Assembly: GCA_016204335.1 (NCBI GenBank)
Contig: JACQKU010000011.1
Coordinates: forward strand, 541-64,540
Source of the DNA: Candidatus Liptonbacteria bacterium
GTDB taxonomy: Bacteria > Patescibacteriota > Minisyncoccia > UBA6257 > 2-01-FULL-56-20
Direction of reading: 5' to 3'
DNA length: 64,000 bases
Part shown: one piece after another, positions 1-64,000 of the stretch
How positions within the stretch are numbered: the stretch's first letter is position 1
Layout: every line of letters starts with the position of its first letter
The notes under the pieces: model-generated
Told to the model about the DNA's origin: nothing
Database searches by the model: none
What the model saw: the letters and a program-made list of their open reading frames with translations, nothing else
Made by a program: the position numbers and the translations under genes

Positions 1-775
1 ACGGATACGGACGGCGCTGGATATTTTGGTGAATCAGGGATGCAAACTGACTTGCACGTTCGTGGACGCTTACGGCGCGGTCGGACACAAAGCGATTGAC
101 GCCGCGAACAAAGTTAAAGAAGAATACAAAGATAAAATCAAAATCTTAACCATCAGCCAGCCGATTGGCGGCGTACTTAATAAAGCCGAGCGGGAAATCT
201 ACGAGAGCGTGACCGCGAAATGCGACATTGTCGGAGGGCTTCCCTCAAAAGACCGGCCGAACGACAAAGAAGCAATGGATGTGATTTTCGGAATTGCCAA
301 AAATTTAAATAAGCCGCTCCACGTTCACATCGACCAGGAAAATAATCCGAACGAACGCGACACCGAGAAACTTGTCGCGGCAATCGAGAAACACGGCTAC
401 CAGGGACGCGCGGTGGCGGTGCATGCCATTTCCGTTTCCGCGCAACCCAAAGAATACCGGAAAGAAATTTACAAAAAAATGGCGGATGTCGGAATGGCGG
501 TTGCCGTGTGCCCTTCCGCCGCGCTCTCTATGCGCCAGCTCGACCAATATCAGGCGCCCGCGCACAACAGCATCGCCAACATTCCGGAGATGCTCGATGC
601 CGGAGTGACGGTTGGAATGGGCGTGGACAACGTCTGCGATTTCTACCAGCCGTTTCTTGACGCCGACTTCTGGGTTGAAATGCGTATGCTTCAGGAGGCC
701 TGCCGGTTTTATGATTTCGATGCGCTAGTCAAAATCGCGACCGAGAACGGACAAAAATTGTTAGGGATTAGCTGA
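1..775 (+). CDS. Amidohydrolase-superfamily metal-dependent hydrolase (cytosine deaminase/chlorohydrolase-like); 5' end cut by window edge
   Basis: Reading frame open to position 1; PLHVHIDQ metal-ligand motif and overall amidohydrolase-like composition; stop TGA at 773-775. Confidence 0.6.
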   Translation, partial: RIRTALDILVNQGCKLTCTFVDAYGAVGHKAIDAANKVKEEYKDKIKILTISQPIGGVLNKAEREIYESVTAKCDIVGGLPSKDRPNDKEAMDVIFGIAKNLNKPLHVHIDQENNPNERDTEKLVAAIEKHGYQGRAVAVHAISVSAQPKEYRKEIYKKMADVGMAVAVCPSAALSMRQLDQYQAPAHNSIANIPEMLDAGVTVGMGVDNVCDFYQPFLDADFWVEMRMLQEACRFYDFDALVKIATENGQKLLGIS

Positions 776-809
776 TTAGGTTTTAGCTTATCAGCTTACT
801 GGGGAAAAT

Positions 810-1172
810 ATGACTATGCTACACAGCCACAAAGATTTAATCGTATGGCAAAAAGCCATGGAGTTAGTTGTTGAAGTTTACGATCTCGTTGCAAAATTTC
901 CAAGAGAAGAACTGTATGGATTGACCTCACAAATAAGACGCAGCGCAGTTTCGATGCCTTCAAACATTGCCGAAGGCAGAGGACGCGGCACGAGAAAAGA
1001 TTTCAAACAGTTCCTGAATATTGCTTACGCTTCCGGCGCGGAACTTGAGACGCAACTGGAAATTTCCAGACGTTTGAAATTTATGTCTTCTGAAGATTCT
1101 ACGCGCGCTGATGATTTATTGGAAGAAGTTATGAAAATGCTTAACAAAATGAGGTCGACACTAAACATCTAA
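810..1172 (+). CDS. Four-helix-bundle protein (23S rRNA intervening-sequence protein family, TIGR02436-like)
   Basis: 120 aa; characteristic WQKAMELVVEVY...SQIRRSAVSMPSNIAEG...YASGAELETQL signature of the four-helix bundle IVS protein family; flanked by 11-bp inverted repeats. Confidence 0.8.
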   Translation: MTMLHSHKDLIVWQKAMELVVEVYDLVAKFPREELYGLTSQIRRSAVSMPSNIAEGRGRGTRKDFKQFLNIAYASGAELETQLEISRRLKFMSSEDSTRADDLLEEVMKMLNKMRSTLNI

Positions 1173-1200
1173 AAGCTAATCAGCTAATAAGCTAATTCCT

Positions 1201-2487
1201 ATGGCTAAATTGTGGCAGACAAAATCAACGAAACTCCATCCTCTGGTGGAACGATATACCGTCGGCAACGACTATATTTTGGATACGCGTCTCCTGCCGT
1301 TCGACATTCAGGCATCCAAAGCGCACGCCGCCGCGCTCGTCAAAGCGAAAATTTTGACTCCGGCGGAACAGAAAAAATTGAATAAAGCGCTGAATGAAAT
1401 TCTCGCGCTTCATAACCAGGGGAAGTTCGTCATCAAACAATCCGACGAGGATTGCCACACGGCAATAGAAAATTATCTGGTGGCAAAACTCGGGGACTTG
1501 GGCAAAAAAATCCACACGTGCCGCAGCCGGAACGACCAGGTTTTGGTCGCCACGCGCCTCTACACGCGGAAAAAACTCAAACAGGTCAGTTTTGAGCTGA
1601 TTAAAATGCAAAACGTGTTTTTGAAAATGGCGAAAAAATACGAATTTTTGCCTTTGCCGGGATATACGCACACGCGCCGCGCAATGCCCTCTTCGATCGG
1701 ACACTGGGCCGCGTCGTATTTGGAAGAACTCATCAACGACCATATGCTTCTTGAAACCGCGTATCACCTGAACGACCAAAATCCAATGGGCGCCGCGGCG
1801 GGTTTCGGAGTCAATATCGATTTGGACAGAGATCTAACCACGAAACTTCTCGGCTTCGAGCGCGTTCAAGTCAATTCTTTGTACGCGGTGAACAGCCGAG
1901 GCACTACGGAAAGTTATATTTTGTCCGTGCTTACAAAAATTATGATGACGCTCGGGCGCCTCGCGAACGAAATGATATGGTTCACCACGCCGGAATATAA
2001 TTTTTTCTTTTTGCCGCCGGAATTTACCACCGGTTCTTCGATTATGCCGCAGAAACGAAATCCGGATATTTTTGAAATCGTGCGCGGCAACGTCAATGTA
2101 ATAGTCGCTCTGCAGACGCAAGTCAAAGACACTTCGAAAAATCTCATTTCCGGCTATAACCGCGACACCCAGCTCACCAAAGAGCCGCTTATCAAAGGAC
2201 TCGGCATCGCGAGAAGAAGTTTGGAGGTCTGCGCTTTGGTAATGTCGAGAATAAAGCCGAATCGGCAGACGCTTATGAAATCGCTGTCTCCGGAATTCTT
2301 TGCCGTGCACGAAGCGAACCGTCTCGTCAAGGAAGGTATGCCTTTTCGGGACGCCTACCAGCACGTGAAAGAAAACATCCACAAGCTGAAAGTCCAGAAT
2401 CCGGTCAAAGCAATCAAAGAAGTCCGTTCGCTCGGCGGCCCGGGGAATTTGCAGTTGAATAAGTACAGAATCAGCAAGCCGCTTTAA
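1201..2487 (+). CDS. argH: Argininosuccinate lyase
   Basis: 428 aa fumarate-lyase fold with ArgH signature GSSIMPQKRNPD and GYTHTRRAMP. Confidence 0.85.
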   Translation: MAKLWQTKSTKLHPLVERYTVGNDYILDTRLLPFDIQASKAHAAALVKAKILTPAEQKKLNKALNEILALHNQGKFVIKQSDEDCHTAIENYLVAKLGDLGKKIHTCRSRNDQVLVATRLYTRKKLKQVSFELIKMQNVFLKMAKKYEFLPLPGYTHTRRAMPSSIGHWAASYLEELINDHMLLETAYHLNDQNPMGAAAGFGVNIDLDRDLTTKLLGFERVQVNSLYAVNSRGTTESYILSVLTKIMMTLGRLANEMIWFTTPEYNFFFLPPEFTTGSSIMPQKRNPDIFEIVRGNVNVIVALQTQVKDTSKNLISGYNRDTQLTKEPLIKGLGIARRSLEVCALVMSRIKPNRQTLMKSLSPEFFAVHEANRLVKEGMPFRDAYQHVKENIHKLKVQNPVKAIKEVRSLGGPGNLQLNKYRISKPL

Positions 2488-2571
2488 GGTAAAAGCTCCG
2501 ACTACGGTACTTTAATTTTTGAAAATATCTTCTCTGTTGCATTCCCGCGCAATTTGTCTTATGATGCGAGC

Positions 2572-2859
2572 ATGACGATAGAAGAACTTAAGGAAAAAGC
2601 GACTCCGGTTTTGAAGCGGCATGGGGTAACGTACGCCGCTGTTTTTGGCAGCGCCGCGCGAGGCGAAGACCGCCCCCAAAGCGATGTAGACATCTTGGTT
2701 CGCCTCGGTCGGCCCACCGGCATGATTGACTATATGCGCCTTATCCAAAACCTTGAAACCTGTCTTGAAAAGAAAGTTGATCTGGTAACAGAACAAAGTC
2801 TCAATAAACACGTGCGGCCGTATGTGCTGCCTGACCTCAAAACCATTTATGAAAAGTGA
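2572..2859 (+). CDS. Nucleotidyltransferase-domain antitoxin (MNT of HepT/MNT TA module)
   Basis: GSAARGEDRPQSDVDILV minimal nucleotidyltransferase motif; ATG at 2572 (tracker start at 2554 is TTG); overlaps downstream HepT start by 11 nt. Confidence 0.8.
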   Translation: MTIEELKEKATPVLKRHGVTYAAVFGSAARGEDRPQSDVDILVRLGRPTGMIDYMRLIQNLETCLEKKVDLVTEQSLNKHVRPYVLPDLKTIYEK

Positions 2860-3184
2860 CCGTGTGTACCTTGAACAAATTCTCGAATCGATAGAAAAAA
2901 TCCGGCAGTTCGTGCGCGATATGGATAAGAACGCGTTCCTGAACGACCAGAAAACATAGAGCGCGGTAATCATGCAACTCGCGCTCATTGGCGAGCTTGC
3001 AAAGCGGGTCTCGGAACAAATCAAGCTGAATATTAAAATTCCGTGGAAAGAAATTACTGGCTTTCGAGACCGCGCGATTCACGATTACTATCAGATAGAC
3101 CTCGCGGTGGCATGGAATACTATTGCTCTCGACCTCGAACCTCTTGCAAAAGCGCTCCGAGAATATCTCGGTACTACGGCTTAA
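2849..3184 (+). pseudogene. HepT/DUF86 HEPN-domain toxin interrupted by in-frame TAG at 2957-2959
   Basis: ATG at 2849 gives MKSDRVYLEQILESIEKIRQFVRDMDKNAFLNDQKT-stop-SAVIMQLALIGELAKRV...FRDRAIHDY (R-x4-HxY HEPN motif); DUF86 consensus has Gln (CAG) where TAG occurs, consistent with C-to-T nonsense mutation. Confidence 0.6.
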
Positions 3185-3344
3185 AACTTGCAGTTAAATA
3201 AATATAAAGTTAGTAAGCCGCTTTGAGACGAAGATTTCGAACCTGAAGTCGCTACAGTATAACGAACTCGGGTTCGCGTCAGACAAATCACCTTGCGGGC
3301 GACTTGTCTGACGGCTTGACTTGGGGAGGAGCGGCGGCGGGGCT

Positions 3345-3569
3345 CTACTTCTTCTTGTCCCGCCAGGGACAATCCGAGGAGAACGCGCTGCCTGTGGTAC
3401 GGATCTGCCCGAAGTACTGATCTTTCTTCAGGCAAATCTCCGCGTGGCACCCCGGACTCGAACACCGAGCAAGATGAGCCCCATCGCCATCGACCTTCCA
3501 GGAGCGCTCGGTGAACCGATGCCGCTTCCGGGCGGCTTGCGCTTCTGCCTTCCTTCGCTCCTCCATCAT
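3345..3569 (-). CDS. Hypothetical small Cys-containing protein inside a GC-rich (about 60% GC) segment; coding status uncertain
   Basis: 74-aa ORF with 4 Cys (RCSSPGCHAEIC...DCPW); no convincing RBS; alternative overlapping 140-aa frame equally weak. Confidence 0.2.
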   Translation of the reverse strand: MMEERRKAEAQAARKRHRFTERSWKVDGDGAHLARCSSPGCHAEICLKKDQYFGQIRTTGSAFSSDCPWRDKKK

Positions 3570-3747
3570 CGGGTTTTCGGCCTGTGTGAGCGTAAATCAC
3601 CACCTCCCCTCTTGCATGATGTATGAGTCGCCACCACTTTTATATCCTGATTTGGTACAATTAGTCAACTATTTCTCATCTGCTATACTTCACAAAAGGG
3701 TCGAAATGGCTGGAACACTAATAACCTAAAACCTAACACCTGATTTT

Positions 3748-4170
3748 ATGGTTCCTATAAATTATTTAGCAGTGCTCGTTGCGGCAATCGCGAGCATGGT
3801 ATTGGGATTCTTGTGGTACGAACAGCTGTTCGGAAAATATTGGATGCAGCTTATGGGATTCACTTCGGAATCGATGGCGGAAGCGAAAAAGAAAGGAATG
3901 ACGATGCAATATTCCCTGATGACCGTCGGTTCGCTTGTGATGAGTTACGTGCTTGCCAACGCCGTCATCTTCGGGAGCGCCTACTTAGGGGCAACCGGAA
4001 TAACTGCCGGCATTATGGCCGGATTTTGGAACTGGCTCGGCTTCATCGCGCCGGTGACGCTCGGTTCGGTTATCTGGGAAGGAAATTCATGGAAGCTCTG
4101 GGTTCTCAACAACGGATACTATCTTGTTTCGCTCTCCGTAATGGGAACGATTCTTTCGGTCTGGAAATAA
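3748..4170 (+). CDS. DUF1761-like integral membrane protein
   Basis: 140 aa, 4 predicted TM segments, YEQLFGKYWMQLMGF motif typical of DUF1761. Confidence 0.55.
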   Translation: MVPINYLAVLVAAIASMVLGFLWYEQLFGKYWMQLMGFTSESMAEAKKKGMTMQYSLMTVGSLVMSYVLANAVIFGSAYLGATGITAGIMAGFWNWLGFIAPVTLGSVIWEGNSWKLWVLNNGYYLVSLSVMGTILSVWK

Positions 4171-4217
4171 GCGGCTCCGGTATTGCGTTCGGTCGCGTCT
4201 CGCGATAAAATAAAAAC

Positions 4218-4703
4218 GTGAAATATATCGCAACGGTTATTGTCGTCGTTTTCATCTTGGGAGGATTGACATTCACATTTTTGGGAAATGGACCTGTTCA
4301 ACGGGAACAGCCCGAACCGGAACAAACGAGTGCGCCCGCTTCACAACCGCAAGAAACGCAAACCGAAAAAACTATGGAAAATAAATTGGTCATTGAAGAC
4401 ATAAAAGTTGGCGCGGGAGCCGAAGCAAAAACAGGAACTGCCGTTTCAGTTAACTACGCGGGAACGCTTTTAAACGGAGCGAAGTTCGACAGCTCGTACG
4501 ACCGCGGACAGCCGTTCTCATTCGCTTTAGGCGCAGGCCAGGTAATCCGGGGCTGGGATGAGGGAGTAGTCGGAATGAAAGTGGGCGGAAAAAGAAAGCT
4601 CACGATTCCGCCGGACTTGGCATACGGCGCGCAGTCTCCAAGCCCTTTGATTCCGGCAAATTCCACGCTTGTATTTGAGATTGAATTGCTGGAGGTAAAG
4701 TAA
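4218..4703 (+). CDS. FKBP-type peptidyl-prolyl cis-trans isomerase with N-terminal TM/signal anchor
   Basis: C-terminal FKBP domain: VNYAGTLLNGAKFDSSYDRGQPFSFALGAGQVIRGWDEGVVGMKVGGKRKLTIPPDLAYG. Confidence 0.85.
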   Translation: MKYIATVIVVVFILGGLTFTFLGNGPVQREQPEPEQTSAPASQPQETQTEKTMENKLVIEDIKVGAGAEAKTGTAVSVNYAGTLLNGAKFDSSYDRGQPFSFALGAGQVIRGWDEGVVGMKVGGKRKLTIPPDLAYGAQSPSPLIPANSTLVFEIELLEVK

Positions 4704-4889
4704 AATTAAATCGCGCCCTTATTTGTCCGGAGGACATAGACAACATCAAGAGCAATCCTGATTTTGTCGGGAAAACCATTTCGCATACTTTCTTATTCGC
4801 GCGCCTGCCAGCCGTAGCGTTCGCGAAGGAGGGAATAAGAAAGTATGAAACTGATAGCGTGTTTCCCAAATAAAATCAGGATTGCCTTT

Positions 4890-6698
4890 CTACCGAATCG
4901 CGTTCCGCAGAATTTTCTTCCGGATGCGGACGCTTTTGGGCGTCACTTCAACGAGTTCGTCCTCGCCGATATATTCGAGCGCCTGCTCCAGAGAAAGCGC
5001 GCGCGGCGGAACAAGGTCGTTGGTCACCGCGTCGGTTTTCGCCCGGAAATTCGTAAGTTGCTTTTGTTTGCAGACATTCACGACAATGTCTTCCGTTTTT
5101 GCGTTTTGTCCCACCACCTGCCCCTCGTAGACTTTTTCCGCCGGACCGATGAACATTATTCCCCTCTCCTGTGTTTTCAAAAGAGCGTACGCGGTGCTGG
5201 CGCCGGCTTCATACGCTACGAGCGAACCGTGGACATTCGCGACCACGGAATCAAACTTCGGAAAATAGCCCGCGAAAAGCGAATTGATGATTCCGGTGCC
5301 ACGGGTTTCGATGATAAATTCCGTCCGGAAACCGATGAGGCCGCGAGTTGAAATGAAAAAGTGGAATGACGCGGCGCCGTTTCCCTGTCCCGAGCCAGTC
5401 GAGGGGTCGACGCTCATATTTTTCAATTCGCCTTTCCGCGCGTTCATTTTCTGGATTACCATTCCGGAATATTCCTCCGGCACTTCAATCCAAACGTCTT
5501 CCGCGGGCTCAAGCGTTTTGCCGTTCTCCTCATGGAAAATAACTTCCGGCCGCGAGACCTGAAGCTCGTATCCTTCGCGCCGCATTTTTTCAATCAAAAT
5601 CGCGAGATGCAATTCACCGCGTCCGCTCACCGTGAATTCATCAGTCGAAATACCTTCTTCCACGCGAAGCGCAACATCGTTGTCGAGCTCTTTAAACAGC
5701 CGCTCGCGGAGATTGCGCGAAGTGCAATATTCCCCTTCCTGTCCCGCGAAAGGAGAATCATTCACCGAAAAAATCATTTTAACGGTCGGTTTTTCTATGG
5801 CTATCGGAGGCAAGGGGTCCGGATGCCCGGCGTCCGCCAGCGTGTCGCCGATGTTCACGTCCGGGATTCCGGCGATTGCAACGATGTCGCCGGCCTGTCC
5901 CGAAGAAACCGCCGCGCGCCCGAGCCCCAAAAAAGTCGTGAGGCCGGTAATTTTATAGTTCTTTGCGGCTCCGCCGTTTGGAATGTGCGCGATTTGCATT
6001 CCGTTTTCCGCCGCGCCGCGCTCGATTCGTCCCACCGCGATTCTTCCCTGATAATTATCGTATTGAATCGAAACCACCATCATTTGAAACGGCGCGCCGC
6101 CCGCCGCTTTCGGGGCGGGAATATGCGCGAGAACCGCGTCAAAAACAGGCATAATATCTTTCATCGAAGCGAGTTCCGGCGAAGTCCCCGCGACTCCCAG
6201 CTTGCCTGATGTGTAAAGAATCGGAAAATTCAATTGTTCGTTTGTCGCGTGGAGCTCCATAAAAAGTTCGATGACTTTTTCGAGCGCGTGATTCACGCGC
6301 GCATTCGGTTTGTCGATTTTATTGATGACCACGACGATTTTGTGTCCGGCATCGAGCGCTTTTTTCAGCACGAAGCGCGTCTGCGGCATCGGCCCTTCTT
6401 GCGCGTCGATGAGGAGAAGCGAACCGTCCGCCATATTGAGAACGCGCTCCACTTCCCCTCCGAAATCCGCGTGTCCGGGCGTATCGATGATATTTATTTT
6501 CGTTTCTTTATAAATCACCGCGGCGTTTTTCGAAAAAATGGTGATTCCGCGCTCCCGTTCAAGTTCGTTCGAATCCATAATAAGCTCGTCGTTCACGAGT
6601 TTTCCGAGCTTGGTCTCGGACTGCTTCAAAAGCGCGTCAACCAGAGTGGATTTCCCATGGTCAACGTGGGCAATAATTGCTATATTTCGAATATTCAT
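4890..6698 (-). CDS. typA: Translational GTPase TypA/BipA
   Basis: 602 aa; [16 protein letters not shown]1 motif, [14 protein letters not shown]; full-length BipA architecture. Confidence 0.9.
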
Positions 6699-6740
6699 AA
6701 ATTTTTGCCATGCCTGCCCGCCGAAGCCTTGGCGTAGGCG

Positions 6741-6781
6741 GGGTCAACGTGGGCAATGATTGCTATATTTCTAATTTCCAT
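6741..6781 (-). repeat. Degenerate duplicate of typA 5' end (start codon plus first ~13 codons), copy 1
   Basis: GGGGTCAACGTGGGCAATGATTGCTATATTTCTAATTTCCAT versus authentic GTCAACGTGGGCAATAATTGCTATATTTCGAATATTCAT at 6659-6698. Confidence 0.7.
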
Positions 6782-6882
6782 GTTGGTATAAGCAAAGCGA
6801 GCGACCTGCCCCGCCGCCAAACAAACGCCCTTGCGTACCGCTCCGCGCGGAAGCGCGTAGAGCGCAGCGTTTGTTTTGGTGC

Positions 6883-6911
6883 GGGGTAATTGCTATATTC
6901 CCAATGTTCAT
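6883..6911 (-). repeat. Degenerate duplicate of typA 5' end, copy 2
   Basis: GGGGTAATTGCTATATTCCCAATGTTCAT resembles typA start region; preceded by GC-rich hairpin CCCCGCCGCCAAACAAACGC...GCGTTTGTTTTGGTGCGGGG (6808-6885). Confidence 0.6.
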
Positions 6912-6941
6912 ATTCTAATTGCGAGTGATGGTTTGTTGATG

Positions 6942-7096
6942 CTTATACTTCAAACCTTATATTTCAAACCTTATATCTTATACTTCAAACCTTATATCTT
7001 ATACTTCAAACCTTATACCTTATACTTCAAACATTATACTTCAAACCTTATATTTCAAACCTTATACTTCAAACCTTATACCTTATACTTCAAACA
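6942..7096. repeat. Tandem repeat array, unit ACTTCAAACCTTATA(T/C)CTTAT with variable 12-21 bp units, about 9 copies
   Basis: Direct reading: cttatacttcaaaccttatatttcaaaccttatatcttatacttcaaacc... contiguous, no spacers. Confidence 0.85.
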
Positions 7097-7111
7097 TTGA
7101 AAATCTTTCTA

Positions 7112-7148
7112 CGCTGTGACGCGTCACAGCGCTATGCCATGGCATAGC
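7112..7148. promoter_or_regulatory. Two abutting perfect palindromes CGCTGTGACGCGTCACAGCG and GCTATGCCATGGCATAGC upstream of typA
   Basis: Self-complementary on inspection; second belongs to the GCTATG...CATAGC motif family seen at 20334, 20526, 21112, 46193. Confidence 0.6.
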
Positions 7149-7610
7149 AGTCGAATTTTCTCGTAAGGGGCGAATCCACGCCTGCGTCCGACTTCGGACG
7201 GGCAGGTGCCTCAGGCACACTATTGCTAGCATATCGGTATTCACAAACAAATGCCGCACTGTTTGGGCGGCGCTTGAGGATAATAGAGGAAAGAGCGAAA
7301 AAAATCAACTTAATTGCGCTCTATCGAAGATGTATTTGCTTGAACTCCTTTCTCTCTGATATTCTCGTACTTCACGCCAAAATAAAACCCAATAAACGGA
7401 AGCGCGACAAAAAGAGCCAGTGCCAGCAATTTCGAATACCACGTCACTTTGTTCCATTCGATTGTCATGGAATTAGTATAACGGATTAAAATTATATTTG
7501 GCAGTGAGCCCTGTTCTCTGCATTTTTATTAAGTTCGACGATCGTCGGGTTTAATAAAATTAAGAGGTGGTGCGATAAGCATATACAATATAGCGCCATC
7601 CAGCGATTTT

Positions 7611-8954
7611 TCAGCGGCTCCGCCATTTGGAGCGGGCGAATCGCCGCCCGCCTGCGTCGTGCCCAAAGCCACTTCGGCCCGCTTCGCCGGAGCGAAAGCG
7701 AGGCGAGCGAGGCGAAGACGGACCGGAAAATCCTTGACGGCCGCCAAAGTGAGGTTGAAATGGACGAAACGGCGGCCGTTGCGGAAGCAAAGAAATCCGC
7801 GCCGGAGGAAGTTCCGGAAGTTTCGAAAGCGGCAATGTGGCCCGAATCAATCGTTCGATTCCGCGCACGTCGCCTCTTTGGTCGGGCGTGGCGAAAGAAA
7901 TCGCGTGACCCACGCCGCCCATTCTGCCAGTGCGGCCGATGCGGTGGACGTAGTCCTCGGCGGTTTGCGGAAGGTCGTAGTTCAACACAAGTTCGATTCC
8001 TCTCACGTCAATGCCGCGCGCGGCGATGTCAGTCGCGATAAGAATCCGGTATCTGCCGTTCCTGAATCCTTCAAGCGCGTCTTTTCGTTGGCCGAGCGAG
8101 CGGTTAGAATGAAGTTCTGCGACTGTGTAGCCGAGAGCGCGAACGCCTTGCGTGATTCTCCGCACCGTATGCTTCGTCCGCAAAAAAACAAGCACCGAAC
8201 CGCGATATTCCGTCAATATTTTTTCAAGAAGCCGCGGCTTGTCGTGTTTCTGAACGAAGAAAAGTTCGTGCGTCACTTTCTCCGCCATTGTGCCGGACGG
8301 CGCGATTTCGACGCGCATCGGAAGTTTCATGTGCGACTGCGCGATGGCAACAATGTCCTGCGGCATTGTCGCGGAAAAAAGCATGGTCTGCCTGTCGCGC
8401 GGAACGTTCTGCAATATACGCTTCAACTGCGGCGCGAACCCCATATCGAGCATCCTGTCCGCTTCGTCAAGAACAAGAACGCCGACTGACGCGAGCGAAA
8501 CGGTTCTCTGTTCGAGATGGTCGATAATTCTTCCCGGCGTGCCGATGATTATTTGCGGGTCCCGTTGGAGCGCGGAAAGCTGGCGGCGGATCGGTTCGCC
8601 GCCGATGAGAATCGCCGTCCGTAGCCGGAGCGGAGCGCCGACTTTCTGGAAAGTTTCATGTACCTGAAACGCCAGTTCGCGCGTCGGAAGAACAACCAGT
8701 CCGCGCCTGCCGGCAAGCGCCGCCTGTATCATCGGAATGCCGAACGCGAGCGTTTTTCCCGTTCCCGTCTGCGCGATGCCGATTAAATCTTTTCCTTCGA
8801 TTGCCGGCGGAATGGAACGCTCCTGAATGGGCGTGGGAACTTTGAAGTTGAGTTTATCGAGTATCCCTAATATGTTCGGCGCGATGCCGAGGTTGTAAAA
8901 TCCGGACGGTTGATTCATAATTGCGACGATAACACAAAAAAAGCGATTAAGCAA
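7611..8954 (-). CDS. DEAD-box ATP-dependent RNA helicase with C-terminal Arg/Gly-rich tail
   Basis: AQTGTGKTLAF (motif I), DEAD, SAT, HRIGRTGR motifs; RGG-rich C-terminus. Confidence 0.9.
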   Translation of the reverse strand: MLNRFFCVIVAIMNQPSGFYNLGIAPNILGILDKLNFKVPTPIQERSIPPAIEGKDLIGIAQTGTGKTLAFGIPMIQAALAGRRGLVVLPTRELAFQVHETFQKVGAPLRLRTAILIGGEPIRRQLSALQRDPQIIIGTPGRIIDHLEQRTVSLASVGVLVLDEADRMLDMGFAPQLKRILQNVPRDRQTMLFSATMPQDIVAIAQSHMKLPMRVEIAPSGTMAEKVTHELFFVQKHDKPRLLEKILTEYRGSVLVFLRTKHTVRRITQGVRALGYTVAELHSNRSLGQRKDALEGFRNGRYRILIATDIAARGIDVRGIELVLNYDLPQTAEDYVHRIGRTGRMGGVGHAISFATPDQRGDVRGIERLIRATLPLSKLPELPPARISLLPQRPPFRPFQPHFGGRQGFSGPSSPRSPRFRSGEAGRSGFGHDAGGRRFARSKWRSR

Positions 8955-8959
8955 TTAAT

Positions 8960-9514
8960 ATGAGCGAAACGCAAAAAACTTCCCGCCTCGGCGGTCTTTT
9001 AATAACTTCGACATCCGCCTGGGGTTTCGTGTGGTTTGTGAACGGCAATTTGGTCGGCTGGATGGAGAATTCTTTATGTTTTAAATATCTCGGCTGTAAT
9101 GTCGGCTTTTTCGGCTACGACGCCCTTGTTCATTTTCTTGCCGGAATAATGGAAGCAGTGTTTATTCTTTGGCTCGCGAAGAAATTTCCGAAGTTCGATT
9201 TTTTCTCCCAACCGAATACCGATTCTCCTCTTACGGAAAAAAACTTCCTGAAAAACGCTGTCACGCTCATAGCATTGGTCGCGTTGCTGAGCATCGGCTG
9301 GGAATTTTTGGAATTCGGTTATGACCAAGCAAGGATAAATGTATTCCATCACGACCTGCTATATCCGACCAACAGTTTGCGTCAAGCGGGCAACGCCGAC
9401 ACAATGGGCGATTTATTTTTCAGCCTGCTCGGCGCCGCGATTATGACAGTCGCGCCGAAATTTTTCGATAAAAAGCGCCTGACGGCAAACGCCGATAACT
9501 TAGAAAATATCTAA
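8960..9514 (+). CDS. Hypothetical integral membrane protein
   Basis: 184 aa, several hydrophobic segments; ATG start; no recognisable family. Confidence 0.5.
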   Translation: MSETQKTSRLGGLLITSTSAWGFVWFVNGNLVGWMENSLCFKYLGCNVGFFGYDALVHFLAGIMEAVFILWLAKKFPKFDFFSQPNTDSPLTEKNFLKNAVTLIALVALLSIGWEFLEFGYDQARINVFHHDLLYPTNSLRQAGNADTMGDLFFSLLGAAIMTVAPKFFDKKRLTANADNLENI

Positions 9515-10260
9515 TCTCTCTTTTTCTTCCCTTTCCGCCAAGAAACTCCCCGAAGCAAAGACGCGTATAAATCGTCTTTTGGATTGATGGATAACTCTTT
9601 CACTTCGCTGGAAGACGGATTGCGCGTTTGAAAATGAACGAATGGAACGTCTTCGATAAGCGCGAGGGGGGTTTGCTCGTTCCCTTCTCCAATTGCGAGA
9701 ACCGCCGCGGCGGCAAGCCCTTCGCTTACATTCGCTTTCGTCATTTTTAATTTTCTGCGGAATATGTCCGGCTTGCCGATATAATCGTTCAATGCCGAGA
9801 ATCCGCTATGGGCAAGTACGGTGCCGGTGGTACCCCACCGGAGCGGAGAAGTTCTGCTGTCGGTTATAATCACGCCGATATTTTTCTTCTTAAACCTCTT
9901 TGTCAGATAAACGCGGATTTCGTTCGCCGTTCGCCGTGAATCGCGCGGCCAGAGAATGTACGAGCCGTTGCCGTTCGATTCATCGACTCCAGCCGAAGGA
10001 ATCAGCATATTGTTCTTGATTGTCAGGATAACATTATATTTATTTTGCTTGAGCGGCAAAAAATAATCGGCCTCTTCCTCGATTAATTTCGTCTTATCAA
10101 CCGAATCAACCGGCGCTATCCTGCCCTCGCAGATAGAAACGATTTTTGAAGTCACTGCGAGAATTGACCGCTCAGGAATTTTTTTTACATAGCGGTCCAA
10201 AATATCGCACAGCTTCCGCCCTGGAACAATTTTATCGGTTTTGATTGGAGTTATTTTCAT
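9511..10260 (-). CDS. CofE-like gamma-glutamyl ligase (F420-0:gamma-glutamyl ligase family, PF01996)
   Basis: KIVSICEGRI, GVDESNGNGSYILWP, GVIITDSR...LAIGEG segments align with CofE family conserved blocks (from memory of A. fulgidus CofE). Confidence 0.7.
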   Translation of the reverse strand: MKITPIKTDKIVPGRKLCDILDRYVKKIPERSILAVTSKIVSICEGRIAPVDSVDKTKLIEEEADYFLPLKQNKYNVILTIKNNMLIPSAGVDESNGNGSYILWPRDSRRTANEIRVYLTKRFKKKNIGVIITDSRTSPLRWGTTGTVLAHSGFSALNDYIGKPDIFRRKLKMTKANVSEGLAAAAVLAIGEGNEQTPLALIEDVPFVHFQTRNPSSSEVKELSINPKDDLYASLLRGVSWRKGKKKRD

Positions 10261-10276
10261 AATTTTGCTTTACCAA

Positions 10277-10310
10277 AACATTCTAACATTCTGCAGAATG
10301 TTAGAATGTT
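10277..10310. repeat. 34-bp perfect palindrome AACATTCTAACATTCTG|CAGAATGTTAGAATGTT (intergenic copy of the HSNILQNVRM palindromic element)
   Basis: Self-complementary; same core as in-frame copies in purB (26790-26821) and purL (31818-31849); central CTGCAG. Confidence 0.9.
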
Positions 10311-10316
10311 ATATTT

Positions 10317-10847
10317 TCACTGAATTACATCGTAGCGCGACAAAAGTGTCCCCTGGCGATTGAGGCGGCGAACCGAAATAAGTTTTAAATTTTTAATCAT
10401 CTTGACGGGATGGACGATATTTTTTCCCGTACCGAAAATTTTCGGCTCCACTGTAAGACAGATATGTTGAATCAAGTTCGCTTTCAGAAATAAAGCGTTT
10501 ATTTCCCCTCCCCCCGCGACCAAAACTCTTTTATACTTTTGTCTTGAAAGGCGGCGGATAATCGCGCGTGGAGAATCGTTTGAAAATTCGAGCTGGCCGG
10601 GAATTTCGTATTTCCGATATTTTTGAGGATTGCGTGTCAAAATAATACGCAACCTTTCCGGAGAAAGCTTCATATACTTTTTCGCTGTCGCGTATGTTTG
10701 ACTGCCCATCACAATCGCGTCGCTTTCTTGAATAAGCCGCGCGAAATATTTTTTGTCGGCGACGGACGCCCATTCGGATGTACCCGACCGTGAACCGCGA
10801 GTAATCTTTCCGTCCACCGAAACGACTGCCGCGAGAATGGTCCTCAT
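10317..10847 (-). CDS. Dihydrofolate reductase-like / RibD C-terminal domain reductase
   Basis: 176 aa; ILAAVVSVDGKI...VMGSQTY...LVAGGGEINALFL pattern of RibD_C/DHFR family. Confidence 0.7.
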   Translation of the reverse strand: MRTILAAVVSVDGKITRGSRSGTSEWASVADKKYFARLIQESDAIVMGSQTYATAKKYMKLSPERLRIILTRNPQKYRKYEIPGQLEFSNDSPRAIIRRLSRQKYKRVLVAGGGEINALFLKANLIQHICLTVEPKIFGTGKNIVHPVKMIKNLKLISVRRLNRQGTLLSRYDVIQ

Positions 10848-11518
10848 ACCTCGGAGTTTTTAAGCCATTTGACTCCCCAGTAGACGAACGGCGTTTCTAT
10901 TACCGACATAAAGCACTTAAGAAACCAATAAGGCAAAATCAAACCGGCGAGAAATATGGCATTATCGGCGAGCGGCTTGTCCAAAATATAAAAAGCGAGA
11001 GTCATAAAAATAATCGTGTCGAAAAATTGCGCGACGAAGTTGGAAACGTTATTCCGGAACCAAAGCGCACGGCTTCCGAGCTTTTCCCGAATCCATGCAA
11101 AAACAAAAACATCCGTGAACTCGGCAATTGCGAACGCAACCAAACTGGAAAGAGCGATTCTCGCCGATTTGCCGAAGATAGTGTCATACGCTCCTTCCGC
11201 GCCCGCGAAACGTCCCGATGGCGGCAACGATATAAAAATAAGAGAAGCAAGAAACAACAGAAAGATGACGAAAAGCCCCGAACGGATTACGCTTCGGGCG
11301 CGTTCCTTGCCGTGCACCTCCACAATCACATCGTTAATGGTAAAAAGAATCGGAATGACGAAAATCGCCACGCTCGCGTTCAATGTAAAACCGCCGATGG
11401 TGAACAAGGGAAATGTTTTTGCTCCCATCAGTTCGGCTACGGAAATGCAAAAAATATAAACGGAGACCAACAGGTCAAAACGGTTTACTTTTAAAAAACT
11501 CTGGTTCATTGTTCGCAT
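10844..11518 (-). CDS. yhhQ: Queuosine precursor transporter (YhhQ/DUF165, VUT family)
   Basis: 6-TM protein with FPLFTIGGFTLNASVAIFVIPILFTINDVI and PYWFLK motifs; start chosen at MRTMNQ (ATG 11518) to avoid long overlap with purA. Confidence 0.65.
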   Translation of the reverse strand: MRTMNQSFLKVNRFDLLVSVYIFCISVAELMGAKTFPLFTIGGFTLNASVAIFVIPILFTINDVIVEVHGKERARSVIRSGLFVIFLLFLASLIFISLPPSGRFAGAEGAYDTIFGKSARIALSSLVAFAIAEFTDVFVFAWIREKLGSRALWFRNNVSNFVAQFFDTIIFMTLAFYILDKPLADNAIFLAGLILPYWFLKCFMSVIETPFVYWGVKWLKNSEV

Positions 11519-12816
11519 TCTATCAGGTCGCTCCGCTTTTCGCCGATTCCGAGAAAACGCATCTCCGCGCCGGTAAACGCTTTCATAATAGCATTGCAAT
11601 ATTGTCGCGCGCTTTCCGGCAAATCATCGAAATTTTTTGCGGAAGAAATGTTTTCATTCCAACCGTCAAATTCTCCGCCATACACGGGCTCGCACTGGAT
11701 TAAAAACTCGTCGTCTGTCTGAAAACGCTCGACAGCTTGGCCTTTGCATTTATATCCGGAACAAATTTTTATATTGCCGGCGCCGGATAACGTATCAAGT
11801 TTGGTTATGGCGATATCGGTGAAGCCGTTGATTTCGTGGGCGTATTGCGCGGCAACCGAGTCGAAAAATCCGACACGCCGGGGCCTGCCGGTGGTCGTGC
11901 CGTATTCGTGTCCGCGCTCGCGGATTAAATCGCCCTGCTCGTTTTTCAGTTCAGTCGGCATGCCTCCCTCTCCTACGCGGGTTTGGTACGCCTTGAACAC
12001 TCCGACGACGCGCGTCAGACGAAGCGGCGGCATTCCCGCGCCGACAAGCAATCCGCCGACAGTCGAATTGGAAGCCGTAACTTTCGGATATGTGCCGTGG
12101 TCAAGATCGAGAAGCGCGCCGTGCGCGCCTTCTATCACGAACTTTGCTCCTCGCCCCAGATGCTCGTGAACAATCGGTTCGGTATCAACAATTATTTTGC
12201 CAAATTTTTCCGCGGCTTCGCGGATAAGGCCTTCGTAATATTCCGCTTTGAATTCATCCGGAATCGCGCTTCCGGAAAAAATCTTTGCTTTTTTTGACAG
12301 CACCGAGCGGAGTTCCTGCAAACATTTGTCCGGATTCCGGAGCATCCGCGCCTGCAGTCCTATTCGCTCCGCTTTGTCCATATAGGTCGGGCCTATGCCG
12401 CGCTTCGTGGTCCCAATCTTTTTTTCGCCGCGTCCGTCTTCCTGCGCGCGGTCGAGAAATAAATGATAGTCGAACGCCAAATGCGCTTTCGGGCTAATGC
12501 GAAGATTTTGCGCGCTCACGCCGCGGGCTTCCAGTTCCGCGATTTCTTTCAAGAGCGTTTTCGGATTCAGCGCCACGCCGGCTCCGATTATATTTACGGT
12601 TTTCGGATTAAAAATTCCGGCGGGAACCAGATGCAAAGCGAATTTTCCGAGGTCATTCGAAACCGTATGGCCGGCGTTATCGCCGCCCTGCGAACGTATT
12701 ACGACGTCCGCGTCCGCGGACAAATAGTCAACGATTTTGCCTTTGCCCTCGTCGCCCCACTGGCCTCCAACGACCGCGATGACTTCTGATTCTTTTCGAG
12801 CACTTGTTCTAAACAT
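11506..12816 (-). CDS. purA: Adenylosuccinate synthetase
   Basis: GGQWGDEGKGKIVD P-loop, GIGPTYMDK, TTGRPRR motifs; 436 aa. Confidence 0.9.
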   Translation of the reverse strand: MFRTSARKESEVIAVVGGQWGDEGKGKIVDYLSADADVVIRSQGGDNAGHTVSNDLGKFALHLVPAGIFNPKTVNIIGAGVALNPKTLLKEIAELEARGVSAQNLRISPKAHLAFDYHLFLDRAQEDGRGEKKIGTTKRGIGPTYMDKAERIGLQARMLRNPDKCLQELRSVLSKKAKIFSGSAIPDEFKAEYYEGLIREAAEKFGKIIVDTEPIVHEHLGRGAKFVIEGAHGALLDLDHGTYPKVTASNSTVGGLLVGAGMPPLRLTRVVGVFKAYQTRVGEGGMPTELKNEQGDLIRERGHEYGTTTGRPRRVGFFDSVAAQYAHEINGFTDIAITKLDTLSGAGNIKICSGYKCKGQAVERFQTDDEFLIQCEPVYGGEFDGWNENISSAKNFDDLPESARQYCNAIMKAFTGAEMRFLGIGEKRSDLIECEQ

Positions 12817-12847
12817 GTCGCATTTGACGGAAAAACTTTGAACAAAA

Positions 12848-14311
12848 CTACCTCCAGTAATTCGGCGATTGCTCGGTTATGTCTATGTCGTGCGGATGGC
12901 TCTCCGCGATTCCGGCCTGCGTCACCTGCGTGAATTTTCCATTCGTCTGCAAATCCTTTATGGTCGGCGTTCCGCAATAGCCCATCGCCGCGCGAAGGCC
13001 TCCCGTTATCTGATAGACAATCTCGCGGACATATCCCCTGTACGGCACGCGGCCCTCGATGCCTTCCGGCACGAGCTTCGCCAGATTTTCTTCCGCGTCC
13101 TGAAAATACCTGTCGCGCGTGCCTTCGGCCATTGCGCCGAGCGAGCCCATGCCGCGGTATATTTTATATTTCCTGCCGTTGTAAATAATCGTTTTGCCCG
13201 GCGATTCTTCGAGTCCGGCGAGCATATTCCCGAGCATCACGGTTGACGCGCCGCCCGCAATCGCTTTCGCGACATCGCCCGTAAAACGAATTCCTCCGTC
13301 AGCGATAAGCGGAACGTCATATTTCATGCATATCTCGGCGCAATTCATTACGGCGGAAAGCTGGGGCACGCCGACGCCCGCGATAATGCGCGTCGTGCAA
13401 ATCGAGCCGGGACCCACGCCGACTTTCACCGCGTCAACGCCGGCTTTGATTGACGCTTCGGCGGCTTCCGGAGTCGCGACATTGCCGCTTATAATCTGCA
13501 GCTTCGGCCATGCCTGCCGGATTTCCCGAATTCGGTCCAGAACTTTTTTCGCGTGGCCGTGGGCGGTATCCACCGTTATCACATCAACGCCGGCTTTAAT
13601 AAGCTTTTCAACACGCTCAAGAGTATCGGTCGCCACGCCAACCGCCGCTCCAACGCGCAACCGGCCCTTCTCGTCTTTCGACGCCCCCGGAAAACTTTTT
13701 CTTTTTTCAATATCTTTGAACGTAATTAGTCCTTTCAGCATAAAATCGCCGTCCACTATCAAAAGCTTTTCGATTTTATGCGTATGCAGAATTTTTTGCG
13801 CTTCATCGAGGCCGATTCCAACCGGCGCCGTCACGAGTTTTTTTGTCATTATTTCTTCAAGACGCTTCGAGCCCTCGGTTTGGAACCGGAGGTCGCGATT
13901 CGTGACAATGCCGGCGAGCTTGCCGCTTCCATCCGTTATCGGAATACCGCTCACGCGGTATTTCCGCATCAGCGCTTGGGCGTCTTTCACTGTCTGCTCC
14001 GGACGAAGCGTGAAGGGCTCGGAAATTATTCCCGACTCGGAACGCTTGACCTGCTCCACCATTTCAACCTGCCGCTCGATTGAAAGATTTTTATGGAGAA
14101 TGCCAATGCCGCCCTCGCGCGCCAAAGCCATCGCCATTTCGGTTTCCGTGATGGTATCCATAGCCGCGCTGACGAGCGGAGTATTGAGTTCGACTTCGCG
14201 CGTCAGCCGCGTGCGAAGGTCAACCTCCCGCGGCAGTATTTCCGAATATCCCGGGATAAGGAGAACATCGTCGTACGCGAGCCCCTGCCCGGCTACTTTT
14301 TGGTTTGACAT
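12848..14311 (-). CDS. guaB: IMP dehydrogenase with CBS pair
   Basis: 487 aa; YDDVLLIPGYS, CBS domains, active-site GIGPGSICTTR loop, GGLRAAMGYCG. Confidence 0.9.
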   Translation of the reverse strand: MSNQKVAGQGLAYDDVLLIPGYSEILPREVDLRTRLTREVELNTPLVSAAMDTITETEMAMALAREGGIGILHKNLSIERQVEMVEQVKRSESGIISEPFTLRPEQTVKDAQALMRKYRVSGIPITDGSGKLAGIVTNRDLRFQTEGSKRLEEIMTKKLVTAPVGIGLDEAQKILHTHKIEKLLIVDGDFMLKGLITFKDIEKRKSFPGASKDEKGRLRVGAAVGVATDTLERVEKLIKAGVDVITVDTAHGHAKKVLDRIREIRQAWPKLQIISGNVATPEAAEASIKAGVDAVKVGVGPGSICTTRIIAGVGVPQLSAVMNCAEICMKYDVPLIADGGIRFTGDVAKAIAGGASTVMLGNMLAGLEESPGKTIIYNGRKYKIYRGMGSLGAMAEGTRDRYFQDAEENLAKLVPEGIEGRVPYRGYVREIVYQITGGLRAAMGYCGTPTIKDLQTNGKFTQVTQAGIAESHPHDIDITEQSPNYWR

Positions 14312-14379
14312 AAGATTACTTTAACATAAAGCTGTTCGGCGGCAAAATCAAATAAATAATTGTGTGGTAAAATTTCTGC

Positions 14380-16161
14380 ATGAAGCCGGAAATACGGAGT
14401 TGTGAAAACTGTGATAGCCAGTTCACTATTGAGTCCGACGATTTTGCTTTTTATGAAAAAATCGACGTGCCGCCGCCGACATGGTGTCCCGAGTGCCGCA
14501 ACATAAGGAGAATGGCGTGGCGGGAGGAACGTTCGCTGTACCGCGGCACGTGCAAGCTCTGCAAAAAATCAATCATCAGCATACATTCGCCGGACGGCCC
14601 ATTTACCGTTTACTGCCGCGAATGCTGGAAATCCGACAAATGGGACCCGATGGATTACGGCCGGGACTACGATTTCAATCAACCGTTTTTTTCTCAATAC
14701 CGAAAACTTATGGAAGCCGTCCCCCGTCCCGCGCTCACCGGCATTAATGTAATAAACAGCGATTTTTCGCACGGATGCGAAAGCTGTAAAAACTGTTACT
14801 TCACCTTCTACAGCTGGCATTCTCAAGATTCGCAGTACTGCTATGGCCTCCTTCTCTCGCGAGACACCTACGATTCTTACGCTGTCGACAATTCGGACCA
14901 TGCTTACGAGTCGCTCCATTCCAATCGTCTCTATAAGGTTCGCTTCGGATACTTCGCAGATGATTGTCTTGACTCTTCTTTTCTTTTTGACTGCGTCGGC
15001 TGTTCGGATTGTTTCGGATGCGTAAATCTCCGAAAACAGAAATACTGCATGTTCAACGAGAAACTTTCAAAAGACGAGTACAGAGAGCAGATGGCATACT
15101 GGGATTTGGGAAGCTACGCGCGCCTGCAGGAAGCGAAAGAAAAGTTCCGTTCTATCTATCTTTCGACTCCACGCCGATTTGCCCATATACGAAATAGCCA
15201 GAACGTAACCGGCGATATTATCAGAGACGCAAAAAACTGCCAAACGTGTTTTACGGCTCTTGACGGCGTTCAGAACTGCAAATATGTATACACCGGCGGC
15301 TTGAATCTCAAGGATAGCTATGACGTGAGTGCCGGCGGAGACATGTCTGAACTGCTCTATGAAATTTACGGAGTCACGCAGTCCCAGCGATGCCTTTTTT
15401 CAGTGGGGGGAACCAATTCAATAGATACGCTCTATTGCGACTGGGCATATAACTCATCGAATCTTTTCGGATGTACGTCGTTGAAACATAAACGGTACTG
15501 TATCCTCAATAAACAATATAGCCGAGATGAATACGAAAAGCTTGTCGCCAAAATAAGACGGCATATGAACGAAATGCCTTATGTTGACCAAAAAGGACGA
15601 GAATACAAATTCGGTGAATTCTTTCCCGTGGAACTTTCCGCGTATGCCTATAACGAGACATTTTCATTCATATGGTATCCGAAAACAAAAGAAGAAACGC
15701 TCAAAGAAGGATGGAAATGGCAAGACCCCCAAGAACGTTCGTATCAGGTCACGGCGCGACCCGAAGATTTGCCTGACCATATCCGCGATGTTGCCGATTC
15801 CATTTTGAAAGAAACGGTTGGGTGTATGCATTTTGGGAAATGCAATGAACAATGCGCGACGGCTTTTCGCTTGACGACGGAAGAACTCGCTTTTTATCGC
15901 AAAATGAATATCGCTTTGCCTCGCCTGTGTCCAAACTGCCGATACGCCGAACTAAGGCGGTGGCGAAACAGCTTTCATTTGTGGAAAAGAAAATGCATGT
16001 GCTTGTCCTCTGAAGCTTTGGCGAAGGAGGATGCATACAAAAACACAATCTCGCATTTTCACGCCACCGATCCCTGCCCAAATGAATTCGAAACCACTTA
16101 TTCGCACGATAAGCCGGAAATCGTATACTGCGACCAATGCTATAAAGCTGAATTCTTATGA
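14380..16161 (+). CDS. Multi-zinc-ribbon Cys-rich protein of unknown function (homologous N- and C-terminal ribbon modules)
   Basis: 593 aa with at least 6 CxxC...CxxC units; N-term DFAFYEKIDVPPPTWCPECR mirrors C-term ELAFYRKMNIALPRLCPNCR; internal C-x2-C-x2-C repeats. Confidence 0.6.
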   Translation: MKPEIRSCENCDSQFTIESDDFAFYEKIDVPPPTWCPECRNIRRMAWREERSLYRGTCKLCKKSIISIHSPDGPFTVYCRECWKSDKWDPMDYGRDYDFNQPFFSQYRKLMEAVPRPALTGINVINSDFSHGCESCKNCYFTFYSWHSQDSQYCYGLLLSRDTYDSYAVDNSDHAYESLHSNRLYKVRFGYFADDCLDSSFLFDCVGCSDCFGCVNLRKQKYCMFNEKLSKDEYREQMAYWDLGSYARLQEAKEKFRSIYLSTPRRFAHIRNSQNVTGDIIRDAKNCQTCFTALDGVQNCKYVYTGGLNLKDSYDVSAGGDMSELLYEIYGVTQSQRCLFSVGGTNSIDTLYCDWAYNSSNLFGCTSLKHKRYCILNKQYSRDEYEKLVAKIRRHMNEMPYVDQKGREYKFGEFFPVELSAYAYNETFSFIWYPKTKEETLKEGWKWQDPQERSYQVTARPEDLPDHIRDVADSILKETVGCMHFGKCNEQCATAFRLTTEELAFYRKMNIALPRLCPNCRYAELRRWRNSFHLWKRKCMCLSSEALAKEDAYKNTISHFHATDPCPNEFETTYSHDKPEIVYCDQCYKAEFL

Positions 16162-16407
16162 ATCCTCACACCTATCAAAGATCATATCTACGATTATTTA
16201 TGAATGAGCATTTACAGCACAATTGTAAAATGGTCGCTCAATATAACGCAGGATTCGTATCTCTTTAAGACGCAAATCTTTGATAGGTGTAAGGATGAAA
16301 TTTTTCTGGCGTTTGAAAAAATACCGGTATATCCTTCAACTGCTCTGGCAATCAGCGCGGTTTCGGGTCAGAATATTTATTCATAACGTAATAAATAAAA
16401 ACTGAAT

Positions 16408-16854
16408 ATGAGTAAGCCCAAAGTAAAAACCATAACGATTTGCAGCAGCGCTTCGTTTTTCAAGCAAGCCGTCGAAATGGAAGCGAAGCTGAAAAAATTG
16501 GGATTCAAAGTGGAATTGCCGCCTACCGCCTTGAAAATGAAACGGAGCAATGATTTTAATGTGCTACATTACAAAACATGGTTTAAAAATCCGGACGACT
16601 ATAAGAAAAAAGGTTTTCTGCTTAGAGAGCACTTCAATAAAGTCATACGAAGCGACGTAGTGCTAATTTTAAATTATGAAAAACATGGGATTAAAGGATA
16701 TATTGGCGGGAATACTCTTATTGAAATGGGATTTGCATTTCACTACAAAAAACCCATTTACATCTTGAATCGGATATCGGGATTGCCTTACAAAGAAGAA
16801 ATACTGGGTTTCCAGCCAATCTTCATCAATGGAGATATCAAGAAAATAGTTTAG
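16408..16854 (+). CDS. Nucleoside 2-deoxyribosyltransferase-like / DNPH1(Rcl)-like protein, low-GC gene
   Basis: 148 aa; ITICSSASFF N-terminal nucleotide-binding strand and GGNTLIEMGFAFHYKKPIY with conserved Glu typical of NDT/Rcl fold; gene about 38% GC versus about 50% surroundings. Confidence 0.45.
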   Translation: MSKPKVKTITICSSASFFKQAVEMEAKLKKLGFKVELPPTALKMKRSNDFNVLHYKTWFKNPDDYKKKGFLLREHFNKVIRSDVVLILNYEKHGIKGYIGGNTLIEMGFAFHYKKPIYILNRISGLPYKEEILGFQPIFINGDIKKIV

Positions 16855-16871
16855 GATTAAAATTTACTTGC

Positions 16872-18494
16872 ATGAAAAAAATGAAAACAGCGCTCATATC
16901 GGTTTACCATAAAGACGGCATCGCCGAGTTTGCGAAAGAACTTGTCGGGCTCGGGTTTACGATTTACGCGTCAGGCGGAACCGCTAAACATCTCGCGGCG
17001 GCCGGCGTTGAAGTTACTGACGTGGCAATGTTGGTCGGCGGCGGCGCGATTCTCGGCCATCGCGTAGTCACGCTTTCGCGCGAAATCCACGCGGGGCTTC
17101 TGTCGCGGAACGTTCAGGAAGACATCGACGAACTCGCGCGGCTCGGCATCCCCCGCTTTGACCTCGTCTGCGTTGACTTGTATCCGCTCGAAGAAGAAAT
17201 CGCGAAACCGGACGGCACAAGAGAATCGGTAATCGAAAAAACCGACATCGGCGGTCCGACCTTGATTCGTTCCGCGGTAAAAGGCGGACGGCTCGTGATT
17301 TGCGAACCGGATGACCGGCAAAAAGCAATCGACTGGCTCAAGGCCGGCGAACCGGAAATAGCGACAAGGGACATGCGACAAGGAATAAGCGAATCAAAAG
17401 GTTTTATGGAAAAGCAAGCCGCCAAGGGAGAATTTATTGTCGCGAAATATGTTTCTGCTTCTGCCGAATATTTAAGCAATGGAAAATATGCCGACATGTT
17501 AGGACAAGAAATCGCCGCGTGCAAATACGGCGAAAACGCGGCGCAGACACCAGCGGCTCTTTTTTCCTCCGGCGCAAACGACCCTCTCGCGCTCGACAAA
17601 TTCAAACTAATCGAAGGAATCGCGCCGAGCTACAACAACTGGTGCGACATTGACCGGATGCTTCAGACAATCACGCACATCGCCGCCGCGCATTCAAAAA
17701 ATCGAAACTCGATTCCGTTCATCGCAGTCGGCGTAAAACACGGCAACGCGTGCGGCGCCGCCGTCGGCGATTCAAAATCCGAAGCGCTCAAAAAAATGAT
17801 GGCCGGCGACCCGCTCGCCATATTCGGCGGACTGATTATGACGAATTTTCCCGTTAACGAAAGCGTGACGGAACATCTCGCCGGAAAACTGCTCGATGCC
17901 GTCATCGCTCCGGGTTTTTCCCCGGAAGCGATTGCCGCGTTAAAACGGAAAGGCGGCAAATGCCGGCTCATCGCGAATGAAGCTTTGCAATCGCTTGACG
18001 AAAAATGTTTGGATAACGCTGTCCGTTTCCGGTATGTCCGCGGCGGATTCCTGCGCCAGCCGAATTATACGTTCGTTCTTGATTTGAAAAGCGAGGAACT
18101 CAAAAAATATGGGGCAATCTCGCCGGAACTGGAAAATGATTTGCTTCTCGCGTGGGCAATCGGAGCCACGAGCAACAGCAACACCATTGCCATCGTGAAA
18201 AACGGCCAACTTCTCGGCAACGGCGTTGGCCAGCAGGACCGCGTCGGCGCTGCGAAACTAGCGATCGAGCGGGCGCGCCGTTCAGAACACGACATAAAGG
18301 GAGCGGTTGCGTACAGCGATTCGTTCTTTCCTTTTCCCGACGGCCCGAAAATTCTTATCGATGCCGGAGTAAAAGCGATTCTCGCGACAAGCGGCTCAAT
18401 CAGGGACAAAGAAATAATTTCTTTATGCCAAGAACTGAACGTAGCGCTCTATATGATACCTGACGCCGTCGGCCGCGGATTTTTCGGGCATTGA
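16872..18494 (+). CDS. purH: Bifunctional AICAR transformylase / IMP cyclohydrolase
   Basis: 540 aa; N-terminal MGS-like IMPCH domain (ALISVYHKDGI...YASGGTAKHL) and C-terminal AICARFT domain. Confidence 0.9.
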   Translation: MKKMKTALISVYHKDGIAEFAKELVGLGFTIYASGGTAKHLAAAGVEVTDVAMLVGGGAILGHRVVTLSREIHAGLLSRNVQEDIDELARLGIPRFDLVCVDLYPLEEEIAKPDGTRESVIEKTDIGGPTLIRSAVKGGRLVICEPDDRQKAIDWLKAGEPEIATRDMRQGISESKGFMEKQAAKGEFIVAKYVSASAEYLSNGKYADMLGQEIAACKYGENAAQTPAALFSSGANDPLALDKFKLIEGIAPSYNNWCDIDRMLQTITHIAAAHSKNRNSIPFIAVGVKHGNACGAAVGDSKSEALKKMMAGDPLAIFGGLIMTNFPVNESVTEHLAGKLLDAVIAPGFSPEAIAALKRKGGKCRLIANEALQSLDEKCLDNAVRFRYVRGGFLRQPNYTFVLDLKSEELKKYGAISPELENDLLLAWAIGATSNSNTIAIVKNGQLLGNGVGQQDRVGAAKLAIERARRSEHDIKGAVAYSDSFFPFPDGPKILIDAGVKAILATSGSIRDKEIISLCQELNVALYMIPDAVGRGFFGH

Positions 18495-18552
18495 AAATCT
18501 TAGCGAGCTTCGAGCTCTTGATTTTTCTGCAAAGAGTATTACAATATCCGAT

Positions 18553-18780
18553 ATGCCACCTGAAAACATTGAACCGCCTGCCGGATTAAGCGGCACGGAA
18601 ACTCCGAAAGGACGGAGAATTTGCGCATGGTGCAAAAAAGATTTAGGGCCCGCGGAAACGGAAGAAGATACGCACGGCATGTGCGACGAATGCAAAACAA
18701 AAGCTTTCGCGCAGTTGGCAGAACTTAAAGCAGAAAAGGAAGAAGCGCCGGCAAAAAATCCTCCTGCGGAAAAAGAATGA
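18553..18780 (+). CDS. Small zinc-ribbon protein, Lys/Glu-rich tail
   Basis: 75 aa; CAWC...CDEC four-Cys ribbon; ATG start. Confidence 0.45.
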   Translation: MPPENIEPPAGLSGTETPKGRRICAWCKKDLGPAETEEDTHGMCDECKTKAFAQLAELKAEKEEAPAKNPPAEKE

Positions 18781-18828
18781 GTGGTTTGAAAATTTTAACT
18801 GATTCCAACACAGAAACTTTTGGGTTTT

Positions 18829-18988
18829 GAGAAACCCAAACTAATCCTCCCAACGCGGAAACTTTCTATTTGAGAGGGGCTATCGGAGCCCCGACGGGCT
18901 TGGTGTCGCCTCAGACGACCCGTCGGGGCGAGATGCAGGCGCATTTTGCCGCTGGAGCAAAATGACGCCGACCCTCTCAAATAGAAAG
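18829..18988. other. Cluster of nested stem-loops between convergent genes (possible structured RNA or bidirectional terminator complex)
   Basis: Hairpin TTTGGGTTT-tgag-AAACCCAAA (18829-18850); 17-bp stem CTTTCTATTTGAGAGGG (18862-18878) pairing with CCCTCTCAAATAGAAAG (18972-18988) enclosing inner stems CCCCGACGGG/CCCGTCGGGG and CATTTTGC/GCAAAATG. Confidence 0.4.
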
Positions 18989-18997
18989 CTGAAGCCC

Positions 18998-20305
<1,308 letters not shown>

Positions 20306-20333
20306 TTAGTTAGTTGTGTAAGTTATACGCGCA

Positions 20334-20357
20334 GTGGTATGCTATAGCATACCACTC
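20334..20357. promoter_or_regulatory. 24-bp perfect palindrome AGTGGTATGCTATAGCATACCACT upstream of ahcY (putative operator)
   Basis: Self-complementary; shares GGTATGCTAT-GCATA core with the 41-bp repeats flanking the TrpR-like regulator. Confidence 0.5.
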
Positions 20358-20525
20358 ACAAACTCCCTTTCACCCTCACGCTCGGAGATTTCCCGTATTA
20401 TTAAACATAAAAAGCTACTTCATAAAATTCATATGTCCGGATGAACCTACCTCTGTATCTTGTTCACGTCCCGCGCTCCGAAAAACTTTAACACTATTGA
20501 CTATAAATTGACTATAATATGATGC

Positions 20526-20566
20526 CCGCTATGCCATAGCATAGCGGTATGCTATGGCATAGCGGG
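20526..20566. repeat. 41-bp palindromic repeat CCGCTATGCCATAGCATAGCGGTATGCTATGGCATAGCGGG, copy 1 (3' of regulator gene)
   Basis: Identical 41-mer also at 21112-21152; itself an imperfect palindrome built from GCTATG/CATAGC half-sites. Confidence 0.9.
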
Positions 20567-20574
20567 CGGAGAAA

Positions 20575-21093
20575 CTACTGTGGAATTGTAAACGTTCCGT
20601 ATTTTGTCCGCACCCTGCGTCCTGAAAAACCCCTCCCATTTCTCGACGACTGCGGGCCGGGCGAATATATTCTCTTCTTGCGTTCAGTTTTTCCCCGCTC
20701 ATAATAGCTCCTGTACTTTTTTTCGTTCAGCGCTTTTTTTATGCCGCTTATAGTCTGATGAGTAAGCCAAAGCTCTTCGCCGATTTTACGATAGCTCGTT
20801 CCTGCAAGAATGCGATCTATCGCGGCCGCCCGGCGCAGAAGAAGTGAACGCTCTTTGGCGGTAATAAGAAGTTCAAGTGCAGTCGAAAGTTTTTTCGGCT
20901 CTCGCAAAATTGTAAACTTTGCAATCAAAGTCCGCCAGACATTTTCTTCCCACGCTGAACGGGAAGAAAAACTTGCAAGGAGAGGTATACCACGAATCGC
21001 AGCCGCGGCCTCATTATTTCTCAGCTCTATTTTTTCTCCTGTTTTCTTCACGCGATTTTTTCTCCTGTTTTCTTCATCTCCTGTTTTCTTCAT
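20575..21093 (-). CDS. TrpR/YerC-family helix-turn-helix regulator with Lys/Arg-rich N- and C-terminal tails
   Basis: Central TAKERSLLLRRAAAIDRILAGTSYRKIGEELWLTHQTISGIKKAL resembles Trp-repressor/YerC HTH; 5' end contains three tandem copies of GAAAACAGGAG-ATG/GTG (RBS plus start); alternative in-frame GTG start at 21051. Confidence 0.6.
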   Translation of the reverse strand: MKKTGDEENRRKNRVKKTGEKIELRNNEAAAAIRGIPLLASFSSRSAWEENVWRTLIAKFTILREPKKLSTALELLITAKERSLLLRRAAAIDRILAGTSYRKIGEELWLTHQTISGIKKALNEKKYRSYYERGKTERKKRIYSPGPQSSRNGRGFSGRRVRTKYGTFTIPQ

Positions 21094-21111
21094 ATGATAG
21101 AGTATAGCATA

Positions 21112-21152
21112 CCGCTATGCCATAGCATAGCGGTATGCTATGGCATAGCGGG
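21112..21152. repeat. 41-bp palindromic repeat, copy 2 (immediately 5' of regulator gene start)
   Basis: Exact match to 20526-20566; ends 19 nt upstream of ATG 21093. Confidence 0.9.
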
Positions 21153-21201
21153 TAGCCCTGTATTCGGCAGTTCCGTGTTTGGTAGTTCCACGACTATAAT
21201 T

Positions 21202-21250
21202 CCATTGCTATAGTTCCATGGCTATAGTTTCCATTGCTATAGTTCCATGG
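21202..21250. repeat. Tandem 14-15 bp repeats CCAT(T/G)GCTATAGTT x4 at the 3' end of the PfkB kinase gene
   Basis: ccattgctatagttccatggctatagtttccattgctatagttccatgg; on minus strand each unit reads ATGGAACTATAGC (ATG...TAG mini-frame); overlaps stop codon of 21237..22226. Confidence 0.8.
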
Positions 21251-22226
21251 CTGACAGCTCCAAGGAAGGCAATTCCATCCCAAAACTCTCTTTGTAGCGA
21301 CTGCGCGCTTCGGAAAAAGAAATCCGGTATTCCTGCGTGCCGTATGCTTCGATGGCTCGCGCGGCGATGACGCCCGCGAACCGTCCCGCTGTTTCAAGCG
21401 GCCAGCCCGCAAGAAACCCTTTAATAAAGCCCGCGCGATACGCGTCGCCCGCGCCTGTCGGGTCAACGACATCCTTTGCCCGCGCCGGAGGCACCTTAAT
21501 TATTTTTTCTTTTGTCCGTACGCTGGAACCCTTTTCGCCGAGCGTGGTAATAAGAATTTCCGAACGCTCGAGCACATCTTCTTCCGTCCAGCCGGTTTTT
21601 TCCAAAACCAAAGCAAGCTCGTAATCGTTGGCGATAAAGACATTCGCGCCGGTTATTCCGTTCCGGATGTCATCCGGGGAAAGCGCGGGAATCTGCTGGC
21701 CCGGGTCGAAAATAAAAGGAATGTTCTTTTTCCGATACAGCGCGGGCAATCGGCGCATGTCGTCAATGTTTCCCGGAGCGATTACGGCAAACGAACCGGC
21801 CGGAATCTGCTCCTCTTTTATTCCACACGAGTGCGCCATCGCGCCGATGGAAAGCGCCGCAATCTGATTGTCGGCGCGGTCAGTCATAATATTCGAAAGA
21901 GTCGTGGGTTTGTCGGAAACTACATGGACAAAATCCAAACTTACTCCGCTCTTTTCCAGCCGCTCGCGATAATGCCCGAAATCCCTGCCGGCGCTCGCGA
22001 GTACCGCGGGTTTTTCTCCGAGAAGCGCGAGACCGTAAGCGATATTCCCCGCCGTGCCGCCGAAATGCTCGCGAAGATTTTCAGCGACAAAACTTAAATT
22101 CAAAGCATGAACTTTGCCGGGCATAATGTGGTCGCTGAAGCGGCCCGGGTATTCCATTATTTTGTCGTACGCGAGAGAACCGGAAACTAAGATGCGCATA
22201 CCGGATAGTATAACTCCAATAAACAA
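21237..22226 (-). CDS. PfkB-family carbohydrate/nucleoside kinase (ribokinase or adenosine kinase-like)
   Basis: GGTAGNIAYGLALLG and DPTGAGDAYRAGFIKG motifs of PfkB family; adjacency to ahcY suggests adenosine kinase role (inference). Confidence 0.8.
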   Translation of the reverse strand: MFIGVILSGMRILVSGSLAYDKIMEYPGRFSDHIMPGKVHALNLSFVAENLREHFGGTAGNIAYGLALLGEKPAVLASAGRDFGHYRERLEKSGVSLDFVHVVSDKPTTLSNIMTDRADNQIAALSIGAMAHSCGIKEEQIPAGSFAVIAPGNIDDMRRLPALYRKKNIPFIFDPGQQIPALSPDDIRNGITGANVFIANDYELALVLEKTGWTEEDVLERSEILITTLGEKGSSVRTKEKIIKVPPARAKDVVDPTGAGDAYRAGFIKGFLAGWPLETAGRFAGVIAARAIEAYGTQEYRISFSEARSRYKESFGMELPSLELSAMEL

Positions 22227-22392
22227 TTTTTGACAAAATATCTTCTTTGTTCTATTTTGTTTTCAGTTCTTTCAAATATCCTTGAGGCACAAGAGCCCGG
22301 AAAATTGCGCTTCCTGGTTGCTGTGTCTCAGGGACATATATGTATATGTATGTAGCGACTAGTACACTCTCCAACCGGAAAGGGGTGGTGTA

Positions 22393-22695
22393 ATGAGCAA
22401 TAAACACAAGAATCGCATTCCACTGATCGAAGCGATGGAAGCGGTAATGAGGGAAGAGGCGCGGAAAGACTACAGTATCGTCCGCAACTACTGCCCTGGG
22501 TGCGAGGTGAACGCCGACCCGTTCGCGGAACTTTTGCAGGAATCGTGGTGCAGTTCACACAAACCCTCGTTGGAGGGAGACAAGGACAAGAAAGTTCAAA
22601 GCTTGCTTGGAAAACAACTCTACAACTCCACCGAAGGCGACGGAGAAACCGGCAGAGCGTATGCCGAATCCCTTAACCGAAAAAAGGAGGCGTGA
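22393..22695 (+). CDS. Hypothetical protein, first gene of a GC-rich 5-gene cassette
   Basis: 100 aa; GGGGTGG RBS-like motif 8 nt upstream; elevated GC versus flanks. Confidence 0.4.
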   Translation: MSNKHKNRIPLIEAMEAVMREEARKDYSIVRNYCPGCEVNADPFAELLQESWCSSHKPSLEGDKDKKVQSLLGKQLYNSTEGDGETGRAYAESLNRKKEA

Positions 22696-22927
22696 GATGG
22701 CGAAGAGCGAAGCGGGGAAGAAATACGCGCAGAAGAACTACAGCTCCACCCACTCGAGCATCCGCGTGCAGGTAAACAGGCAGTCCGACCCCCCCATCAC
22801 GCTCGAGGAGAAGCTGGATGTTGTCAGGTTCTACTCCTACGTGGTGGACGGGGAGCCCGAACCAGTCTCGCAAGGCAAACCCGTCATCGAGGTCCCGGCG
22901 GAACTCGCTCGCTACTTCAACTACTAG
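22696..22927 (+). CDS. Hypothetical protein
   Basis: 77 aa; strong AGGAGG RBS 6 nt upstream of ATG 22696. Confidence 0.5.
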
Positions 22928-23090
22928 AGCGCGTCGTGAGAATCCTCCGGGGTTTTCGGGCGGGGTTCGTGGCTTTCCACGCCTCATACTTTCGGCTGCA
23001 AAGCAAGTGCTGTGGGGCAAAAATCGTCAAGCTCCGCGACCGCATCTGTTTTCATTGCGGCCGCAGGACAACCTGAAAGGAGACGACGAT

Positions 23091-23210
23091 ATGGATTTCT
23101 CGCCGAGGTGTACAACGTGCGGCTGCGACCAACGAATCCTCTGTCAGAAATGCAAGGAAGGGAGGTGTCCGAAATGCTCGCGCCGAGCGAACGGAAAAAA
23201 TTCGGAATAG
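23091..23210 (+). CDS. Small Cys-rich zinc-finger peptide (39 aa)
   Basis: MDFSPRCTTCGCDQRILCQKCKEGRCPKCSRRANGKNSE with 8 Cys; AGGAG RBS upstream. Confidence 0.4.
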   Translation: MDFSPRCTTCGCDQRILCQKCKEGRCPKCSRRANGKNSE

Positions 23211-23418
23211 TACGTGAGCATGTCTCTGACTTCCAAAGGAAGGAGGTGAAGCCCGGATTGGCTATTGTAACTGCAATAGCCATCATTCTGGGTTGTCTTG
23301 TTGTGTGGTTCTTCGGAACCGGGCGAGACGCCCGCGAGATTCCTGTCCAGACTCGCGGTTCAAACGGTTAAAACGATCCATCGGCCCAACAACCCCTAAC
23401 CCGCGAAGGAAAAACTCC

Positions 23419-23838
23419 ATGAGCTGGCTCACCGCGTGCTTTTTGGCAGGGCTGTCGTACGCGCTCTTCACGCAGTACGTTCTGTTCGTGTTCGTGGCCG
23501 GCGACTCCGAAACCAAGAAGGAGTGGAAAGCGGACCGGCTCCAGTTCCACTTCGAGGCGTTATTCTTCTGGCCCGGGGTATTGATGTTTTCATTGAACCC
23601 GAACTGGAGAGCACTGGGCGTAACGTGGGTCGTCTGGATCTGCGTTGTCGTGCCCTATCTTTCCTATGTGTTCGTGGAACACTGGATCATCTCCGCCCTG
23701 ACCTTCGTTGGCTTCACCATCGTCGTGCCGTTCGCAGTAGGAGTGGCGGCAGTAGTGAAGATGATGACGGAATTGGAAAAAGGAGAGGAAGAATACGACC
23801 AGCACCTCGCCGAGTACTACATAGTCGCTCACAAATAA
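23419..23838 (+). CDS. Hypothetical 4-TM membrane protein
   Basis: 139 aa from MSWLTACFLAG; GAAGGA RBS; followed by GC-rich terminator-like hairpins 23840-23900. Confidence 0.5.
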   Translation: MSWLTACFLAGLSYALFTQYVLFVFVAGDSETKKEWKADRLQFHFEALFFWPGVLMFSLNPNWRALGVTWVVWICVVVPYLSYVFVEHWIISALTFVGFTIVVPFAVGVAAVVKMMTELEKGEEEYDQHLAEYYIVAHK

Positions 23839-24096
23839 CCCTAGCCCTCCGCCTGTGAGGCAAAAACAGGCACGCGCCCCGGCATGAGAATCATCATGTC
23901 GGGGCGAGCAATTTAAATTGGTTGCCCTTATCGAATTTTCACCGTCTGGCATAAATTTATTTTATGTATGAAGTATCGGAAAAACAAATCTTTTGATATT
24001 TAAACGAACTACTCCCGCATGGACCAATGATAGCGTCCACGCGGGAGCAAATAACTCAAATCGGGAATGGCTCCTTCCGAGGCGATTTCGGCTATT

Positions 24097-24597
24097 CTAC
24101 TTCTTGCAGCCGTTGGGTTCCGGGAACCCGAAGAGGGTGCCGATCGGCCATGTCCGCTTCTTCCACCAGATGAGGTCCAGACGGCGACTACGCGCGTCGC
24201 TCTCGAGCGACATGACGACGCTGTCGCCGTTCGGATTGTCCTCCCAGGGCTGCATCAGGAGGACGATCCGCCCATGGTTGCCTCGCGGGCGCTGGAGCGC
24301 TCCGATCAAGCCATGCTCGTAGAGCGGCCGCGGCAGACGACGTCCGACGTCCCTGAGCACGTACTCCGAGCTCACCGGCATCTTGTAGCTAATGAGCAGG
24401 AGAAGAAGCGACCCGTCACACTTCCATTCTCGCATCGGGAAGTGTTCCTGGGTAATCCGGTGTTCCACCCAGGCATAGCCGCTCTGCTGGAGTTGAGCCA
24501 CGATCTGATCGGTCGTCACGTGGCCAGGGTTCGTGAGCCGGAGAACCCCTTCTGCTTGCCTGCTGCCAATTACCTTCCTAGCCGTCGCCACCGCCAT
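24097..24597 (-). CDS. Hypothetical protein (GC-rich, unknown family)
   Basis: 166 aa ORF, about 60% GC, convergent with cassette above. Confidence 0.45.
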   Translation of the reverse strand: MAVATARKVIGSRQAEGVLRLTNPGHVTTDQIVAQLQQSGYAWVEHRITQEHFPMREWKCDGSLLLLLISYKMPVSSEYVLRDVGRRLPRPLYEHGLIGALQRPRGNHGRIVLLMQPWEDNPNGDSVVMSLESDARSRRLDLIWWKKRTWPIGTLFGFPEPNGCKK

Positions 24598-24792
24598 AGT
24601 CCCCCTCCTCGTCTTGAGTGAGTATTTCGCCTTGAACGGTTAATCGCTTACAGCCCTCAATATCCAAAAAGGGTGCTGGAGGCTGCAAGCGACTCGCCTT
24701 AGCCAAGTATCATATGAATTTTTAAAGTTGCTATCTTACCAACAAACTTATAGTAAAAAATTTTTATAGTCAACTTGCCAAATAATCAACCT

Positions 24793-25986
24793 CTACTCCC
24801 CCGGCGGGAGAAGAACAATATTCTCGGGCCTGAAAATAACCTGCCGCTTTCCTTCTTCGACGACGCCGATATCAATAAGCTCATAACCGGCCTGTTTGCC
24901 GACTGAAAGCGTCCGCCCGACTTCTTCCGGCGGAACAAAAATATAATACCCGATACCCCAGTTAAACGTTTTGAGGCAATCTTGCAGGGAAACGCCGATT
25001 TCGCTCATAAACTGAAAAATCACGGGGACGTTTGTCCACGTATGAATGCGATATGTGAACTGCCGCTTGTCGAACGCCAGTTTGCCGACACCGTCTCCCG
25101 TTCCGGGCAAAAGCGCGCACATTTCAACATTTTCTTTTTGAAGCGCCTCGATTAACGCGACATACGACCGCGTGGGAATGAGCGCTTCTTCGCCGAGCGT
25201 TTTTCCGTTCGGAAGTTTTGTGAGAAATTTGTCAGGAAGTTCGAGCGCGCGTTTTATCAAAAGCGAAATGCCGTTCGCGTGGATGCCCGACGACGTAACG
25301 CCTATGATACGGCATCCCGGCTTCAATTTTTTTCCCGTGATAATTCTTTCTTTCGGCGCGATGATTCCCGTCACGCATCCTGAAAGCGAGGGCGCGCTTT
25401 TGACGGGCGGTTCCGGTTTGAGCAAATACCGGAGAGCAGGCGACTCGCCCGCAGGCAGAGCCATTCCGACTTCTTTGCATATTTTGAAATATCCTTCCGC
25501 GAGGTCGCTGGCCCGTTTTTCGTCCGCGAACCAGGCGCTGTCCCCGACCGCCACTTCGTCCGTGAACACAACCGGCATCGCCCCCTGCGCGATTACGTCG
25601 TTCGTCGCCATAAGCGCCGCGTCAATCGCGATGCCTTCGTAATATGTTCCATTTGCTCCGCGCGAAAATTCACTCTCAGCTCCCAACATACTTCCGCGTT
25701 GTTCCGCGTTCGGTCTGCGTTGTTCTGCGGCCGCGGTAGCGGCATTAGCGTACATCCACTCCGCGATCCAATTTTTGTTGCCAAGCCCTTCCTGCGTACT
25801 GCACCACAAATGAGGAAAATTCCCGCGGTATTCGAACACGCCGCCGTGCGCGTGCAATACTTCCCCGTTAATGTACACATCGCGCCGGTTCGGAAACAAG
25901 AGCGTCCGCTTGCCCATTGCAATCATCTTCTGCTTGAACGGCTCCATCACGCCGTAATCCACTCCCGATTTCGCGTACTCGCTCAT
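24793..25986 (-). CDS. purM: AIR synthase (PurM)-related protein, probable phosphoribosylformylglycinamidine cyclo-ligase, with short in-frame direct-repeat insertion
   Basis: 397 aa PurM-like N- and C-domains (SGVDYG..., GIAIDAALMATNDVIAQGAMPVVFTD); located in pur cluster; divergent from canonical PurM so assignment is moderate. Confidence 0.55.
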   Translation of the reverse strand: MSEYAKSGVDYGVMEPFKQKMIAMGKRTLLFPNRRDVYINGEVLHAHGGVFEYRGNFPHLWCSTQEGLGNKNWIAEWMYANAATAAAEQRRPNAEQRGSMLGAESEFSRGANGTYYEGIAIDAALMATNDVIAQGAMPVVFTDEVAVGDSAWFADEKRASDLAEGYFKICKEVGMALPAGESPALRYLLKPEPPVKSAPSLSGCVTGIIAPKERIITGKKLKPGCRIIGVTSSGIHANGISLLIKRALELPDKFLTKLPNGKTLGEEALIPTRSYVALIEALQKENVEMCALLPGTGDGVGKLAFDKRQFTYRIHTWTNVPVIFQFMSEIGVSLQDCLKTFNWGIGYYIFVPPEEVGRTLSVGKQAGYELIDIGVVEEGKRQVIFRPENIVLLPPGE

Positions 25987-26085
25987 GTTTAGCTTATTAG
26001 GTTATTAGCTTACTAGATTTAGGCAATAAAAATTGTGATGTTCCAAAATCTTATTCTCTTATTCGCGCGAATAGGAAAATAAGAC

Positions 26086-27576
26086 CTATAACTCTCCACT
26101 CGCAAGTTTCTCGGCCAATCCGACATAGCTCTCCGGCGTGATTTTAAGGAGTTCTTCTTTTACTTGCGCCGACACATCGAGCCCGTTTATAAACGCCCGC
26201 ATGTCTTCAATCGTTACTGTTTTGCCGCGCGTGAGTACTTTCAGTTTTTCATACGGCATCGCAACGCCCTCGCGCCTTAAAACTGTTTGAATCGCCTCGG
26301 CGATGACTTCCGGATGAAGGTTCAAATCTTCGAGAACTTTTTCTTTGTTCGCTTGGATTCGCCCGAGTCCGTTCAAAAGATTTGCGTAAGCGACAACGGA
26401 ATGCGCGAGCGCAACGCCGAAATTCCGCTCCACCGTCGAATCGGAAAGGTCGCGCTGGAGGCGCGATATAGGCAGTTTCGACGAAAAATAACTAAATAAC
26501 GAATTCGCAATACCTAAATTTCCTTCACTATTTTCGAATTTTATCGGATTTATTTTGTGCGGCATCGTGGATGAGCCGATTTCCCCTTCGTTCGCTTTCT
26601 GCGCAATCCAGCCGTCGCTGATGTAGCGCCAGATATCCTGATTGAAATCAATGAGAATCGTATTTATGCGGCGGAGTAAATCGAAAAGTTCGACGTATGT
26701 GTCGTGCGGTTCGATTTGCGTCGTGAAAAGATTCGGTTCGAGCGTTATGGTTTTTTTTTGATTTTGCGCGGCTCCGCCCGCACCGGACGACATTCTCACA
26801 TTCTGCAGAATGTGAGAATGTTCCCGCAAGCGTGTGACGAAATTTTTCGTGAAATCAAGCCAATCAACTTCAGGATACGCAACAACATTCGCGCTGTAAT
26901 TGCCGGTTGCTCCGTTCAATTTGACGAGAATGCGGAATGAACGCAGTTGCCCGATTTGCCGTTCCAACCGCGCGGCAAAAACCTTGAATTCTTTCCCGAA
27001 TGTCGTAGGAGTCGCCGGCTGGCCGTGCGTCCGCGCGAGCATCGTCAAATTTTTATATTCTTTCGCGAATTCCTCCAATTTCGCGGTTATTTTTTCGAGA
27101 AGCGGCAGAATCACTTTTTCGATTCCGTCGCTCAACATAAGCCCGTAGGCAAGATTATCAATGTCTTCCGAAGTAAGCGCGAAATGAATCCATTCAAGGC
27201 AGTCCTTGAGAGAAGTATTCTCCAACTGGTCGCGCATAAAATATTCTATCGCTTTCACATCGTGGTCCGTGGCTTTGATATTTTTATATCCCGCTCGCTC
27301 GATGTCTTTTATGATTTTTGCATTCTCGAGCGTAAGTTCGGAAAGATTTCGAATCAATGATTTTTCCTCTTCGGAAAAATCGCGGAGGCCTGCCCGCTCA
27401 CCAAAATTTTTGGTGTGAGGGCCGATGTCGGGATGCTCGGACAGCGCGATAAGATATTCCGCTTCGACAAAAAGCCGATAGCGCATCATTCCCGCCTCGC
27501 TGAAAATCTTCGCGAGCGGTTCCGTATATTCCCTATATCGCCCGTCAATCGGGCTTATTGATTCGAGAAAATTCAT
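26086..27576 (-). CDS. purB: Adenylosuccinate lyase carrying an in-frame palindromic-element insertion
   Basis: 496 aa; fumarate-lyase signature GSSTMPHKINPIKFEN; about 24 extra residues (REHSHILQNVRMSSGAGGAAQNQKK) between conserved FVTRL and TTQIEPHD blocks relative to E. coli PurB (from memory). Confidence 0.9.
   Translation of the reverse strand: MNFLESISPIDGRYREYTEPLAKIFSEAGMMRYRLFVEAEYLIALSEHPDIGPHTKNFGERAGLRDFSEEEKSLIRNLSELTLENAKIIKDIERAGYKNIKATDHDVKAIEYFMRDQLENTSLKDCLEWIHFALTSEDIDNLAYGLMLSDGIEKVILPLLEKITAKLEEFAKEYKNLTMLARTHGQPATPTTFGKEFKVFAARLERQIGQLRSFRILVKLNGATGNYSANVVAYPEVDWLDFTKNFVTRLREHSHILQNVRMSSGAGGAAQNQKKTITLEPNLFTTQIEPHDTYVELFDLLRRINTILIDFNQDIWRYISDGWIAQKANEGEIGSSTMPHKINPIKFENSEGNLGIANSLFSYFSSKLPISRLQRDLSDSTVERNFGVALAHSVVAYANLLNGLGRIQANKEKVLEDLNLHPEVIAEAIQTVLRREGVAMPYEKLKVLTRGKTVTIEDMRAFINGLDVSAQVKEELLKITPESYVGLAEKLASGEL
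26790..26821. repeat. 32-bp perfect palindrome ACATTCTCACATTCTG|CAGAATGTGAGAATGT inside purB, in frame (encodes HSHILQNVRM)
   Basis: Self-complementary; differs from copy at 10277 by a compensatory pair (A>C with T>G) that preserves the palindrome. Confidence 0.9.
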
Positions 27577-27587
27577 AATAAAAGATA

Positions 27588-28556
27588 TTAAGTTATTGCG
27601 TACGCCGCGAGATTTTTCCGTATTCTTTCTAAAACCGGTATCGAAAAATCCGCCCCGAACTCGTTGCCGGTCAGTTGCTCGAAAATCCGGATATAACGGC
27701 TAGATAATTCTACCACCATTTCGCGCGGGGCTTCAGGCAATACTCCGTCTTTATACGGGTCGCAGTGTTCTTTAAACCAAATGCGGAGAAATTCTTTATC
27801 AAAATTTTCCGGCTCCTGTCCCTGCGCGATGCGGGACTCATAACTTTCCGCCTGCCAATAACGGGAAGAATCGGGCGTATGTATTTCGTCAATCAGCATA
27901 AGCTTGCCTTCAGAGTCGGTTCCAAATTCATATTTCGTGTCCACAAGAATCAATCCTCGCTGGAGCGCGATTTCCTGGCCACGTGTGAAAAGTTTTATCG
28001 CGACTTCCTCAATTTCTTTCCACAATAATTCATTTACCATTCCGCTATTCACAATTTCCTCTTTCGTTAGCGGCCGGTCGTGCGCCTCGAATTTCGTCGT
28101 CGGCGTGATGATAGGATGGGCAAATTTCTGATTTTTTTTCATCCCTTCGGGCAACGTCACGCCTCCAAATTTTCTCTCTCCTTTTTGATAAAGCGTCCAA
28201 GTAGATGTCGCGGTCACACCGGAGATGTATCCCCGCACGATTACCTCAACCGGAACCACATCGCATTTTTTAACCACCATCGCATTCGGGTCCGGAAAAT
28301 CCAAAATATGATTCCGGATTATATTTTCGGTTTTCTCGAACCAAAATTTGCTTATTTCGGTAAGCACTTGTCCCTTAAACGGAATGAGCGCCAGATTTCT
28401 GTCGAACGCGGAATAACGGTCGGTCGCGACGAGAATCAACTTGTCGTCTTGGACGTACACGTCGCGAACTTTGCCCTGCTTCCGCTCGCCGAGTTCCGAG
28501 AAGTCGGTTTTCTCCAAAACGTCGTTTATGTGATTTTCGATTGTTGATTTATCCAT
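27588..28556 (-). CDS. purC: SAICAR synthetase (long form)
   Basis: 322 aa; DVYVQDDKLILVATDRYSAFD and LILVDTKYEFG motifs. Confidence 0.9.
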   Translation of the reverse strand: MDKSTIENHINDVLEKTDFSELGERKQGKVRDVYVQDDKLILVATDRYSAFDRNLALIPFKGQVLTEISKFWFEKTENIIRNHILDFPDPNAMVVKKCDVVPVEVIVRGYISGVTATSTWTLYQKGERKFGGVTLPEGMKKNQKFAHPIITPTTKFEAHDRPLTKEEIVNSGMVNELLWKEIEEVAIKLFTRGQEIALQRGLILVDTKYEFGTDSEGKLMLIDEIHTPDSSRYWQAESYESRIAQGQEPENFDKEFLRIWFKEHCDPYKDGVLPEAPREMVVELSSRYIRIFEQLTGNEFGADFSIPVLERIRKNLAAYAIT

Positions 28557-29209
28557 TAGATTTTAAGCCACTTTCCTTCGCTGATTACTTCAATCTTTCC
28601 GTTTTGAATTTTGAGCGCGGACTGGTCGTCAAGCGCATAAATCGGGTCTTTCAATTTTTTCGCCGTTTCCTCAAGGAATTTGCGGTTTATTTTAGGAAAG
28701 TAGGATGAATTAAGATGGGGACGCAGATAAAAACTGAAAAAGCCGAGTCCTTTTTCGTCTTGAATCCCTTTTATATCTTCATAATAAAGTTTCTTTGACT
28801 CGCTGAGTTCGAGATTTTTTGTCGTCACAACGCTGCCCGCGCTGATGCCGGCATACACTCTCGTTTTAAGCAGGTCGGGCAAAAGCTTTGCGAGGCCGGA
28901 TTTTTTGAGCCAATACATCAAGTGAAATGTATTTCCTCCGGAAAATAAAAGGATGTCCGCGGCGCGCAATCGCGGTTCCCATAATTTCCGGGGCAACGCC
29001 GAAATATCCACGATATCGATGGATTTAAAATTTTGCTTTTTAAGATTGATGAGGTCGTCAATCACCCAACCCTTATCGCCTTTTTCAACATTCGCCGCGG
29101 TTGGAATAAAAACGAGAGTTGTGTTCCTGGGCTTCTTGCCGACCAATTGAAAAAGAGCTTTGGCAATCGACTTATTCGTAATGCCTCCTGACGTAAGCAG
29201 AAATTTCAT
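28556..29209 (-). CDS. Peptidase S51 family protein (dipeptidase E / cyanophycinase-like)
   Basis: 217 aa; FSGGNTFHL and AGISAGSVV Ser-nucleophile elbow typical of S51. Confidence 0.75.
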
Positions 29210-29712
29210 ATTTGCCCACCTTCCATTTTCTTCGCTTTCTCGAGCACCTTGTCGTTCAAATCCTTTTTATACTGGACGAGTTTCTGCTTTAAGCTTTCAT
29301 CCGCAATCGCAAGAATCTGTACCGCGAGAATCGCCGCGTTTTTCGCGCCGTTGATGGCGACGGTCGCGACCGGAACTCCGGGCGGCATTTGGACAGTTGA
29401 ATAAAGCGAATCCATGCCATTTAAAGTTTCTGTTTTTATAGGCACACCTATTACTGGAAGCGTCGTCATCGCCGCCGTCACTCCCGCCAAATGAGCCGCG
29501 CCACCGGCGGCGGCAATAATGACTTTCAAACCACGTTCTATCGCGGTTTTCGCGTATTCCGCGGCGCGGTCCGGCGTCCTGTGCGCGGACACCACGGTAA
29601 TTTCGTACGGCACGCCGAACGCTTCAAGCTGTTTTACGGCGTCCTGCATTACCGGCAAATCCGAATCCGAACCCATAATAATTCCGACCTGGGGCTTTTC
29701 CGAAGTTTCCAT
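29206..29712 (-). CDS. purE: N5-carboxyaminoimidazole ribonucleotide mutase
   Basis: 168 aa; [14 protein letters not shown] and [13 protein letters not shown] motifs. Confidence 0.9.
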
Positions 29713-29722
29713 GGTGGTTATT

Positions 29723-30586
29723 TTAATACTTGCTCTTTAAATAGTCTATTCCGACCGCTTCGAAAACGTTATTGAAATTGGCAAGTATTATTTTATGGTC
29801 TTCTCTAAACATAACAATGTAATGAAAAAACACGTTGGGCAAATGGAGATTCTCCGAATCTTCGAGGCGAGCCTCGAACGTAAACGCGATTGTCTCCGAA
29901 ATAATGAAAGTTTCCTGTCGGTTCACATTGATGCGCTTGTGGCTGATGGTATTTTTCAGCGCGTCAAAATCATTTCCCCATATTATATTCAATTCATCAT
30001 TCGTTGGATCTTCGTAAGTCCATGGAATCGTATGTCCGAGATTTGTTCCGGTTCGGTCGGTAAGTGTGAGTGTTCGGGCATTTGTTAAATGACGCTTCTT
30101 GAAAATTGTTTGGGCAGTATCGTGAATCTCACGGAATTGCATTCTTGGCTTGATATGCTCAAGCCCTTCTTCCATCGCTTCAAGACAATTTCTGAAATGC
30201 GCGCACACCGCTGGATCGTCACCCAAATAGATCGTCATACCCCAATCGCCGATAATGCCTGATACACGATCAACCGGAGATGCATATAACATACCGGCGC
30301 TTCCCTTTTGCAATACCTTGCCTGATGCTGGCCAAAATTCTTCTTTGCGCAGCGTATCGTATTGCAATCTTCTATAATCGCCAGGCGCGCTGAAAAGCGA
30401 AGAGATTCCTCTTGGGGGCGGATCGTACCAGCCGGCAGGCCAGAGCGAAGTGTCCGCTGCAAGCTTTTTCCCTAACGCATCGCGAAAATCCGTTTCTGAC
30501 CATTCTCTTTGCTGTTTCAAAAGTTCCGCGACAAAATCGGATACTTTCTCTCTTATCGCGGCGCAAATATCAATTCTCTTTTCCAT
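29723..30586 (-). CDS. Hypothetical protein embedded in pur operon (possible M24/creatinase-like fold, weak)
   Basis: 287 aa, no confident family match; co-directional and tightly packed between purE and purQ. Confidence 0.5.
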
Positions 30587-31357
30587 TTATTTAAAATATC
30601 TTACGCCGTTTTTGAAAATCTCCAAGCCGGTAGCATATTGAGGCAATTTCACGCCTTCTCGCCCCATTTTTTCTTTAAAATATTGCCAATGCGGCAGTTG
30701 CGTGAAAAACATCGCGCGCTCCGGATGCGGCATCATGCCGAGAATCCTGCCTTCTTTCGCGGTTATCGCGGCGATATTTTTTAAGGCGCCGTTCGGATTC
30801 GGCGGCAAATCCTGATATTCGCACATTTCGCCTTTTACATATGTAGCCGCGACCGAGTTGTTCTTCTTGAGCGACGCGAGGATTTTTTCGTCCGCGAAGT
30901 ATCTGCCCTCACCGTGGGCAATTGGAGCGGAAAGCGTCCTGATGCCTTGCGTCCACGGACTTTCGCCAGCCATTTTCAAATCAACCCATCTGTTTGTGTA
31001 GCGCGCGGATGTATTCGGCAGAAGCGCACCCGGCAAAAATCCGAGATTGGTTAAAATCTGGAATCCGTTGCATATTCCGACTACGAGCCGGTCCTGATTT
31101 ATAAACTCATCGAGTTCTGCTTTGAGATGATTTTTCAGTTTATTGGCATACGCTTTTCCCGAGCCCGTATCGTCTCCATACGAAAATCCTCCGGGAATCG
31201 AGAGAATCTGGTATTTTTTCAATCTGCTTTTTTCCGCCGCAAGGTCGTTTATGTGAACGATGTCCGCTTTCGCGCCCGCCAGTTCAAACGCGAACTTCGT
31301 TTCTTCTTCGCAGTTGAGGCCGTAGCCGGATAGAACGATTACGCGAGGAATAAGCAT
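30587..31357 (-). CDS. purQ: FGAM synthase glutamine amidotransferase subunit
   Basis: 256 aa; class I GATase with GICNGFQIL Cys nucleophile and HPERA. Confidence 0.9.
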   Translation of the reverse strand: MLIPRVIVLSGYGLNCEEETKFAFELAGAKADIVHINDLAAEKSRLKKYQILSIPGGFSYGDDTGSGKAYANKLKNHLKAELDEFINQDRLVVGICNGFQILTNLGFLPGALLPNTSARYTNRWVDLKMAGESPWTQGIRTLSAPIAHGEGRYFADEKILASLKKNNSVAATYVKGEMCEYQDLPPNPNGALKNIAAITAKEGRILGMMPHPERAMFFTQLPHWQYFKEKMGREGVKLPQYATGLEIFKNGVRYFK

Positions 31358-31386
31358 GGTATTAAATAATTGAGTTATTAAGTAAT

Positions 31387-34300
31387 TTAGTAATTCGCAA
31401 ATGTTGATTTGTATGCGGCAAGAATTTCGGGAAGCGGCAGTTTCATATTTTTCTTTTTCCTTCGTATCACGATTTTTTCCTGTTTCACGACCGAGCCGAT
31501 TTTCGCAAAGCTCGTTCCGGTCATTAATTTCTCGAATTTCCGCATATTTTCCGGCGCGACTGTCGCGATAATTCTCCCCTGGCTCTCGGAAAAAAGAGCC
31601 GTAGTGTCATTCGAAAATTTTCCGGGCAGTTTTTTGAGCGATACATCAAACCCGAGTTTTCCTCCCATCGCGGTCTTGCACAACGCGACCGCCAACCCTC
31701 CTTTCGAAACACTGATTGCGGAAGCGACAATCCCTTCGCGGACGCATTTCGAAAACGCCCGATAGAGTTTTCTGTTTTTCGCCGCATCCACGCACGGCAC
31801 CAAACTGTCGCAAAACGACATTCTAACATTCTGCAGAATATTAGAATGTTTTTTGTCGTCTATAAGTGATGCATATTCACTTCCTGCCATCTCGTCGTAC
31901 GTATTACCGAGCGCGTACACCAAATCGCCCGGGCATTTTGCGTCGAGCGATACCGTTTTTTCGGCGTCAGGCACCACGCCGATAGCGGAAATAAGGAGCG
32001 TCGGCGGCACTGAAATTTTTACCGGCTTGCCATCTTCGTCATATCCTTTGAAATCGTTGAACATCGAATCCTTGCCGGAAATGAACGGCGTTTCATAAGC
32101 GACCGCATAGTCGTAACATGCCTGCGCGGCGCGCTTGAGCTGATATAGCCGCTCCGGCTCGTTCGAACTGCACCAGCAAAAATTGTCGAGAAGCGCGATA
32201 TAATCCGGGTCGGCGCCCGCCGCGACAGCGCTCCGAATCGCCGTATCAATCGCGCATGCCGCCATTTTGTACGAATCGATTTCAGAATATGAAGGAGCGG
32301 CGCCGGAAGAAAGAACAATCGCTTTTTTTGAATCCAAAAGCGGCCGCACGGCCGACGCGTCCCCGTTCACTCTGCCTTTGCCCTGGAGCGGCTTCAAAAC
32401 GGAACCTGCCTGCACTTCATGGTCGTATTGCATCGATAAAAATTCGTAACTCGCGATATTCGGGCGCGCAAGCATATTTTTGATTGCGAGCGAAAGGTCG
32501 CGCGATTCTGTTTCAGCCGCTGACATACCAACAAACTCCAGTTTATAAGGATGTGTTTCTTTGGTGGCGAGGTGGCGGCGGGGCCAGCCGTCGTGCAAAA
32601 ACCCCAAATCCAAGTCCATTATTTTCTTTCCGCGATAGTTCACCGCGCACTTTCCCGATGAAGTAAATCTGCCGATAACAGTCGCTTCCACTCCCCGCTT
32701 TTCCAATAGCGAATGAAGCGCCGCCCATTTATTTTTCGGCACGGCGAGCGTCATCCGCTCCTGCGATTCGGAAATCCATATTTGCCACGGCGCGAGTCCC
32801 GGATACTTCAACGGGACTTTATCGAGAGCGACTTCGCATCCGTTCGATTCGCGCGCCATCTCCGCCACCGAACACGAAAGGCCGCCGGCGCCGTTATCCG
32901 TGATGCTGTTATACAATTTTTTATCCCGCGCTTCTTTCACAATCGCGTCGCTCAATTTTTTCTGCGTGATTGGGTCGCCGATTTGCACCGCGGTCGCCGG
33001 GCTTCCCGAATCAATCGCCTCGGAAGAAAATGTCGCTCCGTGAATGCCGTCTTGGCCGACACGGCCTCCGACCATCACGATATAGTCGCCGGGCTTGGCT
33101 TGTTTTTTATGCGACGGTTTTCCGGCCACGGTCCGCGGAATCAAACCGACGGTTCCCGCGAACACGAGCGGTTTTCCGCGATACCTTTTGTCGAACAGCA
33201 TAAATCCCTGCGGCGTCGGAATGCCCGAGCAATTGCCGCCGACATTCACTCCTTGAATTACGCCTTCCATAATGCGCCGCGCCGAGAGAATTTTTTCCTT
33301 CCGTTCCGCGTCGCGGTAAAAAACGCTTTTGTCGCCCGTTCGACCGGGCTCAGGGCGACCCTGAGTGGAATCGAATGGGTCGCGCGGGTCGGCCCCTCGA
33401 CGCGGCTCGGGGCAAGCGAAGCAAAATCCGTAGACATTCGCCACCGGCTTCGCGCCCAAGCCAAACCCGACTGTATCGCGATTCACGCCGAGAATTCCAG
33501 TGATGGCGCCGCCGAACGGGTCAAGCATCGAAGGAGCGTTGTGCGTTTCCACTTTGTGCGTGACGAGATGCTTATCGTCGAACGCAATCGCTCCGGAGTT
33601 GTCGGTGAACACCGAAACGCAGAAATCGCGCCTGCCTTTCTTTTTGCGGATTACATTCGTCGCCGCTTTGATGTAAGAGCGGTAAATTCCGTCTTTTATT
33701 TCATCGATGGGATTCGCGAAAATCGTATGCTTGCAGTGTTCCGACCACGTCTGCGCGAGCGATTCCAGTTCTATGTCGGTCGGCTTCCGCTTTTGACCAC
33801 GGAAATATTCCCTGATTGTTTTCATACTGTCGAGGTCGAGCGCCAACGGGCCGCGGCGGCTTCCGTCCGGATTCGCTATTCCCTCTTTCCCGATGCATGT
33901 TAACTCGCTGTCGTCAACATCAAGGTTTACAGTACCGACCGACACCGACGAAACGAGCGCAACTTTCGGCGCGCTGATTCCCATGCCGCCGTCTTTTTTG
34001 AATTGTTTGAAACTTTTTATCTCCGCGCGCTGAATCAGCGGATTATACAGAGTGTCTGCGACGCGACGCGCGTCCTCTTCCGACAATTTTCCGGAAAGGA
34101 AAAAAACCTGCGAAGAATATGTTCCTTGCCCGCTTTTGAATTTTTTTCCTAAAAAATCCTCGATTGTTTCTTTCGCGGTCGAGCCGATATTGTCGGTGAC
34201 GCCCGGCAAATATCCGACTTCTATCGCCCAGTCGAATTTCGCCGGCGCCTGATTTTGATTTACGGTTGCGCGTTCCACAAGCGGATTCTCCAGAAGCCGC

Positions 34301-34467
34301 GCGACCGCCTGCAACTGCGAACTGGTAAGATTCGCGTCAATGATATACGAATCAACCAAATCCACGGATTTCACATTTCCATTGAAACCGATGCTTTCGA
34401 GATGCCGGAGTTTTACCGCGGCTCGAGTATCGGGAACTTTGTATTTTATATCGATACGGGCGGGCAT
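31387..34467 (-). CDS. purL: PurS-PurS-PurL fusion: FGAM synthase II with tandem N-terminal PurS-like domains and two in-frame repeat-element insertions
   Basis: 1026 aa; two ~85-aa PurS-like repeats then PurL core (ETHNAPSMLDPFGGAITGILGVNRD...); insertions at 31818-31849 and ~33335-33425. Confidence 0.85.
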   Translation of the reverse strand: MPARIDIKYKVPDTRAAVKLRHLESIGFNGNVKSVDLVDSYIIDANLTSSQLQAVARLLENPLVERATVNQNQAPAKFDWAIEVGYLPGVTDNIGSTAKETIEDFLGKKFKSGQGTYSSQVFFLSGKLSEEDARRVADTLYNPLIQRAEIKSFKQFKKDGGMGISAPKVALVSSVSVGTVNLDVDDSELTCIGKEGIANPDGSRRGPLALDLDSMKTIREYFRGQKRKPTDIELESLAQTWSEHCKHTIFANPIDEIKDGIYRSYIKAATNVIRKKKGRRDFCVSVFTDNSGAIAFDDKHLVTHKVETHNAPSMLDPFGGAITGILGVNRDTVGFGLGAKPVANVYGFCFACPEPRRGADPRDPFDSTQGRPEPGRTGDKSVFYRDAERKEKILSARRIMEGVIQGVNVGGNCSGIPTPQGFMLFDKRYRGKPLVFAGTVGLIPRTVAGKPSHKKQAKPGDYIVMVGGRVGQDGIHGATFSSEAIDSGSPATAVQIGDPITQKKLSDAIVKEARDKKLYNSITDNGAGGLSCSVAEMARESNGCEVALDKVPLKYPGLAPWQIWISESQERMTLAVPKNKWAALHSLLEKRGVEATVIGRFTSSGKCAVNYRGKKIMDLDLGFLHDGWPRRHLATKETHPYKLEFVGMSAAETESRDLSLAIKNMLARPNIASYEFLSMQYDHEVQAGSVLKPLQGKGRVNGDASAVRPLLDSKKAIVLSSGAAPSYSEIDSYKMAACAIDTAIRSAVAAGADPDYIALLDNFCWCSSNEPERLYQLKRAAQACYDYAVAYETPFISGKDSMFNDFKGYDEDGKPVKISVPPTLLISAIGVVPDAEKTVSLDAKCPGDLVYALGNTYDEMAGSEYASLIDDKKHSNILQNVRMSFCDSLVPCVDAAKNRKLYRAFSKCVREGIVASAISVSKGGLAVALCKTAMGGKLGFDVSLKKLPGKFSNDTTALFSESQGRIIATVAPENMRKFEKLMTGTSFAKIGSVVKQEKIVIRRKKKNMKLPLPEILAAYKSTFANY
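31818..31849. repeat. 32-bp palindrome ACATTCTAACATTCTG|CAGAATATTAGAATGT inside purL, in frame (encodes HSNILQNVRM), one mismatch
   Basis: Core 31819-31848 identical to intergenic copy except G>A at 31840. Confidence 0.9.
33335..33425. repeat. GC-rich palindromic element inserted in frame in purL (encodes CPEPRRGADPRDPFDSTQGRPEPGRTGDK)
   Basis: About 75% GC stretch with stems GTCGCCC...GGGCGAC and CTCAGGG-cga-CCCTGAG in a gene otherwise about 50% GC; region between PurL conserved MGAKP and GGNC blocks is about 35 aa longer than in B. subtilis/T. maritima PurL (from memory). Confidence 0.6.
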
Positions 34468-35260
34468 TTATCACAATAATACCTCAACAAAAACTTTTCT
34501 GAAAATCTATGAGTATTCGCGAATAACGCGAATGCGGGCGAAATAACGCGAATTTGCGATTACTACTTAAAAACGAAGAACCACCGCCTGGCAGTCAGTG
34601 ATTCTCGCTGATACCTGACGGTGGTTGATACTTACCTTCTTGTGATACGGTACTTCTGCCTCAACACGATTATACCCCACGCCAAGCCCATAATCGCGAA
34701 AGGTAAAAAGGGTCCCAACGATACTTGAACAGGAAGCACGAACGAGCCACAAGCGACCGGGATAGCAACTGCCCACACTCGCTCGCGAAAGTTGAGACGT
34801 CGCCACGTGTCCCCAACGAACTGACAGCACGACCTGAAACCGTGGATAATGGGAATACTCAACAGGAGCAGAAAGAGCCCTGTTCCGAGCGCACTCTTGG
34901 CGATCTTCAGCCATTAGGAGAACTCGACCTCGCGCCGCGGATAGAAAACACCGTTTAAGATGTGTGCATCAAGGACAACAAGAATATACAAGAATGCACA
35001 CACTCCGACCGCCGTGAAACTGAATCCCAGGAAGAGAACTATGTTTCCGATGAGGTATCGCAGGCATCGTCCCAGTGTCATCTCGTTCTCCTTGCGATGA
35101 GAGTGAAGTGCGCTTCAATCCTATGCCACGCCTTGAGACGCAATAACCAAGAAAAATTCCGGGCTATCGCGTATCAAGGTGTTTCTTTGTTAAAATTCTG
35201 CCCTTATTGTATTCATTTCACTTCGGCAAGTCAAAAACGCGCGACTCTCTTTTTAACCGC

Positions 35261-36589
35261 TTACTTAAAAAGCGTAATACAGTACGCCAACAGCAAAATA
35301 AGCGAAACGGCGAATGTTATCCATCCGATGATATTCGAGGTTTTTGAATTGACGCTGTTTTTCATAATCGCGCGGTTGTTCGCGATTTTCAAAATGATGT
35401 AGATAATCGGCGGCGTAATGAAAGTGTAAAAAACAGCGGTGTAGATAAGTAATGTCACCGGGTCAATTCGGAAAAAATTGATGAGCATTCCAAACGCCAC
35501 TGCGGAGATGATTGCGGCATAAAATCCTTTGGCTTCGTGGAATTTTTTATTCATTCCTTCGGGCAGGTTGAAAATTTCCGCGAACATATAGCCGATATTG
35601 CCGGCGAGCACCGGTATCGCAAGAAGGCCGGTTCCTATAATTCCCGCGCTGAACGCTAGATACGCGAATCCTCCGAGCAACGGCTTCAAAACTGATGATG
35701 CCTCCACGAAGGTCACGAATCCCTGAACCCCGTGTGCTTTCGCGAGCTCCGCCGAGCCGGCAATAATGAACCACATAACCGCATTCGAAAGAAACATCCC
35801 CGTGAAGGTGTCTTCTTTCAAATTTTTGAGCTCGTTCTTGGTAACAATAATTTTGCCGCGCGGCTGAACTTTTCCGCCGTTGGCGGAGATTTTTTCCATT
35901 TTTTCTTCCACCTCCTGGTTTGCCTGCCAGAAAAAAAGATACGGCGAGATGGTGGTGCCGAAAATCGCCGCTAGAATGAGAATGGAATTTTTCGACAGAA
36001 CCATATTGGGAATAAGCGTCGATTCGAGCGCGGCAAACCAGTCAATGTTGATATACAAAACCGCCAGCACATAAAAGAAAAGCGCGAGTGTCAGCCATAT
36101 AAGAACGCGCGCGAATTTCCGATAAGAAAAAAATAAGACGCCGAGAATAATAACCGCCGCAATGAGCGGCACCAAAAGAAACATGCTTACCGATATCAAC
36201 CCTTGAACGGCGACTCCGACAGCAAGAAGGTCGGCGCCGATATTTATGGTAATGACAACCGTCGAAATGAACGCAATAATAAAAAGAACGTATTTCGGAT
36301 ATCGTTCTTTGATAATTCGTATAAGCCCCTTCTCCGTCACCAAGCCGATTCTGCCGGACATTTCCTGGATTCCATACATCATCGGCAGTGTCGCGAGGGC
36401 GGTCCAAAGCGCGCCGAAACCGAGCATCGCGCCCCCTTGGAGATACGTTAAAATTCCCGATGGGTCGTCGTCGGACGCGCCGGTGGTAAATCCTGGCCCG
36501 AGCCGTTTCAAAAATTTTTTAATCACTCTTTTTTCTCTTGACTCTCGGCTTCGGAAAAATGTTTTATGATACTCGCCGATAAACCGCAT
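35261..36589 (-). CDS. mntH: NRAMP-family divalent metal (Mn2+/Fe2+) transporter
   Basis: GPGFTTGASDDDPSG and MPH-like motifs, 11-12 TM; start placed at internal Met (MRFIGEYHK) 33 aa before GPGF as in E. coli MntH. Confidence 0.8.
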   Translation of the reverse strand: MRFIGEYHKTFFRSRESREKRVIKKFLKRLGPGFTTGASDDDPSGILTYLQGGAMLGFGALWTALATLPMMYGIQEMSGRIGLVTEKGLIRIIKERYPKYVLFIIAFISTVVITINIGADLLAVGVAVQGLISVSMFLLVPLIAAVIILGVLFFSYRKFARVLIWLTLALFFYVLAVLYINIDWFAALESTLIPNMVLSKNSILILAAIFGTTISPYLFFWQANQEVEEKMEKISANGGKVQPRGKIIVTKNELKNLKEDTFTGMFLSNAVMWFIIAGSAELAKAHGVQGFVTFVEASSVLKPLLGGFAYLAFSAGIIGTGLLAIPVLAGNIGYMFAEIFNLPEGMNKKFHEAKGFYAAIISAVAFGMLINFFRIDPVTLLIYTAVFYTFITPPIIYIILKIANNRAIMKNSVNSKTSNIIGWITFAVSLILLLAYCITLFK

Positions 36590-36774
36590 TCGTAATGGAT
36601 TCGATTGATATTCGGCAGTTTTTCTTCGTAGAAATAAATATCGCAACTTTTGCAGTAGTAATGGGTCTTCATAATTGTTTGGTCTCGGATTCTGGAACGC
36701 GGGACTAAAATTGTTGCTTCAATATTAGCAAATGGGGCGATTAATAGAAATAGATTTATCAACAGGAAGAATTG

Positions 36775-36853
36775 ACCCCCGCACCTAATGAGGATAATAA
36801 TTTGAAAACGACGCGAAGCTTATTAACTCACAATCCTCATTAGGTGCGGGGGT
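36775..36853. promoter_or_regulatory. 20-bp perfect inverted repeat ACCCCCGCACCTAATGAGGA ... TCCTCATTAGGTGCGGGGGT with 39-nt spacer in divergent promoter region of mntH and 36914 gene
   Basis: Arms 36775-36794 and 36834-36853 are exact reverse complements. Confidence 0.6.
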
Positions 36854-36913
36854 TGAACTATCGCCTGAAGCGAGTACAATGCATCAAAAGGCCGAATAAA
36901 TATAAAAAATAAA

Positions 36914-37462
36914 ATGACAGCACGTATAAAATTTTTCATCGTAATTGCAGTACTCGGAGCCGCCGCAATCGGTTATTTCCTGCTTCAAACTCCTTCTCAA
37001 CCACAGCCGCAATCACCAGAAGAAGGAATCGGGGTCCAAACCCCATCATCTTCATATGATGACAGCCAAACAAACCCGCAAACCGCATCTTCATCGGTAA
37101 GCGCGCCTCAACAGCCAACCCCAACCGAGAACACGTCCGTCAAGCCAAATATCGTAACAGTCGCCTACACCGACCTGGGATTTTCGCCTGCCTCCGTTTC
37201 CATCCGGAAAGGAGAAACGGTCAAATTCGTCAATCAGTCCCCGGAGCCGATGTGGGTCGCTTCCGGAGTACATCCGACGCACGAAGTGTATGGCGGAACG
37301 ACACTGGCACAACACTGTCCGGATGCCGAGAATCTGACATTCGATGAATGTAATGGCGCGCCTTCGGGCCAAAGCTGGATATTCACCTTTACAAAGAGCG
37401 GCAGTTGGGGATACCACAATCACCTCCGCGCCCGAGACAAAGGAACTGTAACAGTAGAGTAG
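36914..37462 (+). CDS. Secreted cupredoxin-like domain protein with low-complexity Pro/Gln/Ser linker
   Basis: N-terminal TM/signal, then SIRKGETVKFVNQS beta-sandwich start and His/Cys cluster HPTHEVY...HCPD...C; assignment weak. Confidence 0.4.
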   Translation: MTARIKFFIVIAVLGAAAIGYFLLQTPSQPQPQSPEEGIGVQTPSSSYDDSQTNPQTASSSVSAPQQPTPTENTSVKPNIVTVAYTDLGFSPASVSIRKGETVKFVNQSPEPMWVASGVHPTHEVYGGTTLAQHCPDAENLTFDECNGAPSGQSWIFTFTKSGSWGYHNHLRARDKGTVTVE

Positions 37463-37468
37463 AAAAAT

Positions 37469-38515
37469 ATGTCCCAAAATATTTTTCTCGCGGCAATCTT
37501 TATAGCGGTACTCGCCGGTTTTTATGTTCTATGGTCGGCTTTGCGCCGCCGCGACGAAGAAAAAAAACCGGACCAGTCCTCGCTTCTTATTCAAAATCAG
37601 CTGAACGAGCTGACGCGGACGCTTGACTTAAAACTCGGCGACGTGGGACGCGCCACGGAACATCAGTTCAGCCAGAGCGTGAAAATAGTCGGCGAAGTTA
37701 TGGAGCGGCTGACAAAACTCGACGAAACTAACAAGCAGGTCGTCAACTTCGCCGACCAGCTGAAAAATCTGCAGGATATTTTGAAAAATCCGAAACAGCG
37801 CGGCGTACTCGGCGAATATTATCTCGAAACAATCCTACGGAATATTTTCCCGCCGTCGAATTATCAGATGCAGTATCCGTTCAAAGACGGCACGATTGTA
37901 GACGCGGTCATTTTCATCGGCAACCAGGTCGTGCCGGTTGATTCAAAATTCAGTTTGGAAAATTACAACCGTTTGATAAACGAATCGGACGCTCTGGCGC
38001 GCGAACGACTCGAAAAACAATTCGTTGCTGATTTGAAAGCGCGGATTGACGAAACCGCGAAATACATCAAACCCGGAGAAGGAACCGTGAATCTCGCGTT
38101 TATGTTTATTCCGTCAGAAGCGATTTATTACGACCTTCTCATAAACCAGGTCGGAGCGACAAAATCAAACACGCGCGACTTGATTGACTACGCCTACAAC
38201 GAAAAGCACGTGATTATCGTATCTCCGACAACGTTCTCCGCGTATCTTCAGGTATTGTTCCAGGCGCTCCGCGCGTTCAAAATTCAGGAATCAACCGAGG
38301 AGATAAAAAAGGAAATCGAAAAACTGACCGGCCATCTTTCGAAATACGACGACTTTATGCTGAAAGTCGGAAAAAATCTCAGCCAGACGGTTTCAAGCTA
38401 CAACACCGCTTACAAAGAATTCTCGAAAATCGACAAAGATATTTTGAAAATCACAGGCGAATCAATCGATGTTGAGCCGCTCGTTTTGGAACGACCGCAG
38501 GAAGTTGAGAAATAA
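37469..38515 (+). CDS. rmuC: DNA recombination protein RmuC
   Basis: 348 aa; N-terminal TM, coiled-coil, C-terminal RmuC nuclease-like domain (NLAFMFIPSEAIYYDL). Confidence 0.8.
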   Translation: MSQNIFLAAIFIAVLAGFYVLWSALRRRDEEKKPDQSSLLIQNQLNELTRTLDLKLGDVGRATEHQFSQSVKIVGEVMERLTKLDETNKQVVNFADQLKNLQDILKNPKQRGVLGEYYLETILRNIFPPSNYQMQYPFKDGTIVDAVIFIGNQVVPVDSKFSLENYNRLINESDALARERLEKQFVADLKARIDETAKYIKPGEGTVNLAFMFIPSEAIYYDLLINQVGATKSNTRDLIDYAYNEKHVIIVSPTTFSAYLQVLFQALRAFKIQESTEEIKKEIEKLTGHLSKYDDFMLKVGKNLSQTVSSYNTAYKEFSKIDKDILKITGESIDVEPLVLERPQEVEK

Positions 38516-38517
38516 AC

Positions 38518-39765
38518 TTATTTCTTCTTCCTCCTTAAAAACGTCGGGATGTCCCAGATGTCGCTTTCCTTGTCTGGTTTCAAAGGCGGTTTCTTTTTTG
38601 GTTCGATGTGTTCCGGTTTGTCGCTCGCCAAGGGAGAATTTTTTTCTTTCGCGTTCGGCGAGGCGGCCGGCAAATCATCGAACTTTCCACCGCTTCCCCC
38701 GTTTCTTTCTTCAATCAGAAAACTTTCCCGCTTGGTCTGATATGTTCCGAACAGGGAATTTGCCGGAAGCATTCCGTTGATGCCCGTAGCGATGAGCGTT
38801 ATTTTAATCTGATTCGGCTTGAGGTTACGGTCGCGGTACGCGCCGAAAATTATTCTTGCTCCCGGGTCGGCCGCCTGCGCCACCAATCGCGCCGCTTCGC
38901 TGACTTCGTTCATCCCGAGGTCGCGGCCGCCCGAAATGCCGAGAAGAATGGCTTTGGCGCCTTCCGCGTTCACTTCAATAAGCGGAGAGTTGATGGACTG
39001 TTTTACCGCTTCGGTTGCCCGCTCCGGACCGCTCGCGATGCCGAGTCCGACAATCGCAGTGCCCGCGTTTTCCATAATGGACCGCACATCGGCGAAATCC
39101 AGATTGATTATCCCCGGAGCGACAATCAGTTCCACAATGCCCTGGAGCGCGCTCCGCAAAACGTCATCGATGGCTTCGAACGCTTTTAAAAGCGGGGTGT
39201 CTTTTGAAATAACGCTGAAAATCCGGTCGTTTGGAACGACAATCAGCGCATCCACTCTGTCCCGCAGCTTCGCAAGGCCTTCCTGAGAAATGCGGTCCCT
39301 TTGGCTGCCTTCGAAGCCGAACGGTCTCGTCACAAACGCAAGCGTCAACGCGCCTGCCTGCTTCGCGATTTCCGCCACGACCGGCGTGGCGCCCGTGCCG
39401 GTTCCTCCTCCGAATCCGGCGGCCAAAAAAACCAAGTCCGCTCCTTTGAGCGCCTCGGCAATTTCCGAGCGATTTTCTTCTGCCGCCTGCCGGCCGATAT
39501 CGGGGTTCATTCCGGTCCCGAGACCGCGGGTCAAATTGCGGCCGATATAGATTTTTCTGCGGACTCCGCAACGGTCCAAATCCTGATGGTCGGTGTTGAT
39601 GGCGATAAATTCCACTCCGCGGATGAAATTGCGGCTCATCCGCGATATCGCGTTGCCGCCGCCGCCGCCGATGCCGACAACTTTGATGACTATCGGCGAA
39701 TTGTCCAATTTTTCTTTCTTAATCTTAATTTTCGGATGGGACTTTTTTTTCATGGTAGTAATCAC
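38518..39765 (-). CDS. ftsZ: Cell division GTPase FtsZ
   Basis: VVGIGGGGGNAISRM, GGGTGTG tubulin signature. Confidence 0.95.
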   Translation of the reverse strand: MITTMKKKSHPKIKIKKEKLDNSPIVIKVVGIGGGGGNAISRMSRNFIRGVEFIAINTDHQDLDRCGVRRKIYIGRNLTRGLGTGMNPDIGRQAAEENRSEIAEALKGADLVFLAAGFGGGTGTGATPVVAEIAKQAGALTLAFVTRPFGFEGSQRDRISQEGLAKLRDRVDALIVVPNDRIFSVISKDTPLLKAFEAIDDVLRSALQGIVELIVAPGIINLDFADVRSIMENAGTAIVGLGIASGPERATEAVKQSINSPLIEVNAEGAKAILLGISGGRDLGMNEVSEAARLVAQAADPGARIIFGAYRDRNLKPNQIKITLIATGINGMLPANSLFGTYQTKRESFLIEERNGGSGGKFDDLPAASPNAKEKNSPLASDKPEHIEPKKKPPLKPDKESDIWDIPTFLRRKKK

Positions 39766-39857
39766 GAATATACGAATTAACGCAAATATACGAATCGGTA
39801 TATTATCGCTACTTGTATATTATTTTTCATTTGTATATTTGCGATTACTCCATCAAC

Positions 39858-41078
39858 TTACGGAAGGAAATGGCGCAACAATTCTGTAAATTTGGAGAGT
39901 GACGCGGCTACGGGCTGTTGGCGGCGCTGGTGGTCGTATGCCCAGAGAACCAAACCGAGCGCGTTCACGAATTCCGGGTCTTCGAACACGTCTCCGAAAT
40001 CATTGCCCTCGTTCCCCCATTCCTCGCGTAGCGTCAAACCGATTTGGCTCGCGAGCTTCAACTCCTGTTTTACAAGCTCGGTCATTCCTGGCATTTTGGC
40101 GCCGCCGCCGACAAGAACCGCTCCGCCGGCGAGTTTGCCGGATTTGCCGTATGCCCGCAGTTCATTATTCACGAATTCAAAGATTTCGGCAAGTCGGGAC
40201 TCGATTATCTCGGCTACGAACCGCCGCGATACCGCGCCATGCTCCGCCGGCGAGAATTTTTCGAGGCCGACGGTTTCCCGCGAACTCACCTCTTTGGCGA
40301 GGGCATATCCGTAATGAAGTTTCAAATTCTCGGCGGCGGCAACCGGAATCTTGAGCCCGACAGCCAAATCATTCGTGATATTGCCTGCGCCGAAAGGAAT
40401 AATGCCCGTGCCGACAAGTTTATTTTCCTCGAAAACGGAAAAGCCGGTGGTGCCCGCTCCGATATCGATTAACACGACACCCAATTCTTTTTGCGTCTTA
40501 CTCAATGCCGCGCGGCCCGCTATCAAAGGATTCAGCACCAAACCGCCGATTCTGCCGCCGGCGACTTCAACGGCTTTCATAACGCTTTTCACGTGCGGAG
40601 CAAACGCGTCAATAACGAGGCAATTCACTTCAAGACGATTTCCGCTCAATCCGAGCGGGTCGTTGATGTCACTGACCCCGTCAACAATATATTCCCGGGT
40701 GACATTGTGGATAATCATTCGGTTCGGAGCAAGATTGACGGCCTGGCTCGCCCTGATGACTTTTTCGATATCATCGCGGTAAATTTCGCTGTCGGCTCTC
40801 GAGACGGCGACTATGCCCCGCGAATTTTGCGCTTTGACTTGCGGGCTTCCGATATTGACGTAAATCGTCTTAATGGCCGATTTGTGGTTCTTTTTCACCT
40901 CGCCAAGAAGCCTCCCTATTGCAGGTGAAACCTCTCCTATTTCAATGACCGCGCCTCTTCTCAATCCCACCGAGGGCTCTTTAAACACCGCGCGGAGAAC
41001 AGGCCGGTTGTTCCGAACCTCTGCAACCGCGGCTTTTATCATCGAAGTTCCGATGTCGAGGCCGACGATGTAGTTCAT
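39858..41078 (-). CDS. ftsA: Cell division protein FtsA
   Basis: 406 aa actin-like ATPase, IVGLDIGTSMIKAAV, DIGAGTTG. Confidence 0.9.
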   Translation of the reverse strand: MNYIVGLDIGTSMIKAAVAEVRNNRPVLRAVFKEPSVGLRRGAVIEIGEVSPAIGRLLGEVKKNHKSAIKTIYVNIGSPQVKAQNSRGIVAVSRADSEIYRDDIEKVIRASQAVNLAPNRMIIHNVTREYIVDGVSDINDPLGLSGNRLEVNCLVIDAFAPHVKSVMKAVEVAGGRIGGLVLNPLIAGRAALSKTQKELGVVLIDIGAGTTGFSVFEENKLVGTGIIPFGAGNITNDLAVGLKIPVAAAENLKLHYGYALAKEVSSRETVGLEKFSPAEHGAVSRRFVAEIIESRLAEIFEFVNNELRAYGKSGKLAGGAVLVGGGAKMPGMTELVKQELKLASQIGLTLREEWGNEGNDFGDVFEDPEFVNALGLVLWAYDHQRRQQPVAASLSKFTELLRHFLP

Positions 41079-41148
41079 AATAATAGTTAGAAATTTAGTT
41101 ATTAAGTTATTGGGTTATTATTGATGATCCGGAAAATCCCACAATAAC

Positions 41149-41553
41149 TCAATAACCTAATTTCCTAATTACATTCTTTTCCAATTTTTCCATTTTCATT
41201 CTATCACTTTTTTTCTTGTGGTGATAGCCCAAAAGGTGCAAAACGCCGTGTATGAGAAGGCGAGACAGCTCTCGGATATCGCCCTTCGCAAGGTCCAAAT
41301 TGAGATAGATTTCGCCCAGTTTTATCCCTCTTTTTTCGGGTTGAGGCCAGTGTTTCGGCTCCGGAAACGCGAGAACATTCGGAGGTCCTTTTTCACTGGG
41401 CAGGAATTTTTTCTTCAACCGCAGCATTTCTTTATGGGGCAATAAAAAAATGTCCGCTTTCTTACGGACTGTTTTGCGGAGGTCAACGGTTTTTAGGATA
41501 TTTTCGGAAACTTTCCGAAGTTTTTTTTCCAGTTGAAAGTTCTTTCGCCTCAT
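41149..41553 (-). CDS. ybeY: rRNA maturation endoribonuclease YbeY
   Basis: HGVLHLLGYHH zinc-binding motif. Confidence 0.85.
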   Translation of the reverse strand: MRRKNFQLEKKLRKVSENILKTVDLRKTVRKKADIFLLPHKEMLRLKKKFLPSEKGPPNVLAFPEPKHWPQPEKRGIKLGEIYLNLDLAKGDIRELSRLLIHGVLHLLGYHHKKKSDRMKMEKLEKNVIRKLGY

Positions 41554-41557
41554 ATTG

Positions 41558-41977
41558 TTAAAATGGTTTGTACCCGGCTTTGAAAAGATTTGCGAGTGGA
41601 ATGAATCTCGGCTCGGGTATGCTTTCCCATTCTGACCATTGAAATTCCGCGATTTTGTCCGGCTCGTTCACGCTGACTTCGCCGCCGGCATATTCTCCTT
41701 TCATAAAAATGGTGATGTAATGCGTATTGTTGTACTCCGGTGTAATGTCGTTAGTGACATAAGCGAAAGAAAGATTTTCAACTTCTAATCCGGTCTCTTC
41801 TTTAAGTTCTCTTCTGGCGCATTCTTCCCAAGATTCGCCGAATTCCAGTTTTCCGCCGGGCAAACACCAAGTTCCATTTCCGGTGCCGCTCATTCGTTTG
41901 CCAACGAGAACTTTTCCTTCTTTGAGAACAATAACGGCGACACCGACTCCTGGATAGCGCTTACCCTCTATGTTCAT
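41558..41977 (-). CDS. NUDIX hydrolase
   Basis: Nudix box GGKLEFGESWEECARRELKEETGL. Confidence 0.85.
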   Translation of the reverse strand: MNIEGKRYPGVGVAVIVLKEGKVLVGKRMSGTGNGTWCLPGGKLEFGESWEECARRELKEETGLEVENLSFAYVTNDITPEYNNTHYITIFMKGEYAGGEVSVNEPDKIAEFQWSEWESIPEPRFIPLANLFKAGYKPF

Positions 41978-42420
41978 AATTTTTCTTTCACGATTTCGCT
42001 CACGAGTTTGCCGTCTGCTTTTCCTTTTACTTTTTTCATCGCTTCTTTCATCAGCGAATTGAAATCGTTAAAACCCTGATTTTTCAAGTCGCCGATGATT
42101 TTCTCCAGTTCTTCGCGGCTCATTTCCGGCGGCAGATATCCTGTTATAAGCGCGAGTTCCAGCTCTTCTTTCTGAACCAACTCGGGACGCCCGCCTTTTT
42201 TGAAAAGCTCGATTGCTTCTCTCCTTTTTTTAACTTCTTTCTGAAGCGTTTCGACCACTTCTTCGCCGGTAAGCGTCGGCGCCTGGCCGGTGCTTCTTTT
42301 TTCGATTTCGCGATTTTGAATCTGGGCGAGTAAAAACCGCACTACGTCGGTTTTTTCTTTCATGCCGGCTTTCATTGCCTCTTTCAAATCCTGCGTCAGT
42401 TTTTCTTTAAGTCCTTCCAT
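41974..42420 (-). CDS. yqeY: GatB/YqeY domain protein
   Basis: 148 aa; LTQDLKEAMKAG...RFLLAQIQN pattern of YqeY. Confidence 0.8.
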   Translation of the reverse strand: MEGLKEKLTQDLKEAMKAGMKEKTDVVRFLLAQIQNREIEKRSTGQAPTLTGEEVVETLQKEVKKRREAIELFKKGGRPELVQKEELELALITGYLPPEMSREELEKIIGDLKNQGFNDFNSLMKEAMKKVKGKADGKLVSEIVKEKL

Positions 42421-42520
42421 AGTATAGACCGATCCGAAAAATCCGAATTAACCCGAATGCCCCGAATTCTTAATTTTTTATTCGTATCATTCGGATGCAT
42501 TAGTAGCTTCGGATCGCGTT

Positions 42521-42739
42521 TTACAACAGCCCCAACTTCCTGAGCCGTTCCCGCTCCGCTTTCTTCTTCGTGCGGTGAAGGGCTGAGACCCGCATCCTCC
42601 GTTTGCTGGTTGGTCGGGTGCGGAACCTTCTTTTTCTGAATTCTTTCACGACGCCGCTCTGTTTCACCCGTTTTGAAAACCGGTACAGAAGAGTGCTCCC
42701 TGATTCACCTTCTCGTTTTCTTGATTGTATGGCTGCCAT
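42521..42739 (-). CDS. rpsU: 30S ribosomal protein S21
   Basis: RFSKRVKQSGVVKEFRKRRFRTRPTSKRR...KKKAERERLRK matches S21; ATG at 42739 (tracker start 42751 is TTG). Confidence 0.75.
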   Translation of the reverse strand: MAAIQSRKREGESGSTLLYRFSKRVKQSGVVKEFRKRRFRTRPTSKRRMRVSALHRTKKKAERERLRKLGLL

Positions 42740-42744
42740 GTTAA

Positions 42745-42830
42745 AATGCAAATATCAAAATGGAAAATGACAGATAAAAATGTAAAAATTTTGAATTTTA
42801 CATTGTCATTTTGAACTTTGATTTTTAATT
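42745..42830. repeat. AT-rich inverted-repeat intergenic element, family 2 (copy 1 of 3)
   Basis: caaatatcaaaatggaaaatgacagataaaaatgtaaaaa...tttacattgtcattttgaactttgatttttaatttttga; related copies at 56149-56262 and 62685-62798. Confidence 0.7.
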
Positions 42831-43238
42831 TTTGATTTTCTTTATACGTTCTGCAATTTCACGGATTGTTTCTTTCGGCTGATTATCGACCACTGAATGG
42901 ATTGAACCGCCGCCGTCATTTTGAAATCGCGGAATGATATGAATATGAAAATGCTCAATGGTCTGGCCGCTCGCTTTGCCCTGATTGATGCCGATTGTAA
43001 ATCCATCCGGCGCAAGAACCTTCTGCAATAATTTCGTCACATTCCTGACTGCGGAAAAGAGCGGCGCAAGTTCGCCTTCTCCCAAATCAAGAATGGTTTC
43101 GGCGTGTTTCTTCGGCATTACCATGCTGTGCCCAAGGGCAATCGGATGAATATCAAGTATCGCGAACGCGCCGTCATCCTCATAAATGATTTCTGACGGA
43201 ATCTCCTTATTGCCGATTTTGCAAAAGAGGCAGTCCAT
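42825..43238 (-). CDS. HIT-family nucleotide hydrolase
   Basis: Histidine triad HFHIHIIPR. Confidence 0.85.
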   Translation of the reverse strand: MDCLFCKIGNKEIPSEIIYEDDGAFAILDIHPIALGHSMVMPKKHAETILDLGEGELAPLFSAVRNVTKLLQKVLAPDGFTIGINQGKASGQTIEHFHIHIIPRFQNDGGGSIHSVVDNQPKETIREIAERIKKIKN

Positions 43239-43243
43239 AATTT

Positions 43244-43355
43244 TAGAAATTGGTTGTTAGAAAATAGATATTGGTAATGTAAAATGGAAATTAGAAATTA
43301 ATTGATTTTCTATTTTCCAGTTTCTAATTTCTATTACTATTTTCCAATTTCCAAA
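43244..43355. repeat. AT-rich inverted-repeat intergenic element, family 1 (copy 1 of 2)
   Basis: gaaattggttgttagaaaatagatattgg...attttctattactattttccaatttccaa; second copy 54843-54929 with same termini. Confidence 0.7.
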
Positions 43356-43376
43356 AGCAATTTTCAAGGCGCGCTT

Positions 43377-44693
43377 TTAATGACTCTTTAGTCGCTTCCT
43401 GACTTCATCGACGATTGTATCTATGCGGACGCTTTCCTGCAAGTGGGTCTCCAAATCGCGTATGATGATGCTCTGTTCGAAAATTTCTTTTTGGCCGAAA
43501 ATCAACGCAAGCCGCGCGCCTTCGCGGTCAGCGAGACGCAATTGAGTTTTCAGCGAATCGCGTCCAAGCGCTTCAGTCGCGGAAATCCCCGCCGAGCGCA
43601 ATGATTCGAGAAGATTCAAAGATTTTTTCTTGGCGAGTTCGCCGACATGAATAAGAAACACTTTTTTATGGACTCTCGGCGGCGCCTCAAGCCCCTGCGC
43701 TTTCATTACGGAAATCAGCCGCTCGATGCCCACTGCGGCGCCGATTGCGGGAGTCATCCTGCCCCCGAGCATCTCGATGAGATAATCGTATCTTCCTCCG
43801 GCAGGAAGCGCGCCGAACTCCGAGCCGGGCCCCTCCACGAAAAATTCAAACACCGTGCGATTATAGTAATCGAGGCCGCGCACCAGCGCGCTGTCTATCG
43901 AATACGGCATCTTCAGTTCCTCGAGATATTCGAGAACGCTTTTGAAATGGGAACTGCAGCCGTTGCAAAGCTTGTCGAGAAAATTCGGCGCATCCGCTTT
44001 GAATTGCTGGCAGTTATCGTGTTTGCAATCGAGCAATCGAAGCGGGTTTGTCTTCAGACGGCGCTGGCAGTCCGTGCAAAGTTTTTTCTCCTTGTTTTTG
44101 TAATAACTTTGAAGATGCCGCTTATAATTCGGACGGCAGATTCGGCATCCGATAGAATTGATTTTTAAAACGATATTCTTGATTTTGAGATTTTTCAGAA
44201 GCCGGTCGCACAGCAAAATTATCTCGGCATCGTAAATCGGGTCATTCGAGCCGCCCATTACCTCGAATCCGATTTGCGTGAATTGCCGAAACCTGCCGGC
44301 CTGGGGACGTTCGTGCCTGAACATCGGTCCCCGATAAAAAAATTTTTGCAGCGAAGCGGTTCTGCCGAGATGGTGTTCGAGATACGCTCTTGCAATGGGA
44401 GACGTGCCTTCCGGCCGAAGCACCAGACGGTCTTCGCCCTTGCTTTTCACAAAATACATTTCTTTTCCAACCATATCGGTCTCTTCCCCAACGCCGCGTT
44501 CAAAAACCGACGCGTATTCCAAAATAGGCGTCTCGATGCGGTTGAAATTGTAAAATCCGGCGAGCTCGTTCACTTCTTTCGAAATTTTGTCCCACCAAAT
44601 TTGCTCGGAAGGCAGTATGTCCCGCATTCCCCTCGGCGCGCGAAGCTCTTCTTTGGAAATTTTCTTGTTTTTACTTTTAATTTTTTTTCTCAT
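43377..44693 (-). CDS. hisS: Histidyl-tRNA synthetase with Cys-rich insertion
   Basis: Class II aaRS motifs, RGMRDILP, C-terminal anticodon-binding domain; ATG at 44693. Confidence 0.9.
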   Translation of the reverse strand: MRKKIKSKNKKISKEELRAPRGMRDILPSEQIWWDKISKEVNELAGFYNFNRIETPILEYASVFERGVGEETDMVGKEMYFVKSKGEDRLVLRPEGTSPIARAYLEHHLGRTASLQKFFYRGPMFRHERPQAGRFRQFTQIGFEVMGGSNDPIYDAEIILLCDRLLKNLKIKNIVLKINSIGCRICRPNYKRHLQSYYKNKEKKLCTDCQRRLKTNPLRLLDCKHDNCQQFKADAPNFLDKLCNGCSSHFKSVLEYLEELKMPYSIDSALVRGLDYYNRTVFEFFVEGPGSEFGALPAGGRYDYLIEMLGGRMTPAIGAAVGIERLISVMKAQGLEAPPRVHKKVFLIHVGELAKKKSLNLLESLRSAGISATEALGRDSLKTQLRLADREGARLALIFGQKEIFEQSIIIRDLETHLQESVRIDTIVDEVRKRLKSH

Positions 44694-44805
44694 TTGTAAT
44701 TGTAAGATGATACTAATATACAAATTTTACTAATGATACAAATAGATACGAATTCGCATTATTCGTATCATTCGCATGCATTTGTATATTGGCATCTATA
44801 TTTTT

Positions 44806-45372
44806 CTAATACGACGGCGCGGCGAACACTTGAAGCGAACTCGGCGGCCAAAGCCGGAATTGAACCAACCCCACAATTTCTCCGGCTTTCAGCACTCCCC
44901 AATTTCTCGAATCAAAACTGTAAGCGCGGTTATCTCCCAAAACAAAATAGCTGCCGTCCGGTATTTGAAACTCTCCTTCTCCCGCGGTATTCGTTCCTCC
45001 GGGGAGATACTTCTCGTCGAGCGCAAGGCCATCGGGATGTTCTTTATTGAAAACCGTCACGCGGCCCCCTTTTAGTTTAATCCGCTCTCCCGACAATCCG
45101 ACAATTCTTTTTATAAAATATTGCGGAGCTGATTCGTATTTTGGATAACGGAATACGATGACTTCTCCTCTTTCCGGTTGCCGGAAACGATACGTCACTT
45201 CATCGACCAAAAGATAGTCGCCGTCAGAGAAATTCGGAATCATGCTCGACCCGCTCACCAAAAACGGCTGTACAAGAAAACTTCGGATAAGAAACACCGC
45301 TCCGAACGCGACCACAACCACTTCGATTACTTCAAGAAACGACGCGAGAAATTGTCTCATAATGGGCTTCAT
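44806..45372 (-). CDS. lepB: Signal peptidase I
   Basis: SGSSMIPNF Ser box, GDNRAYSFDSR box. Confidence 0.85.
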   Translation of the reverse strand: MKPIMRQFLASFLEVIEVVVVAFGAVFLIRSFLVQPFLVSGSSMIPNFSDGDYLLVDEVTYRFRQPERGEVIVFRYPKYESAPQYFIKRIVGLSGERIKLKGGRVTVFNKEHPDGLALDEKYLPGGTNTAGEGEFQIPDGSYFVLGDNRAYSFDSRNWGVLKAGEIVGLVQFRLWPPSSLQVFAAPSY

Positions 45373-45529
45373 TGTATACTAGTAAAATAAGGAATTCAAG
45401 TAGGAGCTTCGAAATTACGAAATTTTGCGAATATGCGAATGATATCCGTAAGCGAAACCGCACAAAAAATTCGCGAACCGGTTTTTGGAAAATTCGTATT
45501 TTCGCGTTGATTCCTGATTTCGCATCCCA

Positions 45530-46138
45530 ATGACCAAAGAACTTTCGGACATCAAGCTTCTTATCGGATTGGGCAATCCGGAAAAAGCATACGAAAATAC
45601 CTACCATAATGCGGGAAGGTTGTTCGCCGACTGGCTTTTAAAAACATTGTTTCTGTTGCCGGACGCCAAATTTCGGAAGCCAACCGCGCCGAAAAATTTC
45701 GAGTATCTGAAAACGGAATATGCCGTTTTCGCGAGACCGCTTCTTTTTATGAACGAAAGCGGCGCGGCGGTTCAGGCGGCGTTAAAATTTTTTAACGCCG
45801 GGCCGGAAGAACTCCTCGTCATCCACGATGACAGCGATATCGAACTGGGCAGTTACAAAATTTCTTTCGGCCGCGGAGCCGGAGGGCATCGCGGAGCAGA
45901 GTCAATCATCCGGAAGTTGAAAACAAAAAAATTCTGGAGAATTCGAATCGGCATCCGCCCTCCGGCCGCTGATAAACGCAGATTAAAAAACGATATCAGC
46001 GAGAATCTGCGTAGTAATCTGCGAGAATCCGCGACGCGAGCGAAAGCGAGCGAGATTGTGCTCAAAAAAATAAGCCGTGCGGACGAAAAAATACTTGATT
46101 CGACGTTTCGGGATATTCAAAAGAAATTTTTCGAATAA
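45530..46138 (+). CDS. pth: Peptidyl-tRNA hydrolase with C-terminal extension
   Basis: IGLGNPEKAYENTYHNAGRLF and GHRG motifs. Confidence 0.85.
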   Translation: MTKELSDIKLLIGLGNPEKAYENTYHNAGRLFADWLLKTLFLLPDAKFRKPTAPKNFEYLKTEYAVFARPLLFMNESGAAVQAALKFFNAGPEELLVIHDDSDIELGSYKISFGRGAGGHRGAESIIRKLKTKKFWRIRIGIRPPAADKRRLKNDISENLRSNLRESATRAKASEIVLKKISRADEKILDSTFRDIQKKFFE

Positions 46139-46192
46139 TGATAACGCGATGCGCCTTCAATAATAAAGCAATGGTCGGCGGTAATCGCCCAG

Positions 46193-46222
46193 CGAGCCGC
46201 TATGACGCGTCATAGCGGCTCG
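46193..46222. promoter_or_regulatory. 30-bp perfect palindrome CGAGCCGCTATGACGCGTCATAGCGGCTCG downstream of pth
   Basis: Self-complementary; CCGCTATG...CATAGCGG half-sites identical to those of the 41-bp regulator-flanking repeat. Confidence 0.6.
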
Positions 46223-46247
46223 GCTCAAGCGCAACGAGAATTAGGAT

Positions 46248-47798
46248 TTACTTCTTTAACGCAAAGTTTACGATGAAAGATAACCCTTCGTTTTTCGGCT
46301 GGATATCCGAAAGCGGAAGATTGACCGAATCGAACGCAGGGTCCGCCGCCAAGGCGTTTTTAAAATTCAACAATATATCCCGCGATTTTACCCCGCCGCT
46401 CAATACCGCCGGCAGGCCGCCCGCCTGGAGATGCAACCTGTCGAGTGTCAGCCCGCCGGAGTTCATCAATGAACCGATTTTATCGGCAAGAAGCGTCTTA
46501 GGCTTCAACGAACCCTGAGTGGAAGAAACGAACGAAACCAAACGATTGAATTCGTCTATTTGGCTTTTGAGAGAACCTATCTCCTCCGTCCGTTTTTCGT
46601 TCATGGAAAAAGACGATTGCGACTCCAAGGAATTACGCAGGTTAACCAAAGACAAATACGATATGACAAGCGCAGCAAGAAGAATACCCAGCAAAGAGGG
46701 CGCCAATAGTTCCCAGAATTTCAAAAAATCCATTATCTGCAGCCGGCGGAATTCCTCCTGAACCGTGATGCCGAGAAGATTGATGTCGCGGTCTTTGGAA
46801 CGGGGTATATCGGCCCGGAGCGCGCCCCCGACGACCTCAAACAATTCCCTTCCGACCGGCTGGTCGAGTTTTAATTTCAGTTCTCTTACGGCCAAGGAAA
46901 AATTTTCCTTTATAATTTTGGAAATCTCTTCTGCAAAGCTGTTTGTCAAAAGAAACGCTCCCGTAAGCGGTTCGGGCCACTGGCTACCGTAAAAATTAAG
47001 AACTTGATGAAGATTCCGCTTGACAGCCGCTTCGAAATCCTGCCAAGAAATCTGCTTAGTGTCTCCCTGAATATCTTTCCATGAATTAAAATACTCGAAA
47101 TGAAGCTGTCCCCGCCGGATAATTAAAAACTGGAGTCCGCGATTATCAATGCTAGCCAGGAGATAAAACTTGTCTGGTTCGAATCCAGCCCCCTGTTCGC
47201 GCAACAAACGGACGAGAGACAATGCTCCCGTTTCCATTGCAATCGGAAAGAATCCGGCCTCTTTCAATAAACCGCTTGTCCGGTCAACGAACGTTTTATT
47301 CGCAAACGCGGTTAAAATCTCAAGCTTCGACTCGCTTTGATTCCTGTCGACGGGCTGCCAGCCGGAATACGCCTGCGAGAGTTCAATGGGGGAAATCATC
47401 TTGATATTCAGCCGAACCGCCTCTTCAAGGTTCTCTCCCTCAATCAGCGGCAGGGTGAACGCCTGGATATAAATACGCGTAGAACTCAACGTCGCGACCA
47501 CATTGATAAGTTTTCCTTGATGAAAATCGGCGGAAATTTGTTCGCGTAAACTTCTTAATGCTTCAACCAGCTGTTCCCGGTTTTTCACTTCTCCGCTCTC
47601 AATAATTCCGGGCGGCAGACGAATACCCGCCACATGGAGCGCTTTGTCTTTGAAATAGGCGAAGCGAAGCGCCGTGTCGGAAATCTCAAGGCCTCCGATT
47701 TTCGTTCTCGCTTGCAGGAACGATAATATTTTCTCCGATATATTTTTTACCTGTATCGGAATTTTTATATCTATCTTGTTAGAGATGCGATAAAGCAT
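46248..47798 (-). CDS. pilM: Type IV pilus assembly protein PilM fused to PilN-like TM/periplasmic region
   Basis: 516 aa; actin-like ATPase fold N-terminal region, internal TM (LGILLAALVISYLSLV) and coiled-coil C-terminal part. Confidence 0.65.
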   Translation of the reverse strand: MLYRISNKIDIKIPIQVKNISEKILSFLQARTKIGGLEISDTALRFAYFKDKALHVAGIRLPPGIIESGEVKNREQLVEALRSLREQISADFHQGKLINVVATLSSTRIYIQAFTLPLIEGENLEEAVRLNIKMISPIELSQAYSGWQPVDRNQSESKLEILTAFANKTFVDRTSGLLKEAGFFPIAMETGALSLVRLLREQGAGFEPDKFYLLASIDNRGLQFLIIRRGQLHFEYFNSWKDIQGDTKQISWQDFEAAVKRNLHQVLNFYGSQWPEPLTGAFLLTNSFAEEISKIIKENFSLAVRELKLKLDQPVGRELFEVVGGALRADIPRSKDRDINLLGITVQEEFRRLQIMDFLKFWELLAPSLLGILLAALVISYLSLVNLRNSLESQSSFSMNEKRTEEIGSLKSQIDEFNRLVSFVSSTQGSLKPKTLLADKIGSLMNSGGLTLDRLHLQAGGLPAVLSGGVKSRDILLNFKNALAADPAFDSVNLPLSDIQPKNEGLSFIVNFALKK

Positions 47799-47905
47799 AT
47801 TTTTATAAATTATATAATGTCTGCTTGCGCATAACGGGATTCATCCCCTTAGAGAACGTTCGCTCAAAGCGACCGCAACTAATCTGTTTAAACAGAACTT
47901 GACGT

Positions 47906-48424
47906 TTAAAGAACCAGTAATCGCCACGACATAACATCGACCTTGCTCGTAGCGCCGTTTATTGAAACAATAACCTGAATTTTCCTTTGCCGAAAGAATA
48001 CTGTGGCGCTCGACACAATGGTTGCCTGGCCCGATACCGGAGCGTTCTGATTTACGGTAACGCTTGCCGAATCGCTGCCAACCGGAACCGAGTATGGCGT
48101 CGCGGCGAAGAAATCTTTGTTCCGCGCCAACTGCATCAATCCGTCTTCGGCGCCCGCCGAAGCGAGCGCCAGCGCCCGGTTTGCCGCCTGAAACCCGTAG
48201 CCGGAATTCAAAAAACTCGCCGCAAGAAACGCAAGTGTGGCTCCTATCGAAACAATAATCACGCCAATCAAAAATACAAAAGAGAGGACGGCCTGCCCCC
48301 TTCGGGGATATAGAAGCGAAAGGGTGCGAATATTTCTGCGAAATTTTGCGAATTTCTTTTTACTGGTTGAAACAAATTTTGACATTTGCTCTGCTTTATT
48401 TGAAATAATACCATACCAGTTCAT
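47906..48424 (-). CDS. Pseudopilin-like / pilus-associated membrane protein
   Basis: N-terminal hydrophobic helix then beta-rich domain; no canonical prepilin cleavage site. Confidence 0.4.
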   Translation of the reverse strand: MNWYGIISNKAEQMSKFVSTSKKKFAKFRRNIRTLSLLYPRRGQAVLSFVFLIGVIIVSIGATLAFLAASFLNSGYGFQAANRALALASAGAEDGLMQLARNKDFFAATPYSVPVGSDSASVTVNQNAPVSGQATIVSSATVFFRQRKIQVIVSINGATSKVDVMSWRLLVL

Positions 48425-48469
48425 TTTCGCATATATTCGCGCTTAGTTTCGCGCCATTTCGCTTCTACA

Positions 48470-49354
48470 TTAGGGGCTCCAATTGACGATGACATCGTCA
48501 ACGCGCGGGGTCAGTTGTTGCGCGTAATCGGAAACGAGCGTCACCCGATACCGGAAATAGCGGCGGTTATTATGGAGAGTATAATCGAGCCGCAAAGAAA
48601 GGTCCGGGCCGGTATTGTAATATGTGCCGCTGGTTCCGTCCGCGCCCACAAACGTCCACGGACCGCTTGAAGCATTGCTTGTCGCGAACTGGAAACGAAC
48701 CGCGGTGCCGGACGGCAAATTGCCGCGCCACAATACGGAATTAAGCTGGGCGCCGTTCGTCGCGCCTGTGTCGTATGTGCTCGAATCAAGATAGCCGGTT
48801 GTCGTGGTAGCCGTCCAACTGGAAAGCACTCTGAAATTGGATGCGGCGCAACCCCCGACATTATCGCAGTTGAAACTGAGCCAACCCATCGCGTCATTCC
48901 AAGCGTAATTCTGAAAATTGCCGCCTCCGTCAATATACGCCCGATAGTTCGACTGGCCGCAACCGCTATTGTTGTTGCAGTCGAAACTTATCCAGCCGTA
49001 CTGGTCATTCCAGCCCCAACCCGAAAGATTCCCAATAAAATCATTCGTCACCTGATAATTGCCGTTGCCCTGGGAACAAATGTCTCCGTTTCTCGTAGTA
49101 TGGCAGTCAAGAGAAATATCGCCCACCGAAGAACTCGCATAGCCGGTTAAATTTTGCGGACCGACTGTTATCGACTGGGTGTTGTAAAAATCCATCCAGC
49201 CGACAAGGTCGTTCCAAGCCCAGTGGGCGGTTGTCGTGGCGCTTATGTTGGTCGCGGACTCGGCAACATTCGCAAGAATAAAAATATTCAGCGTAGCGAC
49301 AACGAGCAAGAACGCGATGCCGAAAGAATTTTTGAAAAAAGATTTTTTGCGCAT
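48470..49354 (-). CDS. Secreted repeat protein with four W-x-W-N-D-x2-G-W-x-x-F-(N/D)-C repeats
   Basis: Signal peptide; repeats WAWNDLVGWMDFY, WGWNDQYGWISFDC, YAWNDAMGWLSFNC. Confidence 0.55.
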   Translation of the reverse strand: MRKKSFFKNSFGIAFLLVVATLNIFILANVAESATNISATTTAHWAWNDLVGWMDFYNTQSITVGPQNLTGYASSSVGDISLDCHTTRNGDICSQGNGNYQVTNDFIGNLSGWGWNDQYGWISFDCNNNSGCGQSNYRAYIDGGGNFQNYAWNDAMGWLSFNCDNVGGCAASNFRVLSSWTATTTTGYLDSSTYDTGATNGAQLNSVLWRGNLPSGTAVRFQFATSNASSGPWTFVGADGTSGTYYNTGPDLSLRLDYTLHNNRRYFRYRVTLVSDYAQQLTPRVDDVIVNWSP

Positions 49355-49386
49355 ACTGCTTACTGCCTGCTACTTACTGCCAATAA

Positions 49387-50007
49387 CTAGAACTGTATTA
49401 CAATCGAGCCGGTAGTCGTTGAGTAATTAATCTGAGAAGACGTTGAGAATTGATTATTAACGGTGCTTGCCGGCCCGTCCTGCCCGGGGCCGCCCGACCA
49501 GTCGGTTTGGCTGAACGCATTATTCATAAAACGAGTCAGATACGTCTGAATGCTGCTTGTCGTTCCATTCTGCCAACCGTAAACTACCGTAATTTTTTGA
49601 GTCGAAGGGTCGTCGACGCCTCCGGTTGAGATAATATTGCCGCTTGCGTCGCGGCCGACGTTGTTTATGTAAAAATAGCGCGTGTAGGTCGTGGTTGAAA
49701 CAGCTATTGTCTCTTCGCCTGCCACGGCGGCAAACGGCGATGTGCTGGTGGTAAGATGATAGCGATTGGACTGCCCTTTGTTCAAATCATAAATAATGCG
49801 CCAATCGGCCTCGCTCGAAACACGGACGTTTTCCAGAAGTTCCTTTCCGATTGCGGCGCCGACCTGAATTCTATTTGCCTGTGCATTTGAACGCAGTGAG
49901 GGAATAATGATGCTTGTCGCGCCGATTATAAAAATCGAACCGACCGCCAAGGCAATAAGAATCTCGACAAGGGACTGGCCTTTTTCAGAACACGGAAATT
50001 TTCTCAT
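49387..50007 (-). CDS. Type IV pilin-like protein (prepilin signal KGQSLVEILIALAVG)
   Basis: Class III leader with Gly-1/Glu+5 and hydrophobic alpha1-N helix. Confidence 0.7.
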   Translation of the reverse strand: MRKFPCSEKGQSLVEILIALAVGSIFIIGATSIIIPSLRSNAQANRIQVGAAIGKELLENVRVSSEADWRIIYDLNKGQSNRYHLTTSTSPFAAVAGEETIAVSTTTYTRYFYINNVGRDASGNIISTGGVDDPSTQKITVVYGWQNGTTSSIQTYLTRFMNNAFSQTDWSGGPGQDGPASTVNNQFSTSSQINYSTTTGSIVIQF

Positions 50008-50048
50008 TGCTTTGATAATTATATTGCTGTTATTCCGCCCGTTATTCC

Positions 50049-53000
50049 CTACTGTACCAATCCCACGGCATTAATCGTGATTGTGGAAGTGGCCACGACC
50101 GTCCCGTTGTTGCTCGCCAAAGGATTGTAGGAATAAACATCGCCGCCGAATATGTCCGCCGCCAAGTTGCTTGAAGGATATGTCGCAGTCGGCGTTCCGG
50201 CGCAGGTTGAGTTCCCTGCCCATACTGCAACGCTCCCGCCGCCGGAATCGTAATCGACCGGCACTTGCCCCGAATAAGCGGAGATGTCCAACGTTGAAAG
50301 GGTTCCGCAAGAGATGACCGTGCCGGCGCTGTTCCGAACCGCCCACGAACCGCCTGCCGGCAAGCCGTTCAACGTAATAATCGGCGAGCTGTAAAACGCG
50401 AAATTGTCGTATGTCATAGTGACGCCGCCGGCGGCGGACGATGCCGCAAGCCCCAAAAATCCCGCTTCGGAAAGCGAGAAATCCGCGGTGGAAAGCGCCG
50501 CGCCGCCGTTGACCCACGACTGGAGCGATGTGCCGGAAATATAGCCGCGGAACTGGTAAAAAGTGTCCGCGGCAAATGTAAACGCCGAAGAGATAATCGT
50601 TCCGTATGAAGAGGAAATTGTCTTGCCGATTAATTCCGCGCCGTTTTGGAAATCGCCGCCCGCAATATGATATTTGTTCGCGCCGCTATCCGCGCGCAAA
50701 ACACCGCCGTTTTTTCCCGCGCTTGCTCCAACCGCGCTCGCTTTCATTTTAAACTCAATTACCCCGTTCGTCCGGTTCTGGCCTGCAACGTGAATCTGCG
50801 CCGAAGAACCGGAAGCGGGCGTCACCGCAAGCCGGCTCGCGGAAACGCTCCAGCTTCCCGAATCCGTCGTAAAGGCGCCGGAGGTTGTCGTGAAACCGTT
50901 GCACGTTCCGGAATCCGTGAAAGTATTGAACCCTGCGGGGTCCTTTGCCGAGGCCTTCCAGTAATACGTCGTGTTCTGGCTCAAGGCGTTTTGCGCCGTG
51001 TAAGTCCCCTGCGCGCCAGAAGCGTAGCAGTCGTTCGCGCTCACGCATGTCGCGTTCTGCCCCGACCAGCCGGTTTGCGATACGCTTTGGTCGTTTGTTT
51101 GAAAAACGGCGGTACACGCGGAATTCGAATAAATCGTCACTTTATATTGCAGATTATCCGAATTAATGTCTGTAGCCGTCATTTTAAAAACCGGCAAGAC
51201 GCTTAAGTTTTGCGAGTCGTTTGCTGGAGAGTCCTGTGAAGGCGGGTTCGGCGGGCTGCTTGCCGCGCTGGTCGTCACGCTGGAACTCGCGCTATACGGC
51301 CCGTCGCCGGAAGCGTTCGTGGCGCGTATGCGGTAGTAGTATGTCGTTCCGGGCGCAAGCCCGCTGTCGTTCGTGGAGGTGTTCGTTATGCCGGAGGCGA
51401 TCTGCGCGAAAACCTGGCTCGAAGTGGCTCTTTCGACTTTATACGAAGTTGCGCCTCCGGCAGGCGCGGCCCAGTTTACGGTAAGTGATACCGCGGAAAC
51501 ATTCTCATAGGCGGGAGTTCCCGGAGTTCCAGGCACGGTCATCCCGCTTCCCGCCGCGTTCAATGCCGTCTCAATCAAATCCTGGTTTCTCGATTTAACT
51601 TTGAACGCGTAGGTGGCGTTTGATTGAAGATTTTTTATTTGCAGAGTATCGAGCGTGGCATCCGACATCCAAACGGCCGCCGTGCTCGTAGCTCCGACAG
51701 ATGTCACCCAAAAACCCTGCCAGTTGGGGTCGCTCGGACTCGTCGATGAAGTGAAGACGGCGAACTGGGTTGTGGGAGAAGATGCCGGGTTGCCGTTCTC
51801 GGCGTTTGTGAAATTGAGAGTGGAAGTTGTTGTTAATGAAAAGGTTGCTGTTCCGGGAGTATTGGCAAGCGTGTAGATAGAACTCGAAGCGGAAGCGGTG
51901 CCGGTGTTTGGAGTTGGAGAGACGGAATCCCTCGCCTGAACTTGATAGGCGTAGCACTTGTTGGCTTGTAGATTGGAGTTTGTGTATGAGGTTGAAGTTT
52001 GCCAGTTTGATGACGCTCCTCCTGTGCCGCCGTTCGATGAACAAGTATTAAAAGTGAAAAGATAGTTTACGGGCGTAGTAGAATCGGAGCCGGTTGTGGC
52101 AGTCATGGAAATTGATGATGTGGATGCCGCGGCTGGAGCGGACGAAAAAGTCATCGGGTTCGGAGTTGGAGGAGATGCGTCTAGTGTCGTGAACGAAACC
52201 TCGCCGCCGTATGAATACCCCGCGCTGTTATGCGCGTATGCGCGGGTGTAGTAGGTGGTACTGCCGGTGAGTCCAGTCAGCCCTTTGGTGTATGCCCCTG
52301 CGCCGAAAGCTCCCGCGTCGCTCGCTGAACTCGCGTAGCCAGAGGAACCCGGCGCGACGTTGCCGGGCAAAGCACGCGAGGCGGTATCATAAACAAAACC
52401 TCTTGTATCAGCATTAGCCCCGCCTGTAGCCGTGATGTTGCCGTTGCCAGTCGCGGTTGTTGCGGTGATAGATGAAACGGCTTGGGTCGTGACGGTGGGA
52501 AGATTCGCCAACGTCGTGAACGAAACCTCGCCGCCGTATGAATACCCCGCGCTGTTATGCGCGTATGCGCGGGTGTAGTAGGTGGTTGCGGCATTCATGC
52601 TATTGAGTGTCGCCGTGAAGGCACCTGTCCCAAAATCACCGGCGGTGATAACAACGGACTCATATCCAGAGGAATACGTGGGGACGTTGCCAGGCAAAGC
52701 ATGCGATGTGGTGCTGTAGACAAAGCCGCGCGAATCCGCATTCGCTCCTCCTGTAGCCGTAATGTTACCGTTGCCGGTCGCGGTTGTTGCGGCGATGGAT
52801 GAGGCGGCTTGGGTGGTGACGGTCGGGACGGTGACGGAGACCGTGTAAGTGAGGACGACGCGCCCGGCGGCGCCGGCGCCACCATTAACAGCGAGAGCCG
52901 CGCCCCCGCCACCCCCACCGGGCGCATTTCCTGGCCCGGCGGCACCACCACCGCCAGTCCCACCGCCACCCCCGCCATTTCCTTCTCCTATGCCACCAGT

Positions 53001-53609
53001 ACCCGCCACGAAACTTGCTCCATTGCCACCATTACCTCCGTTTGCAGAACCAGTAGCAGACCCACCACCGCCACCGCCACGAGTACCAGAACCAGTGAAC
53101 CCCGCGCCACCATTACCACCGCTGAATTTTGTCGCTCCAATACCACTTGCAGCCGCACCACCCGTTCCGGGCTCTGCTACCCCACCGCCCTTCGCCAACA
53201 CTGTCGCCTCTCCTACAGCGCCTGGGCTAAACCAACTATCTCCACTTGGGGTACCAAGGACTACTCCACCCGCTCCCACGGTAAGACTATAATTCTGTCC
53301 TGGCGTCACGGTTACTGTTGCCTTAGAATATGCGCCACCGCCAGCCCCGGTACCACCGGCGCCCGACACGCCACCCGCGCCGCCGCCGCCCCATGCCTCA
53401 ACCGTTACACTCGTAACGCCCGCCGGGGCCGTCCAGGTGACAGAGGAATTGAAAGTTTCAACGATTGCATGGGCGTCAGGCACTCCGTAAAAAATGCCTC
53501 CGTATACAAAAAAGAGTAAGACAAGAGCGCGGAAAAGATTAAATTTACAACGGCGAAATTTTTTCAAGATAAATTGACTTAATAATTTTTTTAAAAAATC
53601 ACTGGGCAT
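50049..53609 (-). CDS. Giant secreted Gly-rich / FN3 / LamG-like domain protein, probable pilus-associated adhesin
   Basis: 1186 aa; signal anchor, GGxGG-rich N-terminal region, two near-identical about 105-aa tandem domains, FN3 domain (TSYKVERATSS...YYYRIRATNASG), C-terminal concanavalin-like domain. Confidence 0.7.
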   Translation of the reverse strand: MPSDFLKKLLSQFILKKFRRCKFNLFRALVLLFFVYGGIFYGVPDAHAIVETFNSSVTWTAPAGVTSVTVEAWGGGGAGGVSGAGGTGAGGGAYSKATVTVTPGQNYSLTVGAGGVVLGTPSGDSWFSPGAVGEATVLAKGGGVAEPGTGGAAASGIGATKFSGGNGGAGFTGSGTRGGGGGGSATGSANGGNGGNGASFVAGTGGIGEGNGGGGGGTGGGGAAGPGNAPGGGGGGAALAVNGGAGAAGRVVLTYTVSVTVPTVTTQAASSIAATTATGNGNITATGGANADSRGFVYSTTSHALPGNVPTYSSGYESVVITAGDFGTGAFTATLNSMNAATTYYTRAYAHNSAGYSYGGEVSFTTLANLPTVTTQAVSSITATTATGNGNITATGGANADTRGFVYDTASRALPGNVAPGSSGYASSASDAGAFGAGAYTKGLTGLTGSTTYYTRAYAHNSAGYSYGGEVSFTTLDASPPTPNPMTFSSAPAAASTSSISMTATTGSDSTTPVNYLFTFNTCSSNGGTGGASSNWQTSTSYTNSNLQANKCYAYQVQARDSVSPTPNTGTASASSSIYTLANTPGTATFSLTTTSTLNFTNAENGNPASSPTTQFAVFTSSTSPSDPNWQGFWVTSVGATSTAAVWMSDATLDTLQIKNLQSNATYAFKVKSRNQDLIETALNAAGSGMTVPGTPGTPAYENVSAVSLTVNWAAPAGGATSYKVERATSSQVFAQIASGITNTSTNDSGLAPGTTYYYRIRATNASGDGPYSASSSVTTSAASSPPNPPSQDSPANDSQNLSVLPVFKMTATDINSDNLQYKVTIYSNSACTAVFQTNDQSVSQTGWSGQNATCVSANDCYASGAQGTYTAQNALSQNTTYYWKASAKDPAGFNTFTDSGTCNGFTTTSGAFTTDSGSWSVSASRLAVTPASGSSAQIHVAGQNRTNGVIEFKMKASAVGASAGKNGGVLRADSGANKYHIAGGDFQNGAELIGKTISSSYGTIISSAFTFAADTFYQFRGYISGTSLQSWVNGGAALSTADFSLSEAGFLGLAASSAAGGVTMTYDNFAFYSSPIITLNGLPAGGSWAVRNSAGTVISCGTLSTLDISAYSGQVPVDYDSGGGSVAVWAGNSTCAGTPTATYPSSNLAADIFGGDVYSYNPLASNNGTVVATSTITINAVGLVQ

Positions 53610-53644
53610 AATTTATTGTCTGAACACCGAAAAGGAAAAAGAAA

Positions 53645-54097
53645 CTATTTTCCGACCTGGAAGTTTAATTCAAGGGTTTCGTTGGGGCCCACGTAAACGC
53701 GCTGGGGCAGATTTTTGCTTGACCCGTAACCCTTCGCCAAATCAAGAACGTATTCGCCGGCAGTCACCGCGAATTTATACGAACCGTCGGCGTCCAAAAA
53801 TACGCTTTTCAGCTCTTTATTGTTATTGGGGTCGTAGATAGCCGCTTTAACGAGCTTGAAATCGATTGTTGAACCGGGCGCAATTCTTGCTCTTCCGCCT
53901 ATAAAACCGGGGGAAGCCGAAACTTTGCCCGCGGTAGTGCTCACCGGCGGAAGAACAGTCGTTACGCCGGGATTATTTATGCCCGGACTCTCCACGACGC
54001 TTGTCGGCTGAATGCCCGCGGAAGAACGGAAGAATAAATACCAAACGGCGCCTGCCGCGACAATAACCGGAATAAAAATCAACAGAAATTTCTTCAT
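53645..54097 (-). CDS. Secreted protein with Ig-like/carboxypeptidase-regulatory-like beta domain
   Basis: Signal anchor; IDFKLVKAAIYDPNNN...YKFAVTAGEYVL pattern. Confidence 0.45.
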   Translation of the reverse strand: MKKFLLIFIPVIVAAGAVWYLFFRSSAGIQPTSVVESPGINNPGVTTVLPPVSTTAGKVSASPGFIGGRARIAPGSTIDFKLVKAAIYDPNNNKELKSVFLDADGSYKFAVTAGEYVLDLAKGYGSSKNLPQRVYVGPNETLELNFQVGK

Positions 54098-54346
54098 CCC
54101 GTTAGAAGCCCGCCTAAATGAAAGAATTCATTCTTTCGGGCAGGCAAATCGCAATTGGCGCGGGTCTGCGGGTTTATTTTATGATAGGAATTATACATTG
54201 ATAAAAATTATTATTTAACTAACAAGGCGAACGCGCCTGCCTGTCGGCAGACAGGGCTTCCAACGGGGCCGGAAAATGAACCTGTTTTGCTTAAATTAAT
54301 AATAACGGAATAAATAAAGTAAACAAAGTTAATTATCCGCGCCTTT

Positions 54347-54838
54347 CTATAGGGACTGGCGATTGAAATCATCAAAGAAAATTTTGCCGCTTGAGGCGCG
54401 GCTGACATTCGCCTCCAATGCAGGACCAACGGTGCTGAAAAGCTGCAATGTCACCGATGTTGATGCTGAAGGAATTCCCGAGATTTGAGCGAATGTGACA
54501 TCGAGCGTGCCGCTTGCGGAGAAATTCGCGGTCGCGTAGCGAACGTTAACGGGCAAGGAGTAATATCCCACGGTGTTTGAAGAATTGTAAGCGGTCTTAA
54601 ACAAGGCGTAGAAAGCGGGAATTGCGACGTTGTCAAAATGAACGCCCCAGACGGTCCCGCTGTCCTGCGCAACCGAGCGGCTTCTTGCTTCGCGAAGCAA
54701 TGCAACTATGTTTTGAGTGGCGCCGTTCAAATCATTCTGCCTTCTTGCGCCGAACAGACTCAGAAAAGTGACGGACGCCAAAATTGCGGTTATGCCGACA
54801 ACAACGAGAAGTTCCATCAATGTCGTTCCTTTTTTCAT
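54347..54838 (-). CDS. Minor type IV pilin (FimT/GspH-like)
   Basis: Prepilin leader KKGTTLMELLVVVGI (G-1, E+5) and GspH-like RQNDLNGATQNIVALLREARSRSV. Confidence 0.7.
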   Translation of the reverse strand: MKKGTTLMELLVVVGITAILASVTFLSLFGARRQNDLNGATQNIVALLREARSRSVAQDSGTVWGVHFDNVAIPAFYALFKTAYNSSNTVGYYSLPVNVRYATANFSASGTLDVTFAQISGIPSASTSVTLQLFSTVGPALEANVSRASSGKIFFDDFNRQSL

Positions 54839-54842
54839 TTTT

Positions 54843-54929
54843 GAAATTGGTTGTTAGAAAATAGAAATTGGAAATTTGAATTTGGTCAACTATTTTCTAT
54901 TACTATTTTCCAATTTCCAATAACTACTT
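54843..54929. repeat. AT-rich inverted-repeat intergenic element, family 1 (copy 2)
   Basis: Shares 5' GAAATTGGTTGTTAGAAAATAGAAATTGG and 3' TATTTTCTATTACTATTTTCCAATTTCCAA termini with 43244-43355. Confidence 0.7.
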
Positions 54930-54935
54930 TCCACT

Positions 54936-56147
54936 TTAGAATTGACCGGTCAGCTGATAAATCGGCACGATGATGGCAAGCGCGATTACCGCGACCAATA
55001 TACCCATAATGAGAAGGAGGACCGGTTCGAGAAACGAAAGCAAGGAATGTATGCTGGATTCCACGCTTGACTGGTAAAAATCAGCGAGCGTGGAAAGAAC
55101 CTCCTCAAGATGTCCCGCTTTTTCGGAAATGGCGACTAAATTCGTGACGACTTTCGGAAATGCCTCTTCGCGGCGAAACGCCTCTCCGATTGTAAGGCCT
55201 TTTGCCAGGCCTTCGTTCGCGACCCTCATCAAGCTCGTCCGGAATTTTTCCGAACCGACGACTTCCGCGGTAATGGTTGCCACATGAATAATCGGCAGGC
55301 CGGCCGCCATCAGCGCGCTGAATGTGGAAGCAAATCGTTGAATCGCTATGTCCCGGTAAATTTTTCTGACGAGAGGCAAACGGGAAAGCATCTGGCTCAT
55401 AACCCGCCGCCCCGTGGCATTTTTCCAAAAAAAGTAAGTCGCAAACCCGACAACTGAAATCAGAATGGAGGCCAGAACGACAATATTGTCTCCTATAAAA
55501 AGACCGGCGGTGAACACGACTCTTGAAAAAAGCGGCGGCTTTATGTCGGTTTGCAGAAAAGCGGTGGCGATTTTCGGCAGCGCGAACGTAACCAGAAAAC
55601 CGATGATGACAACCGACATCGCCGAAAGAATAATCGGATAGACCAGCGCCGAGCGAATCTTACCTTTTAACTCGGCTTCCCGCTGGAGCGAAACGCTTAA
55701 GTCCTCGAATGTTTGCTGGAGATTGCCGGACGTCTCGGACGCCTTCACCAGATTGATAAACACGACTGAAAATACTTTGGGATGCTCCGCAAAGGTCTGA
55801 TAAAACGGCCTGCCTCTTGTAAGATTTTCCCGTATCTCGAGAAGAAAGGTCTTCATTGCCGGCTTGTCGAAATCGGCTATCAGGATATTGACGGCGGACA
55901 AAAGGTCGGTCCCCACCTTAAGCATCAGAGACAAATACTTGGTCAGGAAAATTTTATCGGTTGTGTTGATGTCTTTGGAGAACCTGCTGCGGGACGTACG
56001 CAGGGGTTTTACCGAAAGCGGACGCATCCCTTTTGCCACGAGGTACTGAAGCGCCTGATTCAGATTGTCAGCCTCCAGCTGGTCTTCCGTGATTTTTCCG
56101 TTTTTGTCGGACGCGGAGTAGTGGTACAACATAAATTTAAAAATCAA
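54936..56147 (-). CDS. pilC: Type IV pilus / T2SS platform protein (PilC/GspF family)
   Basis: 403 aa, two T2SSF domains, 3 TM. Confidence 0.85.
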   Translation of the reverse strand: MIFKFMLYHYSASDKNGKITEDQLEADNLNQALQYLVAKGMRPLSVKPLRTSRSRFSKDINTTDKIFLTKYLSLMLKVGTDLLSAVNILIADFDKPAMKTFLLEIRENLTRGRPFYQTFAEHPKVFSVVFINLVKASETSGNLQQTFEDLSVSLQREAELKGKIRSALVYPIILSAMSVVIIGFLVTFALPKIATAFLQTDIKPPLFSRVVFTAGLFIGDNIVVLASILISVVGFATYFFWKNATGRRVMSQMLSRLPLVRKIYRDIAIQRFASTFSALMAAGLPIIHVATITAEVVGSEKFRTSLMRVANEGLAKGLTIGEAFRREEAFPKVVTNLVAISEKAGHLEEVLSTLADFYQSSVESSIHSLLSFLEPVLLLIMGILVAVIALAIIVPIYQLTGQF

Positions 56148-56148
56148 A

Positions 56149-56262
56149 TATCAAAAATAAAAATGACAAATCAAAATGTAAAGAATTAATTTTACCGTTT
56201 AAGCTTTTTGCATTCCGCTCTTTCATTTTGCATTTTGATTTTTACAGTTTGAATTATTCACG
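56149..56262. repeat. AT-rich inverted-repeat intergenic element, family 2 (copy 2)
   Basis: aaatcaaatatcaaaaataaaaatgacaaatcaaaatgtaaa...cattttgcattttgatttttacagtttga. Confidence 0.7.
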
Positions 56263-57966
56263 TATCACCCTCAACACTTCTTCGATTGTAGTTTGACCGA
56301 GCTGAATCTTATCAAGCCCGTCTTCAAACATTGTCTTAAATCCGTCGGCTCTTGCTTCCCGGCGAACGGTTTCCGGACTGAATCGGGGCTCGATGATGGT
56401 CTTTTTAATATTATCGGTTATTTCCAATGCCTCAAAAATTCCCAGCCGGCCCCGATAACCCGTTTCATTGCATACGCCGCACCCCTTTCCCTTAAATAAA
56501 ACCTTGGGAATTTCCGCCTCGGTTTTCACTCCTATTTCTTGAAGCTGTTTGGCGATGAGTTCTTTTATGGCCGGGGTTATATCATACGAATATACGCAAC
56601 TCTCGCAGATTCTTCTCACCAAACGCTGAGCCAGAATAAGATTCAAAGTGGCTGCGGCCAGGAATGGTGGAATTCCCAGGTCGAAAAGCCGGGGAATCGC
56701 CGTAGGCGCGTCGTTCGTATGCAGAGAAGAAAGAATCAGGTGTCCGGTGAGCGCCGCCTCAACCGCTATGCCGGCCGTTTCGCTGTCTCTTATTTCGCCG
56801 ACCATGATGATATTCGGGTCCTGTCGAAGCAGAGACCGAAGTCCGGCCGCAAACGTGATGCCTGCCTCCGAATTAATCTGGGTCTGATTCACATAGCGGA
56901 TATTATATTCAATGGGGTCTTCAACGGTCACCACATTCACGGTCGGTTTATTCAGCATATTCATCATCGTATAAAGCGTAGTCGTTTTGCCGGAACCTGT
57001 CGGACCGCACGACAAAATCATCCCGTACGCCTTTTTCAGATTCTCGGAAACAATCTTTGCGTTCGTTCCGGATATGCCCAATTCCTCGAATGACAGCGGT
57101 CTCTCGGCTGACGCAAGAAGCCTCATTTCCATTTTCTCTCCGTAGAAAGTCGGAATGGACGATACCCTGATATCGACAAGCTGACTCGCAATCTGGTGGC
57201 GAAATCTTCCGTCTTGCGGTTTGCGATGTTCATCGAGCTTAAGGCCGGCAAGAATTTTTATTCTCGCCACCAGTATCGGATGAACCTCTTTGGGAATTTT
57301 TAAAATTTCGGAGAGTATGCCGTCGATTCGATATCGGACAAGCATATTTTCCTGTAAAATTTCGAAATGAATATCGGAAGCGCGGAGAGAAAGCGCGTAC
57401 GACAAAATATTATCCACAATCGCCGCAATCGGCAGCTGGGTTGCCGCTTCTTCAATAGTTTTCGTCCGGCTTCGCAGCGATTCCTGAATGTTTTCTTCGA
57501 TGACTTTTTTAAAATTCTGGGTGAACTCGAGTCCGTACAGGGAAAAAACGCGGTTTAAGTCCTCGGGTTTCGCGAGATACGGCTTGATTTTTTTCTTCAA
57601 ACGTTCCGTTAAAAACTCTATGGTTTCAAGGTCGCTGGGATTTGCCATCGCCACGTCAAGCGCGCCGTCTGGTTCCTGCCCGAATACGACGGCGAGACGC
57701 TGGCGCGCGATATCTTCCGGAAGCATCCTGACTGCCGTTTCGTCGATTTTTTGGGACGACAGGTCGGCGAGTCCAACGCCAAGAGAGGAAGCAAAAAAGT
57801 CATTGAGGTAGTCCTCCGCGACGATTCTTTCGGAAATCAAAACGTCAAGTATATTCCCATCCCTTCGCTCGGCTTCGGCGACCAGCGCGTCGAACCGCTC
57901 GGACGAAATAAGATTCTCTTGAATCAATTTATTTTTTAGGAGAGGGAGCGGTATGGGAAGATGCAT
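56254..57966 (-). CDS. pilB: Type IV pilus assembly ATPase (PilB/GspE family)
   Basis: 570 aa; Walker A GPTGSGKTTTLY, Asp box, His box, tetracysteine motif. Confidence 0.9.
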   Translation of the reverse strand: MHLPIPLPLLKNKLIQENLISSERFDALVAEAERRDGNILDVLISERIVAEDYLNDFFASSLGVGLADLSSQKIDETAVRMLPEDIARQRLAVVFGQEPDGALDVAMANPSDLETIEFLTERLKKKIKPYLAKPEDLNRVFSLYGLEFTQNFKKVIEENIQESLRSRTKTIEEAATQLPIAAIVDNILSYALSLRASDIHFEILQENMLVRYRIDGILSEILKIPKEVHPILVARIKILAGLKLDEHRKPQDGRFRHQIASQLVDIRVSSIPTFYGEKMEMRLLASAERPLSFEELGISGTNAKIVSENLKKAYGMILSCGPTGSGKTTTLYTMMNMLNKPTVNVVTVEDPIEYNIRYVNQTQINSEAGITFAAGLRSLLRQDPNIIMVGEIRDSETAGIAVEAALTGHLILSSLHTNDAPTAIPRLFDLGIPPFLAAATLNLILAQRLVRRICESCVYSYDITPAIKELIAKQLQEIGVKTEAEIPKVLFKGKGCGVCNETGYRGRLGIFEALEITDNIKKTIIEPRFSPETVRREARADGFKTMFEDGLDKIQLGQTTIEEVLRVIRE

Positions 57967-58272
57967 ATCTTTATGAATCTCTAAACTCTAATCTCTAAAT
58001 CTTAAACAATATCTCCGCCAGAGGCGGATCAGCCTCGGGCTGAAAAACCCAAATCTCAAAAATGTTTTTTAACTTTGAGATTGTTTAGAGATTGGGGTTT
58101 CGAGATTGGAGATTGGCGCTAAGTTAGGGATTAGAGATTTCAAAGCAAGTATAGCAAAAATAGCCGCGCATAACCATATACGAAACGAATGAAAAGAAAG
58201 AAGGAGCGCTACACATGCGCTCCTTCATTCAAAACAGGATAATTAAAATCAGGTCTGTTTTTTCAACCGCAT

Positions 58273-58869
58273 TTACAAGTCGAGTTTCGTCCCAGTCTCG
58301 TAGATGGTGGCGTTGTTGCCGCCGTCAGTTGATTCAATGTCGGAAGAGCCACTTGTATACTTGGTGCTTTCCATATTGGCGTTAATCTCAAACTGGTAGT
58401 TCGGCGCCGCGTTTGTGGCATAGCTGTAGAAGTAAGTGGCGTTATTCGAAGGGTCTACGGGCTCGGCGCCAATCGGGGAGCCTGCGCTGATACTGCCAAA
58501 GTTAATCGGCATCCAGCCACCGCCGGCGATTCCGGTTGCAAGGGCGGCCGTGGTCGTCACAGTACCCAATGTCGCCGTCATCCTGCCGCCACAGCCCGCG
58601 CCACCCGGCGTTAGGACCGCTGAACCGTAGCAAGTGCTCGAAGCCCCGATAGCATTGCCGGCCGGAGCGGCGGCATCCGCCAATAAAAGCGATATCGCGC
58701 TTTTGATAGTCGCCATATCGGATATTCTGCTTGAATCGCGCGCCTGGGCAAGAAGCTGAGCGGGGTTAAGGGTTAAAATGACGACAACCGCCAAAACCGC
58801 GATAATCGCAATCACCACCAAAAGCTCTATCAGTGTAAATCCTTTTTGTTCTATGTTGTTTTTACTCAT
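58273..58869 (-). CDS. pilA: Type IV major pilin
   Basis: Canonical prepilin leader KGFTLIELLVVIAIIAVLA. Confidence 0.85.
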   Translation of the reverse strand: MSKNNIEQKGFTLIELLVVIAIIAVLAVVVILTLNPAQLLAQARDSSRISDMATIKSAISLLLADAAAPAGNAIGASSTCYGSAVLTPGGAGCGGRMTATLGTVTTTAALATGIAGGGWMPINFGSISAGSPIGAEPVDPSNNATYFYSYATNAAPNYQFEINANMESTKYTSGSSDIESTDGGNNATIYETGTKLDL

Positions 58870-58870
58870 T

Positions 58871-58936
58871 TTTTTATGGTTTATGACCTTTTATTTATGG
58901 TTTAGGACCTTTATTTTTTATGGTTTATGACCTTTA
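58871..58936. promoter_or_regulatory. Three tandem 21-22 bp direct repeats (TTTATGGTTTATGACCTTTTA) immediately upstream of pilA
   Basis: tttttatggtttatgacctttta / tttatggtttaggaccttta / ttttttatggtttatgaccttta; about 2 helical-turn spacing. Confidence 0.6.
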
Positions 58937-59234
58937 TTCGCGTTCGTAAATTTCTCACAGATTCAATTGAGAAGATTATATCATATTAAAAAAGAGGTTG
59001 GTTGTGGATAACTCCGCTTCGGTTTTCGTTTTGCCAGGCGCGGCCTCTGCCTCCCTGCAGGCAGGCAGAGCTCCGGCGGCGAGGCGGCCTGTATCCCTGC
59101 CTGCCGGCAGGCAGGTCGGCGAGCAAATCGCCTGCGGCGATATCAAGCTTGCTCCCCTCCGATAACGCCCGGCAAAACGAAAACCTGCGCTATTGGCGGA
59201 CAAACTTCTGAGCTTACAAGATAATTATATATTG

Positions 59235-60002
59235 TTACACAAAATCGTCAGGCGGTTCAACTTCGAGCTTAAAGCGCCGGCCTTCTTCGGTGGAAAACTC
59301 CAAAGAACCGGCATGGAGCATCAGGCGTTTGGCAAAGGCAGGCCTGCCCGCCGAAGCATTTGTGAAGGCGGGCTGGTTTTTGGAACCATAGAGCATGTCT
59401 CCGACAACAGGATGTCCGATGGACGCGAGATGCACCCTGATTTGATGTGTTCGTCCGGTTTCAGGAAAAACTTCGAGAAGAGAAAAAATTTCTCCGTCCG
59501 TGTCTTTCAAGGTTTTTTTCACGGCATACCGCGTAATCGCCTGTTTTGCCGTTTTCCCTGAAAACGTGGTTCTTTTCACGGAATTTTTCTTCCTTCTGAT
59601 TTCCTTGTCAATCACGCCGGTTTTTTCTTTAAATTCTCCGTGAACGAGTGCGATGTAGGTTTTTTTAATCTGCCGCTTTTTAAAAAGCGACTTCAGATAT
59701 TCGAAGGAATTCTGGTTTTTTGCGGCAAGCAGAATTCCGGAGGTTTCTCTGTCCAGCCGATGGACAATGCCGGGTCGAATTTCCGGTTCATCGCCGACGT
59801 TCTTCATCTCCGGATATTTTTTCAAAAGCCAGTCGGTCAAAATCGCGGACTCACGCGGACTAGGCGCGGAACTGCGCTGAAAATTGTCTGCGTCTGTCTG
59901 CGTTCTGTCTGCGTTTGTCCGCGCCGGATGCGTCAGCATTCCCGCTGGCTTATAAACCGCAGCGAAGTTTTCATCCTCATAAATAATCTTCGGTTCTTCC
60001 AT
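59235..60002 (-). CDS. RluA-family 23S rRNA/tRNA pseudouridine synthase
   Basis: HRLDRETSGILLAAKN catalytic-Asp motif; start placed at MEEPKIIYEDENF to match family N-terminus and avoid overlap with rseP; upstream in-frame extension contains 10-11 bp tandem repeats. Confidence 0.8.
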   Translation of the reverse strand: MEEPKIIYEDENFAAVYKPAGMLTHPARTNADRTQTDADNFQRSSAPSPRESAILTDWLLKKYPEMKNVGDEPEIRPGIVHRLDRETSGILLAAKNQNSFEYLKSLFKKRQIKKTYIALVHGEFKEKTGVIDKEIRRKKNSVKRTTFSGKTAKQAITRYAVKKTLKDTDGEIFSLLEVFPETGRTHQIRVHLASIGHPVVGDMLYGSKNQPAFTNASAGRPAFAKRLMLHAGSLEFSTEEGRRFKLEVEPPDDFV

Positions 60003-60058
60003 AATAACTGCTTTATCGGCGCGTATCCGCGTTTCATCAGCGTTAATCCGCGTATTGT

Positions 60059-61108
60059 TCAGAACCATTGAGCGATGTCGCGGATGGTGACAAATGCCAT
60101 CAAAACGAGAAGAAGAACGAAGCCGAAGCGATTGGCCCACGCCTGAAACTTGAACGGAATCGGCGAACCCTTGATTTTCTCCGCCAAAATCAGAAATAAT
60201 CTTCCACCGTCAAGCGCCGGAAACGGAATTAAATTAATAACCGCCAGATTAATAGAGATGAGCCCGATGAGCTGTACGAGATACACCATTCCGATTTTTC
60301 CGGTTTCTTGGGCAACGGAAAAAATGCCGATTGGCCCGACCACGCCGGTCAAAAGCGAACCGTGGAGTAAAAGATTTTTCATAAGCGCGTAAAATGTGAA
60401 AAAGATTGCGCCGGAAGCATATACTGCCTGCTTGAATCCTTCCGCGAAAGATTTTAGAACGCCAAGACGCTCAACTCCGGATTCTGAAAGAAGAACGCCG
60501 AGAGCGCCTTCGTTCGGAGCAATATCGGTTCTGGGAACTACGTTAAAATTTAAATTTTCCGAACCGCGCCTGATTTCAATAATTATGGGCTGGCCGCGGC
60601 GCTGATTCACAAAGTCAATAAACCCTTTTGCCGCGGTATAATTCTTGATTATATCCCCAGCCATAATGCCGGCTTTTTCCGCCGGAGAATTATTCTGAAT
60701 TCCGCCTACGACAAGAAGCGGCGCGCTGCCCGCCATAAACACGAACGATATCAGCAACCAGCCGATTAAAAAATTGACCGCTACGCCGGCGGCGATTACC
60801 AAAAACCGTTTCCAGGCCGGCTGAAAAAAGAAATAGCGATTCTTCTCGCTTGACGGGAGCGATTCCAGCTTGACGAACTCTCCGCTGGCGGAATCTTCTT
60901 CTCCGGCGATTTTCACGAATCCACCGAATGGTAGCCAGTTGAAACTGTATTCGACTTCGCCTTTTTTGCGCGCGAAGAGCCGCGGAGGAAACCCGAAACC
61001 GAACTCGTCAATCTTCAAACCGAATGCTTTCGCAACCCAAAAATGCCCCGCTTCGTGTCCGAGAATGAGAACCGCAAGACCTATGATGACGAAAATGAAT
61101 ATCAGCAT
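60059..61108 (-). CDS. rseP: Site-2 protease RseP (zinc metalloprotease with PDZ domain)
   Basis: HEAGHFWVA HExxH, PDZ region, LDGG motif. Confidence 0.85.
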   Translation of the reverse strand: MLIFIFVIIGLAVLILGHEAGHFWVAKAFGLKIDEFGFGFPPRLFARKKGEVEYSFNWLPFGGFVKIAGEEDSASGEFVKLESLPSSEKNRYFFFQPAWKRFLVIAAGVAVNFLIGWLLISFVFMAGSAPLLVVGGIQNNSPAEKAGIMAGDIIKNYTAAKGFIDFVNQRRGQPIIIEIRRGSENLNFNVVPRTDIAPNEGALGVLLSESGVERLGVLKSFAEGFKQAVYASGAIFFTFYALMKNLLLHGSLLTGVVGPIGIFSVAQETGKIGMVYLVQLIGLISINLAVINLIPFPALDGGRLFLILAEKIKGSPIPFKFQAWANRFGFVLLLVLMAFVTIRDIAQWF

Positions 61109-61261
61109 GCACGGTTGATTTTACATCAACGAATAACGAATCGCAAACGAATGAACGAATTCGTAAATTCTCCGCCAGAGGCGCCTGCCCGTCCGAAGTC
61201 GGACGCGGGCGGGGGTCCGCCTTCGGAGAAGAAATAAATTCACTATTCGCCGATTAATCGC

Positions 61262-61852
61262 TTACTGCTCAACTTCTTTTATTTTATCTTCGAGTATTGC
61301 TTCAATCTTCCGATTTGTTTCGTCAACCGTTTTCTGAATCTCCTCTTTAGCGTTGAAAAAACCGTCTTCGTTGATTTCTTTTTTTCCTTCGGCCGTTTTA
61401 AGCTCTTTGATTGCTTCGTCGCGCAAACTCCGTATTTGAATTTTCGCCGCTTCGGCTATTTTCCCCGCAAGTTTAATCAATTCCCGGCGCCGCTCATCGG
61501 TCAGCATCGGCAGAGAAACACGAATCAGATTGCCGTCGTTCGTAACGCTAAAACCGATTTTGGCGTCTTCAATAGCCTTCATAGCCGGATGAACCGCCTC
61601 CTTGTCCCAAACATGAATTTCAATCTCGCGCGGCGGTTTCACGCTCAGCGACCCCACTTGCCTGATTGCAAGCGTCTGACCATAGCAGTTAACTTTTATA
61701 TTTTCAAGTAGTTCAACCGACGGACGGTTTCCCCTGATTCCCCCGAATTCTTCTTTGAGCCGCTCGAGCCCCGTCTTCAGCGAGACATCAAATTCTTTTA
61801 TATTTTTTTCAATATTTTCCGGCATAGTAACAATAAACGGGTTAAACCTCAT
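61262..61852 (-). CDS. frr: Ribosome recycling factor
   Basis: 196 aa; VRVSLPMLTDERRRELIK pattern. Confidence 0.85.
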   Translation of the reverse strand: MRFNPFIVTMPENIEKNIKEFDVSLKTGLERLKEEFGGIRGNRPSVELLENIKVNCYGQTLAIRQVGSLSVKPPREIEIHVWDKEAVHPAMKAIEDAKIGFSVTNDGNLIRVSLPMLTDERRRELIKLAGKIAEAAKIQIRSLRDEAIKELKTAEGKKEINEDGFFNAKEEIQKTVDETNRKIEAILEDKIKEVEQ

Positions 61853-62693
61853 TTAACAAATTTTCAAGCTGAAGCCGGGGATTAAGATTCAAGTGGTCGG
61901 TATTCCGCCGTAAGTCAAGAATCTTGTGCCACAATTTGAGATTGATTTTTGCGGGAATTTCTTTATTTGAAAGAATCATCAAAAGGATTTCCAGAAATTC
62001 GCTAAGATTGAAATCATCCGGCTCTATAAGAGTTTTTATCATCTCGCGGCGCGCCCAAAACCCGGATTTGAGAAACGCTTCGCCGGATTTTCGCATCTCG
62101 CGAAACCGTCCGTCAAAAAGCATTTTCCAGGCAAGCCCCGGCTGGCCCGACGACAATTTTGCGATTGCTCCGGCTTCTTGCCCCTTGCCGAATTTTTCTT
62201 TGAGCCAATTCTCGATAAGCGCGGAATGAACCGGTGAAAAATAGATTTTCTGGAGCCGCGATTGAAGCGTCGGTAAAAGTTTTTCGGGGTCGCGGGCAAC
62301 GAGAATCAGAAGCGAGGATTCCGGCGGTTCTTCGGCGACTTTCAAAAGCGCGTTTTGCGCTTCCACGGTCATTGCTTCGACATCGTTGATAACGACCGTT
62401 CTTTTTTTGCTTACAACCGGCTTTTGCCACAAAAAATTCCTGATTCGGCGGATTTCGTCGATTCCGACGGTTCCTTCCTCATTCGGTTCGAGCAATAGCG
62501 AGTCACGGAGCATATTCGATTCTTCAAAATCTCCGGTTTCAAGAAAATTCGCGAAAGAAAGAGCGAAAAGCTTCTTGCCTGCGCGGGCGGGTCCGCAGAA
62601 AAGATACCCGTGCGAAAGTTCGTTTCTTTCGGCAAGACCTTTGAAATCTTCAACCAGTTGTTCGTGGCCGATTAACATAAATTCAAAAATCAA
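61842..62693 (-). CDS. holB: DNA polymerase III delta-prime subunit-like AAA+ protein
   Basis: LFCGPARAGKKLFALSFANFL P-loop-like, clamp-loader box, 283 aa. Confidence 0.7.
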   Translation of the reverse strand: MIFEFMLIGHEQLVEDFKGLAERNELSHGYLFCGPARAGKKLFALSFANFLETGDFEESNMLRDSLLLEPNEEGTVGIDEIRRIRNFLWQKPVVSKKRTVVINDVEAMTVEAQNALLKVAEEPPESSLLILVARDPEKLLPTLQSRLQKIYFSPVHSALIENWLKEKFGKGQEAGAIAKLSSGQPGLAWKMLFDGRFREMRKSGEAFLKSGFWARREMIKTLIEPDDFNLSEFLEILLMILSNKEIPAKINLKLWHKILDLRRNTDHLNLNPRLQLENLLNEV

Positions 62694-62798
62694 ATATCAA
62701 AAATAAAAATGACAAATCAAAATGTAAAAATGAATTTTATCGTTTGGGCTTTTTGCATTTTACATTTTCATTTTGCACTTTGATTTTTACAGTTTGAT
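62685..62798. repeat. AT-rich inverted-repeat intergenic element, family 2 (copy 3)
   Basis: aaaatcaaatatcaaaaataaaaatgacaaatcaaaatgtaaaaatg...cattttgcactttgatttttacagtttga; near-identical 5' arm to copy at 56149. Confidence 0.7.
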
Positions 62799-63806
62799 TT
62801 ATCTTTTGTTCAGTAATGTCTGCTTATATTTATCCAAATGCTCGAGAATCAGTCCGGTTCCTTTGGCGACGCAAAAAAGCGGATTTTCCGCGACATAGGT
62901 GGAAACGCCCAAAAACCTTTCGAAAAACTCCGGCAAGTAGTGAAGCTGGGCGCTGCCTCCCGAAAGAATGATTCCTTTTTCCATTATGTCGGCGACGAGT
63001 TCCGGCGGCGTGACATTGAACACGTTCTGCACCGAGCCGGCGATTTCTATCAGAAACGGATTGAGCGCTTCCGCTATTTCATTGCTGTTGATAACAAGGT
63101 CTTTCGGCAATCCGGTAATAAGATTCCGGCCGCGGAACTGGTATTCCATTTTTTCTTTAGAGGGCAGGGCGGCGCCGATTTCGATTTTTATGTGCTCGGC
63201 GGTTTGTTCTCCTATCGCAATCGAATATTTTTTCTTAACGTAATCGGCAATTGCCTGGTCGAATTTATTGCCGGCAACCCGCAAGCTCGTCCACGAAACA
63301 ATGTTGCCGAGCGCGATGACCGCCACTTCGGATGTGCCGCCGCCGATATTGATGACCATATGGCCGGAACGCGCGTTGATGGGAATGCCTGCGCCGAGCG
63401 CGGCTAGAACCGGTTCGCGGACAATGAACGCGTTCCGCGCGCCTCCTTCAAGGGTCGCGTTGACGACAGCGCGGCGCTCTGTCTGGGTAATGCCCGCAGG
63501 AACCGAAACAATCACATCCGGTTTGAAAATATTTAGGCGGCCGACCGCCTTTGCGATAAAATAAGTGAGAAGCGCTTTGGTGATATAGTAGTCCGCGATG
63601 ACGCCGTCTTTAAGCGGCCGGTACGCCATGATTTCTTCCGGCGTTCTGCCGATCATTTCCTTTGCTTCCACGCCGACCGCAAGCACCGAATTATGCGGTT
63701 TTCTAAGAGCCACAATGGTCGGCTCGTTGATGATAAACCCTTTGCCAGGCACGAACACCACTGTATTCGCCGTCCCCAAATCAATGCCGATTTTACGAGT
63801 GAGCAT
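62799..63806 (-). CDS. mreB: Rod shape-determining protein MreB
   Basis: IGIDLGTANTVVF, actin-fold phosphate loops. Confidence 0.9.
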   Translation of the reverse strand: MLTRKIGIDLGTANTVVFVPGKGFIINEPTIVALRKPHNSVLAVGVEAKEMIGRTPEEIMAYRPLKDGVIADYYITKALLTYFIAKAVGRLNIFKPDVIVSVPAGITQTERRAVVNATLEGGARNAFIVREPVLAALGAGIPINARSGHMVINIGGGTSEVAVIALGNIVSWTSLRVAGNKFDQAIADYVKKKYSIAIGEQTAEHIKIEIGAALPSKEKMEYQFRGRNLITGLPKDLVINSNEIAEALNPFLIEIAGSVQNVFNVTPPELVADIMEKGIILSGGSAQLHYLPEFFERFLGVSTYVAENPLFCVAKGTGLILEHLDKYKQTLLNKR

Positions 63807-64000
63807 TATGGGCAGTATAACTTAAAAACAGACTGTCTTGCAATCTCTTTTTGCGGCTCTTTGCGGTTTGAAAAAACTAAAGGAGCCGCGCATGACGACT
63901 CCCCGTTTGCTGTCGACTAAATTTTTCCTTTCCTTATTTCGGTGTTGTAAGAATATCCACCGACTCCTTTTTCTTGCAACAACTCGTAAACGCGTAGCGC

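Follow-up and report, generated by a model that had tools for sequence, protein, structure and literature searches.

The window, by which we mean the whole 64,000-nucleotide stretch of Candidatus Liptonbacteria DNA that was analysed, contains a purL gene, whose product is a long FGAM synthetase subunit of the CPR type, extended at its N-terminus. The Pfam families FGAR-AT_linker, AIRS and AIRS_C were found in the protein, PurL structures in the PDB also match it, and its 100% match in the databases is a protein annotated in a Candidatus Liptonbacteria MAG. Two insertions flank the native ADPR codons of this gene, and the features of the region are as follows.

31387..34467, minus strand: purL coding sequence (1026 aa, from the ORF and its translation), host gene of both insertions
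33394..33417, minus strand: insertion 1, 24 nt encoding ACPEPRRG, with a boundary ambiguous by 1-2 nt
33382..33393, minus strand: native ADPR codons GCC GAC CCG CGC, a family-conserved motif that separates insertions 1 and 2
33331..33378 (equivalently 33336-33383): insertion 2, net 48 nt encoding (D)PFDSTQGRPEPGRTG
33330..33361, plus strand: unit hairpin with stem GTCGCCC/GGGCGAC, as given by the DNA fold, and loop GTTCGACCGGGCTCA
33353..33384, minus strand: unit hairpin with stem GCGACCC/GGGTCGC and loop ATTCGATTCCACTCA
33379..33383, minus strand: GCGAC on the coding strand, the native copy of a 5-nt direct repeat that recurs at 33331-33335
33349..33365: perfect 7-bp palindrome CTCAGGG-cga-CCCTGAG, at the centre of insertion 2

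The coding (minus) strand at 33335-33425 translates to ...FCFACPEPRRGADPRDPFDSTQGRPEPGRTGDKSV... within the PurL ORF, and a peptide spanning the insert region would read GADPRDPFDSTQGRPEPGR, in which the contribution of insertion 2 can be given as DPFDSTQGRPEPGRTG. An earlier, sequence-only reading had described this region as a single element of roughly 90 bp with a GC content of about 75%. The high GC content is borne out, although the figure was slightly high for 33335-33425 (70.3%, compared with 73.6% for the inserted 33331-33417, 52.5% for purL and 49.4% for the 64-kb window); equally GC-rich 91-nt windows make up 0.56% of all those in the stretch. Instead of one element, there are two insertions of 24 and 48 nt with 12 native nucleotides (ADPR) between them, both with lengths that are multiples of three and both free of stop codons.

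Insertion 1 is a single unit hairpin (GCCCC / TCGACGCGGCTC / GGGGC) in antisense orientation to purL. Insertion 2 consists of two inverted unit hairpins that overlap by sharing the central stem strand, in the layout X-E-revcomp(X)-revcomp(E)-X. Its order is GCGACCC ... GGGTCGCCC ... GGGCGAC, where both flanks are complementary to the centre; the GCGAC in the 5' stem half of the minus-strand hairpin is native purL sequence, and its reverse complement is found at the centre, within GGGTCGCCC. GTCGCCC/GGGCGAC, GCGACCC/GGGTCGC and CTCAGGG-cga-CCCTGAG are all perfect 7-bp inverted repeats, the first and last of which had been correctly named in the sequence-only reading. The CTCAGGG-cga-CCCTGAG pattern has its sole match in the window at this site (0.05 expected by chance), and BLAST and pattern searches of the window for exact copies of the insert returned nothing beyond the insert itself. 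For comparison with MITEs, the insert has imperfect inverted arms (CCATTCGA/TCGAACGG) together with the 5-nt GCGAC repeat, but this repeat may not be a transposition-generated duplication, since a flanking repeat is intrinsic to the layout of the family described below.

The loop that carries the insertions is 31 aa long in 111 of the 114 close PurL homologs and 55 aa long here. Both insertions are missing from the same number of homologs (111/114), including the closest relative (P0002, 77% identity). The surplus of 72 nt, or 24 aa, is specific to this lineage. The interval had been estimated as some 35 aa longer than in the PurLs of B. subtilis and T. maritima; it does exceed that of solved small PurLs, by between 38 aa (T. 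thermophilus 3viu) and about 46 aa (T. maritima), but the lineage-specific excess is only 24 aa, a loop of 31 aa at this place being general in the CPR PurL family. In the DNA of the closest relative (L001) the empty site aligns as GCT GAC CCG CGC GAC AAG, indicating that both insertions postdate the split from the closest sampled relative.

The AlphaFold model of PurL has a pLDDT of 85 overall, and the only segments below 50 (residues 354-378, 642-647 and 876-880) are exactly the three lineage-specific inserts. Residues 354-378 have no secondary structure in the model and lie between a strand (340-350) and a helix (396-414). The insert is thus predicted to sit in a permissive, disordered loop, presumably at the protein surface. 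From their frame, their length and the model, the insertions would be translated into a 24-residue disordered loop extension rich in Pro, Gly and Arg, which the enzyme seems to tolerate and which probably adds no function to PurL. Two of the checks that had been proposed, a comparison of PurL orthologs and structural modelling of the loop, came out in favour of the sequence-only reading, and its central claim of a GC-rich palindromic element in frame in PurL is supported by the sequence, the empty site of the closest relative, the disordered loop and the family match presented below.

Thermodynamics alone are weak evidence for the purL hairpins. The fold energy of the whole 111 nt was no better than that of shuffled sequences (z of -0.61 as RNA and -0.95 as DNA), while the 59-nt core gave z of -2.4 and -1.8. 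The minus-strand unit at 33353-33384 gave z of -3.35 (with 0/200 shuffles as stable), the other unit gave -1.2, and the 24 nt of insertion 1 were not significant. The case that the hairpins are more than chance comes from comparative evidence, that is, from the covariance-model matches given below.

The purL units share their architecture with a dispersed family whose unit is a hairpin of ~32 nt, with a conserved loop, (T)TCGAC-N2-3-GCTC(A), on a variable stem of 6-8 bp that ends in CC/GG. The family consensus is nnnnnnCCCTTCGACnnnGCTCAGGGTnGnCC, with a loop of 14-15 nt and an inner C:G pair, which in individual units is C:G, U:A or G:C. A scan of GTDB genomes with the pattern TTCGA-N5-CTCAG-N5-6-CCCTGAG-N4-5-TCGAA found at least 120 loci, mostly intergenic, with less than one expected by chance; they are spread over many phyla, including Chloroflexota, Acidobacteriota, Planctomycetota, Omnitrophota, Cyanobacteria, Patescibacteria and others. 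There are 43 distinct centres, and both flanks covary with the centre. In the unit alignment 80.8% of the cells pair, compared with 27-43% when the partners are slid, and changes on both sides were found in 138 cells as against 50±6 in shuffles (0/500 shuffles as high). The alternative of one long hairpin formed by the arms TTCGA..CTCAG and CTGAG..TCGAA was rejected, and the unit-hairpin model preferred, since the long arms showed no significant covariation at their variable positions (2.38 versus 2.21±0.12). Readings of the loop as tRNA-like (T-loop/D-loop), hammerhead or K-turn were also discarded by inspection, as the spacing and core nucleotides do not fit. No Rfam family matched the window at the gathering score, nor was there a relevant match at E<=1 in eight element-bearing loci, and literature searches by peptide, by DNA string and by CPR with palindromic repeats found no paper on the motif. 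A conserved loop with covarying stems across phyla would imply a conserved recognition factor.

A covariance model, here named R1, was trained on 79 units from other phyla, with no CPR sequence included. It matched the purL unit at 33353-33384 on the minus strand with 32.1 bits (E of 1.6e-7), the unit at 33330-33361 on the plus strand with 28.4 bits (E of 2.6e-6), and insertion 1, at 33387-33418 on the plus strand, with 18.0 bits (E of 0.006). On these matches, the purL insert can be assigned to the cross-phylum family of dispersed hairpin repeats. Within the 64-kb window purL is the only locus with a strong R1 match, while the relative (L001) has three family loci in 23 kb, in purH, purM and purC, and in differing reading frames. 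The purH copy, a 48-nt insert missing from the window, is ~75% identical to insertion 2 and is read in another frame. All the in-gene copies of the family are of 24 or 48 nt, and an in-frame copy was also found in a cyanobacterial RND transporter.

Near-identical units resembling insertion 1 were found at seven unrelated metagenome loci from other organisms (20-22 bits), all with the same GCC...GCCGAYCC ends as insertion 1. In PurL itself, a second protein (P0033) has an insertion at the same site, so that the ACPExxRG insert recurs in two lineages. This recurrence is explained at the DNA level, since this 24-nt unit is also found outside purL. A common origin of the two insertions, in P0001 (the PurL of the window) and in P0033, was rejected because P0033 groups with P0026 and P0030, both of which lack the insert.

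Direct repeats are found at the flanks of the elements across the family, with a mean longest shared repeat of 3.8 nt versus 2.6 nt in controls. Insertion 2 is flanked by GCGAC/GCGAC and the purH copy by TTGA/TTGA, and each of these repeats is complementary to the centre of its element. In multi-copy genomes the centre is constant within the genome (for example, AGCTTGCC in 25 copies); for this reason the agreement of the centre with its target could come from microhomology to a donor copy, not from guide-like targeting. Chloroflexales N1_Bin_185_1 and Vicinamibacterales MFD00962 are examples of element-rich genomes.

Two further loci of the window contain palindromic or hairpin-like insertions in genes.

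5383..5406, minus strand: in-frame insertion of 24 nt (CCCCTCGACTGGCTCGGGACAGGG) in bipA/typA, encoding PSTGSGQG and resembling insertion 1
31815-31850: AT-rich 30-nt palindrome in purL, with further copies in purB and in one intergenic region

The bipA loop is 8 aa long in 91 of 92 CPR homologs and 16 aa long here, with an empty site in a 90%-identical relative (L125) and a gap also against E. coli-type BipA (8ewh). Motif co-occurrence gave two matches versus 0.06 expected, and the R1 match is weak (6.9 bits); the insertion is a probable second in-window case. The AT-rich palindrome agrees with the earlier statement that purL tolerates a second class of structured insertion, and at least three palindrome families occur in purine-pathway and translation genes here. 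The intergenic GC-rich hairpins at 3277-3315, 7181-7206, 58976-59211 and 61184-61209, which had been taken as similar to the purL element, proved unrelated, as R1 found nothing there at E<=10. Comparison of the window with a relative of ~80-90% identity revealed 22 indels of at least 3 aa in 18 orthologue pairs, with no insertion common to both.

A search for a mobilising gene found no transposase-like Pfam match, RAYT included, among the ~50 ORFs of the window. Only generic gene families, and none that recurs, were found beside the elements in 120 loci, and the ORFs between paired copies in a Chloroflexales bin, considered as possible element genes, were spurious or unrelated. A scan of viral contigs gave 0 matches to the element, and hence no sign of phage carriage.

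The behaviour of the purL insert resembles that of Rickettsia palindromic elements (RPE; Ogata et al. 2000 Science 290:347; 2002 Genome Res 12:808; summarised in PMC10969869) and of intragenic REPs. As with the RPEs, which are ~100-150 bp in size (PMC10969869), palindromic repeats are found in frame in unrelated housekeeping genes of a small-genome bacterium with the ORF kept, in permissive protein regions, with presence differing between relatives and with several coexisting families. By their description, RPEs differ in being restricted to Rickettsia and in having a conserved peptide, whereas the inserts reported here are of 24 or 48 nt and the family spans many phyla. What is conserved in the purL family is instead the DNA, as one and the same element occurs in three or more reading frames or orientations.

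Intragenic REPs of the GTAG- and CGTC-tagged superfamilies, described by Di Nocera et al. 2013 (PMC3733652), have conserved stems of 8-9 bp, loops of 4-5 nt and an unpaired GTAG or CGTC tag at one end. They are likewise short, GC-rich hairpins, mostly intergenic and often arranged as head-to-head dimers; a minority lie in genes as singles or dimers, where they add ~10-30 aa (O. terrae, R. conorii, Thauera), and the CGTC REPs are also without an identified dedicated transposase. The purL family differs in its variable stem, its conserved, structured loop of 14-15 nt and its dimers that overlap through one stem strand, and the GTAG/CGTC tag is absent beside the stems in 33325-33420 and from the family consensus. 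REPIN/RAYT systems (Bertels & Rainey 2011, PMC3116915) are similar in that the mobile unit is a non-autonomous inverted doublet of hairpin repeats dispersed in the chromosome. However, REPINs are of ~100 bp with a spacer, lineage-specific and tied to a single-copy RAYT gene (a Y1 HUH transposase) that they flank, whereas the loop motif of the purL family is common to many phyla and no RAYT was found among the window ORFs. Elements of the IS200/IS605 type (TnpA Y1 HUH; PMC6006769 as context) are recognised as single-strand hairpins and choose their sites by pairing with an internal sequence, and in purL both flanking repeats are complementary to the element centre. This would be a comparison of mechanism, not of membership, and its only basis is the X-E-revcomp(X)-revcomp(E)-X layout. 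An intein or self-splicing intron was rejected, as the inserts are of 8 and 16 codons, with no Pfam domain and no Rfam intron match.

An ordinary, lineage-specific expansion of the loop by slippage or duplication, in which a disordered peptide rich in Pro, Gly, Arg and Ala would give rise to incidental palindromes with no mobile element, is consistent with the unremarkable fold energy of the whole region, with the EPR/DPR resemblance (GAGCCGCGT versus GACCCGCGC) that hints at a local duplication in insertion 1, and with the sporadic short inserts in other CPR PurL and BipA proteins, among them a tandem duplication within the same PurL loop (P0088). Against it, a model made from other phyla matches the insert with E from 1e-7 to 6e-3, the same DNA is found in the relative's purH, purM and purC, where it is read in other frames, and other organisms have near-identical 24-nt units at unrelated loci. 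By these R1 matches and unrelated-locus copies, such an expansion appears largely refuted and we regard it as extremely improbable. An assembly or binning artefact that wrongly joined a repeat into the purL of the MAG could be suspected because only one contig is known to carry the exact protein; it is hardly credible, given that the inserts of 24 and 48 nt are in frame and stop-free within a purL that is perfectly collinear on both sides, and that analogous inserts are found in independent assemblies (P0033 on seven contigs, genes of the P0002 genome on five).

Selection could also have kept the insert. As a PurL loop adaptive for protein function, such as a PurQ/PurS contact or a regulatory site, it would fit its place in the catalytic half of the enzyme beside conserved blocks, and the ACPExxRG recurrence; predicted disorder with pLDDT <50, its absence from 111/114 homologs, a 77%-identical one among them, and the reading of the family in several frames make this very doubtful. 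The hairpins could otherwise be a selected cis-acting signal in purL (for mRNA stability, RNase, translation pausing or host-protein binding), with a secondary coding effect. The trans-acting recognition implied by the conserved loop and covarying stems would suit such a role, and copies in other phyla are mostly intergenic, like the REPs with proposed roles in transcript stability (PMC3733652). However, presence varies between close relatives at all the loci compared, orientation to transcription is inconsistent (insertion 1 antisense, the bipA copy sense), there is no Rfam family and nothing links the element to purL regulation, so that we consider a cis-acting signal unlikely.

The GC-rich stretch thus probably represents two independent in-frame insertions of a small, non-autonomous, REP/RPE-like selfish hairpin repeat in a surface loop of PurL. 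The hairpin repeat could find its insertion sites, which would match the element stem, through short homology or base pairing. The left flanking repeat GCGAC would then be the native target sequence, to which the element centre is complementary. The native flanks of insertion 1 (GCY|GACCC) match the conserved ends of that element elsewhere, and this would account for the use of one codon boundary in two unrelated lineages. Mobilisation could proceed in trans by a hairpin-recognising single-strand transposase, with IS200/IS605- or RAYT-like logic, or alternatively by template switching at microhomology. As a bolder and rather doubtful proposal, the elements might together form a so far undescribed class of small mobile hairpins that spans phyla and has the X-E-revcomp(X)-revcomp(E)-X layout; in it, the variable stem would serve as a target-pairing guide, or the element would copy itself into sites sharing 4-8 nt with its ends. 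Such a class would need no linked transposase and would be active now in streamlined CPR genomes, remodelling surface loops of essential enzymes (purL, purH, purC, purM, bipA) and reaching the same codon boundary independently in different lineages.

Until now, in-frame 'selfish' palindromes were regarded as a peculiarity of Rickettsia, apart from a few REP cases elsewhere, and here they are found in a bacterium of the Candidate Phyla Radiation. These elements inflate protein lengths and mark permissive loops in essential enzymes, and they yield spurious ORFs and odd peptides (PFDxxQGRPE, PSTxSGQ) in MAG annotations. The peptides VRPELVEG, PFDKLR, LRQAQD and SLSKGE are also presumably translations of the hairpin repeat.

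The gene that contains the flagged segment was identified as purL:

31387..34467, minus strand: purL ORF, 1026 aa, with FGAR-AT linker, AIRS and AIRS_C domains, matching solved PurL structures

The annotation of a Candidatus Liptonbacteria MAG includes an identical protein. The segment is translated as ...YGFCF-ACPEPRRG-ADPR-DPFDSTQGRPEPGRTG-DKSVFYRD..., and its GC content (70% at 33335-33425, 74% at 33331-33417, vs 52% for the gene and 49% for the window) is equalled by only 0.56% of 91-nt windows. The stems quoted in the sequence-only reading are genuine 7-bp inverted repeats. Fold stability by itself is not convincing, with z-scores of -0.6 and -0.95 for the 111-nt region, -2.4 and -1.8 for the 59-nt core, and -3.35 for one 32-nt unit.

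The loop between YGFCF and GVNxGGN, measurable in 114 of the 120 closest homologs (CPR/Patescibacteria, about 990 aa), spans 31 aa in 111 of those 114 and 55 aa in the window PurL. P0002, the PurL of the closest relative, is 77% identical by BLASTP (81% in the aligned columns) and lacks the inserts, its site being TTT GCT GAC CCG CGC GAC AAG, while the window reads TTC GCT [TGC CCC GAG CCG CGT CGA GGG GCC] GAC CCG CGC GAC [CCA TTC GAT TCC ACT CAG GGT CGC CCT GAG CCC GGT CGA ACG GGC GAC] AAA. The bracketed codons, extra with respect to P0002, therefore represent two insertions, of 24 nt (insertion 1, 33394-33417) and 48 nt (insertion 2, 33331-33378), which flank the native ADPR codons. The inserts are also missing in outgroups P0003-P0010, suggesting that the window's lineage gained them, rather than P0002 having lost them. 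The interval differs from that of small PurLs by 38-46 aa, and this excess is a trait of the whole CPR family, not of the window lineage. The palindromic in-frame insertion proposed for PurL is a real feature and had been read correctly. Its suggested loop location also held in an AlphaFold2 model (98 homologs; mean pLDDT 85, pTM 0.89), where the GC-rich insert is predicted to lie, without secondary structure, between strand 340-350 and helix 396-414. The only model segments with pLDDT <50 (354-378, 642-647 and 876-880) coincide with the three lineage-specific inserts.

A pattern scan (TTCGA-N5-CTCAG-N5-6-CCCTGAG-N4-5-TCGAA; one genome per GTDB species) detected related hairpins in at least 120 loci, with fewer than 1 expected by chance. 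The matches listed include Chloroflexota, Acidobacteriota, Planctomycetota, Omnitrophota, Patescibacteria, Cyanobacteria, Desulfobacterota, Binatia and others; there were no pattern matches in 2.9 million viral contigs. No corresponding family was found in Rfam, and no description of the motif in Rfam or the searchable literature. The elements sit mostly in intergenic DNA, REP-like, and are under-represented in long ORFs: among the matches listed, stop-free stretches of 600 nt or more contain 36%, vs 80% of random positions. A clearly genic copy (...ALRLRSERPLSAVEG...) lies within a 1069-aa cyanobacterial RND transporter. Multi-copy genomes among the matches listed have a constant centre, such as AGCTTGCC, found 25 times in one Chloroflexales bin, which fits amplification from a master copy. 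The six-frame translations of the motif (PFDKLRAN, LRQAQDER, PSTSSGRT, VRPELVEG and SLSKGE) are familiar from "hypothetical proteins" of Chloroflexi and other MAGs.

Among the matches listed, 43 different centres occur in 124 instances, and each flank covaries with its centre (mean longest perfect flank-centre stem 5.1 vs 2.8 nt on the 5' side and 5.9 vs 3.7 nt on the 3' side), while the variable positions of the long arms show no mutual covariation; the unit hairpin is therefore the supported structure. It consists of a variable stem ending in CC/GG, a T:A pair, a 2x2 pyrimidine internal loop, a G:C pair, a bulged A and, innermost, a C:G pair that closes a 2-3-nt loop (inner pair counts CG 52, UA 11, GC 6). 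In 79 distinct units 80.8% of the cells pair, vs 27-43% with slid partners, and 138 cells are changed on both sides, vs 50±6 when shuffled (reached in 0/500 shuffles). The full element comprises two opposite-strand units that have the central stem strand in common, so that the flanks are mutual direct repeats, X-E-revcomp(X)-revcomp(E)-X, where X is the flanking repeat.

R1, a covariance model of this unit trained on non-CPR units alone, was run on the window and two related loci:

Window 33353-33384, minus strand: R1 match, 32.1 bits, E 1.6e-7
Window 33330-33361, plus strand: R1 match, 28.4 bits, E 2.6e-6
Window 33387-33418, plus strand: R1 match in insertion 1, 18.0 bits, E 0.006
Relative's purine-gene locus (L001), purH, plus and minus strands: two units, 38.8 / 27.6 bits, E 1e-9 / 4.6e-6
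L001, purM, plus strand: R1 match, 25.2 bits, E 2.8e-5
L001, purC, plus strand: R1 match, 17.6 bits, E 0.0077

Over the 64-kb window no match beyond the PurL inserts was obtained at E<=10, and the intergenic hairpins that had been considered similar to the PurL element gave none at this threshold. Insertion 1 is a variant unit, with C:G in place of the T:A pair; near-identical copies (TGCCCCGAG-N6-CGAGGGGCCGAYCC) were found in seven unrelated JGI metagenome loci, which score 20-22 bits with R1 and whose contigs also bear canonical units.

The insertion 1 motif CCCGAG-N-CGAGGG is also present inside bipA (2 window matches vs 0.06 expected), where it flags an insertion of 24 nt: the window has a 16-aa loop, vs 8 aa in 91/92 CPR homologs, and the site is empty in a 90%-identical relative. 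The R1 score of this copy is only 6.9 bits, and its likeness to the units of insertion 1 and of P0033, another PurL homolog with a same-site insertion, makes it a probable family member. In L001, a 48-nt insert (LTHSTTLRVNPEPVEG) is present in purH, with no counterpart in the window purH; as DNA (CTCATTCGACTACGCTCAGAGTCAACCCTGAGCCTGTCGAAGGG) it shares about 75% identity with PurL insertion 2, and its first half is read in a different frame. The purM C-terminal end in L001 is PFDKTQGRPE, and purC contains a degenerate 48-nt copy. In these purine-gene copies it is therefore the DNA that is conserved, not the peptide. All six in-gene copies examined (PurL insertions 1 and 2, bipA, P0033 insertion 1, and L001 purH and purC) are 24 or 48 nt long and contain no stop codon, although between them they use three different frames or orientations, which is the pattern expected from selection on the translated sequence, if, as we infer, they are translated.

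At insertion 2 the left GCGAC is native sequence, present already in the empty site; a second GCGAC ends the element, and the centre GGGTCGCCC includes its reverse complement. The purH copy has the same flank/centre pattern, with TTGA as the repeat. The native flanks of insertion 1, GCY on one side and GACCC on the other, coincide with the ends that are conserved in copies of this element elsewhere, at unrelated loci. P0033, which is not sister to the window's PurL, has the same 24-nt unit at the identical codon boundary, and its nearest relatives lack it. Taken together, the native flank repeats, the complementary centres and the shared boundary favour a guided insertion, in which short homology or base pairing between the element stem and the target would direct the event. 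This could involve a single-strand transposase that recognises hairpins and acts in trans, or microhomology template switching. No transposase gene was found in the window, nor any recurrently linked gene at element loci elsewhere among the matches listed.

The PurL inserts behave like Rickettsia palindromic elements (RPE) and the intragenic REPs of Di Nocera et al. (PMC3733652). RPE are ~100-150 bp long (PMC10969869), and the conserved stems, 4-5-nt loops and terminal tag of GTAG/CGTC REPs (PMC3733652) are all inapplicable to the PurL family, which is thus placed outside both. Its overlapping inverted dimer resembles REPINs, but has no spacer or known RAYT. Of broader interest are the hairpin family, which spans phyla, and how densely in-frame palindromes occur in these CPR genomes.

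Orthologue comparison with the relative revealed several further inserts. Two other palindrome families were observed, an AT-rich one of ~32 nt (ACATTCTCACATTCTGCAGAATGTGAGAATGT) and CTCACACCAAAAATTTTGGTGAG, which encodes PHTKNFGE(R/G)AG in frame in different genes of two related genomes:

31815-31850: AT-rich palindrome, purL
26787-26822: AT-rich palindrome, purB
10275-10310: AT-rich palindrome, intergenic
27388-27420: third-family copy, purB
L001 10319-10354: third-family copy, relative's purL

The AT-rich palindrome is in frame in purL and purB as HS(N/H)ILQNVRMS, and its residues 876-880 have pLDDT <50 in the PurL model. Two further lineage-specific in-frame inserts, missing in L001, contain direct repeats: 27 aa in purM (25669-25749; ANAATAAAEQRRPNAEQRGSMLGAESE, internal repeat GAACAACGC) and 13 aa in purH (17358-17396; IATRDMRQGISES, repeat GCGACAAGG). 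In P0033 purL a second GC-rich palindromic insert of 14 aa is found in the same loop (L003, around 8190-8235; TQPRRPKGSGLRLQ; AGCCCCGAC...GTCGGGGCT); it gives no R1 match and may thus belong to another repeat family.

Short interspersed repeats are unusually abundant in the window, given the small genome. The hairpins at 7181-7206 and 61184-61209 are mutual reverse-complement copies (GTCCGACTTCGGAC within CCTGC...GCAGG), and represent a small repeat or terminator-like hairpin distinct from the PurL family. The GC-rich intergenic region 58976-59211, without Rfam match, is dense in CCTGCCGGCAGGCAGG-type palindromes, a type found as an in-frame LPAGRQG insert in the PurL of P0003, P0008 and P0010; a BipA homolog has it as LPAGQAG. 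A tandem array at 6921-7123 (CTTATACTTCAAAC..., 7/14/21-nt periodicity) adjoins a dispersed palindromic repeat (CCGCTATGCCATAGCATAGCGG) present at 7111-7169, 20526-20566 and 21094-21170. Across the whole 64 kb no Rfam family reached its gathering score, hence no tRNA, riboswitch or other known RNA. Amidohydrolase and lyase genes that are directly adjacent in the relative (bipA locus L125, 13884-16146) are separated in the window by a 23S rRNA-intervening-sequence protein gene (810-1172, plus strand; PF05635, bAvd-like four-helix bundle); this looks like an inserted gene. Finally, CPR BipA homologs P0148, P0152, P0159, P0156, P0157 and P0162 carry, at two further sites, inserts of 14-50 aa that are specific to their lineages (such as MVRQAHHPGNN...DLVPYHPERSRR), and the insertion of repeats in frame thus seems to be widespread among the housekeeping genes of CPR.
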